The notes under the pieces are model-generated. The model was given only the letters and a program-made list of their open reading frames with translations. It was not told the DNA's origin and searched no databases. The position numbers and the translations under genes were made by a program. DNA of 63,907 nt, the filler included, from Octopus bimaculoides (taxonomy: Eukaryota): NCBI RefSeq assembly GCF_001194135.2. It is 6 parts of 6 records of this genome, joined end to end, with 100 filler letters (N's around TTAATTAATTAA, not from the genome) between each part and the next. Parts side by side here need not be neighbours in the genome. Positions count along the whole stretch, not along the records: positions 13,133 to 40,821 come from NC_069001.1; 5 more parts are not named here. One strand, 5' to 3'. Below are positions 1 through 63,907 of this stretch, one piece after another; within the stretch, counting starts at the first letter, position 1; the number at the start of each line of letters is the position of its first letter.

Positions 1-510
1 GTACGCATCGTTAAAATGGTTCTTCCCACGAACACAAATTAAATTGTTTTCGTGGAGGGTAGTGGCGGACGGAAAACACGACAGGAAAACGAAACGGTGA
101 AATAAACAAACAAAAAGGCTGTACAGCCAGACGTGAAGTGTGTATGTCTTGAACGCTGTGAAGCACGTACAGGAGGGGCAAAGAAGTACGTGCGAGCTTG
201 GTGATTCCAAGAACGAAAAGAAATAGCAGCCGGACACACGTGACCAAGGCTGTGTGAAGAGAAAGAGTAGCAGAGGGAAAAGGAGGGGAGGAAGTAGAAT
301 AAAAGTGAGCAACGAGAGGTAGAGAGAGAGAGAGAGATAGTAAAAACACATATATATATAAAAACAAAACAAAAATGTGTGCACTGACCAACAGTTTGCA
401 TTGAATAGAGCAGTTACCTGGCCATTTGACGTCAGCATGAAAAAACAGAAGTGAACTCATTGAATTCCCTAAAAACATTTGCCAAATACATGGGTACTAA
501 CCAATCAAGG
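1..510. promoter_or_regulatory. CpG-retaining unique region with promoter-like motifs (E-box CACGTGAC 237-244, CRE palindrome TGACGTCA 427-434, CCAAT 501-505)
   Basis: Motifs read directly. The region is non-repetitive and richer in CpG than the rest of the window. There is no transcript evidence, so function is inferred. Confidence 0.3.
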
Positions 511-879
511 TGGTCCAGTTATTACAGGAGACTACGCAAACGTCTCCAGACTAAACAAAGAAACGAAAAGCAACCAAGCGAAACTCAGTCAGTCAGCTTA
601 CTCTGATAGATAGCATCAACAATCAAATATGAAGAACTGCCTCCCGAACAATCTGTGATAAACACCCATTGAAAATTTAATCCAAATACAATACAACTTC
701 CAGAACTCTCTATATTTAGCTAGTTTTGAAAATCATGAAAACTGTGAAAGTAATTGTAAATATTTAAACATAAACCACATCTTCAAGTTTTCTTTTCTGT
801 ATACTTCCATTTGTGTGGGGAAAAACCAATTATCTTGTGTATGTAGGCGTGTATGTATATATGTCATTAATCAGTTTTA

Positions 880-1086
880 TTTTAGTGATGATGATGTCAT
901 ATCTCCTGTTGAATTTTTTGACCAACAGGATAAAAGATTTTTCACCAATGGGATTCAAGTACTGCAATACCGATTGAAGAAGTGTGTGGACCGCAAGGGG
1001 AACTATGTTGAAAAATAAATCCTATTTGGTCACATTCCATGAGAGCATTTTGGTCATCCGATGAACTTTTTCAACCGATCCTCGTA
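880..1086 (+). mobile_element. Mariner transposon 3' end (transposase C-terminus plus right TIR)
   Basis: FFDQQDKRFFTNGIQVLQYRLKKCVDRKGNYVEK* matches the mariner C-terminal pattern. It is followed by GAACTTTTTCAACCGATCCTCG|TA, the reverse complement of a TA|CGAGG-type TIR. Confidence 0.75.
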
Positions 1087-1137
1087 TATAGTCGTAAATC
1101 GACCCGTTTCTTCTACTAAAATTGTGTTTACATAATT

Positions 1138-1168
<31 letters not shown>

Positions 1169-1354
1169 GTCTTTTTGTCTTTATCTATGTACATATGTAA
1201 GTTAAAAAATATAAGTACCATTGTGTAGGCGTATATTGTATTTTTGTTGCTGCTTCTGCCAAGTATGTAGCATTGTAATAGTTTGTGTCTAAAGGTTGTG
1301 TCTGTTTAAGTGTATCATGATGTGCTTGTATGTGAATATGTATGTGTGTATGTA

Positions 1355-1460
1355 TACCATTATTCAGTTGTATTTCAAGATTTCTTACACATAGAGAAAG
1401 AGCCACTATCTAACCTAGATTTAAGGCTCCTTCTTTGGAATTTTAATAACATCAACTGGG
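1355..1460 (-). mobile_element. Isolated 3' UTR terminus of the same LINE family as 1505-2993
   Basis: Diverged direct repeat of 1505-1612 (TTATTCAGTT...TCTAACCTAGAT..AAGG.TCCTTC.TTGGA.TTT.AA.A.CA.CAAC). Confidence 0.65.
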
Positions 1461-1504
1461 TATGTATGTATGTATGTATGTATGTATGTATGTATGTATG
1501 TATG

Positions 1505-2993
1505 TCATTATTCAGTTTATTTCGAAATTTCTTGCCAATAGAAAAAGAACCGGTTTCTAACCTAGATCCAAGGTTCCTTCATTGGATTTTCAACATCAAC
1601 AACAGGGTATTTTTGTTTGTTTGTATGTATGTATGTACGTATGTATGTATGTATGTATGTATGTATGTGTGCAGATTTGTATGTTTTGTTTTATGTATAT
1701 ATTCTCATGCATATAGCTACATATCTAGACATGCTCATATATTTTTAAATGATAAACTTCTGGAAAGTTTTACAGATTTTTACAGTTCCAGTGATGCATT
1801 GGATCTGTAGTTTTCGAATTAGCTTTCTCCTTTCTGGTTTTGAGAAGCCTAATTTCCCGAGATTGGTATTTAGACAGTGTGTTACATATCCTAGGGCCCC
1901 AATAATTACAGGTATAAACCTGAACTTGTAATCTGGATAGAGTAACTGCAGATTTTTCATTAGTTCAGCGTAGATGTTTTCTTTTTCGCTGATCTTCAGC
2001 TTTATGTTAACATCCACTGGGCAGCTAATTTCCACAACCGTGCACAGTTTCTCTTCTCTATCCCAAATCGTTATATCAGGTCTGTTCTACTTACATTTTG
2101 TTGAGGTTTTCACTGGGACATTCCACCAGTACTCCTTTTTATTATGAGTGGCTATGGCTTCTACCACACTGTGGGTTCTTATTCCTTTGTCTTCGGAGTT
2201 AGCCTTCCGACGGATTTCATTATATGGAATCCTAGCTATAACGCCATGTCTCATCGGTAGATAATACGTGATGACATTTTCGGACAACTGCTTATGACGT
2301 GAGTGATATCTTCAGAGTGAACTTCACGAAGTCTGAATCGGTTGTCACATTTTACGGCTTTACCTGTATGTGTATCTCTTTTATGTATCAGGTACTTGGT
2401 TGATATTTCCTGTTCCTGGATTGCAAACGCATACCCTTCAAAGTGGGAGGTAGTAATCCGGCTATTGGTCCATAATAAACTGCTTTGATGATCGATGTTA
2501 CTATCTTCACGGAGCTTTCTTGCAACATAACCTTGCGTAGTCTTCTGCTCATATAGGCTCGTCTTTTCATCTGATACGTCGTGCGACTTCTTTGGGCATA
2601 TATTCAAGGTTATCAGACAAAGAGTGTTGCTCAAGGAGCTGCCTTCCAAGTCTTATGATGTTATCAGCTTCATGTGTCCAAACTTGGTCAAGGGATGCAC
2701 TTCGACACTTGGTAGTTAAAAGATGTTGCCGAAGGGATATGATGCGACATTCAAAGGTATTTTGGATCGATGTTAAGCCTCTGTCGCCTTGTTTACGTTT
2801 TAGGTAGAGGCTGTCTACGTCATTGTTTATGTGGAAATTATGTGTGCTTATTAGCATTTTTCTGGTTTTCACATCAATGGTTCGGATCTCATCAAGCGTC
2901 CAATCCAGTAGCCCAAATGTTGGTATAAATACTGGCACTGCAAATACATTGCGGGTCACTGTTTTATTGAATGCAGAGAGTTCTGAGGTTCAT
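1505..2993 (-). mobile_element. 5'-truncated, frameshifted R4/Dong-clade non-LTR retrotransposon with (CATA)n tail
   Basis: RT-thumb region FAVPVFIPTFGLLDWTLDEIRTIDVKTRKML...LYLKRKQGDRGL, degenerate CCHC knuckle (..EDITHVISSCP..RH) and RLE C-terminus EISCPVDVNIKLKISEKENIY..IPVIIGALG. Confidence 0.85.
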
Positions 2994-3017
2994 GTATGTA
3001 TGTACGTATGTATGTAC

Positions 3018-3236
3018 AACTTTCGCCATGACAACTTTCTCTATCATGGTCAATGGGACGATCACACACCATCCTTCCAAGCAATGCTGTAAACAACGGA
3101 AGTGAGTTAGAACATTAAAACTGAGTGCGCATGCACAACAGAGTTCAAGGTCAATCTTTGCCAAACGACTTCACTCTGTGTGCATTAGCTTCGTAACTGT
3201 AACAATAGTCCGGATACTTATTGATCAGACCTCGTA
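3018..3236 (-). mobile_element. Mariner 5' end fragment (left TIR plus leader)
   Basis: The minus strand reads TA|CGAGGTCTGATCAATAAGTATCCGGACT (3207-3236), a typical mariner TIR. It is truncated at the (TATG)n tract next to the Dong element. Confidence 0.6.
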
Positions 3237-3267
3237 TTTATGTATGTATGTATGTATGTATGTATGT

Positions 3268-3663
3268 TTTTTATCTTTTACTTGTTTCACACCTAAGACT
3301 GCGGTCGTGTTGGGGCAAGCCTTGAAAAATTTATAGTCGAATGTATCGACCTCAGTCCTTTTTTTCACTATTTTAAGCCTGGTACTTATTCTATTGGTTT
3401 CTTTTGCCGAACTGCTAGGTGACGAGGATATAAACACACCAACACCGGTTGTGAAGTGGTGGAGGTGGGGACAAGCACATACACATATACATAGATATAT
3501 ACATATATATATAGATGACAGGCTTCTTTCAGCTTCTGTCTACTAAAGGCTTTGGTCGGCCCGGGGATATAGCAGAAAACACTTTCCTAAGGTGCCACGC
3601 AGTGGGACTGAAACCAGAACGATATGATTGGGAAGCAAGCTTCTTACCACACAGCTACGCCTG
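3268..3663 (-). mobile_element. tRNA-head SINE, family A (near full length)
   Basis: Head GGCGTAGCTGTGTGGTAAGAAGCTTGCTTCCCAA..GTTTCAGTCCCACTGCGTGGCACCTT and tail GAAACAAGTAAAAG, shared with more than 10 copies in the window. Confidence 0.8.
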
Positions 3664-4206
3664 CAGCTTATTTACTTTTTTTTTGGATTTGGTTTATGAG
3701 ATTGTTGATGTAAATTTCTGTGTTAAAACATGTTGTCGTGCCTTGGGATTCTCATTACATCAATAATTATAAACATAGGTGTTTGCTCATTTTAATTGGC
3801 GTAATGACACCCCCTAGACACTACAGTATAAGCAATATATATGTATATATNNNNNNNNNNNNNNNNNNNNNNNNNNNNNNNNNNNNNNNNNNNNNNNNNN
3901 NNNNNNNNNNNNNNNNNNNNNNNNNNNNNNNNNNNNNNNNNNNNNNNNATATATATATAATATATAATTATATGCATATATCCATACATAAATGTACATA
4001 CCGACATCTATATATCTATATGTATACATACAAGCATATATATGTACAGGACATCACAAAAAACGTTAAACACAATGAGAAACGAAAACATGAAGACGAA
4101 GACAGAAGACGAACTTTTTTTTCGAACAATGAAAAAAACAGAGAAAAGAGACATGCAACATAAAGAATATTACCCTTCTTCAGTTGTCCCTGCTCCATCT
4201 ACTCCG

Positions 4207-4240
<34 letters not shown>

Positions 4241-4247
4241 AGACACA

Positions 4248-4296
<49 letters not shown>

Positions 4297-4799
4297 GAAG
4301 AGTAAGTTAATCGCAAAAATTAAGAATTTTTCCAAAATTAACATACCATTAAGAAAAAAAAAAAGACAAACAAGAAAAAAAAAAAAACAGTTTGATTGCC
4401 ACCAGGCAATTGTCTTACTTTCACTAGAAGTGGAGGCAATTTAGACTTTATCTTGTATTATTACTAATATACCATTTGACGTCTTTGTTCTCCAACTATA
4501 TACCACAGCGCACTCGGGGTTATGTCCCTTAGCTTAATTTTGTTTTAATTGCGCAAACACACACACACACACATGTATATATATACACGTGCATATTTTT
4601 ATAAACATATTCATGGAATCTCCTGACGTGGACGACAGATGTGGGTTTTGGAATTTCCTGTTGAAAGACCTGCACAGATTATTGTTTCTAGTGACCAAGT
4701 GCTACACAATAGTTCACTCCGCCCACCAAATCAACATTACCTGTTCAGGTGCCTAGTATGTCACACATCAAATGTCGAAGTGATAGCAGAGGGACGTCA

Positions 4800-5165
4800 G
4801 TTGAAATATTTTGTTAAAGGATACAATGCACCGCCCAGTACGGTAATCGAACCCACGATGGCGCGATCATGGATGAAACATTCTAACCACTAGGCTACAG
4901 GCCATCAAATATATATATATATACAGGAGTGGCTGTATGGTAAGTAGCTTGCTTAGCAACCACATGGTTCCCGGTTCAGTCCTACTGCGTGACACCTTAG
5001 GCAAGTGTCTTCTACTATAGCCTCGGGCCGACCAAAGCCTTGTGAGTGGATTTGGTAGACGGAAACTGAAAAGAAGCTTGTCGTATATATGTATATATAA
5101 GTATGTGTTTGTGTATCTGTGTTTGTCCCCACAACATCGCTTGACAACCGATGCTGGTGTGTTTA
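4800..5165. mobile_element. Decayed tRNA-head SINE (4800-4900, minus) and family A SINE 5' half (4925-5165, plus, cut by gap)
   Basis: Similarity to other in-window SINE copies. A/B-box-like head GTGGCTGTATGGTAAG...GGTTCAGTCC. Confidence 0.7.
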
Positions 5166-5627
5166 NNNNNNNNNNNNNNNNNNNNNNNNNNNNNNNNNNN
5201 NNNNNNNNNNNNNNNNNNNNNNNNNNNNNNNNNNNNNNNNNNNNNNNNNNNNNNNNNNNNNNNNNNNNNNNNNNNNNNNNNNNNNNNNNNNNNNNNNNNN
5301 NNNNNNNNNNNNNNNNNNNNNNNNNNNNNNNNNNNNNNNNNNNNNNNNNNNNNNNNNNNNNNNNNNNNNNNNNNNNNNNNNNNNNNNNNNNNNNNNNNNN
5401 NNNNNNNNNNNNNNNNNNNNNNNNNNNNNNNNNNNNNNNNNNNNNNNNNNNNNNNNNNNNNNNNNNNNNNNNNNNNNNNNNNNNNNNNNNNNNNNNNNNN
5501 NNNNNNNNNNNNNNNNNNNNNNNNNNNNNNNNNNNNNNNNNNNNNNNNNNNNNNNNNNNNNNNNNNNNNNNNNNNNNNNNNNNNNNNNNNNNNNNNNNTA
5601 TATATATATATATAATTATTATTATTA

Positions 5628-5659
<32 letters not shown>

Positions 5660-5842
5660 TTATTAAGGTAGTTAATCGTAATTTAAAAACCAAAAGGCAT
5701 AGGTATAATCGTCATTAAAGTGATTAAGGGACCAAGTCAGCACCACCAGATCTAGAAATAAGAGTCAAAACGGGCAAAGCTCTTGTCTGTTGACTGACAA
5801 GGGAGACAACCTTCCTACAGCAAGCGAGAACGTCATATCATC

Positions 5843-5876
5843 GACGATTTCGGATTGAATTAATCCTCATCAGTGG
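5843..5876 (-). ncRNA. Minimal type I hammerhead motif (core and stem II intact, stem I broken)
   Basis: The minus strand reads CCA-CTGATGA-GGATT-aattc-AATCC-GAAA-TC-GTC. Confidence 0.55.
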
Positions 5877-6487
5877 CACTCCGTTGACCAGGGTTAAGCT
5901 GCCAGGGTACACTTTTTTGCTGGTCGCATTGCATAATGGTTTAGTAACAACATTATGCCGCAATGTAAAGCATACCTCGATGACATTTTGGGGCAACATA
6001 TGTTTAAATGTGTTATCCATTCAAGAATGACATAATCGGGATATGTGATTGTAACTTGGGAGTTTCACTGTTTGTTCTGTAGATATTTTTTAGATACCTT
6101 CTGCATATGAAATGCAGAAGAGGAGCTTTGAGATTTGACGTGATGCAACCTTCTGAGTAGGACAAGAGAGGATACATCTTATATATGCATGTTATATCAT
6201 GTATGTATGTTTGTGTGCATACACGGGTGTATGTGTATTATGCATGTATGTATATATGTATGTCTGTATGTTTGTATCTATGTCTGAATGTATGTAGGTA
6301 AATATATATATACGTATATATATATATATATATATATGCATGCACGTATGTATGCATATAGATGCATGTGTGTGTATATATATACATATGTGTGTGTGTG
6401 TAAGCATTCATTGTATGCATTTATATAGGTACGTATGTATCTATGATTATATGCATATATGTATGAATATGTGTATGTATGTATGTA

Positions 6488-6527
<40 letters not shown>

Positions 6528-7730
6528 AGTGAGTGTGTGTGTGCACGTGCAAGAGATCAAATGCGCAAAGTAGCATTTAAGCATACTCTATTTTAAAATT
6601 CCTCACAAAATCACGAGACACGTACATACACAGAATCTCACACAAACACAATTGCGCACATGCACGAATATGAATATATATATATACGCATACACAAACA
6701 TAGAGGTTTATACAGACACGGGCGCGCGCACACACACACATACTCTCTCTCTCTCTCTCACACACACACATGCCCATTTGTCTGTGTATATGCATATGTG
6801 TGTGTGTGTGCCTAAATTTTACTCTATCTGTACATCTATGTCCCTCTTTTGTTTTCTGGGAAGTAGTGGGGTGACACCGTTGCTCCACTGTTGTAGAATG
6901 TATGCAAAATCGAGATAAAATGACTACCAGAGCAACTGGTGTGAGATGGAGGGAAGGTAGGAGTGGTGGGGGTCGGGATAGTGGGGACGGTTAGTGTTAG
7001 TGGTGGTAGTAGTGGCAGTAGTGGTCGTAACAGCAACAATGGTGGAGGCAGTGACGGTAGATGCGGTTGTGGCTGCAGGGCTTGTGATGAAGGGCTACAC
7101 TTTGCCGGTGTGTGGAAAATGATATAGTAGCGGTGGTGACGATGTAAGACGGTGGTTTGTGGCGGTAATGGTTGCAGTGAAGTGAGGTATATGAGGGTGT
7201 GGGTGTTGGGTGTGAAGCCAATTAAGCCAGATACAATCTCAAGTGACATTCGCCACTTAGCAACGTGTTTCCTCGTTCTAATGGCCAGCAGCCATATTGT
7301 GGTGGGAGACAAGACAGTGAAAGAGGAGGTAGATAGATAGATTGGGAGTGAGAGAGAGAAGAGAGAGAGGGTAGGAAGATGAGAGACATAGTGGGAGAGA
7401 TAAAAAGAGAGAAGATGAAGGAGAGGTGAAGTTATAATGAAAGAGAAAGAAGTAGAATAATGTAAGAGAGGGGAAAGGGAAGAGTTAGAAGAAAGAAGTG
7501 GAGGTCCAACTAGATAAATTTGCTAAACTTTCCGGGAGTGGAGGTGCGGTGAAGAGAGGTGTAGAGAGGTGTGGTGTAGTGGTTTCGGGTAAGACTCTTT
7601 GAAATTGGCGGCAATGTAGGGTACGAGTGGCTTCCAGGTTGGATGTAGAGCCCTTATAAAATAAAAAGGGAAGAAAGCAAAGGGCTACATGAGAGATTAA
7701 GAGACAAATGTACATACACGCGTGCGTTCA

Positions 7731-7777
<47 letters not shown>

Positions 7778-7939
7778 ATGCACACACAAACACGCCCAAA
7801 CACACACTCATGCACGCACGCACGCACATGCGTGTGTCTGTAGGTATTCCTGTGTGTACGTGTGTTTTTTGTGTGTATATATATATTGTATTCTCTTTCT
7901 ATGCATGTGTGCATTTGTTGCTATGCGCAGACACACTCA

Positions 7940-7973
<34 letters not shown>

Positions 7974-8469
7974 CGTACGCACATCCATCCATACATACAT
8001 ATATCTATCCATCCATCCATACATACATACATGCATACTTATACACATACATACACACACATACATGTATATGAATATACACATAATCCACCGAGCATAC
8101 ATGTGTGTGAGTGAAAGAGGAAAGGAGGGAAAAAGAGAGAGAGAGAGAGGGAGAGGGAGAGAAAGAGAAAGGGGGTGGGGAGAGAGGCGGGAGGTTAATT
8201 GTGCAAAATCTAGCTGTTATTGACGCGTTTCGTCAATAATTGCTGGAGTGAATCGGTGCAAAGGCATAAATAAAACAAGCTATATTTAGAATTATTTTTA
8301 AAGAATGAGAACAGCAAGCGTGTGTTAAAGAAGGGTTAACGATGCTAGATGTCTGCTGTGAAGCTATTTATGACACAAGGTCACGGGTAAAAGCAAATTT
8401 TTCCAGGGTGAACTGGAACGAAATTTGAAACTGTCATCTTTTCAAGATTAAATAATGAGCAGCTCTTCT

Positions 8470-8625
<156 letters not shown>

Positions 8626-8758
8626 TGGTACTTATTCTGTCGGTCTTTTTTGCCGAACTGCTAAATTACGAGAACGTAAACGCACTAACACTGGTTGTCA
8701 AACGTTGGACAGGGACAAACACATACACAAAGACACACACAAATATGGATATACGAGA

Positions 8759-9420
8759 TATCAGGTTGAGTAAAAAGTAAGCAATGTTTTGAACCATGAA
8801 GAATTTGTACCGGATTTTTGCAGAGTTTTTAATCTTTTTAAACCTTTTTTTTTTTTTGCAATTGTCTGATGATACAGATAAGGACTTGTTCAAATGCATC
8901 AATAAATTAAGATTGATATTTTTTTCACCGTTGTTACAATCATCTGAAATGGAGCTGTCAAAGCGCAATATTCGAGCAGTTTTGCGATTCAACTTCAAAA
9001 AAGGACGTAAATCAGCTAAAACTGCTCGCAATATCAATGAAACGTTTGGGGAGGAAATGACCAGTGAGTAACATGGTTTAAACGATTTTGCAGTGGAAAC
9101 CTGAGCTTTGAAGATCGTGAGCCTAGTGGATGCCCATCTGCCATCGATGACGGTCAATTAAAGACGGTCGTTGAGAAAGAACCACGTAAAAACACTCGAG
9201 AACAGGCAAAAGAACTTCAAGTTAGCCAGAAAACTGCCTGCAACCATTTGTATGCGATCGGAAAATAAAAAAAGTTCGACAAATGGGTACCACACGATTT
9301 GAATGAAAATCAGAAAATGCAAGATATGAAATTTGCTCGTCGCTTCTCCGTAACCAAACCATTTCTCGACCGTATTGTAACTTGTGTTGAAAAGTGGATT
9401 CTGTACAATAATAAAAAAAG
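8759..9420 (+). mobile_element. Mariner transposase remnant (left TIR, HTH domains, WVPHEL-like motif, first D region)
   Basis: TA|TCAGGTTGAGTAAAAAGTAAGCAATGTTTT TIR; MELSKRNIRAVLRFNFKKGRKSAKTARNINETFG; KWVPHDLNENQK; PFLDRIVTCVEKWILYNN. It carries stops and frameshifts. Confidence 0.85.
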
Positions 9421-9589
9421 TGACTATAGTTTGGCCGTAGAATGGCCAAACTATAGTCGCTTTGTTCGTTATGTGCTGCAATCTCATTGTGGGCAGCAGC
9501 TATGTTCCTCACCATTATTTTACTCTTACCGCGAAGCACTCTTTGAACTGGGCTTATGAAAAGTTACTGGTTACAATCAGATATGCTGT

Positions 9590-10010
9590 TAATATTCGTT
9601 TCAAATTTTGACCCAAGGCCAGCAATTACGGTGGAGGGGGTAAGTCGATTACATCGATCCCAATGCTCAACTGATAGTTATTTTATCGATCCCGAAAGGG
9701 ACGAGAAGCAAAGTTGACCTCGGCGGAATATGAACTCAGAACGTAAAGAGCAGAAAGATATACCGCAAAACATTTTATCCGGCGTACTGCCCATTCTGAC
9801 AACTCGCCGTCCTATATGCTGCTAATATTAACTAATTGTAAGACGGTGAGTTGGTGGAAATGTTAGCACGCCGAGCAAATTTCTTAGCGGTATTTCGTCT
9901 GTCTTTACGTTCTGAGTTGAAATTCCGCCGACGTCGACTTTGCCTTTCATCCTTTCGGGGTTGATAAATTAAGTACCAGTTGTGTACTGGGATCGTTCTA
10001 ATCGACTGCC
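9590..10010. mobile_element. Two head-to-head family B SINEs (9590-9830 minus, 9836-10010 plus)
   Basis: Shared core GTCGACTTTGCCTTTCATCCTTTCGGGGT.GATAAATTAAGTACCAG and head GGCG.TGAG.TGG..GAAA.GTTAGCACGCCG. Confidence 0.8.
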
Positions 10011-10542
10011 CCCCCCCCCAAATTATAAAAATACAGTTGGATGCCTTTTTTTATAAAATGGCTATTGCAGTTCGGTTGAGTACAATAGGAATTAAAGGAG
10101 TCCATAGGCCAAAAAATGGTTCTGAACCACTGAGGCAAATCAATGGCAACCGTGAAATGTTATATGAGACAAAAGATTATAAAAGGTTATTTAAAGTAAA
10201 AGAACCGAGATCCTGTCGAAATGCCGCCACAAAAAGATTTTACCTAGCTAATTACAACAATGAAATACAACTGATAGAGGTAAAAAAAACTATAGGACTT
10301 ATGAGAAATCTACAACACATCGTCTCGCGCCACAGAAGTTCAATGATAAATCCGTCTGCGTTTTAGGCACTTGATGAATACCTCTTCGGCAGGTAAATTC
10401 AAGTAATGAAAAAATAATAGTATACTAACTCAACCGCTATTACATAGACTGCGGTTATTTTGTATGTACTATTTTTATGCATGTATTTGTTTATTCACCA
10501 GCATCATCAACCATCATCATATGTATATATATATACATATAC

Positions 10543-10584
<42 letters not shown>

Positions 10585-10600
10585 ATATATGTGTGTATAT

Positions 10601-10635
<35 letters not shown>

Positions 10636-10793
10636 CACATGTGTATATACATGTGTGTATATACACATGTATATATATATATATATATATATATATGCGT
10701 ATATATACATACATACGTATGTGCGTATATGTATGATTGCATCTATGTATGTAGCTTTAAATATATGTGCGTATACGTGTGTATTATGTATTA

Positions 10794-10836
<43 letters not shown>

Positions 10837-11011
10837 ACACACACTCGCAGACTTTCGCACGCGCACCGATATTCATCTCCCTTTTTCACTCTCCTATCTT
10901 AGAAAGAACTTTTCCCCCACCACCTCCTCTTCCGGTCTTTTCATCATGTAACCTCGTGGGCATCGGTACCATTTTCCTCTTTCTCCGTTCTTCCATTCTC
11001 CGAACTTTCCA

Positions 11012-11048
11012 TCTTTCCGACGAAGGGCTACGCCCGAAACGTCATACA
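11012..11048 (+). ncRNA. Minimal type I hammerhead motif (U4C core change) in a pyrimidine-rich repeat
   Basis: TCTTT-CCGACGA-A-GGGC-tac-GCCC-GAAA-C-GTC-ATACA. The downstream GAGCGTC.A motif is shared with the 62533 copy. Confidence 0.6.
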
Positions 11049-11841
11049 CTCTCTCTTTCCTTTCCTGAGCGTCCAATAATACTATCCATATCACGTCCTC
11101 ACTTTGTTGTTTTTTGTTTTTTTGTTATTGTGTTTTTGAACTATATATATATATATATATATACACACGTATATATACATATATTATATGTGCGTGTGTG
11201 TGTATATACGTCATTATGTATAAGTGTATATAAATATATAGGCATGTTTGTACTTATGTATATGCATGTATTCGTGTATGCTTCTCTCTGTGCGTGTGTA
11301 AGTGTCCGTGCAAATCAGGATCTCAAAGCTGGTCACGACTAAAAATAGAATTAACTCACGTTGAAAAGAGATGAGACGTATATAAAGGCATTCTGAGCTT
11401 AATATAAACATAGAAGTTATGTAAACATAATGTTTTTAACGGGTTTCATTCCGTAGGTTTTATTTATTATAAAAGAGCAGGCTGTGACTAATATTGCTTC
11501 TATTATGTTTCAGAGGAGAATGAACTTGCTGTTCTCTTGTACAGAGTCTTTTAATTCAATTAGATTTTTTTTTCTTCTAGATATTGAACAGTTTGAGAAA
11601 TGTGCGTATGTATGTGCTTGTATCTATGTACGTATGTATGCATGTACATATGTGTGCATGTGTATGTGGTTTGTGTGTGTGTGTGTGTGTGTGTCAGTGG
11701 TATTAAAAAACATGACAGTAATGTCAAATTCTTTTCTTATTTACAAAGTCCACAAAATATACAATATTATTCCCGTGGGCTTCGCTCACTTTCAAGAGAC
11801 TCTTGTTTATCATCATCATCATCATCATCATCATCACTACC

Positions 11842-12210
11842 ACTAGCTGAATTACCCGGCGTTGCCCAGGTTACTGCTGTTCTTATTCAGATTAGTAAAC
11901 AAAATATATGAAGATATATTTTTTTCTCATAATTATTTCAAAATATCTATATTTTATTTTAAAATATCCAAATTGTAAACAATATTCATTGTGCAATCTT
12001 TTGTTGGTGTCCAAATGAATAAATTATTGCTGCTTCCAACTCGTGAGCGACCAACATAGAGCTGGCCGTAGGAGAAGCATGTAATAGAGAAATCAAGTCC
12101 AGCTACCTTGAGGGATTGACCCTGAGATTTGTTAATTGAAAGACCAAAACTTAGTTTGACTGGAAACTGAAGCCTCTTAAATTCAAATGCACACACATAC
12201 GCACGCACAT
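11842..12210 (-). mobile_element. Helitron 3' remnant: PIF1 helicase C-terminus plus terminal hairpin and CTAG
   Basis: FKRLQFPVKLSFGLSINKSQGQSLKVAGLD..CFSYGQLYVGRSRVG (PIF1 motifs V/VI). The minus strand ends ACCTGGGCAACGCCGGGT-aattcag-CTAG|T. Confidence 0.85.
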
Positions 12211-12968
12211 ATCAGGAAGAACGGTACATCTGGTAGCATAGTATGTCCCAAAATATGTTTAAGGCTGGCAAGCCGAAGCGAAATCAAAGATTTGTTTGGG
12301 TATAGTACAAAAATACAACAAATATGTTAGCAAAGATGGCGGTACTTAGTCGTAGACGACGCCTCATAGAAAGAAGCAATCAAATCACCCTATCATATGA
12401 TTGTTGTTTTATGCTACAACAAGGAAGATCTCTTCAATAAAACTAACGTAAGTTGAACGAATAAACCTAGATTGAAGGGTTTTCAGCGATAACTGTTCCG
12501 CTTTTCGGAGACCACATTCAGGTCTTTCATAGCAGTTTTATAGGGCCCCAGTAAATCAATACATTGGGTCCTATAGAATTTGTTTGTTGACAGCGAACCG
12601 TATAGATCAGAATTGGACCCCTGCACCCGTGAGGCTCTCGGACAACTACATTGTACTAACCATATTGTCCAACGTATCTGTTTTTTTTTTCTAATGCAGT
12701 TGTGCGATTTATGAGAGACTTAGCTGTTGTTTCTACCAGATCGGTCAATCGACATAGAAGTTCTCTCATTTGTTCCATTGTTGTCAGCGCACATAGTAAT
12801 ATGGAAAAGAAGGATCAGGTGCCAGAGAAAGACGTTAGGGGAAAAAATAAAGTTAAAAGAAACAAGTCTATTGAAGTCTTATTAAGAGATATTTGATCGT
12901 ATTGACGATAATCCACTGATGATTTCTGACTGGTTTGAAGTTTTCTAAATATTCAGCTGTGTTTACTC

Positions 12969-13032
<64 letters not shown>

Positions 13033-13076
13033 NNNNNNNNNNNNNNNNNNNNNNNNNNNNNNNNNNNNNNNNNNNN

Positions 13077-13088
13077 TTAATTAATTAA
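13077..13088. other. Artificial six-frame-stop spacer TTAATTAATTAA inside a 100-bp N gap (also 40866-40877, 50941-50952, 55530-55541, 62723-62734)
   Basis: An identical 12-mer centred in N runs five times. At 13 kb it is 44 N + 12 + 44 N. Confidence 0.9.
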
Positions 13089-13132
13089 NNNNNNNNNNNN
13101 NNNNNNNNNNNNNNNNNNNNNNNNNNNNNNNN

Positions 13133-13175
<43 letters not shown>

Positions 13176-13584
13176 GTGTATATATATATATATATATTAT
13201 GTACATATAGGAGTCATATTTCCTTATGCAACAGTTTATCCATCGCACTTACAAAATTATTTTTATATATTAATTATGTAATAATATGGATGGTGACACT
13301 TACTTTAACCATCGAAACAGCTATAGAACTGACTATAAGATTACAAAACATCTGTAGAATGTAGGATGAAATTATGGAACCTCTGTAAAATTGTTGCTTT
13401 TTATTATTTCAAATATGCTGCTCTGAATATTTGTTTTAGCCAAATTATGCACATATGCAAATTTATTCCACTTATGACTTTTGCATTGTAATAAAAAAAG
13501 GTTAAAATTATACTAATTGAGATTTTAAATTTAGCTGATATAATTAATAGTGATATTGTTTAAAAACTAATTATATATATATCA

Positions 13585-13800
13585 TCATCATCATCATTGT
13601 CATCATCTTTTAATGTCCATATTCCATGCTGGCATCTGTTGGACAGTTTGACCGTATCCAATAAGCCCAAAGACTGCTCCAGTGCCTGCTTTGACATGGT
13701 TCCTACAGCTGTATGCCCTTCCTAATGCCAGCCAATTTAAATTATGCACTGGGTGCTTTTCTTATGCCACCAGCACTATTTAGGTCACCCTATCACTTGC
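13585..13800 (-). mobile_element. RTE-associated 3' tail element ending in (GAT)n
   Basis: Diverged reverse complement of the ...GTCAAA.CGTCCAACCCATGC.AGCATGGAA.GCGGAC.TTAAA.GATGATGAT terminus. Another copy lies at 35885-36225 (minus). Confidence 0.55.
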
Positions 13801-14479
13801 CACTCTGAGAGAGTGGGGTGGCTTTATACTAGGGGATGAGGGGTTAAAGTATGAGAGAACATAGAGGGAGAGCAGGTTCTTGTTGTAGAGGAGCTTCATG
13901 GCTACTCACATTTAGAAGAGAGTGTGAGAATGGAACAGTAGGAGTTGCAAAAAGAGAGATAGTGGTGTGGAAGTGGGTAGATAGCATTTTCAAGAGTGTA
14001 AGGGAAGTGGGGAATGGGGGGGCAGTAGAACTGAGGTAAGGCAAGAAGTAACTGTAAAAATTGGGTTGAGTTATATATATATATTATCTATTCTATAATG
14101 GAGAAAGGTTCTTATTAATTAGGTATGTAATTACTAAAAGTACTACAGGAAAGCAATTATAAAAAGGTTCACCATCTGGAAATATTTTTATAAATTCATG
14201 CTCTAAGAAATTTCCTGTAATTTCAAATTCTCAAGTTTATTGAATTTTTTTAACTCCAATTTCTTGCAAATTTAGATATTCATGATGTTTATTAAAAAAA
14301 TAAAGATTATGACTCTGATAAAATAATGAAAGCAATATTTACTAAGGAAATGAGCACTATAATACAAAGAAATAATTAGATGTAAAATATAGAAATTATT
14401 AAAATTGGGAATCAAATGTGAAAATATTAATAAGGGTTAGCGGAAAACCATCCATAAGGCAGTCTTTCTGCTAGTATTA

Positions 14480-14730
14480 ATAAATGAAAAAAGAACAGAA
14501 GTTACATACTCATGTTAATTGGCTTACAGCTGTTATGACTATGAGGAAACTGTCCACTCGGAGGTGAGCGGTGTGTAACCATTCATAGCTTCGTCAAAAC
14601 ACTGTAATGTTCTGATGAACCTATGAGGTTTCACACTATTACTCACTTTTGGCTGCGCTGGTTTTTATAGCTGGAACAGCTGTAAGCCAATGGATGTGAT
14701 TATGTATAACCTGTTTTTTAGTCATAACTA
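14480..14730. repeat. Inverted repeat carrying two decayed head-to-head hammerheads with an expanded stem II
   Basis: Perfect 16-bp IR TTGGCTTACAGCTGTT (14519-14534) / AACAGCTGTAAGCCAA (14675-14690). Cores are CTGATGA at 14612 (+) and TTGACGA at 14591-14597 (-). Confidence 0.55.
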
Positions 14731-14829
14731 ATGTTATGTTCTGCATTTATTTAGTGGTTTACATAAAATTCCAGAGTGGATACCTATGAATTCACAGTAC
14801 TTTGTAGAATACCCTGCATTATAAGAACA

Positions 14830-14874
<45 letters not shown>

Positions 14875-14876
<2 letters not shown>

Positions 14877-15558
14877 TAAACAACCAGAAACACATAATGA
14901 AGAAAAATATAGTAACTGCAGAATATGTGGTGATGGAGAAGAAATAATAAATCTCTTGTGGTTCGGTCCTGGCTAAGAAGTAATATATCCACAGACACAA
15001 AAGAGTTGGGACATATATACCACATTCCTTAGTGAAGCTATGCCAACAATAAGGAATGATAACAGAAAAAAGATGGTATAGGTATGCCCCAGAAAAGGCT
15101 TCAGAAAATGACAAAGTAACCATGTTCTGGGATATGACAATACATGCAGATAGAGAAATCAAGGCTAATGGACTGGATATAGTTGTCAGAGATCACTAAG
15201 AAAAAAAAAGCCTTCTAATCGATGTATCGATCCCAACAGATGACAGTGTATCTTTAAAAGAATTGGAGAGAGAGATAACCTGAATGTGGAGCCTAAAAAC
15301 AGAAACAGTCCCTATAATAATAAATGCATTACATATGATTAAAAAACACGCAGACCAAAACACCAGGAATTACGAATATATATAACATGCAGAAAATAGC
15401 TCTACTAGGATTCACACACTTCCTATGTAAAGCACTTTCAATACAGTGAAAATAACAGCACAAAAACAAACCACAGCACATACCCAAGGCACACAGAGCT
15501 GTGCTTGTTAGTGCAGTGAAAGCACGTGATAAAAATAAGACTGCTGGATAATAATAAT
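14875..15558 (+). mobile_element. 5'-truncated R4/Dong-clade LINE (CCHC knuckle plus RLE domain) flanked by (AAT)n
   Basis: CRICGDGEEIIN.; ENDKVTMFWDMTIHADREIKANGLDIVVRD; LLIDVSIPTD; MWSLKTETVPIII; MQKIALLG. About (AAT)13 upstream and (AAT)3 downstream. Confidence 0.8.
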
Positions 15559-15559
15559 T

Positions 15560-16450
15560 TCAACTATAGGTACAAGGCATGAAATTGGGTGTGTGGGGGT
15601 AGGTGGAGTCAGTTACATTGACCCCAGTGATTGACTGGTACTTATTTCAGCAACCCCAAAAGGATGAAAGCAAAGTTGACCTCAGAAGAATTTGAACTCA
15701 GAATGTACAGACAAAATGGTCCTAAGCATTTTATGTGGCATACAAATGATTCTGCCTGTTAGCCACCTTAATAATTACAATTGTATACTGTCAGACACTA
15801 ATAATGTTAATAATATTCATAAGGGTTACCCTTGTGACATGTGCAATAGAAATAAGATTTTTGACATGAGCCACATCACTATTTCGCACAAATGGCATAA
15901 ATGAAATAAAAATAGAAATAAATGTCAACTGACAGATAAGGCTCATAACAGTATTTTACTTATGCCACTAACAACAACAACGATGATGATGATGATGATG
16001 ATTTCAAATTCTGGCACAAGGCCAGAAATTTCGAGGTAAGGAGTAAGTTGCCTACAGGGACCCCTGTGTTCAACTGATAGATATTTTATTGACCCCAAAA
16101 GGATGAAAGGAAAAGTCGACCTTGGCAGAATTTGAACTCAGAATGTAAAGATGGGCAAAATGCTGCTCAGATTTTCATCCGGCATGCTAACTATTCTGCC
16201 AGCTCATCACCTTAGTAATTATAATAATATTAATAAGGATTTCAGATTCTGGCACAAGGCCAGCAGGTTTGGGTTGGGGTAAGTCAATTACATCGACCCC
16301 AGAGTTCAGCTGGTGCTTATTTTATCAACCTGGAAAGGATGAAAGGCAAAGCTGGCCCCAGCAGAATTTGAACTCAGAATGTAAAGACAGATGAGATTCC
16401 ACTGAGCATTTTGCCTGGTATGAATGATAAGGATTCTGCCAGCTTGCCAA
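15560..16450 (-). mobile_element. Three tandem family B SINEs (about 15560-15780, 16000-16215, 16235-16450)
   Basis: Each has GGATGAAAG..AAAG..GACC...GCAGAATTTGAACTCAGAATGTA and the TTTCA.ATTCTGGCACAAGGCC tail. They are separated by (AAT)/(GAT) tracts. Confidence 0.8.
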
Positions 16451-16589
16451 GTTAATAATAACAACAACAAGCAGAATATGATAATGATAATGATTAATAA
16501 CCAAGTAACTGTAGTTAACCAACATAATATGAATATGCAAGATAACCATAATAACGAAATTGCTTAAAAATCCTGTTGTATCTAATCAG

Positions 16590-17680
16590 AATAAATTTAG
16601 AAATAAAAATAAACTGCTTAAAATTATTTCGTAGTTCCATCTAAACATTGCTTCAAATGTGGCTCATAAATTTTTCTAAGCTTTAGAAAAACACTTCCCT
16701 AAATCCAGCCCCTATCATAAAATTTTCAATAGACAGATAATTAAATTTGTTCACTCTACTATGCCAAATATTGCTGAATATACAGCAGGGTTTAACCATG
16801 GTAACATAAGCTATAACTACTGACTCTCCATGTAATAACACCACTCTTAGCTATTTAAATAACTGTAATACCATATCTAATGCAAATAGTCTATGTATAG
16901 CTGCACATAACTCTGATAATAGAACTATTAATGATAGTTGAGCTGGGAACATTATACTTACCTATAAGACTAACCTGCCATAATAAATCATTTTGTCTGA
17001 TTAATAACTGGTGCCTTAAGAAAAACATAGTGTATAAGTTCTCTATCGCTGCACTTGGAAAAGAGCATGTTTATGTCCTTTGACTTTTTCTTCATTCAAA
17101 CTTTGCTGGCATAATCACAATTCTACATTTAGACATAAAGATAACACTAAAAATATGTCTCTTGCTAAATTTGTACATTCTCTCACTGATAATAACATTC
17201 AATATAAAATTGCTTGGTTCATCGTACGTAATGCACAGCTATATAAAGGTAGCAGGGACTGGAGTAGTCTCTGTGTATCTGAGACAGTCCATATTAGTAG
17301 ACTTAAATCAAATATTATAAATTAACATGATGAATTGATCATAAGATGCCACCTTAAGAACAAGTCATTCCTGAAACCCACTTATCAGACCTACACAAAT
17401 AAACTTCCTGACTCTGATCAATATACATAACTACTTTCTATCCAATAATGATCTTAATTCAGTTTCCCCTTTGTAATAGATAATGTTTAAAACCTTATTC
17501 TGACATTCTGCTATTCGGTAATACTTCATCTATTTTAGAATTCCAGTCTCACATATCCATACATTTTATGCCTTAACTATTCTTTTTAAGTATTACTAAA
17601 GCTGTCACTCTGTGATGGCTGCCTTCGTTCTGTAATTCTACACTTCTGAACTTCCTTACCATCACTTATGATTGTTTTAG
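16590..17680 (+). mobile_element. Penelope-like element remnant 1 (post-RT region plus GIY-YIG C-terminal part)
   Basis: KFF*ALEKHFPKSSPYHKIFNRQIIKFVHSTMPNIA; FKLCWHNHNSTFRH..SLAKFVHSL..YKIAW.IV..LCVSE; HDELI-RCHLKNK. Confidence 0.7.
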
Positions 17681-17689
17681 TCTTAAATA

Positions 17690-18505
17690 TTGTTTATTCA
17701 CTCATTCAAAGTACTTTTAATTATCCCTTCAGCTTCCTGTAACTCCCTTCTATTTTTGATCTTGGGTTTCTTTTGGTGTATAAGGAAGGCCTCAGAGATT
17801 CTAAGGTTGCCCCTGTTCTGCTGTGTTGCCTTGATGTGCACTGTGAATTCCCGTGTCTGGCATTTCCGTAGATGTTTCTTCACGGAAGTGTCTGCCTGCA
17901 TGTGTTCCTTAATGCGTATATGCAGTTTTCATGTCGTGCTTCTGTTGTAGGATGCGCCACATTTGCCACAGATGATCTCGTATACAACATAGGTCCTCTG
18001 GTACAATTCAGGGTCATTGATGGGGCAGTTCAATAATGTGCACTCCTCGGATTAGTGATAGGTGTTGTTCTTGGACAGAGCTTTTCTCAGGGAAGGGCTA
18101 GTGTGCACTATTTGTATGTCGAGTCCTTCCTTGTAGACTGCATGTTGTATCGCTGCAGTAGTTCTGTCATCAAAGTGTGGCAGCTTTAAGAAGCACATGC
18201 CAGACTTGGGTGTATGCTGGTTCTTCTGGGGTTTATTGACCTTGATGTACTTCAGGTGCCGTTGTTTAGCTAAAGATGGTGGGTAGCCATTCAGAGTTAG
18301 GTCTCTGAGGAACTGTTTGGTGTTGATGGTTTTGTTGGTCACATTGCTGCAACTGTTGTTTATACATGCAATCTCGTTTCTCATGTATGTGGCTTTGGTG
18401 AGCAAGCGTGATTGGTAGTGGATGAAAAGTTTTCTATTAGCAGCTTTTCTGTAGAATTTGGTAAGTTGGGGCATTCCTCTGTGATCCTGAGTTGGAAGTC
18501 GAGTA
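17690..18505 (-). mobile_element. Penelope-like element remnant 2 (RT C-terminus plus GIY-YIG)
   Basis: FYRKAANRKLFIHYQS..MRNEIACINNSCS..LTLNGYPP; VVYEIICGKCGASYNRSTT; LRISEAFLIHQKKPKIKNRREL. Confidence 0.8.
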
Positions 18506-18680
18506 GAATCTTTGAGGCCATCTTCATACACCAAGAGAAACCTAAGATCAACAATAGAAAAGAGTTACATGAAGCTAGCTGGTTGCTATAGCAACACCTC
18601 TCCACACATGCTCACACACACGCACATCGACAACAATCGTCAATTTCTTGAAAATGGAGTCATAACCCTGAAATTTTGAA
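18505..18680 (+). mobile_element. Inverted copy of the PLE-2 3' end (pseudo-LTR)
   Basis: 18506-18580 aligns to the reverse complement of 17730-17808 (AGAATCT.TGAGGCC.TC.T.ATACACCAA.AGAAACC.AAGATCAA.AATAGAA..GAGTTACA.GAAGCT). Confidence 0.75.
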
Positions 18681-18834
18681 TACAAGATAAGTCTACATTA
18701 ATTCTCGTATTTGTTTTCTTGTGATTTGCCTTGCATTTACTTCACATTGATTTGGCCTCACCCACAATCCTTTATACAATATACTCTATACAAAGCTTCA
18801 TAGTAATTATTCCATTATAATATTGCCAAATTAG

Positions 18835-18945
18835 ATTGGAGCCTGGTGTTGCCATCCGGTTTCACCGGTCCTCAGTCAAATCGTCCAACCTATGCTAGCA
18901 TGGAAGGCGGACGTTAAACGATGATGATGATGATGACGATGATAT
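18835..18945 (+). mobile_element. RTE-associated 3' tail, about 100 bp, with (GAT)n
   Basis: GAGCCTGGTGTTGCCATCCGGTTTCACC.GTCCTCAGTCAAATCGTCCAACC.ATGCTAGCATGGAA.GCGGACGTTAAACGATGATG. A near-identical copy lies at 26305-26405. Confidence 0.65.
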
Positions 18946-18965
18946 ATATATATATATGTATGTAT

Positions 18966-19027
<62 letters not shown>

Positions 19028-19097
19028 TTATATGTATATATATGTATATATATATATATTTCTACCATATTAAATGTCCACTTTACTGGTCAACTTC

Positions 19098-19145
<48 letters not shown>

Positions 19146-21789
19146 AAAAGTAAGATAAACACAAGTATAATGTATAAGTTCATATGTACTTTTCACCATT
19201 GTAGTTATTTGCCACTCAGCATTGGATATTTCAAGTGCATTTAGATGTGTAACTACAATTGATCATCAGAGGAACGCTTTATTACATTTCTGTTACAGAG
19301 ATCTAAAAGTAATAATAATAATAATAATAACAACATAACAAATAGTAATAATAATGTATTTAAATATCAATAATAATGTTACAATAATAAAAAGTACAAA
19401 AATATATCATTAATAATAATGATGATGATGATATTAAGTATATATACAAACACTCACACGCACACACACATGACATGTATATATGTATATATATGATTAT
19501 CCAAAAATTCTGTGTTCTTAAGGTGAGAGAATTGGCATAATGATTTCCCCACCCCCTAAGATACGACAAAATCTGTTTCAACACACTCGTCCACATTAAG
19601 AATATTGCAAACCAAATTCAAAAATGTTATATTAGAAAATTATCAAAGAATTTTATGTAAAATACTGATATAAAATATGAATTCATAATGGATACTTTCC
19701 GATAACTTTGATATTTGTGAGTCTGTCTCTCTCCTTTAAGATATTGAAATGTTCACAACAACCTTTTTCTATCAGCATTTTCCTCTGCACTTTACACAAT
19801 AAAGGGACAGAATACATGTTTTTATTATTTCCTGACCATGTGTGAATATGTGTTTGAAGAAATGTGATGGGGGTGGAATAGAATATCTGAAGCAAGAGAA
19901 GAGACAACCAAGGATGGAGATTGCAAACCGATATACAATGTAGAGAAGATTAAAGATTGGGGAGAGAGAGAGAGAAAGAAGAAAAGAGAAAGTGTTTGTA
20001 AAGGAGACTCAACAAGTGCAAGAAATGCTGAGATATAAAATGTTTTGGACTTCAAGATGGCACCTTCTGATACTAAAAAAGAAACTTGCTCAAAGAATCT
20101 CGGAAGCATTTGTGCTTAAAATGGAAATATATGAAGTGGTTAAAAATATTGGAAAGAGAGAGAGACAAAGAGACAGAAGGTAAAGAGAGAAAAAGATAGA
20201 GGGAAAGGCAGAGGAGTAGAGAAAGGGGAGATGGAGAGAGAGAGAGAGAGAAGATTTACAATAGGCACGTGAGATTACAGTGTTTGCTTTATGAAAAATT
20301 CTACAAAAGAGTAGGTACTTTCATGTAAGTTTATGGAAGAGAGAGAGATCAAAAGTATCATTGAAAAGTGCATGTGTGTGTGAGGGTGTGTGTGTATAGG
20401 GTTACTTCAGGAAAAACACTCAGCTGCAAAATGAGAATTCCCGAAAAGAAGTTGCTTAAAATATGTAATATGCATGTGCACACACACACACACACACATA
20501 TGAAATTATTTGCAGAATCCAATAGAATCGAGGTACTTAAATAATAAGTACATCAAGGTAGAGTCAAAGACAGCATAAAAGAAAATTTTTTTTTTTCTAA
20601 CATGATGCAAAAATTTATTCATCAATAAAAAACATGTTCTTAAGTATTGAACCTGGAAAATTATAGGACACCTGGTAATTAAGCCTTAAAAAGTATAGGA
20701 CAAAGAGTGAAAACTTTAAATTTTGCTGCCAAAGTTAAACTTTGTTAAATAAACTTCAGAAATTGTTCGTCAAATAGTGTGTGCAAGCTTTGATTTTGTT
20801 TTGTGTTTTTGTTCTTTTTCTTTGCAAATTTTTAAAAATTTAATACTTTTGAGTTAAAAATTTCTTTGTATTAAGCTAAAACATTTCTGTTTTATTTGTA
20901 ATATATTATCGTTTTAATTTCATTTTCTTATCAAAACTCATTAGTGATTGAACTCATGTGGTATAAATCTAATTCGAAAATAAGGTTAGACATAACAAAA
21001 AACAAAAGAAGCAGGAGAATTAATTTCTTCAAAGTTTGCAGTATCAGATAACAAAGTATTTTCTATTTACAGTCAAAAGTATATTTGAAAAACTGAAAGC
21101 TAATGAACAAATTGAGTGCAAAATGTAGAAATTACTCCTTTTTAAAAAAAAAATTAAAGCTTATAATACATTGTCAATTTTGCTTAAATTGCTATTAAGT
21201 AAATTTTTAAATATATAAAACACTAATTTGTCATTAAATTCTTAATGTGTAAACTTGCAGGCAATTAGTCTTTTCACTAAAATTGAAAATAAATAGCTTC
21301 TTGATTATTCTAATTCAAATGTTTATGTAATAACAAGAAAATATAAAAGGGCATTTATTACTCTATTAGTTTTTAAATTCTAACTCTTCCGGCAATACTT
21401 TTTTTCCTTCTTGTCTTTTACTTTTCCAGGCATCATTTTGTCTTGTACTTTTCTAGGCTTAATTACTGCATGTCCTGTACTTTTCCAGGTTCAATATTTA
21501 AAATATTCTAGCACTCTGTGTGCTTGCATTTTTCATTCTTCCCCACTTTTTTTTCCAGGTAATGCTTCTATTATTATAATTAATTATATTCACCTTTATA
21601 TGTTTCATTCCAGTAATACTAAAATTAAAACAGAAATGTTTTAGCTTAATGCAAAGAAATTTTTCAATCAAAAACGTAAACATGAATTTTAAAAATTTGC
21701 AATAAAAAGTTTTAAAAATATAGTGACACATCTGCCTGAATTGATAATACATCACTATTAGCTGGGTTGTATGTGTGTGTGTGTATGCA

Positions 21790-21869
<80 letters not shown>

Positions 21870-21991
21870 TTAGAACACCTACAATACTAGAAATAAGAGC
21901 TAAAGTTTTCTGATGCTACAGTAAATGCACATAATTGTATACATGCATACTGACAATGACCATAAATGGCTGAAAGTGGCAGTCATGATAT

Positions 21992-22043
21992 CCTTGTACT
22001 GTCAATGGTTTTGGCTTTAAGACTGAAGCACTCATCAGCAGGG
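21992..22043 (-). ncRNA. Type I hammerhead copy 1 (decayed: G12A, stem III damaged)
   Basis: CCCTG-CTGATGA-GTGCTT-cagtctta-AAGCC-AAAA-CCATTGACA-GTA-CAAGG. Confidence 0.65.
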
Positions 22044-22345
22044 TCAGCTCAACTCACCAGTTTCTGGACAAGATTGCCAGCAGTATATATGTCTACTCCA
22101 TTGAAATCTATGGATGATTTAGTGAATTGCTAATGTGTATACAAATAATTAAATTAGGCAGCTGTTTAGCAATGTATCATCAAAAAGGAAAACTATATTT
22201 CTCATTAAATATGACAAAGGGTGTCAGAACAGCTACAATGCTAGAAATAAGAGCTAAAATGTTCTGATTCTGCAGTCAATGCACATAATTGTATACATAC
22301 ATACTAACAGAGACAGTAAATGGCCAAAAGTGGAAGTCATGATAT

Positions 22346-22396
22346 CCCTGTACCATCGATGGTTTGGGCTTTAAGACTGAAGCCCCATCAGAAAAG
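22346..22396 (-). ncRNA. Type I hammerhead copy 2 (decayed core, intact 12-nt palindromic stem III)
   Basis: TTTT-CTGATG-GGGCTT-cagtctta-AAGCC-CAAA-CCATCGATG-GTA-CAGGG. Confidence 0.65.
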
Positions 22397-22947
22397 TCAG
22401 TCAGTATGTATGTATACAATTACGTGTGATGAATGCAGCATCAAAGTGCTTTAGCTCTTATTTCTAGCATTGTAGGTGTTCCAACACCTTCTGTTATATT
22501 TAATGACAATTATAGTTTTCCTTTTTGGTGATACATTGCTCAACAGCTGCCTAATTTACTTATATATATGTATATATATANNNNNNNNNNNNNNNNNNNN
22601 NNNNNNNNNNNNNNNNNNNNNNNNNNNNNNNNNNNNNNNNNNNNNNNNNNNNNNNNNNNNNNNNNNNNNNNNNNNNNNNNNNNNNNNNNNNNNNNNNNNN
22701 NNNNNNNNNNNNNNNNNNNNNNNNNNNNNNNNNNNNNNNNNNNNNNNNNNNNNNNNNNNNNNNNNNNNNNNNNNNNNNNNNNNNNNNNNNNNNNNNNNNN
22801 NNNNNNNNNNNNNNNNNNNNNNNNNNNNNNNNNNNNNNNNNNNNNNNNNNNNNNNNNNNNNNNNNNNNNNNNNNNNNNNNNNNNNNNNNNNNNNNNNNNN
22901 NNNNNNNNNNNNNNNNNNNNNNNNNNNNNNNNNNNNNNNNNNNNNNG

Positions 22948-23150
22948 TGTGTGTGTGTGTGCTTGTTCCCCCCCAACATCGCTTGACAACCGATGTTGGT
23001 GTGTTTACATCCCCGTAACCTAGCGGTTCGGCAAAAGAGACCGATAGAATAAGTACTAGGCTTACAAAGAATAAGTCCTAGGGTCAATTTGCTTGACTAA
23101 AGGTGGTACTCCAGCATGGCCACAGTCAAATGACTGAAGCAAGTAAAAGA
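22948..23150 (+). mobile_element. Family A SINE 3' half
   Basis: CCCCAACATCGCTTGACAACCGATG.TGGTGTGTTTAC...GACTGAAGCAAGTAAAAGAG. Confidence 0.8.
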
Positions 23151-24289
23151 GTATGTATGTACGTATGTATGAATGTATGTACGTATGTATGAATGTATGT
23201 ATGTATAAATGTACGTATGTATGAATGTATGTACGTATGTACGTATGTATGTATGTATGTACGTATGTACGTATGTATGGCTAAGAGGTAGTTCCACACT
23301 TCTCAACACCCTGGAACTCTCGAACTAAGGCCCCACCTATTGGATGCAATTTAAAGTCATGCCCAGATCTACTCTTCTCAGGAGTAGTAACACCTGCTGA
23401 GGTCCTAGCTGTGAGTCAATCAACCTATTATTAAAGAAACTTCAAGTGCAAACCTTCACTGCTTCGCGGCTACCCTGGGAACAGAAATAACTGGAGGAGT
23501 CAACCTTGACAGCATATTAAGGAGCGGAGTTCCTCAAGGAACTTGGTGCCCTCATTAACACCCTTCTGGCAACTCCAGGATAGATAGAGCTCACCAGCCC
23601 TGTAAAGCTATTCACCGATAAGAAGGCCACTCTAATGTAAAAAAGCCATCAACTTGCTGGTCACTGTAGCTGCCTTGGTTCACTGAGTCATTGTCTAGAG
23701 TCTAGAGAGTCAGATCAAGTTGTGTGGACTGACGCTCACTTCACAACTACTAAGAGCAGGCAAGAACAAAAGCCATGCAACATCAAGGATAAGTTTACAT
23801 AAACAGATGAGAGGATGCCACTCTTCCTCATCATTTTCAGATACAAAGAAACTGCCATCATATATACATATCTGTGTATGTGTTTGTGAATGTGTGTGTG
23901 TGTGTGTGTGTGTGTGTGAGTATTTATCTATATGTGTGTATGCACTCACACACACACATACATGCTTATGCATTCAAAATAGAAATAGCCATATTTATTA
24001 TCTTATACAAATTTGAAGGTTTTAAATTATTTTTTAAATTAAAATTTTGGATGGAAATTCTATTTTTATTTTATATAAAAAAAAATGAATCTATATTTGA
24101 AAATAGTGCTATCTTTGGCAGTTTAATTTGTTAAAAATTATTTGCTATTTATAATTGTTCTATAATCAAAATTATTTTACAAAATGACATTTTTATAAAA
24201 ATATTCTATGGAAAATTGATTAGCAAAAATATAGCTCTATAAGACTTCATGGTTCTATAAGAAAAATGAAAAAGTAAAAAACAACAACA

Positions 24290-24615
24290 TAACTGGTACG
24301 TCATCAATTATGATGAGAAGGATTCCAGTTGATTGATTGAACAGCCTGCTCATGAATTTAATGTGTAAGTGGCTGAGCACTCCACAGACATGCATAAACT
24401 TAATATAGTTTTCAGGGAGATTCAGCATGATACAGAGTGTGACAAGGCTGGCCCTTTGAATTACTGGTACCACTCATTTTTACCAGCTGAATGAACAGGA
24501 ACAATGTAAAATAAAATGTCTTGCTCAAGAACACAATGTGCCACTGGGAATCAAACCCATGACATTACAACGATCAACCGAATACTCTAACCACGAAGCC
24601 AAATGCCTTCACTCA
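24290..24615 (-). mobile_element. tRNA-head SINE, family C
   Basis: GTTCCAGTTGAT...AACAGCCTGCTC.TGAA.TTAA.GTG.AAGTGGCTGAGCACTCCACAGAC...GTGTGACAAGGCTGGCCCTTTGAA. Other copies: 42205-42585 (+), 54803-55128 (-), 57135-57460 (-), fragment 46520-46610. Confidence 0.8.
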
Positions 24616-24723
24616 TAGTTCTATATATATGTGTGTGTATATGAATGTGTTTGTGTATGTGAGTGGGAACATGTATACACACCCATTTCTTGAGTTCTAT
24701 TTCTTTTGTTTGCACTACCATGC

Positions 24724-24769
<46 letters not shown>

Positions 24770-26222
24770 GCACGCGCACGCGCGCGCATATACACATACA
24801 TCACACATATATGTATATATATATATATATATATACATATCTATATATATATATACATACATACATATATATACATACATACATACTTATATATACACAN
24901 NNNNNNNNNNNNNNNNNNNNNNNNNNNNNNNNNNNNNNNNNNNNNNNNNNNNNNNNNNNNNNNNNNNNNNNNNNNNNNNNNNNNNNNNNNNNNNNNNNNN
25001 NNNNNNNNNNNNNNNNNNNNNNNNNNNNNNNNNNNNNNNNNNNNNNNNNNNNNNNNNNNNNNNNNNNNNNNNNNNNNNNNNNNNNNNNNNNNNNNNNNNN
25101 NNNNNNNNNNNNNNNNNNNNNNNNNNNNNNNNNNNNNNNNNNNNNNNNNNNNNNNNNNNNNNNNNNNNNNNNNNNNNNNNNNNNNNNNNNNNNNNNNNNN
25201 NNNNNNNNNNNNNNNNNNNNNNNNNNNNNNNNNNNNNNNNNNNNNNNNNNNNNNNNNNNNNNNNNNNNNNNNNNNNNNNNNNNNNNNNNNNNNNNNNNNN
25301 NNNNNNNNNNNNNNNNNNNNNNNNNNNNNNNNNNNNNNNNNNNNNNNNNNNNNNNNNNNNNNNNNNNATTGGTTCAGTCCTTTATTAATTTATATAGTTT
25401 TTTGTTAAATTATTTCATTGCACTCTTGCAATCTCTTCAGTAACTTGTCTCTCCACTTCCATTTATTACCGGCATAATGCCTCTCCCAAGGTTTAATTGT
25501 ATATATATATATATATATATATCATTTATATTATTATAGGATCGAATGCTACACATTCATTTCCAAGTAAGTTTTATCTTAATATTTCAAATATGCACTC
25601 TACACTCTCTATCCTCCCTTCGCTTATTTTTCTTTCTTTCTGTTTTTCTTCTCCTCCCCCTTCACCGTTCTCTTTCTCTATCTATCTCTCCCTCACTCTT
25701 CCTCCCTGACTCTCTCATTGCTCACACGTGACCAATGGCTATCGTTCTTTTTTCCTCTTGCTTTACAAGAGATAATACCTACTTTTGCCTGTCTCTTGTC
25801 ACAGCTCCTTTCTCCAGCATCCACCACTTCACCTCGTTATGGCTTAACAGCTCTCACCATTTGTTTTTACAGTTTTGTTCTTACTGTCCTGTTTTTGTTA
25901 CTACTTTAACCCTCCGCAAATCTCAAATTTTATTTAATTTGCTTTGCGGGTAAGACTGTTCTAATGAAGTCACGTCTTGTCCTAACCTTCGAAATGCGAA
26001 GTTGATAAAACAGTGGACACCTGATGAAGGGAATGTTCTTTATGTTCCCTGTCTCATTTCTCTATTTGTTTATTTTGTTGTCTGGAAAAAAAGTTAGTTT
26101 TCCATGTTTTTGTTGTTTTTTATGTTCTCATTTTTCATTTTGTTCATGTTTTTTTGACGCCCTGCACCCATATATGCTTGTATATATACATTTATATGTA
26201 GGTATGTACATATATGTATGTA

Positions 26223-26300
<78 letters not shown>

Positions 26301-26688
26301 CATGAGCCTGGTGTTGCCATCCGGTTTCACCAGTCCTCAGTCAAATCGTCCAACCCATGCTAGCATGGAAAGCGGACGTTAAACGATGATGATGATGATG
26401 ATGATTATTTATATTATTATATGATTATATGATCAAATGCCACGCATCCATTTCCAAGTAAGCTTTATATATATATATATACATACGTATATATACATAC
26501 ATATATATACATATATACATGTATATATACATACATACACATATATATATATACATACACACATATATATATATGTATATATATATATACATACATATAT
26601 GTGCATACACATATATATATATATATATATATACACATACGTACATATATATGAATATGTACTCATATATATATATATATATAGATAA

Positions 26689-26737
<49 letters not shown>

Positions 26738-26859
26738 CATACATACATATACACACACACACATACACACACAGATAGATCTATATGAAATTAATATGAA
26801 CAGCAAATTGCAATCTTTCACCAAAAAGGAGAATTACAAATGTCACTGAATGCAACGAG

Positions 26860-27130
26860 GGTGTTAGGAAACACCTACATTGCTAGGAATAAGAGCTAAA
26901 CCACTCTCATGGTGTAGTTAACGGACATGAATGAAAATATATACACTAACAGGGACCGCAATCGTCTGAAAAGCGTCAGTCAAGAATTCTTAATACTGAC
27001 GCGTCAGTTTCAGCAATATCTGTGGCCTCATCAGTTAAGTCCCCTGTCACATTTAGTGACATTCGTTATTCTCCTTTTTGGTGAAACATTGCAAACTGCT
27101 ATTTCAATGAATTTTATATATAGACATTAA
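26860..27130 (-). mobile_element. Diverged relative of the 21.9-22.5 kb hammerhead repeat
   Basis: Shares GGGTGTTAG.AA.ACCTACA.T.CTAG.AATAAGAGCTAAA with 21866-21904, and CCTTTTTGGTGA.ACATTGC with 22520-22540. Confidence 0.65.
26989..27039 (-). ncRNA. Type I hammerhead ribozyme with all catalytic-core nucleotides intact
   Basis: Minus strand: CTTAA-CTGATGA-GGC-cacagatatt-GCT-GAAA-CTGACGCGTCA-GTA-TTAAG. Stem I CTTAA/TTAAG; stem II GGC/GCT; stem III palindrome ACTGACGCGTCAGT; GUA cleavage triplet. Confidence 0.8.
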
Positions 27131-27392
27131 CAAATCGCTAAATCATCCAATTATTTGAGTGACATAAACATACATATAAATGGTGAAGCTAGTCTAGAAA
27201 GAACCAAAATCAAGCTGATAGAAAAAAATAATTATATATATATATATACCTATACATATATACTGATGTTCACATCGTTGAAGTTTTGAATTTCTGAATT
27301 CATTTTTTTCTTTTCTTTCTATAAGTTTTTCTGTTGTTTACAGTTTTTGTAATTGTGCAGTTTATATTGGCAGATGCTTACTTTTGATATCA

Positions 27393-28995
27393 CTAACACT
27401 GATTCTTAGGAAAGCAAAGGTCTGGGTATGTATTCAAAAGCCACCAACAATAAGTTAACCACTTTTTATTCATGGATGACTTAAAACTTTTTGGTAAAGA
27501 TGAATCCCAAGTCAGTTCCCTCGTTGATACGGTGTATACTTTCAGTGCTGTTATCAGAATGGAGTTCAGACTCAAAAAGTGTGGTGTGTTAGTCTTGAAG
27601 AGAGGCAAAATCAAATGTATGGACAGGCTAGTGACACCGTTGGGGGTGGTTATGAAGCAGATAGAAGAGATGGGCTATAAGTACTTGGGGATATTGGAAA
27701 TTGATAAATTGACGGAGAAAGAAATGACAGAAATATTTAAGGCGGAGTACTTGTGCAGACTTAGACTGATACTTAAGTCAAAATTAAATAGATGGAGTAA
27801 GATTGAAGCTATCAACATCTGGGCGATTTCATTCCTTAGATATGGAGTTGGAGTAATTGTATGGACAGTAGACAAACTAAACAGCTTAGACAGAAAGACA
27901 AGGAAGTTGCTGACTAGATATGGGATACTCCAACCAAAAAGTAACACAGACAGACTGTATGTACCAAGAAAAAGAAGGGGAAGAGGACTGATTGGATTTG
28001 AACACAACATTAGAGCAGAAGAAAACAACATAGCATGGTATTTAAAAATGCCACAGAACTACTATTATTGGAAGTAAGAAGGTCAGGCTTGTGTAGGATG
28101 GAGGATTGCAAAGATAAAGTACTGTACAAGGACTTGAGAATAAAAGAAACTGAAAATAGGTGGATAAAGAAAAGAATGATTGGACAATTCCATAGGGATG
28201 TTGAAGATAAGACAGATAGAGAAAAAAAATGGCTATGGATGACTAAAAATGATTTAAAACTGGAAACAGAGGCTTTAATCTGTGCTGCCCAAGAGCAAAC
28301 ATTAAGAACCAATTACATCAAATACAGAATAGACAACACATCAGAAAGTGATAAGTGTATAATTTGTGGACAAAACGGTGAAAAAGTATGGCATATTACC
28401 AGTCAATGTATGCCACTAGCCCAGAAAGAATATAACAGACTTCATGACAATATAGCAAGGATTGTCCATTGGACACTTTGCAACAAGTACGGACTTGACA
28501 GAGCAAAAGAGTGGTAAGAACATAAACCTGAAGGCATCATGGAAAATGATAATGCAAAGATCCTATGGGATTTTATGTTTCAGTGCAACCATGAGATTGA
28601 GAATAGGAAACCAGATATTGTGCTAATTGAGAAAGAAAGCAAGTTATGCTGAATCATAGATATAGCATGCCCAGCTGACGACAAGGTATGCGATAAGGAA
28701 GAAAGAAAAGTCGAGAGATAGGACAGGTTAGCTTGGGAAATTAAGCAGTTGTGGTCACTGAAAAAGGTGGCATTAGTACCAATAATTGTTGGAGCCCTGG
28801 GAACAGTGAGTAAAAATCTTGAGAAGGGGCTGCAATAAGAGTGGAGCACTTGCAGAAAACAGCACTGCTTGGAACTGCTTGAATTCTCTGGATGGTGCTC
28901 AAAAAAATAAAATGTGTTACCTTAGTTCACTGGTAGTGGACAGCTGACACCGTAGTACATCTCCAGTGTTAGAAGCTGCGCAAAGGCAATAATAA
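27393..28995 (+). mobile_element. R4/Dong-clade LINE remnant (RT FMDD, thumb, CCHC, RLE) with (AAT)n tail
   Basis: LFMDDLKLFGKDESQV..GYKYLGILE..AINIWAISFLRY..LDRKTRKLLT..DRLYVPRKRRGRGL; CIICGQNGEKVWHITSQC..HDNIARIVHW; ILWDF..RKPDIVLIEK..IIDIACP..VPIIVGALG. Confidence 0.9.
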
Positions 28996-29020
28996 TAATG
29001 ATGAAAATAATAATAATAAT

Positions 29021-29220
29021 GGTTTCAAATTTTGCCACAAGGACAGCCATTTTGGGGGAGAGAATATGTTGATTACATAGATCCTACCACGGCGTTTCAC
29101 AGGTACTTAATCTATTGACCTAGAAGGGATAAAAGGCAAAGACAACCTTGGTGGAATTTGAACTCAGAACATAGCATCAGACGAAATACCACTAAGCATT
29201 TCGCCAGCTCACCCCCTTAA
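29021..29220 (-). mobile_element. Family B SINE, tail-to-tail with the Dong element
   Basis: TTTCAAATTTTGCCACAAGG tail; GGAATTTGAACTCAGAAC; GCCAGCTCACC head; (AAT)n on both sides. Confidence 0.75.
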
Positions 29221-29242
29221 TAATAATAATAATAATAATAAC

Positions 29243-29274
<32 letters not shown>

Positions 29275-29842
29275 CGTTGATGATGAGGATGATTATGATC
29301 CTAATAAGTAAAGTTGAAATAATAAATAGAATTCTTAGAATTGTTTTAGAGTGGTAGAAAAAAACAAAACATCTGCATCTGACCTTTATAAATACATCAT
29401 CATTACTATCATCATCAACAACAACCAGAGCACAATCATCACCAACACAAATATAATCATTATTATCATCGCCACCATTAACACTGTCACCACCACCACC
29501 TTCAGCAGCACCAGCATTATTATAATATATGATATTACCAGGGAATATCCAGGTGTTTAGGATGTGTTACTAAATGAGTCTAACTTGTATTATGGCAACC
29601 TTCACGGATGCTCTGGCTGGCATTACAACATTGTTAGATAGCTGATGTCCTCTTTATCTATCTATCTATCTATCTATCTATTTTTATTTATCTATCTATC
29701 TGTCTATCTTATCTCTCTATATTTATCTATCTCTCTTATCTATTTATCTACATGTGTGTGTCTACATATATATACATGTATGTATATAGTTACACACACA
29801 CATATACACATATATCTATATATGTATATATATAAATATATA

Positions 29843-29916
<74 letters not shown>

Positions 29917-31589
29917 TGTGTGTGTTTACACAGAGTTAGAGAGAGTTAGAGAGAAGACATTAGAGTTTATCATTGAAAACAGTGTAGCTAGGGCTCTTTC
30001 GGCAGTGTCTCTTAGAGGAATTGATCAATAGAAGAATTGATGAGGATTGGTTGTCTTGTCAAAAACATAATACGTCAAGAATGGAGAGCTTGGAAAGTTC
30101 CGCAAAGAAAAGTGTTCCTCCCCAACACCTGTGTGAATGTGTGCACATGTATACACACACACGCACTCGCAGACACACATATATACGCAAACATACAAAT
30201 ACACACATATATATATATATATGTATACACACACACACACACACAGACACACATATATATATGCACATGCATACGTATATATTATATACAAGCTCACACC
30301 TATATATACGTATAAGCACATATATACATATATATTTTTTATGTATATATATGTGTGTGTGTGTGTGTATAATGAATACATGTATGCATGTATGTATTAT
30401 ACACTTTCTTATACTTGTTTTATTTCTCTGTTATTCTACTTCTTCTTTCTTTTCTCCCATCTTTCTATCTCTCCATTTCTCTCTCTCTTTCTCTCTCTCT
30501 CTCTATTTCCCTGTACATACATCCACATACATGTATGTTCTTTCTCCCCTTTTTTGCACACATACAATCACTCACACACATATTTATACACTCACAGAAA
30601 CTTTAAAAAGCTCTTCTTTGTTGCTCCTCCTCCTCCAACCTCCTAATGTATAACAATAAACACAAAATATTCCCCCTCCCCCCCCTNNNNNNNNNNNNNN
30701 NNNNNNNNNNNNNNNNNNNNNNNNNNNNNNNNNNNNNNNNNNNNNNNNNNNNNNNNNNNNNNNNNNNNNNNNNNNNNNNNNNNNNNNNNNNNNNNNNNNN
30801 NNNNNNNNNNNNNNNNNNNNNNNNNNNNNNNNNNNNNNNNNNNNNNNNNNNNNNNNNCTCCTCCTTCCCGCTTCTGCATCCTCATCCTCCTCTTCTTCCT
30901 CCCCCCTCTTCTGCCTCATCAGCTTCCTCCCCTTTTACCTCATCATCATTGTTATTGACATCACTCATCAGCATCATCACCACCACTATCATCTTCATCA
31001 TTGTCATCATTGTCCTCATTATTGTCATCAGTGCTATCATCAATAGTATCATCATCATCATCATCATGACCAACTCTCTTTTACTGTCACTGAGTACAAA
31101 AATAAAATTCCCCCATCATCCTTCTTACTATAACTGTCACCTTCATCAAACAATGTTACATTGCATATTTCCAGTCTCTTCGTCTCTCCCTCTCTCTCTC
31201 TATCTATCACTCTCATTTAGATACATACACATATATATGCAAGTATATGCACACATGCACACACACACACACACACACACATTCAGACACACATTCAATT
31301 TGACATGGTTTTCTTTCTATTTTAGATAAATTTCCTTTCTATCTCTCTTTCTCTCCTATTACAAACAGACTGACACCTATTCTTTCCTCATACAAATATA
31401 CAGAAATTCAGCAGACATACACATTATACGTGTACATACATGCATGCATACATACATACACACATGCATACATACATATATACATACACACATGCATACA
31501 TGCATACATACATACATACCATCATAAGCACATTAGATTATGCACCATGAATTTGCATTAAAGCCTCAAAGTACTCAATTTCAGAGAAG

Positions 31590-31965
31590 GAAGCCAAGGA
31601 GGAAGAGGAGGAAGAGGAAGGAGGAAGAAAAGGAGGAAGAGGGAGGAGGAGAGAGGAGGAGAGAGGAGGAGGAGGGAGGAAGAAGATGAGGAGGAAGAAG
31701 ATGAGGAGGAGGAAGAAGATGATGAGTAGGAAAATGAGGAGGAAAATGAGGTGGAGGAAGAAGAGGAAGAAGAAGAAGGAGGAGAAGGAGGAGGAGGAGG
31801 CAGAAGAAAAGGGGAAGAAGAAGCGGAGGAAGTGGAGGAAGAGGAGGAGGCTAGGGAAGGGGAGGAAGCAGAAGATGAGGTGGAAGAAGGGGTGGAAGAG
31901 GAATAGGCAGAAGCTGAGGAAAAAGAGGAGGAAAAAGAGGAGGAAGAAGGGGTGGAGGAAGCAGA
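31590..31965. repeat. Polypurine (GAG/AAG) low-complexity tract
   Basis: Seen directly. It explains ORFs 31558-32148 and 31686-32021. Confidence 0.9.
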
Positions 31966-32714
31966 CGAGAAATATTTTGCTAAAAGAAATTTACATAGAT
32001 TCTCCAAGTCCAATCTATTAGTGGCACAGTGAAAATTTGTAAGACATTCCAGAAATGCTTCATGTGAGATTCTTATGTGAATAGAGGCATACACTCGGCT
32101 GTATGCATCAACAGTCCAACTAACACTCAACCACATATTTACGAACACTGAAAATTCTCTTAACTCAGTCTTGTTAGTGAGAAGAACTTAGATAGACTCA
32201 AAGAAAAATTATACATGCATGCATACAGACATATATACATACATACATAGATTTCCATGTGTAACTATTAGCACAAGTGCAATGGGTTGTTACGTAACAG
32301 ATATGCATAAAGCTTAGAAATGTTAGGTTTGTCTAAGGAAATACTAAGGAAACTGATTCACCCTTGCCAAACAATCAAGAAGTGGAACAGTGAAAATTTG
32401 TAAGACATTTCAGAATTCTCGATATAAGTTTCCTCTAAGAGGCACATGTTCATAGATATTCTTTTGTTCTGTTTCTTGTTTTGGTCATTTGACTGTGGTC
32501 ATGTTAGGGCACTGCCTCAAAGAATTTTACTCAAGTGAATCAACCCCCAGTACTTATTTATACCTTGTTTTATATATTATTTGCAGGATTCAATTGAATT
32601 TTGGTATTTTAATAATAGGGAGATCACCCGAGTGTCAAGCATAACATATTTGTGTATCAACAATATATATGGGCACTCGTGCATATATTCAAGTATATTC
32701 AGACTTAAAAGCAA

Positions 32715-33518
32715 TAAAAACAATTTTGCATTTTCCCACAAGGCAGAAAATTTTTCTGGAATAGTGGACTGCAGCCTAAGTTCTTGGTAAGCATGCCATT
32801 TAAAAAAAAGTTTCACTTCAAAATCGTTTGGCAAGTCAATAAGTTCTCTCTCGATAGACCCATCCATGTCGATATCTGTGATCTGAAAAGGGTCCATGAT
32901 CCAAGGGGGGATTCCCAGATCTGACAAATCCTGAAAACGTAGTTTCATGTCAGTTTCAGCACTCTTGAGATGGTCTGGGAAAAGGAGAAGGGTATCCTCA
33001 GATGGGCATTCCCCGAGTTCCCTAAGGCTTGGAAATTGACAGAAGTCTTTGCGTCCAATATTTCGCTGATAAAAAGGCAGTTTTGCAATGAAACCAGAGA
33101 TGACAGACTTGGATTTCTTTGAGGTTGGTTTCAGCACCCTGCAGCTGGAGGTTCAGGTTGTTGAACTTTGTAAGAATGTCAGCCAAGTAGGCAATGAGGG
33201 GCTTGATGGCTGCTAGTTGTTCTGCTAATGACGAATCCATTAACTGTAAGAAATTAACGACACAGGTAAAGAGTCATCGCATTTCTGTGTGCAGTAGAAG
33301 CCTCTCAAATTCTTTGTCGTTTTCAGAGCACAACTGTTTGAAAAGTTGCGAATTCAATGGGTGAGCTTTGATTTTGTTCACAGTTGCAATCGCGGTAATC
33401 AGAGAAGTGCTTCGACATGGAGTGATGTTTTTAGTGACTAAATGTTGTTGATGGATGATGCAGTGAATGACTATAATATTTGGAACTGCTTGCTTGAGAA
33501 ATGCATTGAAACCTTGGA
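32715..33518 (-). mobile_element. hAT transposase remnant, Buster/Charlie type
   Basis: GFNAFLKQAVPNIIVIHCIIHQQHL (CxxH motif); KIKAHPLNSQLFKQLC..ERLLLHTEMR; YLADILTKFNNLNLQLQG; PPWIMDPF..ELIDL..IPEKFSALWENAKLFL. Confidence 0.85.
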
Positions 33519-34410
33519 CAGGTAATACCAGCAACAGGAGTTCCACTACAGATTTCTATAGCAGGTTAATGGAATTTATGTCAGATGATGTCCTGGGGGA
33601 GGCCTCAGGCTTCGATAGAAATCAGTTGATCCTGTTCAAGAGAACTTTTGGGCCAAGGTATCTTGATAATTACCAGAAATCACTGGATTGGCAGTACTAC
33701 TGTTCGGCTTTGCCTGTTTGAGACAAGCTGTCGAAGCACGGAAGTACCATTTTGCTGATATGCCCGAGGTGCAGGCCAGACAGAGAAACTGTCTTGCATG
33801 CCTTTATGGAGTGTCCAGAATTATCGGGACTGATAGCTTTTGTCGAACAACTGTTGTCAGCGATGGGAGGGGTACAGCTCTCGGCTGAGTCTATTATCAA
33901 GATTGTGTCACCTCCTTCCCTTAACAAGGAAAGGAAGGCTTGTTTTTTCTGTATAGTAGCCATACTGAAGGAAACAGCATGGAAGACACGAGTAAGAGGA
34001 TTAGTGACAGGTAGCTTCATCTCCGGCCAAGGGTTGGTTAACTTTTCTAGCTACCACCTCGATAGTAAGATCAGGCTGGAGAAGAGATACCTGTCACAGG
34101 ATATGTTTGTGAAAAGATGGAAGCCAGTAGTGAACTTGCTGCGAGTGACTCGAACCAGGTAAATGGGAAAAGTAAAAGTTTGGTGGCTGGATACCTTTCC
34201 TTTGGTTGTATACATTGCAAAATTTGCAATTAAAAATGATTATCAAATGCTTAAATTTGAAATTTAAATAGAAAAAAAATTTTTAAATATAATTTTTAAC
34301 TGCATGACATTTTTATATTATCATCTGCAACATTTTCATTTGTGGTAAAGCAATTTCTTCACCCTCTGTGTTTTACTGTCCTTGTTTGTCCCATCTGTGT
34401 AAGGCTTTTA
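33519..34410 (+). mobile_element. L1/Tx1-clade LINE ORF2 C-terminal fragment (zf-RVT-like cysteine motif)
   Basis: WQYYCSALPV*DKLSKH..CPRCRPDRETVLHAFMECP..AWKTR..RW. The 3' boundary is uncertain. Confidence 0.6.
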
Positions 34411-34424
34411 TAGCCAATTTTATG

Positions 34425-34795
34425 AACTAAAGAAGTTTGCTTCCCAACAACATGGTTCCAGTTTTAGTCCCACTGTGAGGCACCTTGGGCATATGTTTTC
34501 TACTATAGCCTTGGGTTGACCAAAGCCTTGTGAGTGGATTTGGTAGATGGAAACTGAAAGAAGCCCGTCATGCATGCTCATGTGTGTATGTGTCTGTGTT
34601 TGTACCCCACCATCGCTAGACAACCAATGTTGGTGTATTTACATTCCTGTAAATTAGCAGTCCAACAAAGGAGATCAATAGAATAAGTCCTAGGCTTATA
34701 AATAATAAGTCCTGGGGTCGATTTCTTCAACTAAAAAACCCTTTAAGGTGGTGCTCCAGCATAGCCACAGGCAAATGACTGAAACAAGTAAAAGA
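34425..34795 (+). mobile_element. Family A SINE, full length
   Basis: Head to GAAACAAGTAAAAGA tail align with other copies. Confidence 0.8.
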
Positions 34796-35553
34796 ACACA
34801 CACACACACACACAAACAAACACACACACATACACATGCATGTGCAGGCACATATTAGCATAGTGTAGCTTGAGTGAAGCATCCTCTGATATTTAAAGTT
34901 CATTTTGAAATTGTCCAAAAGTCAATACAACACAAAATGAAAAACAGGAATGAAAACCACAAGTATGGAAGATAGAACAGCAATTTGCACTTTACCTGAT
35001 ATTTCTATGTTGAGGGGTTAATGCCCTTTTGTCAGCAGAAATCTGTGAATTGTAAGGTAAAGTGCAATTTGTTGTTCTGTCTTCCATACTTCCGTTTTAA
35101 CTCCTATATTTCAATTTGACTTTTATTGGCTTTTAAACAATTTCAGTTTCAACTTTGTATGTGTGTGTGCGTATATATATGCGTATGCATGTATTGTATT
35201 TATATCTTCATACAAAGAGACATACATGTATGTGTGTTAGCATGTACATATTTGTATATGTTTATCTACATATATGATATGTATGTATATATGTTTGTAT
35301 ATATGTAAATATAGACATATATACAAACACTTTTATCTCATGAGGTGGCTTTATGAATGCAAAGTTACTGATGAGAACTTAATGAAGGATTCAAAATATC
35401 AGTAGTTTGCATTTAAAATATGAATAGTATGTACACACACACACACACACATATTAACACATGTATGTATAGTGAAAGGGTTTGATAAAAATTCCATGTG
35501 GGGAATTGTAGTAAAAAAAAAAGAAAGAAAATGCACAGAAAATTTATATTGGC

Positions 35554-35600
<47 letters not shown>

Positions 35601-36407
35601 GAATTTACAAAAAAATCAAAAGACAGGCGTGTAAACAACAAACAGATGTATTTTATGTTTTGAGCCTATACTCTTCGACAGAAAGAAACACAGAAATAAA
35701 GAGGCAGAGAAAATAAAAAAGGTTTAGTGGCTAGTGATCTATCATGGCAAATATATATATAATATAATATAATATAATATAATATAATATATATATATAA
35801 ATATATATATGAAATAGGATACAGTGCCCAGATTCACTTAAGCTAATCATTAATTACTAATTAGTTAGAGACAATATTATAATTTCTTCATCATCATCAT
35901 TGTTTAATGTCCACTTTCTATGCTGGTATGGATTGGATGGTTTGACATGGAGCTATGCTGACTTCAACTTTCTGCTGAAGCAAGATTTCTACAGCTGGAT
36001 GCTCTTCTTAACACCAACCACTTAACCAGAATGTGCTGGGTGCTTTTTACATGCCACTGGTATGGATGCATTTATGCACCACCAGCACAGGTGTGTCAAA
36101 ATAGCTCCAGCATGGGTGTTTTTTAAGTGTCCCCAGCACCTTATAAGACAAGCCTGTATGTGTGGAAGACAGTGATTTTACTTAGCTTGATGTGTCTTAT
36201 CAAGTACAGCATATTGCCTCTTCAAAAAAATTTTTTTTCTTTTATGGAAAGCCTCTTTTCGGCTCTGGAGATTCTTATTCTGAAAATAAAAATTGGTGAA
36301 AAATCCTAACTTCAAAATTTCAATTCCCCCATTTCTTCATTTTTCACTTTTTACAGAATTNNNNNNNNNNNNNNNNNNNNNNNNNNNNNNNNNNNNNNNN
36401 NNNNNNN

Positions 36408-36450
<43 letters not shown>

Positions 36451-36994
36451 GTATCCTTTTATCCTTTTACTAATTTCAGTCATTGGACCATGCTGGAGCT
36501 CCAGCTTGGTTTTCTAATATGTGATTTCAGATTCAGTCCCACAGAGCAGCACCTTGGTCAAGTGTCTGTGTCTTTGTGTTTATGTTTGTTCTTCACTACC
36601 CCTTGACAACTGGTTCTAGAGGGTTAATGCCTCCCTAACGTAGCAGTTTGACAACAGAGATCAATAGAATAAGTACTAGGGTTGATTATTTGTCTAAAAT
36701 CCTTCAAAGCAATGTCCCAAAATGGCTGCAGTGTAATGACTAAAACGAGTAAAAGATGACAGCACACCTCTGATGCACATCTGATGAATTGCCTTTCGAA
36801 TGTCTAAAACCACAGACATTACATAAATTTTTGCTTTGAATTTTTGCATAAACTAGTGTTGCAAATAGAAACCATTGTAACAAGTCATTAATCATTAAAA
36901 ATTTGTTAAAGAACTCTCTTTGTCTTCTCCTTATCATGTAGATATGTATACAAATGTATCCATATACATGTATGTATATATGTGTGTGTGTGTT

Positions 36995-37032
<38 letters not shown>

Positions 37033-38328
37033 TACATACACAGTAGCCTGGGTTAGTCTTCTACCTTGCTGGCTCCTATCAAACATCCAACCCTTAGGTG
37101 GACGTCAAACAATGATGGTCATGATTTTATATATACATATACAGATATATATATNNNNNNNNNNNNNNNNNNNNNNNNNNNNNNNNNNNNNNNNNNNNNN
37201 NNNNNNNNNNNNNNNNNNNNNNNNNNNNNNNNNNNNNNTTCTTTAACAAAATATAATATTTTAAAATGTGTAAAACGCAGTCTTGTTATGAAGCTTTGAA
37301 AGAATATATTCTGCATTTTGTACAGCATGAACTTGCTATATTTTTTCTGCTTTTTAGTGCCAACCAATTTGCAAAGACTTGAAGTTTTCTTGCTCTGTTT
37401 GGTGCTTTAGAAACTTTTTAATGTTTGGCAAAATAGAACTAACATGTTAACTCAACACACTCGAGTGAGTAATATGCAATTTTTATAAAGTAATGAGGTT
37501 TTCATTTTTTTCAGTAATATGTTGACTTAAGTTCATTCTGAAGAGGGATTAACAGAGTCCATATTTGCAGCAAGTTCTATCCCCACGATCTCCTGCTGAG
37601 AAATTACGATGCATTCCCTTGAGCTTTCTCTTAGCATGCAAGTGCACATGGCTTGTCAACACATAATTGCATCTCCACCATGGGAAATTTTTCCAAATGC
37701 ATTCTATGTATTAACGATGTGATATGTCATAATGTAACACATGTACACACATACTCAACACACCCATAAATATAAGTGTGTACATAAGTATATATACATA
37801 AATACACACACACACACATAACTATATAAGCGGTGCAAACAAGGGTAATGACATCAAACTCCATTCTTCACCAAGTGCAACATATTAGAGGAGGCTCTCA
37901 GTAATAACAGTGTAGCAAAACGGTGGTGCCCCAGCATGGCCACAGCTCTGAGCTGAAACTACAAAAAGAAGATATATTTGAAAGTCTTTCGGAAAATTAC
38001 TTATTACAATTTTTAAATATAAAGTGTTTTTTCTAAAATCATTTTTCAAAAAAAAATTATCAAATATTTTATCAGGGTGTTGCTAAACTTTTTGGAAGAA
38101 ATTATTTTCCCTCATGTGTGCAAGTACTTTGATTAATCCATTCAAACACCTGTGTTCTTGGTTAATATATGAAAGCGGAAGTTGCTGTTTTCATAGTAGC
38201 AGTAGTGTTAATCATTTCCGGCTTATTTTCAGACTGAGGGTTTTCACGAATTATTCTTCCTTTGTCTTTCATAAGTTAGTCATAAATATTCTTTTACCAT
38301 TATTTATTATATGGAGTGTTGGCTATTT

Positions 38329-39930
38329 TCAGTTTAATTTCAAATTTAGAATTGATATAAAGAATTCTTCTTTTGCCTTTCGTAGTTGAACATTTTCATT
38401 GTTTATTTTGTAAAATGGGAATATTTTCAATTTTCCATTTGCACAGATATTTGGAAACTTGCTGCATGGGACATTCCTAAGAGGTGAATCCTTAATTTGT
38501 TACTTATGCACATTTACATGACTGGTCAGTTTCCTTTTTGTCACCCCAATGTAGTTTTCATTGCATTGTGGACATGTGATGCAGTAGATGAGGTTTTTTG
38601 GTTTTGCAATTCATATTTGCATTCACTTTTAATTCCTTCCAAATCTTTTGATTTTCCCTTCCTCAATTAATTCACATGTCTCACAACGGGGGTCTCCACA
38701 GTTGGTTACTTGCATCGTTTCTTTTCCAAATGTGAATCTTGCTTTGTTAGAAGTCTCTTGAGGTTAGGTGGTTGTCTTCGGCTGTTGATAATTTATGATT
38801 TTTCAATTATTCATTGGAGATTTGGTGATTCATATTTAATTGGGAGATGTTTGGTCGAATGCAGGATGTGGTTTCTAGGATTGTGGGTAGCTACAAATGG
38901 AATATTTGTCTTTGTATTTTTTTTTTGCACAACTAACCTGAGTGTTTCCCCATAAAGTAGAGATCAGGATTTTCTTTGCTTTTGTTATGGCATGTTGAAT
39001 CAATTTGTTGGAGTATTTTTATTTTCTGAAGGAATATATTAAGTTTAGCCAGTCGTTTCTCTCATTTAGTAGCATCTGTGACTATTGAGCATAAGCACCT
39101 TGCCATATTAAATGGTATGTTCCTTTTTGTATGGGAAGGGTGGCAAGATCTAAAATCTACATATTGGTGTGTGTCTATGTTTGTGTAGTGAAGGTAAGTT
39201 GTAACTGTCTCATTTTCTTTAATTACCAGAATAACCAGAAAGGGAGTTCCTTTTCATTCATTTCCATAGTGAATTGGATTAAGACATGGATGCTATTTAT
39301 TAATTTAAGTAATTTTGTAAGGTCCTCTTTACTTCAGTTCTAAAATATGAAGCAGTCATCTAAGAATCTTTTCCAGTTTCCCATAAGATAAGATTTGGAA
39401 ATGGTCAAAAGTAGTTCTGGATAGGGTGTAGATTTTTCTTCTAGGTATCTCATTACTAGAGTGGCAAATGTTGGTGTCACTTTTGTCCCCATCACAGTGC
39501 CTTGTATTTGTAGATAATATTGGTTATCAGAGAAGAAGTAATTTTCCAGTACTATCTGTAAACCTTCAAGTATAAATTCTTTTGAGAATTACTTCTGAAT
39601 TCTTTGTAGGTGTTAGTTTATCCAGAATTCAACTACTTCTAGTCCATATATATGGGGGATATTTCTGTAGAGACTAGTTGCATCAAAGCTAACAAGTACT
39701 ATCTCTTTATCTACCCTTTCTGGTATATGGGTTAATCTGCATAAAGGTTTTAAAATTATATCAAGAAAGTTGCTTAATCTTTGGGTGCTGGATGCTGGTC
39801 CTGCAACAATCAGATGCAATTTGAGATCAGTTGTTTTGGGAATCTTTACATATAGAGTATGGAGTGAGCTACTGTTGATATCTTTGGATTTATGGACTTT
39901 AGGAAGTCCATAAATGTTACGTGTTTTCAC
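38329..39930 (-). mobile_element. Penelope-like element remnant 3 (RT plus GIY-YIG), the longest PLE here
   Basis: YGLPKVHK..IVAGPASSTQRLSNFLDIILKP..VSFDATSLY.NIP; YLQIQGTVMGTKVTPTFA; WKRFLDDCFIF; NLIYCITCPQCNENYIGVTKRKL; FPFYKI..LRKAKEEFFI..LKLN*. Confidence 0.85.
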
Positions 39931-39934
39931 ATTA

Positions 39935-40637
39935 AAATTAGTGAGCCAGAAACTACAGCCTAGAAGAAGAGCCTCATCTTGGAAGATCTGTAGAGCTTGA
40001 CAAGAAAGTCCTGCAAACCATGGTGGAACAAAATCCCATCATAACTGTTGAGGAACTAGCAGAGAAACTTGGATTTGGTCATTCAATAATTCATCAACAC
40101 CTGTGTGCCATTGAAAAAGTCAGCAAATTGGGTCAATGAATTTTTCACAACTTTTCTGAGTTTAATCACATTCAGAGAGTGAATGTGTGGTCTTCTCTGC
40201 TGTCACATCTCGTAAATGAACCTTTTACAGACTGAACAGTGACTGATGATGAGAAATGGGCTCTCTATAAAAATGTGAAGTGGCAAAGGCAGTGGGTAGG
40301 GAAAGGAGGAACACCAGAACCCCAGGCTAAAGAAGGTCTTCACCCATGTAAGGTGCTATCTCTTTGGTGGGATATGAAAGGTTTAGTCCACTTTGAACTT
40401 TTAAACTCAAACCAAATGAGAACAAGGAAGATCTACTGCGAGCAGCTTGAGTGGCTTAAGTAAGCACTTGAAGAAAAACAACCATCTTTGGTTTCAAGAC
40501 GAAAGGTGTTCTTCCATCAGGATAATACTTGGCCATATTCAGTGAGGATGACATTCCAAAGGCTGGAGCAGTTTGAATGGCAAATGATGTCCCACCCACC
40601 GTATTCACCAGACATTGCCCCAACTAATTATCATTGA
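39935..40637 (+). mobile_element. Mariner transposase remnant (catalytic domain up to the YSPDLAP motif)
   Basis: VTDDEKWALYKN; HPCKVL.SLWWDMKGLVHFELL; FHQDNT; HPPYSPDIAPTNYH. Confidence 0.85.
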
Positions 40638-40821
40638 GTTCGAGCGAGATCGTTGCCAGTGCCCCTGAACTGGCTCTTGTGTGGGGCCGTCGTAGGATTT
40701 TTGAGCGAGATCGTTGCCGGTGCCCCTGGACTGGCTCATGTGCGGGCGACACACGAAATCTTTCGAGCGAGATCGTTGCCAGTGCCCCTGGACTGGCTCA
40801 TGTGCGGGCGACACATGAAAT
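40638..40821 (+). repeat. Tandem 61-62 bp GC-rich repeat (3 or more units, running into a gap)
   Basis: GAGCGAGATCGTTGCC(A/G)GTGCCCCTG(A/G)ACTGGCTC at 40642, 40703 and 40765. Confidence 0.9.
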
Positions 40822-40966
40822 NNNNNNNNNNNNNNNNNNNNNNNNNNNNNNNNNNNNNNNNNNNNTTAATTAATTAANNNNNNNNNNNNNNNNNNNNNNN
40901 NNNNNNNNNNNNNNNNNNNNNATGTGTGTGTATGCGTGTGTGAGTGAGTGATTGTTTGTTTGTATG

Positions 40967-41010
<44 letters not shown>

Positions 41011-41019
41011 GTGGAGGCA

Positions 41020-41202
41020 CAGGCGAGGCTGTGTGGTAAGAAACTTGCTTCCCATCAACATGAGTCTGGGTTCAGTCCGACAGAGGGGCACCTTGGGCAA
41101 GAGTTTTATATAGCCACGAGCCGATCAAAGCCTTGCGAGTAGATTCAATAGACGGAAAGTGAAAGAAGCATGTCGTATATATACAAAAACATACGTACGT
41201 AC

Positions 41203-41239
<37 letters not shown>

Positions 41240-41640
41240 TACATATATACTCTTTTACTCTTTTACTTGTTTCAGTCATTTGACTGTGGCCATGCTGGAG
41301 CACCGCCTTTTAGTCGAGCAAATCGACCACAGGACTTATTCTTTGGAAGCCTAGTACTTATTCTATCGGTCTCTTTTGCCGAGCCGCTAAGTTACGGGGA
41401 CGTAAACACACCAGCATCGGTTGTCAAGCGATGTTGGGGGGGGGGGACAAACACAGACACACAAACATATACACACACATACACATACATATATATACAT
41501 ATATACGACGGGCTTCTTTCAGTTTCCGTCTACCAAATCCGCTCACAAGGCTTTGGTCGGCCCGAGGCTATAGTAGAAGACCCCTGCCCAAGATGCCACG
41601 CAGTGGGACTGATCCCAGAACCATGTGGTTGGTAAGCAAA
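41020..41640. mobile_element. Family A SINEs: 5' half plus (41020-41190) and full copy minus (41250-41640)
   Basis: Alignment with other copies. Confidence 0.8.
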
Positions 41641-41747
41641 TATATATATATATATATCTGTAAAAATATGTGACACTTATTCAGATAAATTCCTCTATTT
41701 CCATAATATCGAGGTCTCTTTCTTTCTTTTGTTGCCATTCCTGTCAA

Positions 41748-41790
<43 letters not shown>

Positions 41791-41827
41791 NNNNNNNNNN
41801 NNNNNNNNNNNNNNNNNNNNNNNNNNN

Positions 41828-41947
<120 letters not shown>

Positions 41948-42600
41948 GGATAGATATATCATAGGCAGTTGCTTAAGTATATTATTACTGTTAGTTTAAT
42001 ATTTTAACGCCTGTCCATTGTCCGGAAATCTTTACTTCATTGTGTTCAAAACGGAATGGAGTGAGAGCAGCAAGAACACAGGGAAACAAAAGGTGCCGCT
42101 GAAGAGGTGACAGATGTGTGAAGAAAATAATAATAAAAAATAATAATAAAATAATAATAATAAATGGTAATAAATGAGTGAAGAATAAAATATAGTGTGT
42201 GTATGTGTGTGCGCAATAGCCCGGTGGTTAGTGCGGCGGACTCGCGGTGGTAGGGTCGCGGTTTCGAGTAGGGGCGCTGTGAGTGTTTATTGAGTGAAAG
42301 CAACTAAAGCTCCACAAGACTCCGGCAGTGGGGATTGTGGTGAACCCTGCTGTAACTCTTCCACCACAACTTCCTGTCACTCTTCCTTCCTGTTTCTGTT
42401 GTCCCTGTATTACGAAGGGCCAGCTTTGTCACACAGAGTGTCACGCTGAATCTCCCCGAGAACTACGTTAAGGGTACACGTGTATGTGGAGTGCTCAGTC
42501 ACTTGCACAGTAATTACACGAGTAGGCTGTACCGTTCATCGGATCAACTGGAACCCTCATCGTCATAACCGACGGAGTGCCACGATATATATATATATAG

Positions 42601-42860
42601 TGTTGCGTCTGGGGAGAGTCATTTTTTTTTTGTGCCTTATATTTCAACGTACTCACCAGTAAAATTTCCACTTATTTCTTGTTGTTATTTTCCTAAAATT
42701 TTCGTTGTGACTTGCAACCTTTTCATTAGTCTTGATTAATGAAAACTTTGCAAGACGCAACGAAAATTTTAGGAAAATAAAAATAATAATTAGAAATTTT
42801 ACCGCTGAGTGTGTTAAATTATAAGGCACAAAAACAAAATGACTCTCCCCAGACAAAACA
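42601..42860. mobile_element. MITE with about 41-bp terminal inverted repeats
   Basis: TGTTGCGTCTGGGGAGAGTCATTTT..TGTGCCTTATA (42601-42641) versus TATAAGGCACAAAAACAAAATGACTCTCCCCAGACAAAACA (42820-42860), in TA-rich flanks. Confidence 0.65.
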
Positions 42861-43212
42861 TAATATGTTTCAACACACGAACTCGCATAAAGAATCTTGC
42901 AAACCAAATCTAAAAACTACATATATATANNNNNNNNNNTTCAACGTACTCACCAGTAAAATTTCCACTTATTTCTTGTTGTTATTTTCCTAAAATTTTC
43001 GTTGTGACTTGCAACCTTTTCATTAGTCTTGATTAATGAAAACTTTGCAAGACGCAACGAAAATTTTAGGAAAATAAAAATAATAATTAGAAATTTTACC
43101 GCTGAGTGTGTTAAATTATAAGGCACAAAAACAAAATGACTCTCCCCAGACAAAACATAATATGTTTCAACACACGAACTCGCATAAAGAATCTTGCAAA
43201 CCAAATCTAAAA

Positions 43213-43273
<61 letters not shown>

Positions 43274-44285
43274 CTTCTGGTAAGTTATTTCTTGTTCACA
43301 CTTCGGATTATGAGTATCTCAGTCAAGCAGAATCATGTTATCTTTTCTGTCTCATACTTCCTCGGAGAAAATGAGAAATTTATTTCAGACCTCGTCGAAT
43401 CTTTTTTTTTTTTTTTTCCTCGGTTGCATATTTGTACTATGTTTGCTATTGTGTTGCTAGAAAATTTAATAGCAGTGAAAAACACTTAAATATTCATGAT
43501 ATTGTCTCTAGACACATTTATTTTTCTATTTAACATCAGTGTAATGCTATGCTGTTTGTGGTTATTGGCAGAATAATGATGACTCTTAAAAATGTTGCGT
43601 CTCTGAACGGCGAGTTAACGAGAGCAGACTTTTTGTGTTGTAATGAAGTAAATATTTCATTAGTTGACTCAAAAGTGACTGTCAATTTTATTTTCGGAAA
43701 ATCCAAATAATGATGACAGCAAATATCAGCATTTCTCTCAATGGGAATTTATCATTACTTACCAACTTTTAATGCATGTATGTGAATGTGCTAATGTATG
43801 CGTGTGAGTGTATGTGCGTGTTTCAATTTATTTGTTTCTATGAATAACTTAGCAAACGAAAATTTAAACAGGACGCAGAAGCAAATATCATAAATATCAT
43901 TGTTGTTAGTTTCGAATGTTATTGTTTGCCTTCCGTGTATCAATAGCTCTCTGTTGTAATGGTCTTTTCCTATGCTAGTTATAATTCAAGCTACATTATG
44001 CGTACACGTTGTTCGTACAGTAAGGTCTGTATTAATTTACTAATTGTTAAAATTATGGAGTCACTGAATATCACATTTGATTTGCCAGGACCATATTCGC
44101 TGTAATAACATATGAATCACCACATTTTATCCTGATTTTAAGCCATATATAATTCATATATGTATATTACATTGGCAGGCGTCAAGCGATCAATTTGAAT
44201 GCCTTGAAGAAAATGAAAGATATTGACAGATAAGCGAGGCATCATATATATATATATATATATAGTATTACCTCTAAAATTTACA

Positions 44286-44320
<35 letters not shown>

Positions 44321-45180
44321 TAGATAGATAGATAGATATATATCACAGGCGATTCCCATCTACCACCTTGTGTGACAGGATAATTGTCACCATCTAATTG
44401 TCACCTCTTAACTTATACACCTTAAAATCTGCAGATGTAGCATGATTCTTCTCAGACTGTGAATCATTTCATCTCTGTTAATATGAGATTACACAGAAAG
44501 TCTTACAATAGAAGCATCGATCTTAATATTATACTTATTCTAATCACTGGGAACAATCGGTTTTATTCGTGTTCACTTTAGGTATTTGAGGTGTTTTAGA
44601 ATAGCGGGCTCGATACTGCCGATTCAGATATTCAAATGAGGTTAACTGAGTAATTTTACAATGTGAGTTTCAGTGTACATATTCAAATCACCAGAACGGA
44701 TCATTTTGATGAATGTACTTATAAGGTTACTTGAGTTACTCTAAGATAGATCCCTGAAATTTGCCAGTCTCCATGTTCAAATCATCACGACAGATCACTT
44801 TTGATCTGTGCTTATATGAGGTTACAATAGGAAAGTCAAATATCCTAATATTCATATTATTGTCAAATTTGAACCATCAATCAAATAACAAAAATGTTAC
44901 GATGATTAGCTTTATTCCAGATATCGAAAGCGTACTAACAGACACAGCATGTCGATCAACCAGTCGCAGTTCGATTGCAGCATACTGAATTTGTGTCAAG
45001 AATGTGAGTGAGAATAACTAGCGATTTTTCACTCTCAGGGCATTCCTTAACTATCTTAAATATGTAAATAAGAGTGTCAGGTAACACTAAGTAAGTGCTT
45101 TGGACAGAACGTAGTAAAACTCTTGGTTCGATAGTGAAACAAATGAAGAGAATAGTGTGGGTCTTGTATTAGCATGTCTA

Positions 45181-45614
45181 TATATATATTAGATGAGATA
45201 ACAAAGCCAAGGCTGTGAGGAGTTTTCAGAACATTTATAATGAAATAGTTTTACTACTGTTTCTGTGATAATATGGATATCTCTTCATAAGAGACGGTGT
45301 GAGAAAGTTAAACTGAGGAAATATCTGAGTTCGAATTAGTATGGAAAAGGAAATATCTGGGTTCGAATTATGACCGTATATTCCCTATCTCCTCCTTTCA
45401 TTCTCTACTTTCATTCTTTTATTTCCCCCTGTATTCCCTATCTCCTGTTCCATAATACTTCGAACTCAAATATCTCCTGAATTTAACTTTCTCACACCGT
45501 CACTGATGAAGGGATATCCATAATATGCCAGAAACAGCTGCAAGACTATTTCCTCATAAATGTCATGAAAACTCCTCACAGCCTTTGCTTTGTTATTTCA
45601 TTTTCTCTAATATA

Positions 45615-45620
<6 letters not shown>
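45181..45620. repeat. Foldback (arms about 170 bp) in which each arm carries a decayed hammerhead
   Basis: 45181-45350 is the diverged reverse complement of 45447-45620. Right arm: CTGATGA-A-GGGATAT-ccata-ATATGCC-A-GAAACAGCTGCA-AGAC. Left arm (minus): GTCT-CTTATGA...GAAACAGTAGTA. Confidence 0.8.
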
Positions 45621-45653
<33 letters not shown>

Positions 45654-46875
45654 NNNNNNNNNNNNNNNNNNNNNNNNNNNNNNNNNNNNNNNNNNNNNNN
45701 NNNNNNNNNNNNNNNNNNNNNNNNNNNNNNNNNNNNNNNNNNNNNNNNNNNNNNNNNNNNNNNNNNNNNNNNNNNNNNNNNNNNNNNNNNNNNNNNNNNN
45801 NNNNNNNNNNNNNNNNNNNNNNNNNNNNNNNNNNNNNNNNNNNNNNNNNNNNNNNNNNNNNNNNNNNNAACACAATATTGCTAGATATTTGTTAAACATC
45901 CATTTAGCAAGTCTTGTCTTTGACCATCGGGGCTTCTGCCAACCGTCTCAAAAAATCAACCTAGGATACCGATTTTGACGATGTCGAACAAACATGTAAG
46001 AGAATGTATTGGATTGCGTGTTACCAGTACTACTCAAAGGGGCCTAGTTTCAAAAAGTGTCTTCAACACAAGTCGACAAGGGAGATTCACGCAACATTTT
46101 GACATATTTAAACAGCCAGGTTCTTTTTGAATCACAGTTTTGAAAAGATATTATTACATCTACAAATGATAAAATACTGTTCTATGCATAATGGCGTAAA
46201 TAGAAGTCAATATGATAATGACAATCGTATTTGTTTATAGGTTTGCCCAATAAGAGTCGACCTGAACCCATAAATAACAAAAAAAATGTAACAGCAACAA
46301 CATTAGTAATGGTTTCCATCCGTTACTTGCTTAGGTATTTCTGTAAGGGTCCCTGCCTTAGGGTGCAAAACAGCTGTGGTCTAACCTGGTTTCAATGCAT
46401 TGTTAGCGACTGAGCGTGCAGCACTTTGAAAGGTACACCGGTACCCTGAAAGGTATACGGTCCTTTGTAGAGTTAACTTTGCAAATATTGCTGAAAATCC
46501 TTTAGAGACGAGTGGACGGGAGCAACTCAAGAACACAACGCACCACCCGGTCCGGGAATTGAAACCCCGGTCTTACGATCAAGGGTGCAACATTCTAACC
46601 AATACTCGATGCCATTAACGAAGAACTTGAAAAATTCCAACTCTTATTTAGCTCGTGTATCCCTGAGAACTAACAAGCAAAATGAAACAAGGTAACGCAG
46701 AAAAAAAAAAAGGCAACACAACTAAATAACGAATTTTGAAGGGAATTTTTAAGTCGTTATTCTAGCAACTATTTCATTGATGTTATAGAAATTGCAAATT
46801 TGTTTCATTTTATATAAAAATCATTAGTTAAAACCTAAGGTGAGATATGAAAAGAGATAAGCTTAGAATAATTCT

Positions 46876-47110
46876 CTATAGGTCTCTCCTCCGGGAATCG
46901 GTGAAAGTTAGACCTGAAAAATATTCATCGAATGTTGGTGACGCATGCATATGAAAAATTAAGATAGAGGAAAAAGCGTTTTCCTCTACATAGGAATGTG
47001 TGTTACTGTAGGTGACTGCAAATAAATCATTGATGCAGAAGTGGAAGAGACTGAGGTCCATAATTGAACGCAAACATAAATCGTGGGTGAGTTTGTTCTG
47101 TGGAAATTAA
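46876..47110 (-). mobile_element. Highly decayed CR1/L2-like RT fragment
   Basis: SIMDLSLFHFCINDL..TYSNTHSYVEE resembles GS(V/I)L.P.LF..INDL...HSYADD. Confidence 0.4.
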
Positions 47111-47699
47111 TAACCAACGAGGTTGACATGGCACAAATCATGCAACCTAAGAAGGGGGAATAAAATGGAGACCATGTGACTGTGATTTATGTACATGCGC
47201 ACGCCAGGCACAGTTGATTACTTCGCTTATGTCGATTACAGCAGCATTTTTTTAAGGGAGAGAACTCAATGACATAAGAGGTTAATTGATGCGTTCATCG
47301 ATTTTTTTTTTTTCTTTTGAAAGGCGTAATTTTGGTTATCGAGAAGGCCGAAGACTTCAAAGTATCGGAAGAGTTAAACAAATTTGTGATAGAGGGAGTG
47401 AGCGTGACAAACTGATAATGGGCATGCGCAGAGGGATATGGTTTGTTGGCGAATTCGTAGCACATTTATAAAGATCGAGACTTTTGCCTGAGGTGAGACG
47501 GATAGAGAGTGAGAAATAGCTGTTGTTCGAAGAGGGAGGAAAATAAATCAAAGGTGCCTGTCGGACATGTTTACTTGACCTATTGGTTTCAGGCATCTGG
47601 AAGTAATTTTACTGTTGGAATGTATTTATATAATATCGATTTTCCTGAAGAACCTTATCTAGAACATTATCTGAAGAATTTTATCTTGTGCTGAGTTGG

Positions 47700-48200
47700 T
47701 TACAAAACGAGCAGCACCTGTCCAGGCTTTTACTGCACAATTACCTTTCATTATTCATGAGTGAAGTATGAGGCTTCAGAGGAAACTAGAGGCTTTCGAG
47801 AATTTGTTTTAGTAAAAAGTAAAAGAAAAAGCATCGTCGGGAGGTGAGAGAACTTGCATGTTTATCTTGTGAAATTCGTGTTAGCATTCAAAACCCTTCT
47901 AGTATTTAAAAGAGAGTGTTTCTACTCTGTACAAACTCCTGCTCTGTGAGACATATAAAATAGGGGGTAATGTATCCAGGTTGTGTTTTAACAGGAAATT
48001 CTTAAATAGGACAGTTTGAGTATACCTGATATACTGTCTCTGATAGATAAGTTGTGGAACACAATCACACTGCCTGAATAATAGATTCTGCGATGCTTCG
48101 ACGAATCATGTCATTTAAAACCTCAAAGTATTCAGATGCTAAATGTATGGACGTTATGGTAGGTATTGACATGGAGATGTTGTAGATAACATCAATATTG
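47700..48200 (-). mobile_element. Possible very old PLE remnant
   Basis: Only scattered motif echoes across frames (ESIIQAV*LCS; LDTLPP; KFSHLPTML). Confidence 0.25.
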
Positions 48201-49620
48201 TAAAATAATTGGGTTCTACTCAAGCTTCAGCAAGATTAAATAGACCAGATGAGTTCATTAAGGCAACTTAGGATGCTATCTTCAGAGACTAATGATAATA
48301 TATAAATGTCTCTGATGCAGACAGAGACATGTCAATGGTAATTGATTTTGAGAGGATTTAAGGCATCGGTATTCTGAGTGGTGTAGAATGGAAATTTGAG
48401 ACAGAGAGCCTCGAAGTTATTCATACTTGCATTCATTGCCGATTTTAAGTTGTGTGCATAATCTAAATATTAGAGATGGAGTATATATGTTAGAGAGAGG
48501 CAACTATGTCTCACAAGCAGATAATATGTATGATTTGTAGGATAGAAGGAAACACTGAATATAAAAAAGGATTCCATGAAACAAATTCTATGAATACAGA
48601 AACGACAAAGTAATGACAACAGACTTTAAAATATGATCACAGATCCGCTGGATTAGAGCCGATACTGACCACGAGAAGGGGAAAAACTACTGCCGCCAGC
48701 TCATCCTCCAACGGAACGTACGAAAAGCATACTTACTAAATATATATGATAGACAGATAATTTTTGCATTATAAAGTTAGCTGATAAGAGAAAATAAATA
48801 ATTTTTTTCAAACATCTAAAGAAATATAAGTAAAATGATAGCAAGTGTTTATTCAAAGCAAGGGAAAACCAGCATATTAAGACAATATTTATTCTGTCTC
48901 ACATTTCGGTAAGAATTCTTCATTGGTATATTTCTGTAGAGAGTGATGGAATTATATAATTTGTAAAAGATTCTGAAACGTCCTCGGTGAAGAATTGCAT
49001 AAAAGCACCACGAATAGGTAAATATAACGTAGCATATATATATATATATATATANNNNNNNNNNNNNNNNNNNNNNNNNNNNNNNNNNNNNNNNNNNNNN
49101 NNNNNNNNNNNNNNNNNNNNNNNNNNNNNNNNNNNNNNNNNNNNNNNNNNNNNNNNNNNNNNNNNNNNNNNNNNNNNNNNNNNNNNNNNNNNNNNNNNNN
49201 NNNNNNNNNNNNNNNNNNNNNNNNNNNNNNNNNNNNNNNNNNNNNNNNNNNNNNNNNNNNNNNNNNNNNNNNNNNNNNNNNNNNNNNNNNNNNNNNNNNN
49301 NNNNNNNNNNNNNNNNNNNNNNNNNNNNNNNNNNNNNNNNNNNNNNNNNNNNNNNNNNNNNNNNNNNNNNNNNNNNNNNNNNNNNNNNNNNNNNNNNNNN
49401 NNNNNNNNNNNNNNNNNNNNNNNNNNNNNNNNNNNNNNNNNNNNNNNNNNNNNNNNNNNNNNNNNNNNNNNNNNNNNNNNNNNNNNNNNNNNNNNNNNNN
49501 NNNNNNNNNNNNNNNNNNNNNNNNNNNNNNNNNNNNNNNNNNNNNNNNNNNNNNNNNNNNNNNNNNNNNNNNNNNNNNNNNNNNNNNNNNNNNNNNNNNN
49601 NNNNNNNNNNNNNTATATAC

Positions 49621-49700
<80 letters not shown>

Positions 49701-49913
49701 AATGTATAATATATATATATATATATATATATATGTATACATTTTATGTGTGTGTTTGTGTGCACAACTGATCTGTGTATGTTGACAATTACGTATAAAT
49801 GCATATGTACATTCATCCACAAACAGCTTAAAAACATACATATATACATACATGCACGCATATATTCATACGTACATACACACACACGCATGCACACTCA
49901 CACATACACAGAA

Positions 49914-49977
<64 letters not shown>

Positions 49978-50230
49978 GCCTAAATCAATACCACTTCTAC
50001 GAATTGCTTTGAAAATCGCACTATACAAACGACAACACAGGAAGGCATAGCAAAACACCGGCATGGCTGCACATATACTCCTATATAATAGTTTGTATGC
50101 TTACAAATATACGTCTGTATGCCTATGTATAGAGAGACAGACCGATAGATAGGCAGATAGATACATAGAGAGAGAGACAGATAGACAGACATGCAGATAT
50201 GTAGATAGGTAGGTAGATATATATATATAT

Positions 50231-50276
<46 letters not shown>

Positions 50277-50417
50277 GGATAGATAGATAGATAGACTGAT
50301 TGATTGATAGTTGCTTACATACAGATATAGATACATGCAAACATACATACATACATACATACATGCATACATAAATACACATATATATGAATATATATTG
50401 AAATGTGTGTGTGTATG

Positions 50418-50456
<39 letters not shown>

Positions 50457-50996
50457 TACATATATACATATATATATATACATATATAGATGGATATTTA
50501 TGTATATGAATACATATATGTATATGAATACACACACATGCATATATACAAATATGCATACATAGATAAATATATGCATACATACATACATGCATAGAAA
50601 TATATAGGTATATAAAATACGTACATACAAGTTACCACATCCATTTAAATGTACGTACGATTTACATGTATATATAACAGTACTGTTTATTCATAGTGAC
50701 ATTTTTTTTCTGCATTTCGTTCATTTCAACCTGACTCCAACCTTACAGACATTTGTTTCTTTCTTCCAAGAATATATGAAGATCTATAGAGACATATTTA
50801 AACATATTCACAGACATGCGTACGGACATACAATGTCATGTAAATAATTGCAAATTTATGAATACATACACAAATATGTACACGGTAATATGTATANNNN
50901 NNNNNNNNNNNNNNNNNNNNNNNNNNNNNNNNNNNNNNNNTTAATTAATTAANNNNNNNNNNNNNNNNNNNNNNNNNNNNNNNNNNNNNNNNNNNN

Positions 50997-51064
<68 letters not shown>

Positions 51065-51524
51065 CTTATTTATATAATACATACGCTCACAGACGTATAC
51101 TCTCATACACACACACATATAAGTTTACATGTGTATCTGTCTCTTTATGTGTTTCTACTTAAATATGTGCGTTTGTGTTTGTGTTTCTGTCTGTGCGTGC
51201 GGCAGATGGTCTTTAAATATAAGTTTATCCCTTTGATTTATCATTAGAAGTGGTTTAGTATATTTTTCAATTTTGTAACGAAATCTATCGTTTCTTCTCT
51301 AATTTTTCATTTCTTCATTTTTCATTTTTCTGTCTGGCTTTTTTCTCTCCTTCCTTCTCTCTTCCCCACTTTCTTCTTCACTTTCTTCTTCCACTTATTC
51401 ATTTATTTATTTTTCTGACTTTTCACTTATTCTCTTCTATAAACAGATTCAAGTGGAGCACAACCAACCACTCGTTTACAGTATTTCGTGTGGTCAGGTC
51501 AGGATTTACCGAAATTTGGGCGGA

Positions 51525-53520
51525 GAAATGGCTGTGTGGTTAAGAAGCTTGCTTTGCGGCCACGTAGTTCCGTGTTCAGTCCCATTGCATGGCAACTTTG
51601 GTTTTCTGCTACGAATTCGGACCGTCCAATGCCTCCTCCTGGAGTGTAACAGACGGAAACTTTGTGGAACTTCGTCGTACACGCACACGGGCGCACACAA
51701 CTATATATGTATATATAGATGTGTGTTATTTCTTTACTACCCACAAGGGGCTACACACAGAAGCAATAAACAAGGACAGACTAACGGATTAAGTCGATTA
51801 TATCGATCCCAGTGCATAAATGGTACTTAATTTATCGACCCCGAAAAGATGAAAGGCAAAGTCGACCTCGGAGGAATTTGAACTCAGAACGTAGCGGCAG
51901 ACGAAATACTGCTAAGCATTTCGCCCGGCGTGCTAACGTTTCTGCCAGCTCACCGCCTTAAATAGATGTATATATGTGTGTGTGTGTATGTGTGTGTGTG
52001 TGCGTGTGTGGTGTTGGGTATGTGTACATGTGTGTATGTGTGTATGCACGTGTGTATTCTACTGTGCTTGACAAGCAGTGTTGGTTTGTTTACGTCGCTA
52101 TGACTTAGTGATCCGGCAATAAGTATCCGATAAAGAAAACATTGAAATAAATGTATCAGGATCGAGTTGTTCTTGTAAATCAGGGCTTCTCAACCATTGT
52201 TTTTATTTACCTACGGACCCTTCTGATTCCTATTTTTCTCAAATGGACCCTCCTAACCATTCGACATTTAAAATAATCATGTCTTTATAATTAAGTATCA
52301 TTAGGAATTGTATTAAAAAAAGTGTTAAAATATTTTGTGCATTCGTTTCTACTCTAGACACAAGGCCCAACATTTTTGGGGAGGGGGAGGCCCAGTCGAT
52401 TAGATCGACACCAGTACATAACTGGTACTTAATTTATCGACCTCGGAAGGATGAAAGGCAAAGTCGATCTCGGCAGAATTTGAACAGGCGGTGAGCTGGC
52501 AGAAACGTTAGCACGCCAGGCGAAATGCTTTGTGGTATTTCGTCTGCAGCTACGTTCTGAGTTCAAACTCTGCCGAAGTCGACTTTACTTTTCATCCTTT
52601 CGGGGTCGATAAATTAAGTACCAGTTACGCACTGGGGTCGATGTAATCGACTTAATCCATTTGTCTGTCCTTGTTTGTCCCCTCTATGTTTAGCCCCTTG
52701 TCCCCTCTATGTTTAACCCCTTCTGGGTCTTATAACGGGTGACAGAGGAAGAGATTGTAGGACAATGATCATCGAAGAAGAAGAAGAGAGATGAGAAAAG
52801 ACAAGGGGACAAGAACGGACTTACTTACAAGCACGAACATTTACGCATACCTATGCATACTGATGCACACAGGTTAGAGAAAAGTGGAGAAAGTAAGATA
52901 GAAAGCCTAGGGTTGTAATAGTACAAAAGTAAGCTAATAGATTTATCTGTTTTTATGATGTTTAGGTCTACTAAGTTCCCGTGTGTACTCGTCCATCAAT
53001 CAAATCCATTCTTAGTGTTTACCGACAGACAAATTCACACAAACGGAAAGTCACACACACACTCTCACCTCCTCCATACACACATATGTACTAGGGCTCT
53101 ATATAAAATTCATTCATTCTTGTTTTTCATCCTCTCTTACTACTACTACTACTACTACTACTACAATTACGCACTGGGGTCGATGTAATCGACTTAATTC
53201 CTCTGTCTGTCCTTGTTTGTCCCCTCTATGTTCAGCCCCTTGTGGGCAATAAAGAAATTAGAATCGTTAGCACGCCGGACAAAATGCGTAGCGACATTTC
53301 ACCCGTCTTTACGTTCTGGGTCCAAATTTCGCCGAGGTCGACTTTGCTTCTCATTCTTTCAGGGTCGATAAATGAAGTACCAGTCAAGTACTGGCGTCGA
53401 TGAGAACGATGAACCCCCTCTCTACAAATTCCAGGCCTAGTGCCTATAGTAGAAAGGATTATTATTGTTATTACTATTAAATTTAGCCGAGGTCGACTTC
53501 GCCTTTCATTCTTTCAGACT
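51525..53520. mobile_element. SINE cluster: A 5' half (51525-51700 +), B (51735-51960 -, 52360-52483 -, 52487-52720 +, 53168-53460 +)
   Basis: Family cores recur. The youngest-looking B copies in the window are here. Confidence 0.8.
52181..52345 (+). mobile_element. Possible hAT-type MITE left end
   Basis: Starts CAGGGCTTCTCAACC (Charlie/Buster-like TIR). No right TIR was found; it is cut by a SINE. Confidence 0.35.
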
Positions 53521-53914
53521 GTCTGTCTGTCTGTTTATGTGCGTCACTGTGTTTGTGTTTACCCCTCTATCCCACCTCTGTTACTTCACGGATTCTTACC
53601 AGGGCACACTGACATATACTACATTCACTTAAGTAATTTATTACTATACTCCTGTGTAATCTATCAATCTACGTTACATAATATCTTCCTATAAAACCGA
53701 TGCTTTCAGATGAAGTAGTACATCCATTAAAGAAAAGACACTCAAAAACAATATATGTATATATATATATCTATACACACACATATGTATACGTGTATAT
53801 ATATATACATATAATTGTGTGTATATATATATATAATGCCTATACATGCATACATGCATACATATATATACACACGCACACATACACATGCACATAAACA
53901 CGCACACATACATA

Positions 53915-54640
53915 TATGATGGCTGTTCACTCGTGACCGGGGAAGACCATCACTGACCATTAAGAACACTGTGCACTCAGACAAAATTATACTTTACCCT
54001 TGTGGTTCCGCTAGCGACCATTAAGTCCAGTTCTTGAGAGAACTACTTGTCTGCAGATACTGCAGACCAAATTTCATCTATATACTAAACTGCCGGTCTG
54101 TTTTCGAACAGCTCACTTAAGTTCAGAATGTAAAATGTGTCTTTCTTGAAAAACACAAATACAAGCATTGCTTTCCCAACTGGTCTTCCATATTTCGCAT
54201 GCCTTAAATGAGGATTTTAAACAGTCTTTAAACCGTAGTGTTGGTTTCTGTTGGAGAACTTCTCGCAAACAATGTTCACCACATAGCGTCTGTTTAGGAA
54301 TCCTGATCACTCATCTGGTGTCCAGTTCAGTGTATTCGGTTCTTGTGCACCAACGCCTCAATGCCCAGGAAGTCAGCTCCTCTCAAGACCTCAATGTCGG
54401 GAGTTCGCAAGGACCAGCTAGCACTCAGGATGTGTCTCAGACATCTCTGATGGAAGCGTTAAAGGACCCTTACATGATGCCTGTAAAGGGTCCATGTCTC
54501 AGATGAGTAGAGAAGCGACGTCATCATACACGCATAGTACGCAGTAACTTTTGTTCGCATTGTGATGCCACATTAGGACTGGACACGAGACTCAAGGAGC
54601 CACGAAGGAATCAGTTACTCTCCAGTGCCTAATATATTAA
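53915..54640 (-). mobile_element. RTE-clade LINE 3' remnant
   Basis: [68 protein letters not shown]; SRTGL. Confidence 0.75.
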
Positions 54641-54771
54641 TAGATATAGTTCTCTGTAACTTAATGCAATGAAGTGGTCTTGATGATGCGATCTCATTAA
54701 GCATCAACTTGCACATATGACATCCAGTGCAGGGTTCCAAGCAACCATAACGGTAAGACGCACGCAGGAAC

Positions 54772-54802
<31 letters not shown>

Positions 54803-55289
54803 GGCACTCCGTCGGTTACGACGGACGGGGTTCCAGTTGATCCGATCAAAGGAACAGCCTGCTCATGAAATTAAAGTGCATGTGGCTGCGCTCTCCGCAG
54901 ACAAGTGTACTCTTAACGTAGTTCTCAGGGAGATTCAGTGTAACACACAGTGTGACAAGGCTGGCCCTTTGAAATACAGGTACTACTCATTTTTGCCAGC
55001 TGAGTTGACTGGAGCAACGTGAAAAAAAAGTGTTTTGCTCAAAGACACAACGCGCTGCCGAGAATTGAACTGACGACCTTGAAATCATGAGCCGAATACC
55101 TTAACCACTAAGCAACGCCCCTTCACACTGAATGAAAATAGACACGTGTTTATCGTAATTTCTCCTACATTACCTCTGTATTCCCTAATTAATAATACTA
55201 CTAAGTATAGTAGTTCTTTAACCACTATGCTGGAAGCAGTCTTGGTGATTATAATGTACGTAGAGTTGCCTCACCATCCACCGATTGAT

Positions 55290-55454
55290 GACCGGTGGTA
55301 GTGTGTTTACGTTCCCGTATCTTAGCAGCTCGGCAAAAGGGATGATAGAATAAGTACCTGGTTTAAAACAATGTAAGTACTGGGGTCGATACTTTTGACT
55401 AAAAATTCTTTAAGGCGATGTCCCAGCATGGCCGCAGTGTAATGATTGAAACAA

Positions 55455-55485
<31 letters not shown>

Positions 55486-55853
55486 NNNNNNNNNNNNNNN
55501 NNNNNNNNNNNNNNNNNNNNNNNNNNNNNTTAATTAATTAANNNNNNNNNNNNNNNNNNNNNNNNNNNNNNNNNNNNNNNNNNNNAAATATGATATATAT
55601 GACGAGTGTATTATATGAAATGTGGGTGTTAGATGTAGTTTTCTTTGATGCTTTATGATGTATGTCTTGTGGGTATGCATTGTATGTGATGCATGAGAAA
55701 GATGTGGTGCATTTCATGTGATTAGTGTATATACGAGAAGTAGGTGTTTTATATTTGTATTGTATGTTATACGATGAAGGAAATATAAGTGACGTACATG
55801 GATTATTTAGTGTGTTCGATGTCAATCAGTCACACTATCGAAAATCAAAATCT

Positions 55854-55913
<60 letters not shown>

Positions 55914-57950
55914 AAATAGCAGCAATAACAACTACTTCAAAAACAACAACGATAAGAATCCTTTTTACCATAGGCACAATGCCTGAAATTCATTGGGAGG
56001 ATGCTGTTCGGTTACATGAACCCCAGAGGGGAAGGACAAAGACTACTTCGGCGTCATTTAAACTGGGAACGTAAAGAGCCGGAAGAAATACCGCTAATCA
56101 CCTCATCCGACACGCTAACGACCTGACATGCAGCACAAGGACGTTTTAAAGGTATTTTGGTAAGAGTAAAGCTGATTACATCGTCTCCCGGTTTTCAAAT
56201 GGTAATTGTTTTATCGTCGATCTTGCAGTATTGTTAGTACGCCGGACAAAAAACTGTTAGCGGCATTTCATCCGTCTTCCAGTTCTGAGTTCTAATTCCG
56301 CCAAGTCGATTTTGTCTTTCATCCTTTTCGGCTCGATTAAAGAAGTGCCAGTTGAAAACTGGGCTCTAAGCAATACACATACCCCAACCCTGATATTATT
56401 TCTTCGGCTCCGGAGAAAATGAAAGGCAAATTCGAGCCGGATGCAATTTGAACTCAGAACGTAAAAATGAGAGCTGATACCGCAAATCATTTTGTCCGGC
56501 GAATTTCCGATTCCACCAATCACAAACTGCAATGTACACTTTAGAGAAAAAACAAAATGGGAAAAAAAATCTTTTGCTTTCCGTATTTTATTTTACTATG
56601 AGTGGGTGTAAAAGTGACTCTGAATAAATGCGTAGCGTTGCGCGTGCTCAGTTAAACATTGTTTGCATTATTTAACATTTTACGCTATTGTTGGGAAAGA
56701 AACACCGTTCATTATACGTGGGTAGCACAAAAGCAAAATTTTTATAAACAAATAAACAAATATTCACTCAATGGCATTTTAAGTTCTTTCTCAATGTAGA
56801 ATCGGATTATTTTCATAGAAATACGAATTGAAAAAGTTAGATAATAGTAAATGGCGTGCGATATAATGTCGGCGTATTTCTCGTGAAACTTTTCCATGTG
56901 TGACATGTTATATACAATATGGCGAGGATATGACGCAAATGTTCTCTCACTGGTAAATGATCAACCTCTATGCGATGAACCTATTTACAGTAGTTCAAAC
57001 GTGCTTCGCTCATGTTTGCATCCTTTCTTGTCTGTTCTCGTAATGAAGTGATGATGTATTGTCCAGTGGACATAGCTATCCAGCCAATTAGGCCTTTGTA
57101 AATATCTCCTGGCAACATGTGATAACAGTAATAATTACAGGCTCCCTGTCGCTTAAGACGACGACTGTTCCAGTGGATCCGATCAACGGAACAGCCTGCT
57201 CGTGAACTAAACGTGTAAGTGGCTGAGCACTCCACGGACACGAATAGCCTTAACGTAATTATCAAAGAGATTCATCGAGACACAGAATGTAACACGGCTG
57301 GCCTTTTGAATTACTGCTATTTTTTTTTTTTTGCTAGCTGAACGGAACAACGAGAAATAAAGTGTCTTGCTCAAGAATATAACACGCCGCGACGAATCGA
57401 ACCCACGACCTTACAATCGTGATTTGAATACCCTAACCACTGAGCCACGCGCCCTCACGCTACCACTGTTATAATACCATTATAACTACCCTTTCCTACC
57501 ACCGTCTGTATCATCTGTAATAATACCGTAATCAATGCTGCCACCACCATCACCATCTCCGACAGTACTTCTGGGACGTCAGTCATAATACCATTGTAAA
57601 CCGCCCGTAACAAATATGATAATCCCATCAACTGCCAACACCACTTCTAGGAGATCAGTGATAATCTATTGTAATAACACCCAAAACACATTCACTGCCA
57701 CTACCACCACTGCTACTCTCGCCGTTACAACAAGCACTATCAACAACACTGCACGTTTCCCGCCGATTACTGTGTAGAGTAACGACTTACTCTTCCAAAC
57801 TGAAAAACAATATTGATTTCAAACTGTGGCACAAATGCAGCTGTTTCGGCGAAAGGGGATAAGTCGATTACATCGGCTCAAGTGCCCAGCGGCTACTTAT
57901 TTTCATCGGTCCCGAAAGGATAAAAGACTAAGTTGACCTCGGCGTTGACA
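55290..57950. mobile_element. Scattered decayed SINEs: A 3' half 55290-55455 (+), B 55960-56130 (-), 56235-56395 (+), 56415-56520 (-), 57815-57950 (-)
   Basis: Partial alignments to the family cores. Confidence 0.6.
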
Positions 57951-58139
57951 AGCTGACAAGTGAGGAAGCAGATATACCCGTATGACGTGATTTCTAACTC
58001 TGGTGAATTGCATCTCAGTTCTCCACAGTGGCTCTTACTGCGCCCAGGGTTAAACATCACTCGCCTCGTTGCTTTCTGTGGCTAACTGAGACATTTTTGA
58101 CTATAGTTTCTAGCAATGCTGGTACTATTCTGTACCCTA

Positions 58140-58184
<45 letters not shown>

Positions 58185-58439
58185 TTTATTTCTCTGTGTA
58201 CTATGCATTTCCTAACGTTATTATATTTATTTTATCACCTGCCAGTTGCAGGTATATTTTATTTGTATTACAAATACATTTCTATCGCTATTAGGCATCC
58301 TCTTCTGTGTATGCGAAGTACACATATTCATTATTTCTTTCTAACTCTATCTGTCTATCTCAATCTTTAAATACATATGCTCGTGTACACACATACATAC
58401 ATGCACATATACACACACACACACACACATATGTATATA

Positions 58440-58487
<48 letters not shown>

Positions 58488-59204
58488 TATATTGCCTTTG
58501 CGTGTCTGTTTGTTTGTTTGTTTTGTGTGTGTGTGTGTCCGTATGCGTGTTTGGAAATACAATAGAACTAAATATGATGAGGCGATGTCAAACTCAAATG
58601 ATTTTGTAAGATATTTATATGACATATGGAAGGGAAAACAAAACTATATAAGTATATATAAAAAAAACACGAAAAAGGGTCAGGAAGGATGTTTCCAGTC
58701 TATAGGGCTTCGCTGTAGACGTGTACACTACAAAATGAGGCAGAAAAGGACTCGGGAACTCCATGGTATCTGTTTGATGTAAATTGTTAAGTAGATCCAT
58801 GGAAAGACAAACACAGGCGAAGAAGGTAATTATACAGTTAATACTCGGCAGCTGTTTCTGGAAAAGTGAGATTCTAACCGCAGATCTGAGCATTTTGTCA
58901 ACGCAAAAGGGAGTATGCAACTCATATGTGGGTGTTTGTGTGTTTTTGTGCGTGTGTGTAAGTTTGGGGATGTGTGAGGTGGAGGTGGGATGAGGATGTG
59001 GGGATGGGTTGGGGCGGATGTGAGTTGGCGTGGAGTTGTGGGGGTAGGGTTTGTGGGAGTGGGATGTGTGGTAAGTGAAGGTGGATGGATGGGGTATCAA
59101 AGCAAAGAGGTGTTTATGAGTGAAGATAGGACGTAGGTGTGAGATGAAGAGAGGAGAGGAGGGGGTTCATATGACGACAAGAAGGGAGTTGAACCCATAT
59201 GGTA

Positions 59205-59440
59205 CGAAGGAGCGAACAGATGTGCCACACTGTTTCACCTCTCTCACCGCACATTCTGCATATTCCACTCTCATTTGTTTTATCAATTCTGCCCTTCACA
59301 TAGTTTGCCGTCAAAGCTTGTTCTTCTGCCGAACATATAAATAAATGCTTCAGTTTCTATCTTCAGGCCACTCCACCGCATGCATCACCACCGGCCTTCT
59401 GCATCTATCTTGGAGCTCGTATCTTTTGGAAACTGACCCT
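59205..59440 (-). mobile_element. R4/Dong fragment (CCHC region), same type as 27393-28995
   Basis: WSGLKIETEAFI..AEEQALTANYVKGRIDKTNESGICRMCGERGETVWHI. Confidence 0.7.
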
Positions 59441-59574
59441 ATATTTTGCCCCCATTTCCATGCCAGTTGATTTTTCGTGTTTCTTTCTTAAATTTCTCTT
59501 TCCTAACACGAATATCAGTTTTCACGATGCCGGATTTCTACACATGTATTAGCAACGATTCCACAACAGTTTCA

Positions 59575-59609
59575 TTATTATTATCATCATTGTTATTATT
59601 ATTATTATT

Positions 59610-59649
<40 letters not shown>

Positions 59650-59655
59650 ACATCA

Positions 59656-59698
<43 letters not shown>

Positions 59699-59755
59699 TA
59701 TTATTATTACTATTACTACTATTATTATTACTCTTATTATTATTATTGCTACTGC

Positions 59756-59804
<49 letters not shown>

Positions 59805-60363
59805 CCACATCATGCTCATACTCTGATGACAGTAATATTTTCTTCACTACAGCGATGCTATTTATCTCTCGTAACACAATTTGATAATCGACTTTCCGAT
59901 AAACAAGAACATCTCATCCAAAGTCAATTGGAACTTATACGATTATGCTAACTCGTTTCTAAGGAGTCTGTTCCCATAGAACGAACATAAATCTGCGATA
60001 AGTGCCACGTTAATGGTGCCACTTCAGTGTAGAAGTACTGAGAATATGCGTGGATGTGTGGATGTGTGGATGTGTGTATGTGTGTATGTGTATGAGCGCG
60101 CGTGTGTTATGGTAGTGGGTGGTGTTGGTAGTGATTGTGGGAAGGAATATGTCTGTCAGTGGTAAGGCAATATGGTTGCGTTGGTAGAAGTGCTGTCGAA
60201 TGAGTGATGGGTTCTCATGAACTTATAGAAGATCCGTTAGCATTTGCTAGAACATGACGTTAATAAGGATGTTGCTGCCGATGCTACTGCTGCTGCTGCT
60301 GCTGCTGATGTTGATGATGGTGATGATGTTGCTGGTCTTGAGGAGAAAGGTCTATGATGCTGA

Positions 60364-60397
<34 letters not shown>

Positions 60398-60446
60398 GGT
60401 GGTAGTAGTGGTAGTGGTGATGGTGGTGGTGGCGATGGCGACGATG

Positions 60447-60484
<38 letters not shown>

Positions 60485-60720
60485 AGCAATGATGACGATG
60501 GTGATGGTGATGATGATGATGATGATGATCACGACGATGGTGATGATAATGAGGAGGAGGAGGCGGAGGACAACAACGACGACGACAACGCTGACGGTGC
60601 CCTTGATAGAGGCGATCATGATGATGATGATGATGATGATGACGACGACGACGACGAGGGAAAGAACAATGAAGAGGGTGGATCCCAATGAACATGTTCA
60701 TAAGGGGGATGACGACAACA
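59575..60720. repeat. Compound trinucleotide arrays (ATT/ATC/AGT at 59575-59805; GCT/GAT/GGT/GAC at 60285-60660)
   Basis: Seen directly. They explain the poly-L/V/D/H/M ORFs. Confidence 0.9.
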
Positions 60721-60801
60721 CAACGGCAACAGAGATTCCAGGGCGATTCTTACGTCGATAACTATCGCCATGTAGGGAGCGACGCTAATGTACATGCGAC
60801 A

Positions 60802-61120
60802 ACGTTGATGAAAATGTTGATGACGACGACGACGACGACGACGATGATGATGATGATGATGATGGCGACGACGACGACGACGACCAGGTCGACGCCTTCA
60901 ATTTCGTTGAGAATGAAATAAAGGCGGGTGCAAAAAAAACAAACAAGACTGAATATTTGTGAGTGTAAGAAACCGGGGGTTTCCTTCATTTCATCCTAAA
61001 CGGGATTGAAGGCATCGACCTGGCCGTGGTGGTGGTGGTGGTGGTGGTGGTCGTCGTCGTCGTCGTCGTCTTCGTCGTCACCATCATCATCATCGTCGTC
61101 GTCGTCATCGTTTTCATCAT
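60802..61120. repeat. Inverted repeat with unique 36-bp inner arms and (GAC/GAT)n versus (GTC/ATC)n outer arms
   Basis: CCAGGTCGACGCCTTCAATTTCGTTGAGAATGAAAT (60884-60919) versus ATTTCATCCTAAACGGGATTGAAGGCATCGACCTGG (60988-61023). Confidence 0.8.
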
Positions 61121-61309
61121 CAGCATGGTGAAAGCAGTGGGAAGTTGAAAGAGAAATAAAATTTACATTTCAAAGGGATAAACACAATCTAATTACAGCA
61201 AGATTGTGTTTAAAACACTTAAATACATGAGATGCTGTTCTGTGGTACTCCCATTCTATCTGGATACCTTTCTCTGCCCAATCATTCTCTCCTGTCTCTG
61301 GGTGTAGAC

Positions 61310-62785
61310 ATAGCAGCATGGTAAGACATTTGCCTCGCAACCACAATCGTTTGGGTTTCGAGATCAGTCCTACTGCTTCGCACCTTGGGCAAGTGTCTTA
61401 GTAGACTATGGCCTCGGACGAACCAAATCCTTTACAGTGGATTTGGAAGACGGAAACTGAAAGAAACACCACGTGTATGTGTGAGTTTGTTTCAAGATTA
61501 ATTTCGTATTTCGTTAAAGCCATTCTCAGGATTCGACAACTCCACGTTTAAGGCTGAAACAAATGTTATTAGCGACATATTTCCATGGCGAAAATTGAGT
61601 TCCTTTACCATGGTTCCAATCTTCGCTCTACGAAATAATAATTAAATACAACATAAACGGATACAAAGATATTTGGCATGTTTTATTGCACTTTTATTCT
61701 CATGAACACTGTAACGAGTTTTCAGTTTACTTATGAACGAGAACATTTTGCATCGCTTTGTGGATACACTCTCATCTATCAACATCACGATTAAGTCTGC
61801 TATTTCCCTCATGCAGCGACAAATTGCTACCGGTCAGCAGACACCAAGGTAAAACAGAATCAACACGATGAATTTTAAAAAAAGGCATAATTCCCCTCTC
61901 TCACGCTTTGAGTCATGGCAACAGATATTTGATTTAACCTATCAGCGGGACGTGCTACATTGCCAGGCTAATAAGTTTGATACATAAGCTTAAACTTTAT
62001 CATGGTTGTAACTTTAATTGGCAAAAACACTCATATATATATATATATNNNNNNNNNNTATATATACATACACAGTCTGTCTGTCTCTCTTTTCTCTCTC
62101 ACACATACATACACGTGTACTCACACAAATGTGTATATTTGTCGCCATATTATATAGATGTATAATATATGTAGTATATAGCAAAAATGCATAAGTGGCA
62201 CAGCTACCGTATATAGTCAATAGTTCTACCAAATTCAGCTGTTCATTGTTGCTGAGGGGCAAGATGTCCATTTTGTCGAATTTAAATAAAACGTATTTAA
62301 AAAGAAAATACCTGAACATGATTCTAACCACCTCAAGACAATACTCCGTCATTTTTCTTTTAATTCGATGATAGAGAAATAACGAAAATTGTAAATAGTA
62401 ATTAGATAGTTATACTTGAATACATATACATGTATGTGCATATGTGTGAGTATATATATATATTATTATGATTGACCGTTGACTGAACACTATTCAATTT
62501 TTTTCTCCGTGTTTTTCTCCTTGTCTCCGTATTCTTTCTGTTGAAGAGCGTAGCTCGAAACGTCAAAGACGTTCCGTATTTCCGAGCGTCATACTAATAT
62601 ATACTTTTGTTATTTACACCACCTGTCCTCGTCTGTTGTTATTATTTGTATATTCTCCCATATATATATATATATATANNNNNNNNNNNNNNNNNNNNNN
62701 NNNNNNNNNNNNNNNNNNNNNNTTAATTAATTAANNNNNNNNNNNNNNNNNNNNNNNNNNNNNNNNNNNNNNNNNNNNTTTATTA

Positions 62786-62828
<43 letters not shown>

Positions 62829-63302
62829 CGACGAGCCTCTTTCAGTTTATGCCCACCAAATCCAGACAGAAGGCTTTGGTCGGCCCGAGTCTATAGTAGA
62901 AGATACTTGCCCAAGGTGCCAAGCAGTAGGAGTGAAACCAGAACTGAGTGGTTGGGAAGCAAGCTTCTTACCACACAGCCACGCCCGTGCCTGTGAGTAT
63001 GTGACTCTATTCAAACTGCAACGGAAAGTCGGTGTTAACTCGGTCTAAAATTGCAGTCTATGTCTTCTGACGTTCAAATTCGTTCTTACTTCCTCTCCGC
63101 TTTGTACACTAAACATCTTTGTATGAAAATTAATTTAATTTATGACGGAATGGAATTTTGATTACATTTTAACTAATTGATATTCAGACTCACTTAACCC
63201 TGTTAATTACACTTCAGGGTCTTCGGAAATTTTTCTTGTACAGGAAACATCTGTAAATGCTGTTGTTGACTGGAATCAGTGCAATGGTTTCACACCACCA
63301 CC

Positions 63303-63339
<37 letters not shown>

Positions 63340-63415
63340 AACACACACACCCATGCACACACTTACATGCATACATGCATGCACAAACATATACATACAT
63401 ACACACACACACTTA

Positions 63416-63454
<39 letters not shown>

Positions 63455-63907
63455 TAACACAATCACAGAAACATGGAGACGTGTACAACAACGTTTAGAT
63501 ATGTTTTTAATATGTTTATCTTCCGTCTTTTACCTGTTTCAGTCATTGCACTGCGGCCATGCTGGGGCACCGCCTTCACGGAATTAGTTAAACAAATCGA
63601 CGCCACAGTGTTTTTTTTTTATCTTCTTATTCTATCAATCTGTTTTTGCTGAACTGGTAATATAGAAGGACGTAGACACACCAACACCGGTTGTCAAACG
63701 GATGGTGTGTGGGGAAGGGGGGGCTGAAATACAAAACTCACGCACGCACACACCCATATATATATATATATATACGACGGGCTTCCACACAGTTTCCGTC
63801 TACCAAATTCACTCACAAGGTAATGGTAGTCCCGGGCTATAGTAGAATAACACTTGCCTAAGGTGCCACGCAATGGGACTGAACCCAATATCCCGTGGTT
63901 GCAAAGC
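61310..63907. mobile_element. Family A SINE pieces: 61310-61490 (+), 62825-62995 (-), 63520-63907 (-, runs off the window)
   Basis: Alignment with other copies. Confidence 0.75.
62533..62569 (+). ncRNA. Minimal type I hammerhead motif, all stems intact, core CUGUUGA (A6U)
   Basis: TCTTT-CTGTTGA-A-GAGC-gta-GCTC-GAAA-C-GTC-AAAGA. Confidence 0.65.

What the first reader, a model, noticed from the sequence alone, without database searches (positions are those of the whole stretch)
26989..27039. Apparently intact type I hammerhead ribozyme with a 14-nt palindromic stem III
Seen: the minus strand reads CTTAA-CTGATGA-GGC-cacagatatt-GCT-GAAA-CTGACGCGTCA-GTA-TTAAG. Every conserved core base is present (CUGANGA, GAAA, UH). 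Stem I is a perfect 5 bp, stem II is 3 bp with one G-U that looks like a CpG-decay product, and stem III is the perfect palindrome ACTGACGCGTCAGT. Established: type I HHRs occur in PLE pseudo-LTRs and metazoan retrozymes, usually with very short stem III. Inference: this copy could fold as a monomer and self-cleave after GUA (between 26994 and 26993), cutting any minus-strand transcript or pre-mRNA that crosses it.
Basis: partly seen in the sequence, partly recalled or inferred. Interest (0 to 1): 0.85.

Follow-up and report, generated by a model that had tools for sequence, protein, structure and literature searches.

The report
Hammerhead ribozyme motif in foldback repeat
The sequence really does contain a complete type I hammerhead ribozyme motif, but it belongs to a non-coding hairpin-shaped repeat present three times in this piece, so it is most likely one more ribozyme-carrying mobile element of a kind already known in animals.

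Summary
All core bases are present: CUGAUGA, GAAA, UA. Helix I is 5 bp, helix II 3 bp, helix III 5 bp plus a CGCG loop inside a 14-nt palindrome. A descriptor as strict as the match is expected 0.006 times in this piece but about 200 times per Gb, so the match alone proves little.

The context is what counts. The motif sits at the apex of a foldback repeat, 26782-27200, with inverted arms. Two more copies lie at 22061-22580 and 21865-22060. Their homologous motifs keep 11/13 and 12/13 core positions against about 40% identity elsewhere, with compensatory changes in helices I and III. The 11.1/12 dinucleotide reads TG, CA and CC, pointing to an ancestral CpG in a canonical GCC|GAAA.

The ribozyme is therefore probably ancestral to the family. 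This is a solo copy whose helix II is weakened to G10.1·U11.1.

It best fits a non-LTR retrozyme-like element in a genome that also holds Penelope-like fragments. Tandem organisation, circular RNA and cleavage are not shown, and Rfam's Hammerhead_1 model does not recognise it. No further copies could be retrieved. Interest is modest.

The parts
26989..27039 (-). Type I hammerhead motif, copy C. Helix I 5' strand is 27035-27039 and CUGAUGA is 27028-27034. Helix II is 27012-27027 (GGC / 10-nt loop / GCU). GAA is 27009-27011 and the helix III palindrome is 26995-27008. H17 is A at 26994, and the helix I 3' strand is 26989-26993. The predicted cleavage site is 26994|26993.
   Evidence: It is the only descriptor hit in the piece and appeared in 0 of 300 shuffles.
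26782..27200 (-). Foldback repeat copy C, which carries the motif. The inverted arms are 26782-26866 and 27036-27120 (83% complementary). An outer arm extension reaches about 27200. The left end is lost in a microsatellite. The right arm (5' in RNA sense) lacks about 90 nt that copy B has.
   Evidence: (rod-like fold, -136.6 kcal/mol, z -12.8).
22061..22580 (-). Foldback repeat copy B. The arms 22139-22311 and 22397-22569 are 85% complementary, and the left arm extends out to 22061. The right end runs into the N gap 22581-22946. The homologous hammerhead at 22346-22396 has core mutations A9G and G12C. Its helix III is the palindrome ACCATCGATGGT.
   Evidence: (fold -227.5 kcal/mol, z -24).
21865..22060 (-). 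Partial copy A, in the same orientation and directly abutting copy B. It has the inner arm and central domain. The homologous hammerhead at 21992-22043 has an intact CUGAUGA, G12A, and a degraded helix III.
26971..27002 (.). Second, overlapping palindrome centred on GAATTC (GCGTCAGT...ACTGACGC). In RNA it lets the 3' half of helix III and the helix I 3' strand pair with downstream sequence, which gives an alternative inactive hairpin.
38400..40640 (-). Context: a degraded Penelope-like element fragment. A reverse transcriptase (YGLPKVHK ... FLDD) is followed by a GIY-YIG-like motif (IYCITCPQCNENYIGVT). No hammerhead motif lies next to it.
   Evidence: (RVT_1 25.6 bits, E 1.2e-5; GIY-YIG 14.5 bits, E 0.044; both below Pfam cut-offs).
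17700..18534 (-). Context: a second Penelope-like fragment, consisting of the linker plus a GIY-YIG-like motif (VVYEIICGKCGASY...KLHIRIKEH).
   Evidence: The motif was read directly from the translation, and Pfam gave no significant hit.

Best explanation
The motif is the ribozyme module of a non-coding, hairpin-shaped interspersed repeat of roughly 0.45-0.6 kb, with long inverted arms and a central domain of about 95 nt. The founder of the family carried a canonical type I hammerhead: CUGAUGA, helix II closed by G10.1-C11.1, GAAA, a palindromic helix III, and GUA.

The closest known kind is the animal non-LTR retrozyme. In these elements, transcripts of repeat arrays cut themselves at the hammerhead. 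The unit-length RNA is ligated into a highly self-paired circle and is copied back into DNA, probably by Penelope-like-element machinery.

Copy C at 26782-27200 is a solo insertion. It keeps every catalytic base and all three helices. A CpG-to-TpG change has turned G10.1-C11.1 into a G-U wobble, and one arm is about 90 nt shorter than in copy B.

If a transcript runs through it on the minus strand, it could cleave after A26994. This could happen as a monomer (5-bp helix III) or as a dimer through the 14-nt palindrome. With a single ribozyme it cannot release a unit-length RNA.

Shown: the motif, the repeat family, the foldback structure, core conservation with helix covariation, and the CpG pattern. 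Inferred: ribozyme ancestry, the retrozyme-type life cycle, and any cleavage.
For: - The motif is exact and is the only one in the piece. It appeared in 0 of 300 shuffles.
- Three homologous copies were found by blastn, MAFFT and nhmmer.
- In a structure-guided alignment, core positions are conserved 11/13 (C vs B) and 12/13 (C vs A). Non-core positions are conserved 18/41 and 16/41 (Fisher p 0.011 and 0.0007).
- Helix I pairs change on both sides and stay paired (AU to UA, AU to GC, UA to CG). Helix III shows UA to CG.
- Helix III is a perfect palindrome in both subfamilies, ACTGACGCGTCAGT and ACCATCGATGGT. Palindromy of helix III / loop 3 is a described hallmark of metazoan type I hammerheads (PMC4209133).
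- Positions 11.1/12 read TG, CA and CC in the three copies. Two of these are the two deamination products of CpG, in a piece with CpG o/e 0.31.
- The whole elements fold as rods far beyond shuffled controls, z -12.8 and -24. This matches the 'highly self-paired' retrozyme RNAs (PMC7229834).
- The element has no ORF over 70 aa and its GC is 33-40%.
- Reported retrozyme consensus lengths span 51-972 bp, and solo monomers are common (preprint 10.64898/2026.07.22.740005).
- Penelope-like fragments lie in the same piece.
- Copy C retains 9 CpG against 2 and 0 in B and A. It is the least decayed copy, which explains the intact core without invoking selection.
Against: - There are only three copies, and two of them are closely related, so the covariation is suggestive and not statistical.
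- MAFFT plus RNAalifold did not recover the hammerhead fold from the three sequences, because the alignment was out of register.
- No Rfam hammerhead model matches at threshold.
- Tandem head-to-tail organisation, the defining retrozyme arrangement, is not seen for copy C.
- The RNA between the B and A cleavage sites (354 nt) is not self-paired (z -0.23).
- The helix III palindrome lies near the symmetry centre of the foldback. Its conservation could be a by-product of whole-element palindromy.
- Long near-perfect inverted arms fit a DNA-transposon MITE or foldback element equally well. The ends and target-site duplications could not be read, because each copy has one end lost.
- No copy from any other locus or genome could be retrieved.
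Confidence: 0.68

Rival explanations
1. The family is a foldback or MITE-type DNA transposon with no ribozyme history. Its resemblance to a hammerhead is coincidence, helped by a central palindrome that supplies 'helix III' for free.
For: - The arms are long inverted repeats of at least about 170-245 nt with 83-85% complementarity.
- The palindrome lies within a few nt of the symmetry centre of the foldback.
- Chance matches to the strict descriptor occur about 0.1 per Mb per strand. Some repeat consensus in a large genome could match by luck.
- Rfam does not recognise the motif.
Against: - The strands of helix I are not symmetric about the palindrome, yet they covary.
- The central domain of about 95 nt is otherwise not palindromic.
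- The core is far better conserved than its surroundings across subfamilies that are about 71% identical.
- The inferred ancestral GCC|GAAA restores the canonical G10.1-C11.1 pair and G12.
Confidence: 0.13
2. The motif is a Penelope-like-element terminal-repeat (pLTR) hammerhead, that is, part of an autonomous PLE rather than of a separate non-autonomous repeat.
For: PLE fragments occur in the piece. PLE terminal repeats carry type I hammerheads with palindromic helix III (PMC4209133). Retrozymes are reported to derive from pLTRs.
Against: - The nearest PLE coding fragments are about 8.5 kb and 11.4 kb away.
- The adjacent reverse-transcriptase fragment (27385-28887, + strand) is a LINE on the opposite strand.
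- Metazoan PLE hammerheads have no helix III or a 1-2 bp one, a long helix II and a bulged base after A9. None of these features is present here.
- No hammerhead-like pattern lies next to either PLE fragment.
Confidence: 0.06
3. It is an exapted, host-functional ribozyme, for example an intronic one, that is kept intact by selection and cleaves a specific host transcript.
For: All catalytic bases and all helices are intact, while the two sister copies have core mutations.
Against: - No gene evidence was found on the minus strand. The surroundings are microsatellites, N gaps and transposon fragments.
- Copy C is simply the least CpG-decayed copy, so an intact core is expected from youth alone.
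- The G10.1-C11.1 pair is already damaged.
Confidence: 0.05
4. It is a box C/D snoRNA, since UGAUGA resembles a C box and CUGA a D box.
For: Weak Rfam hits: SNORD49 at 12.5 bits and sR52 at 14.6 bits.
Against: The scores are far below gathering (37 and 50). No terminal stem joins the sequences directly flanking the boxes.
Confidence: 0.01

Closest known systems
Non-LTR retrozymes of invertebrates (coral, jellyfish, mussel; Cervera & de la Pena 2020, PMC7229834)
   Same: - A type I hammerhead in a short, AT-rich, non-coding repeat whose RNA is predicted to be highly self-paired.
- Helix III longer than in vertebrates and palindromic (coral: ACAGUACUGU).
- A 3-bp helix II also occurs in the active mussel ribozyme.
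- Penelope-like elements are present in the same genome.
   Different: - This copy is solo, and no head-to-tail array is seen.
- The element is larger, about 0.45-0.6 kb against 170-400 nt.
- The arms are long and almost continuously paired, with the ribozyme at the apex.
- There is no sequence similarity to the published coral or mussel units.
- No RNA data are available.
Minimal hammerheads of metazoan Penelope-like-element terminal repeats (Cervera & de la Pena 2014, PMC4209133)
   Same: Type I topology, a palindromic helix III region that would allow dimer formation, and association with retroelement-rich genomes.
   Different: Here helix III is 5 bp plus a tetraloop rather than 0-2 bp, helix II is short, there is no bulge after A9, and the motif does not flank a PLE reading frame.
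Satellite and SINE hammerheads: newt satellite 2, Schistosoma Sm-alpha, Dolichopoda pDo500 (PMC2837043)
   Same: A hammerhead embedded in a repeat. The core is more conserved than the rest of the repeat, with compensatory changes in the stems.
   Different: Those are tandem satellites or tRNA-derived SINEs, and Rfam RF00163 recognises them. This is a dispersed foldback repeat that RF00163 does not score.
Type I hammerheads with a large helix III in fungal/protist PLEs and bacteria (PMC4209133)
   Same: A stable helix III that allows monomeric folding, and no recognisable canonical loop 1-loop 2 contacts.
   Different: The host lineage and sequence differ. The animal-type palindromic helix III is retained here.

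Membership tests
Hammerhead ribozyme, type I (motif definition) | Conserved core: C3 U4 G5 A6 N7 G8 A9, G12 A13 A14, A15.1-U16.1, and H17 not G | tested here: met
   All are present in copy C. Copy A has G12A. Copy B has A9G and G12C.
Hammerhead ribozyme, type I (motif definition) | Three helices around the core, with helix I open and helices II and III capped | tested here: met
   Helices are 5, 3 and 5 bp. An extended helix I with a 3-nt bulge can be drawn in all three copies (sequences; my reading).
Hammerhead ribozyme, type I (motif definition) | Conserved G10.1-C11.1 pair closing helix II | tested here: not met
   Copy C has G-U (GGC...GCU). Copies A and B have G-C. The literature describes this pair as highly conserved.
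Hammerhead ribozyme, type I (motif definition) | Match to Rfam RF00163 (or another hammerhead model) at gathering score | tested here: not met
   There is no hit at gathering and none at E<=10 over 601 nt. Over 91 nt the hit is 11.6 bits against 34, in the wrong register.
Hammerhead ribozyme, type I (motif definition) | Mg2+-dependent site-specific self-cleavage | not testable with these tools
   This needs an in vitro transcription and cleavage assay. The nearest-neighbour energy test does not discriminate: 3e-6 here against 4.7e-6 for the active mussel ribozyme.
Non-LTR retrozyme | Head-to-tail tandem repeats, each unit with one hammerhead | tested here: not met
   Copy C is solo. Copies A and B are adjacent in the same orientation with cleavage sites 354 nt apart, but A lacks one arm and that unit is not self-paired. 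An N gap follows copy B. Solo monomers are nevertheless reported as common.
Non-LTR retrozyme | Non-coding and low GC, without LTR, PBS or PPT | tested here: met
   There is no ORF over 70 aa, GC is 0.33-0.40, and there are no direct terminal repeats.
Non-LTR retrozyme | Unit RNA predicted to be highly self-paired | tested here: met
   z is -12.8 for copy C and -24 for copy B.
Non-LTR retrozyme | Expressed as linear and circular RNA of unit length | not testable with these tools
   No transcriptome is available, and the source organism was not identified.
Non-LTR retrozyme | Co-occurrence with Penelope-like elements in the genome | tested here: met
   A reverse transcriptase followed by GIY-YIG-like motifs lies on the minus strand at 38400-40640 and about 17700-18534. 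Pfam support is weak and sub-threshold.
Penelope-like-element pLTR hammerhead | Located in the repeats flanking a PLE reading frame, with minimal helix III, a long helix II and a bulge after A9 | tested here: not met
   The PLE fragments are at least 8.5 kb away, and the architecture differs.
MITE / foldback DNA transposon | Terminal inverted repeats | tested here: met
MITE / foldback DNA transposon | Constant target-site duplication and defined termini shared with an autonomous transposon | tested here: inconclusive
   Only one end per copy is readable: 22061 for B and about 27200 for C. The other ends lie in an N gap or a microsatellite.

The most novel reading that the evidence does not exclude
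The family may be a kind of hammerhead-bearing element not yet described. It would be a long-inverted-repeat (foldback or MITE-like) mobile element that places a type I hammerhead at the apex of a hairpin of about 170-245 bp. The ribozyme would cut the loop of a long hairpin transcript rather than release units from a tandem array. It might link ribozyme processing to double-stranded or small-RNA biogenesis, or be a DNA transposon that has captured a ribozyme.
Probability: 0.15. Interest if true: 0.55.

Novelty: new member of a known kind. Interest (0 to 1): 0.3.

Why it matters
Type I hammerheads in animal repeats are already known in thousands to more than 100,000 copies per genome, so one more family changes little. 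The modest value lies in three things:
- It is a clean example in which three decayed copies allow the ancestral ribozyme to be reconstructed, with CpG decay hitting opposite strands at positions 11.1/12.
- The architecture is unusual, with the ribozyme at the tip of a long foldback and a 12-14-nt palindromic helix III. This could inform how such elements switch between monomeric, dimeric and inactive rod conformations.
- Rfam RF00163 misses it, so covariance-model scans undercount such variants.

Tried and rejected
**Rfam**
- Gathering and permissive scans gave no hammerhead family. The only RF00163 hit is 11.6 bits in the wrong register.
- The mir-297 and mir-466 hits nearby are TG/TA microsatellite artefacts.

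**Fetching more family copies: all attempts failed**
- The metagenome 18-mer scan gave 33 loci, all chance matches.
- A 26-nt degenerate pattern found nothing in prokaryote genome contigs or viral contigs.
- A search with spurious ORFs of the repeat found nothing.
- Contigs carrying the closest LINE and hAT relatives (L001, L035, L036, L037) hold no copy and have different GC and CpG content, so they come from other species.
- Exact look-ups of three window ORFs found no record.

**Other tests**
- Organism identification failed. The best clue is that the LINE is about 71% identical in DNA to a contig from a jellyfish-associated metagenome, and the named protein hits are cnidarian or sponge.
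- RNAalifold on a MAFFT alignment of the three motifs was misaligned and uninformative.
- I considered using thermodynamic stability as an argument against activity. I rejected it after calibration on active coral and mussel ribozymes.
- I tested the tandem-retrozyme reading of copies A and B. The 354-nt unit between their cleavage sites folds no better than shuffles.
- The C/D snoRNA reading was rejected on scores and on the lack of a terminal stem.
- Relaxed and degenerate-core descriptors found no other hammerhead in the piece, including near the PLE fragments.

Full report
**1. Observation**

The minus strand from 27039 to 26989 reads CTTAA CTGATGA GGC CACAGATATT GCT GAAA CTGACGCGTCAG TA TTAAG. 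In standard hammerhead numbering:

| Element | Window coordinates |
|---|---|
| Helix I, 5' strand | 27035-27039 |
| C3-A9 (CUGAUGA) | 27028-27034 |
| Helix II (3 bp, 10-nt loop) | 27012-27027 |
| G12 A13 A14 | 27009-27011 |
| Helix III, from A15.1 to U16.1 | 26995-27008 |
| H17 (A) | 26994 |
| Helix I, 3' strand | 26989-26993 |

- The topology is type I, and the predicted cleavage site is 26994|26993.
- The 14-nt palindrome gives 5 bp plus a CGCG tetraloop within one molecule. It gives a 14-bp duplex only between two molecules. RNAcofold predicts a dimer at -31.3 kcal/mol.
- A descriptor I wrote finds this as the only hit in 13133-40821.

**2. Chance**

- With thresholds equal to the match, 0 of 300 dinucleotide shuffles of the piece gave a hit. 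Relaxed thresholds (4/3/2 bp) gave 0.05 hits per shuffle.
- In 72 Mb of first-order Markov sequence the strict descriptor hit 8 times. That is about 0.006 expected for this piece but about 200 per Gb.
- The match is therefore locally significant, but a lone match in a genome-wide scan would not be convincing.

**3. What Rfam says**

- No family reaches gathering score anywhere in the piece.
- No hammerhead model appears at E<=10 over 601 nt.
- Over 91 nt, RF00163 scores 11.6 bits against a gathering score of 34, and it aligns the wrong CUGA.
- By that curated model the sequence is not a member. The likely reason is the long helix III and non-canonical loops, but this remains a failed test.

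**4. Context: a foldback repeat family**

The piece is AT-rich (35% GC) eukaryotic DNA. It is full of microsatellites, N gaps and transposon fragments.

Copy C:
- The motif lies between inverted arms at 26782-26866 and 27036-27120 (83% complementary).
- The arm continues outward to about 27200 by homology with copy B.
- Relative to B, the right arm lacks about 90 nt.

blastn, MAFFT and nhmmer find two more copies and no others.

Copy B (22061-22580):
- It is a nearly continuous hairpin, with arms 22139-22311 and 22397-22569 that are 85% complementary.
- A central domain of about 95 nt carries the homologous motif at 22346-22396.
- Its right end runs into an N gap.

Copy A (21865-22060):
- It has the inner arm and central domain, with the motif at 21992-22043.
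- It abuts copy B in the same orientation.

As RNA, the minus strands of C and B fold as rods at -136.6 and -227.5 kcal/mol. Their z-scores are -12.8 and -24 against shuffles. Copies A and B are 85% identical to each other, and each is about 71% identical to C. C therefore represents a different subfamily.

**5. Is the hammerhead a property of the family?**

I used a structure-guided alignment, which needs one 2-nt indel in loop II and one in helix III. It is clearly better than the ungapped alignment. In that alignment:

- **Core versus non-core.** The 13 core positions are conserved 11/13 (C vs B) and 12/13 (C vs A). The 41 non-core positions are conserved 18/41 and 16/41. Fisher p values are 0.011 and 0.0007.
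- **Helix I.** It differs almost completely between subfamilies: CUUAA/UUAAG in C, CCCUG/CAAGG in A, CUUUU/CAGGG in B. It still stays largely paired, with three pairs changed on both sides. Its two strands are not symmetric about the element's centre, so whole-element palindromy cannot explain the pairing.
- **Helix III.** It is a perfect palindrome of different sequence in C (ACTGACGCGTCAGT) and B (ACCATCGATGGT). In A it is degraded, partly by CpG-to-TpG change.
- **Positions 11.1/12.** The dinucleotide is TG in C, CA in A and CC in B. TG and CA are the two deamination products of CpG. The piece has CpG o/e 0.31 and a TpG+CpA excess of 1.30. The simplest ancestor is GCC|GAAA, which has a canonical G10.1-C11.1 pair and G12.

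It also shows that copy C is itself slightly damaged.

Caveats:
- There are three sequences, and two of them are related.
- The palindrome lies within a few nt of the symmetry centre of the foldback.
- RNAalifold on the automatic alignment recovered nothing.

I put ribozyme ancestry of the family at roughly 0.85.

**6. Could copy C cleave?**

- All catalytic bases are present.
- The nearest-neighbour energy of the active fold is -2.3 kcal/mol against an MFE of -9.2. In the MFE the CUGAUG core pairs with the 3' half of helix III. The three-helix fold makes up about 3e-6 of the ensemble.
- The same calculation on ribozymes with measured activity gives 7.7e-4 for coral (about 0.8 per min) and 4.7e-6 for mussel (about 0.1 per min). 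Sequences are and rates. The calculation therefore does not argue against activity.
- Restoring C11.1 raises the fraction to 7.4e-4.
- Downstream, a second palindrome (26971-27002) offers a stable alternative hairpin once it has been transcribed. This is the kind of active/inactive switch known from viroid-like RNAs.
- Negatives from established knowledge: the G10.1-C11.1 pair is highly conserved, helix I is AU-rich, and canonical loop 1-loop 2 contacts cannot be recognised.
- My estimate that cleavage would be detectable in vitro is about 0.5.
- A solo unit with one ribozyme can only cut a read-through transcript in two. It cannot release a unit-length RNA.

**7. Comparison with known systems**

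- **Non-LTR retrozymes.** Animal type I hammerheads mostly reside in these elements. They are 150-450 bp tandem repeats, AT-rich and non-coding, with highly self-paired circular RNAs. Helix III is longer in invertebrates than in amphibians (PMC7229834).
- **Range of known retrozymes.** A 2026 preprint reports consensus lengths of 51-972 bp, monomer fractions from 0 to 1, and derivation from Penelope-like-element terminal repeats.
- **Palindromic helix III.** Palindromy of helix III / loop 3 is a described hallmark tied to dimeric action (PMC4209133). The coral ribozyme has a 10-nt palindromic helix III, and the mussel ribozyme has a 3-bp helix II.
- **Penelope-like elements in this piece.** Two degraded fragments (reverse transcriptase followed by GIY-YIG-like motifs) are present, read from translations. 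Pfam support is weak.

The element matches retrozymes in ribozyme type, lack of coding capacity, base composition, self-pairing and genomic company. It fails on demonstrated tandem organisation. The A-B pair gives a 354-nt unit between cleavage sites that is not self-paired (z -0.23).

It is not a PLE terminal-repeat hammerhead, in either position or architecture. A DNA-transposon foldback or MITE identity for the carrier cannot be excluded, because each copy has lost one end.

**8. Age**

Copy C keeps 9 CpG in 419 nt. Copy B has 2 in 520 nt and copy A has 0 in 196 nt. C is the least decayed copy, which suffices to explain why its core is intact. No evidence for host selection or for a crossing gene was found.

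**9. Source organism**

It was not identified.
- The adjacent LINE fragment (27385-28887, + strand) is about 71% identical in DNA to a contig from a jellyfish-associated metagenome and to other ENA contigs.
- The named protein relatives are cnidarian or sponge, at 50-57% identity.
- None of the fetched contigs carries the repeat.

**10. Verdict**

This is a genuine hammerhead-derived motif belonging to a foldback repeat family. It is most likely a retrozyme-type non-autonomous element and a new member of a known kind. The unusual features are the long hairpin arms, the apical position of the ribozyme, and the 12-14-nt palindromic helix III. Activity, RNA products and the mode of mobilisation remain untested.

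Noticed in passing
window 38400-40640 (-) and about 17700-18534 (-): Two degraded Penelope-like element fragments. Each has a reverse transcriptase followed by a GIY-YIG-like endonuclease motif, with many stops and frameshifts. No hammerhead motif lies beside them.
   Followed up: partly
window 27385-28887 (+): A 5'-truncated LINE fragment: the reverse-transcriptase C-terminal part plus a zf-RVT-like cysteine motif. It starts about 185 bp from the foldback repeat, on the opposite strand. It is about 71% identical in DNA to contigs L036 (jellyfish-associated metagenome) and L037.
   Followed up: partly
window 32577-33546 (-): hAT-like transposase remnants (LLLHTEMR... dimerisation-region-like). 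Only one relative turned up among 5.8 billion proteins (P0121, 76% over 37% of the query). Its contig L035 is 81% identical in DNA over 296 nt.
   Followed up: partly
window 13133-40821 (whole piece): There is strong CpG depletion (o/e 0.31) with a TpG+CpA excess (1.30) at 35% GC, which implies heavy germline CpG methylation. The related contigs from other species show o/e 0.44-0.65.
   Followed up: partly
window 40639-40821: A GC-rich 62-bp tandem repeat with 3 copies at 86% match. It is cut off by the end of the piece and contrasts with the AT-rich surroundings.
   Followed up: no
window 25526-25585 and 26417-26476: A 60-nt direct repeat at 83% identity, 891 bp apart, with each copy next to a (TA)n microsatellite. 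It may be another small repeat family associated with microsatellites.
   Followed up: no
window 22581-22946: An assembly gap of 366 N starts exactly where the right arm of copy B ends. Further copies of the hammerhead repeat (a tandem array) could be hidden there.
   Followed up: no
window 31597-31969: A long purine-rich AGG/GAA-type low-complexity array with periods of 3, 12 and 15. It produces spurious Ser/Glu/Lys-rich ORFs on both strands.
   Followed up: no
window 26700-26790 and 27220-27285: Sub-threshold Rfam 'mir-297/mir-466/mir-1277' hits, up to 49 bits against a gathering score of 90. These are TG/TA microsatellite artefacts, not microRNA genes.
   Followed up: yes
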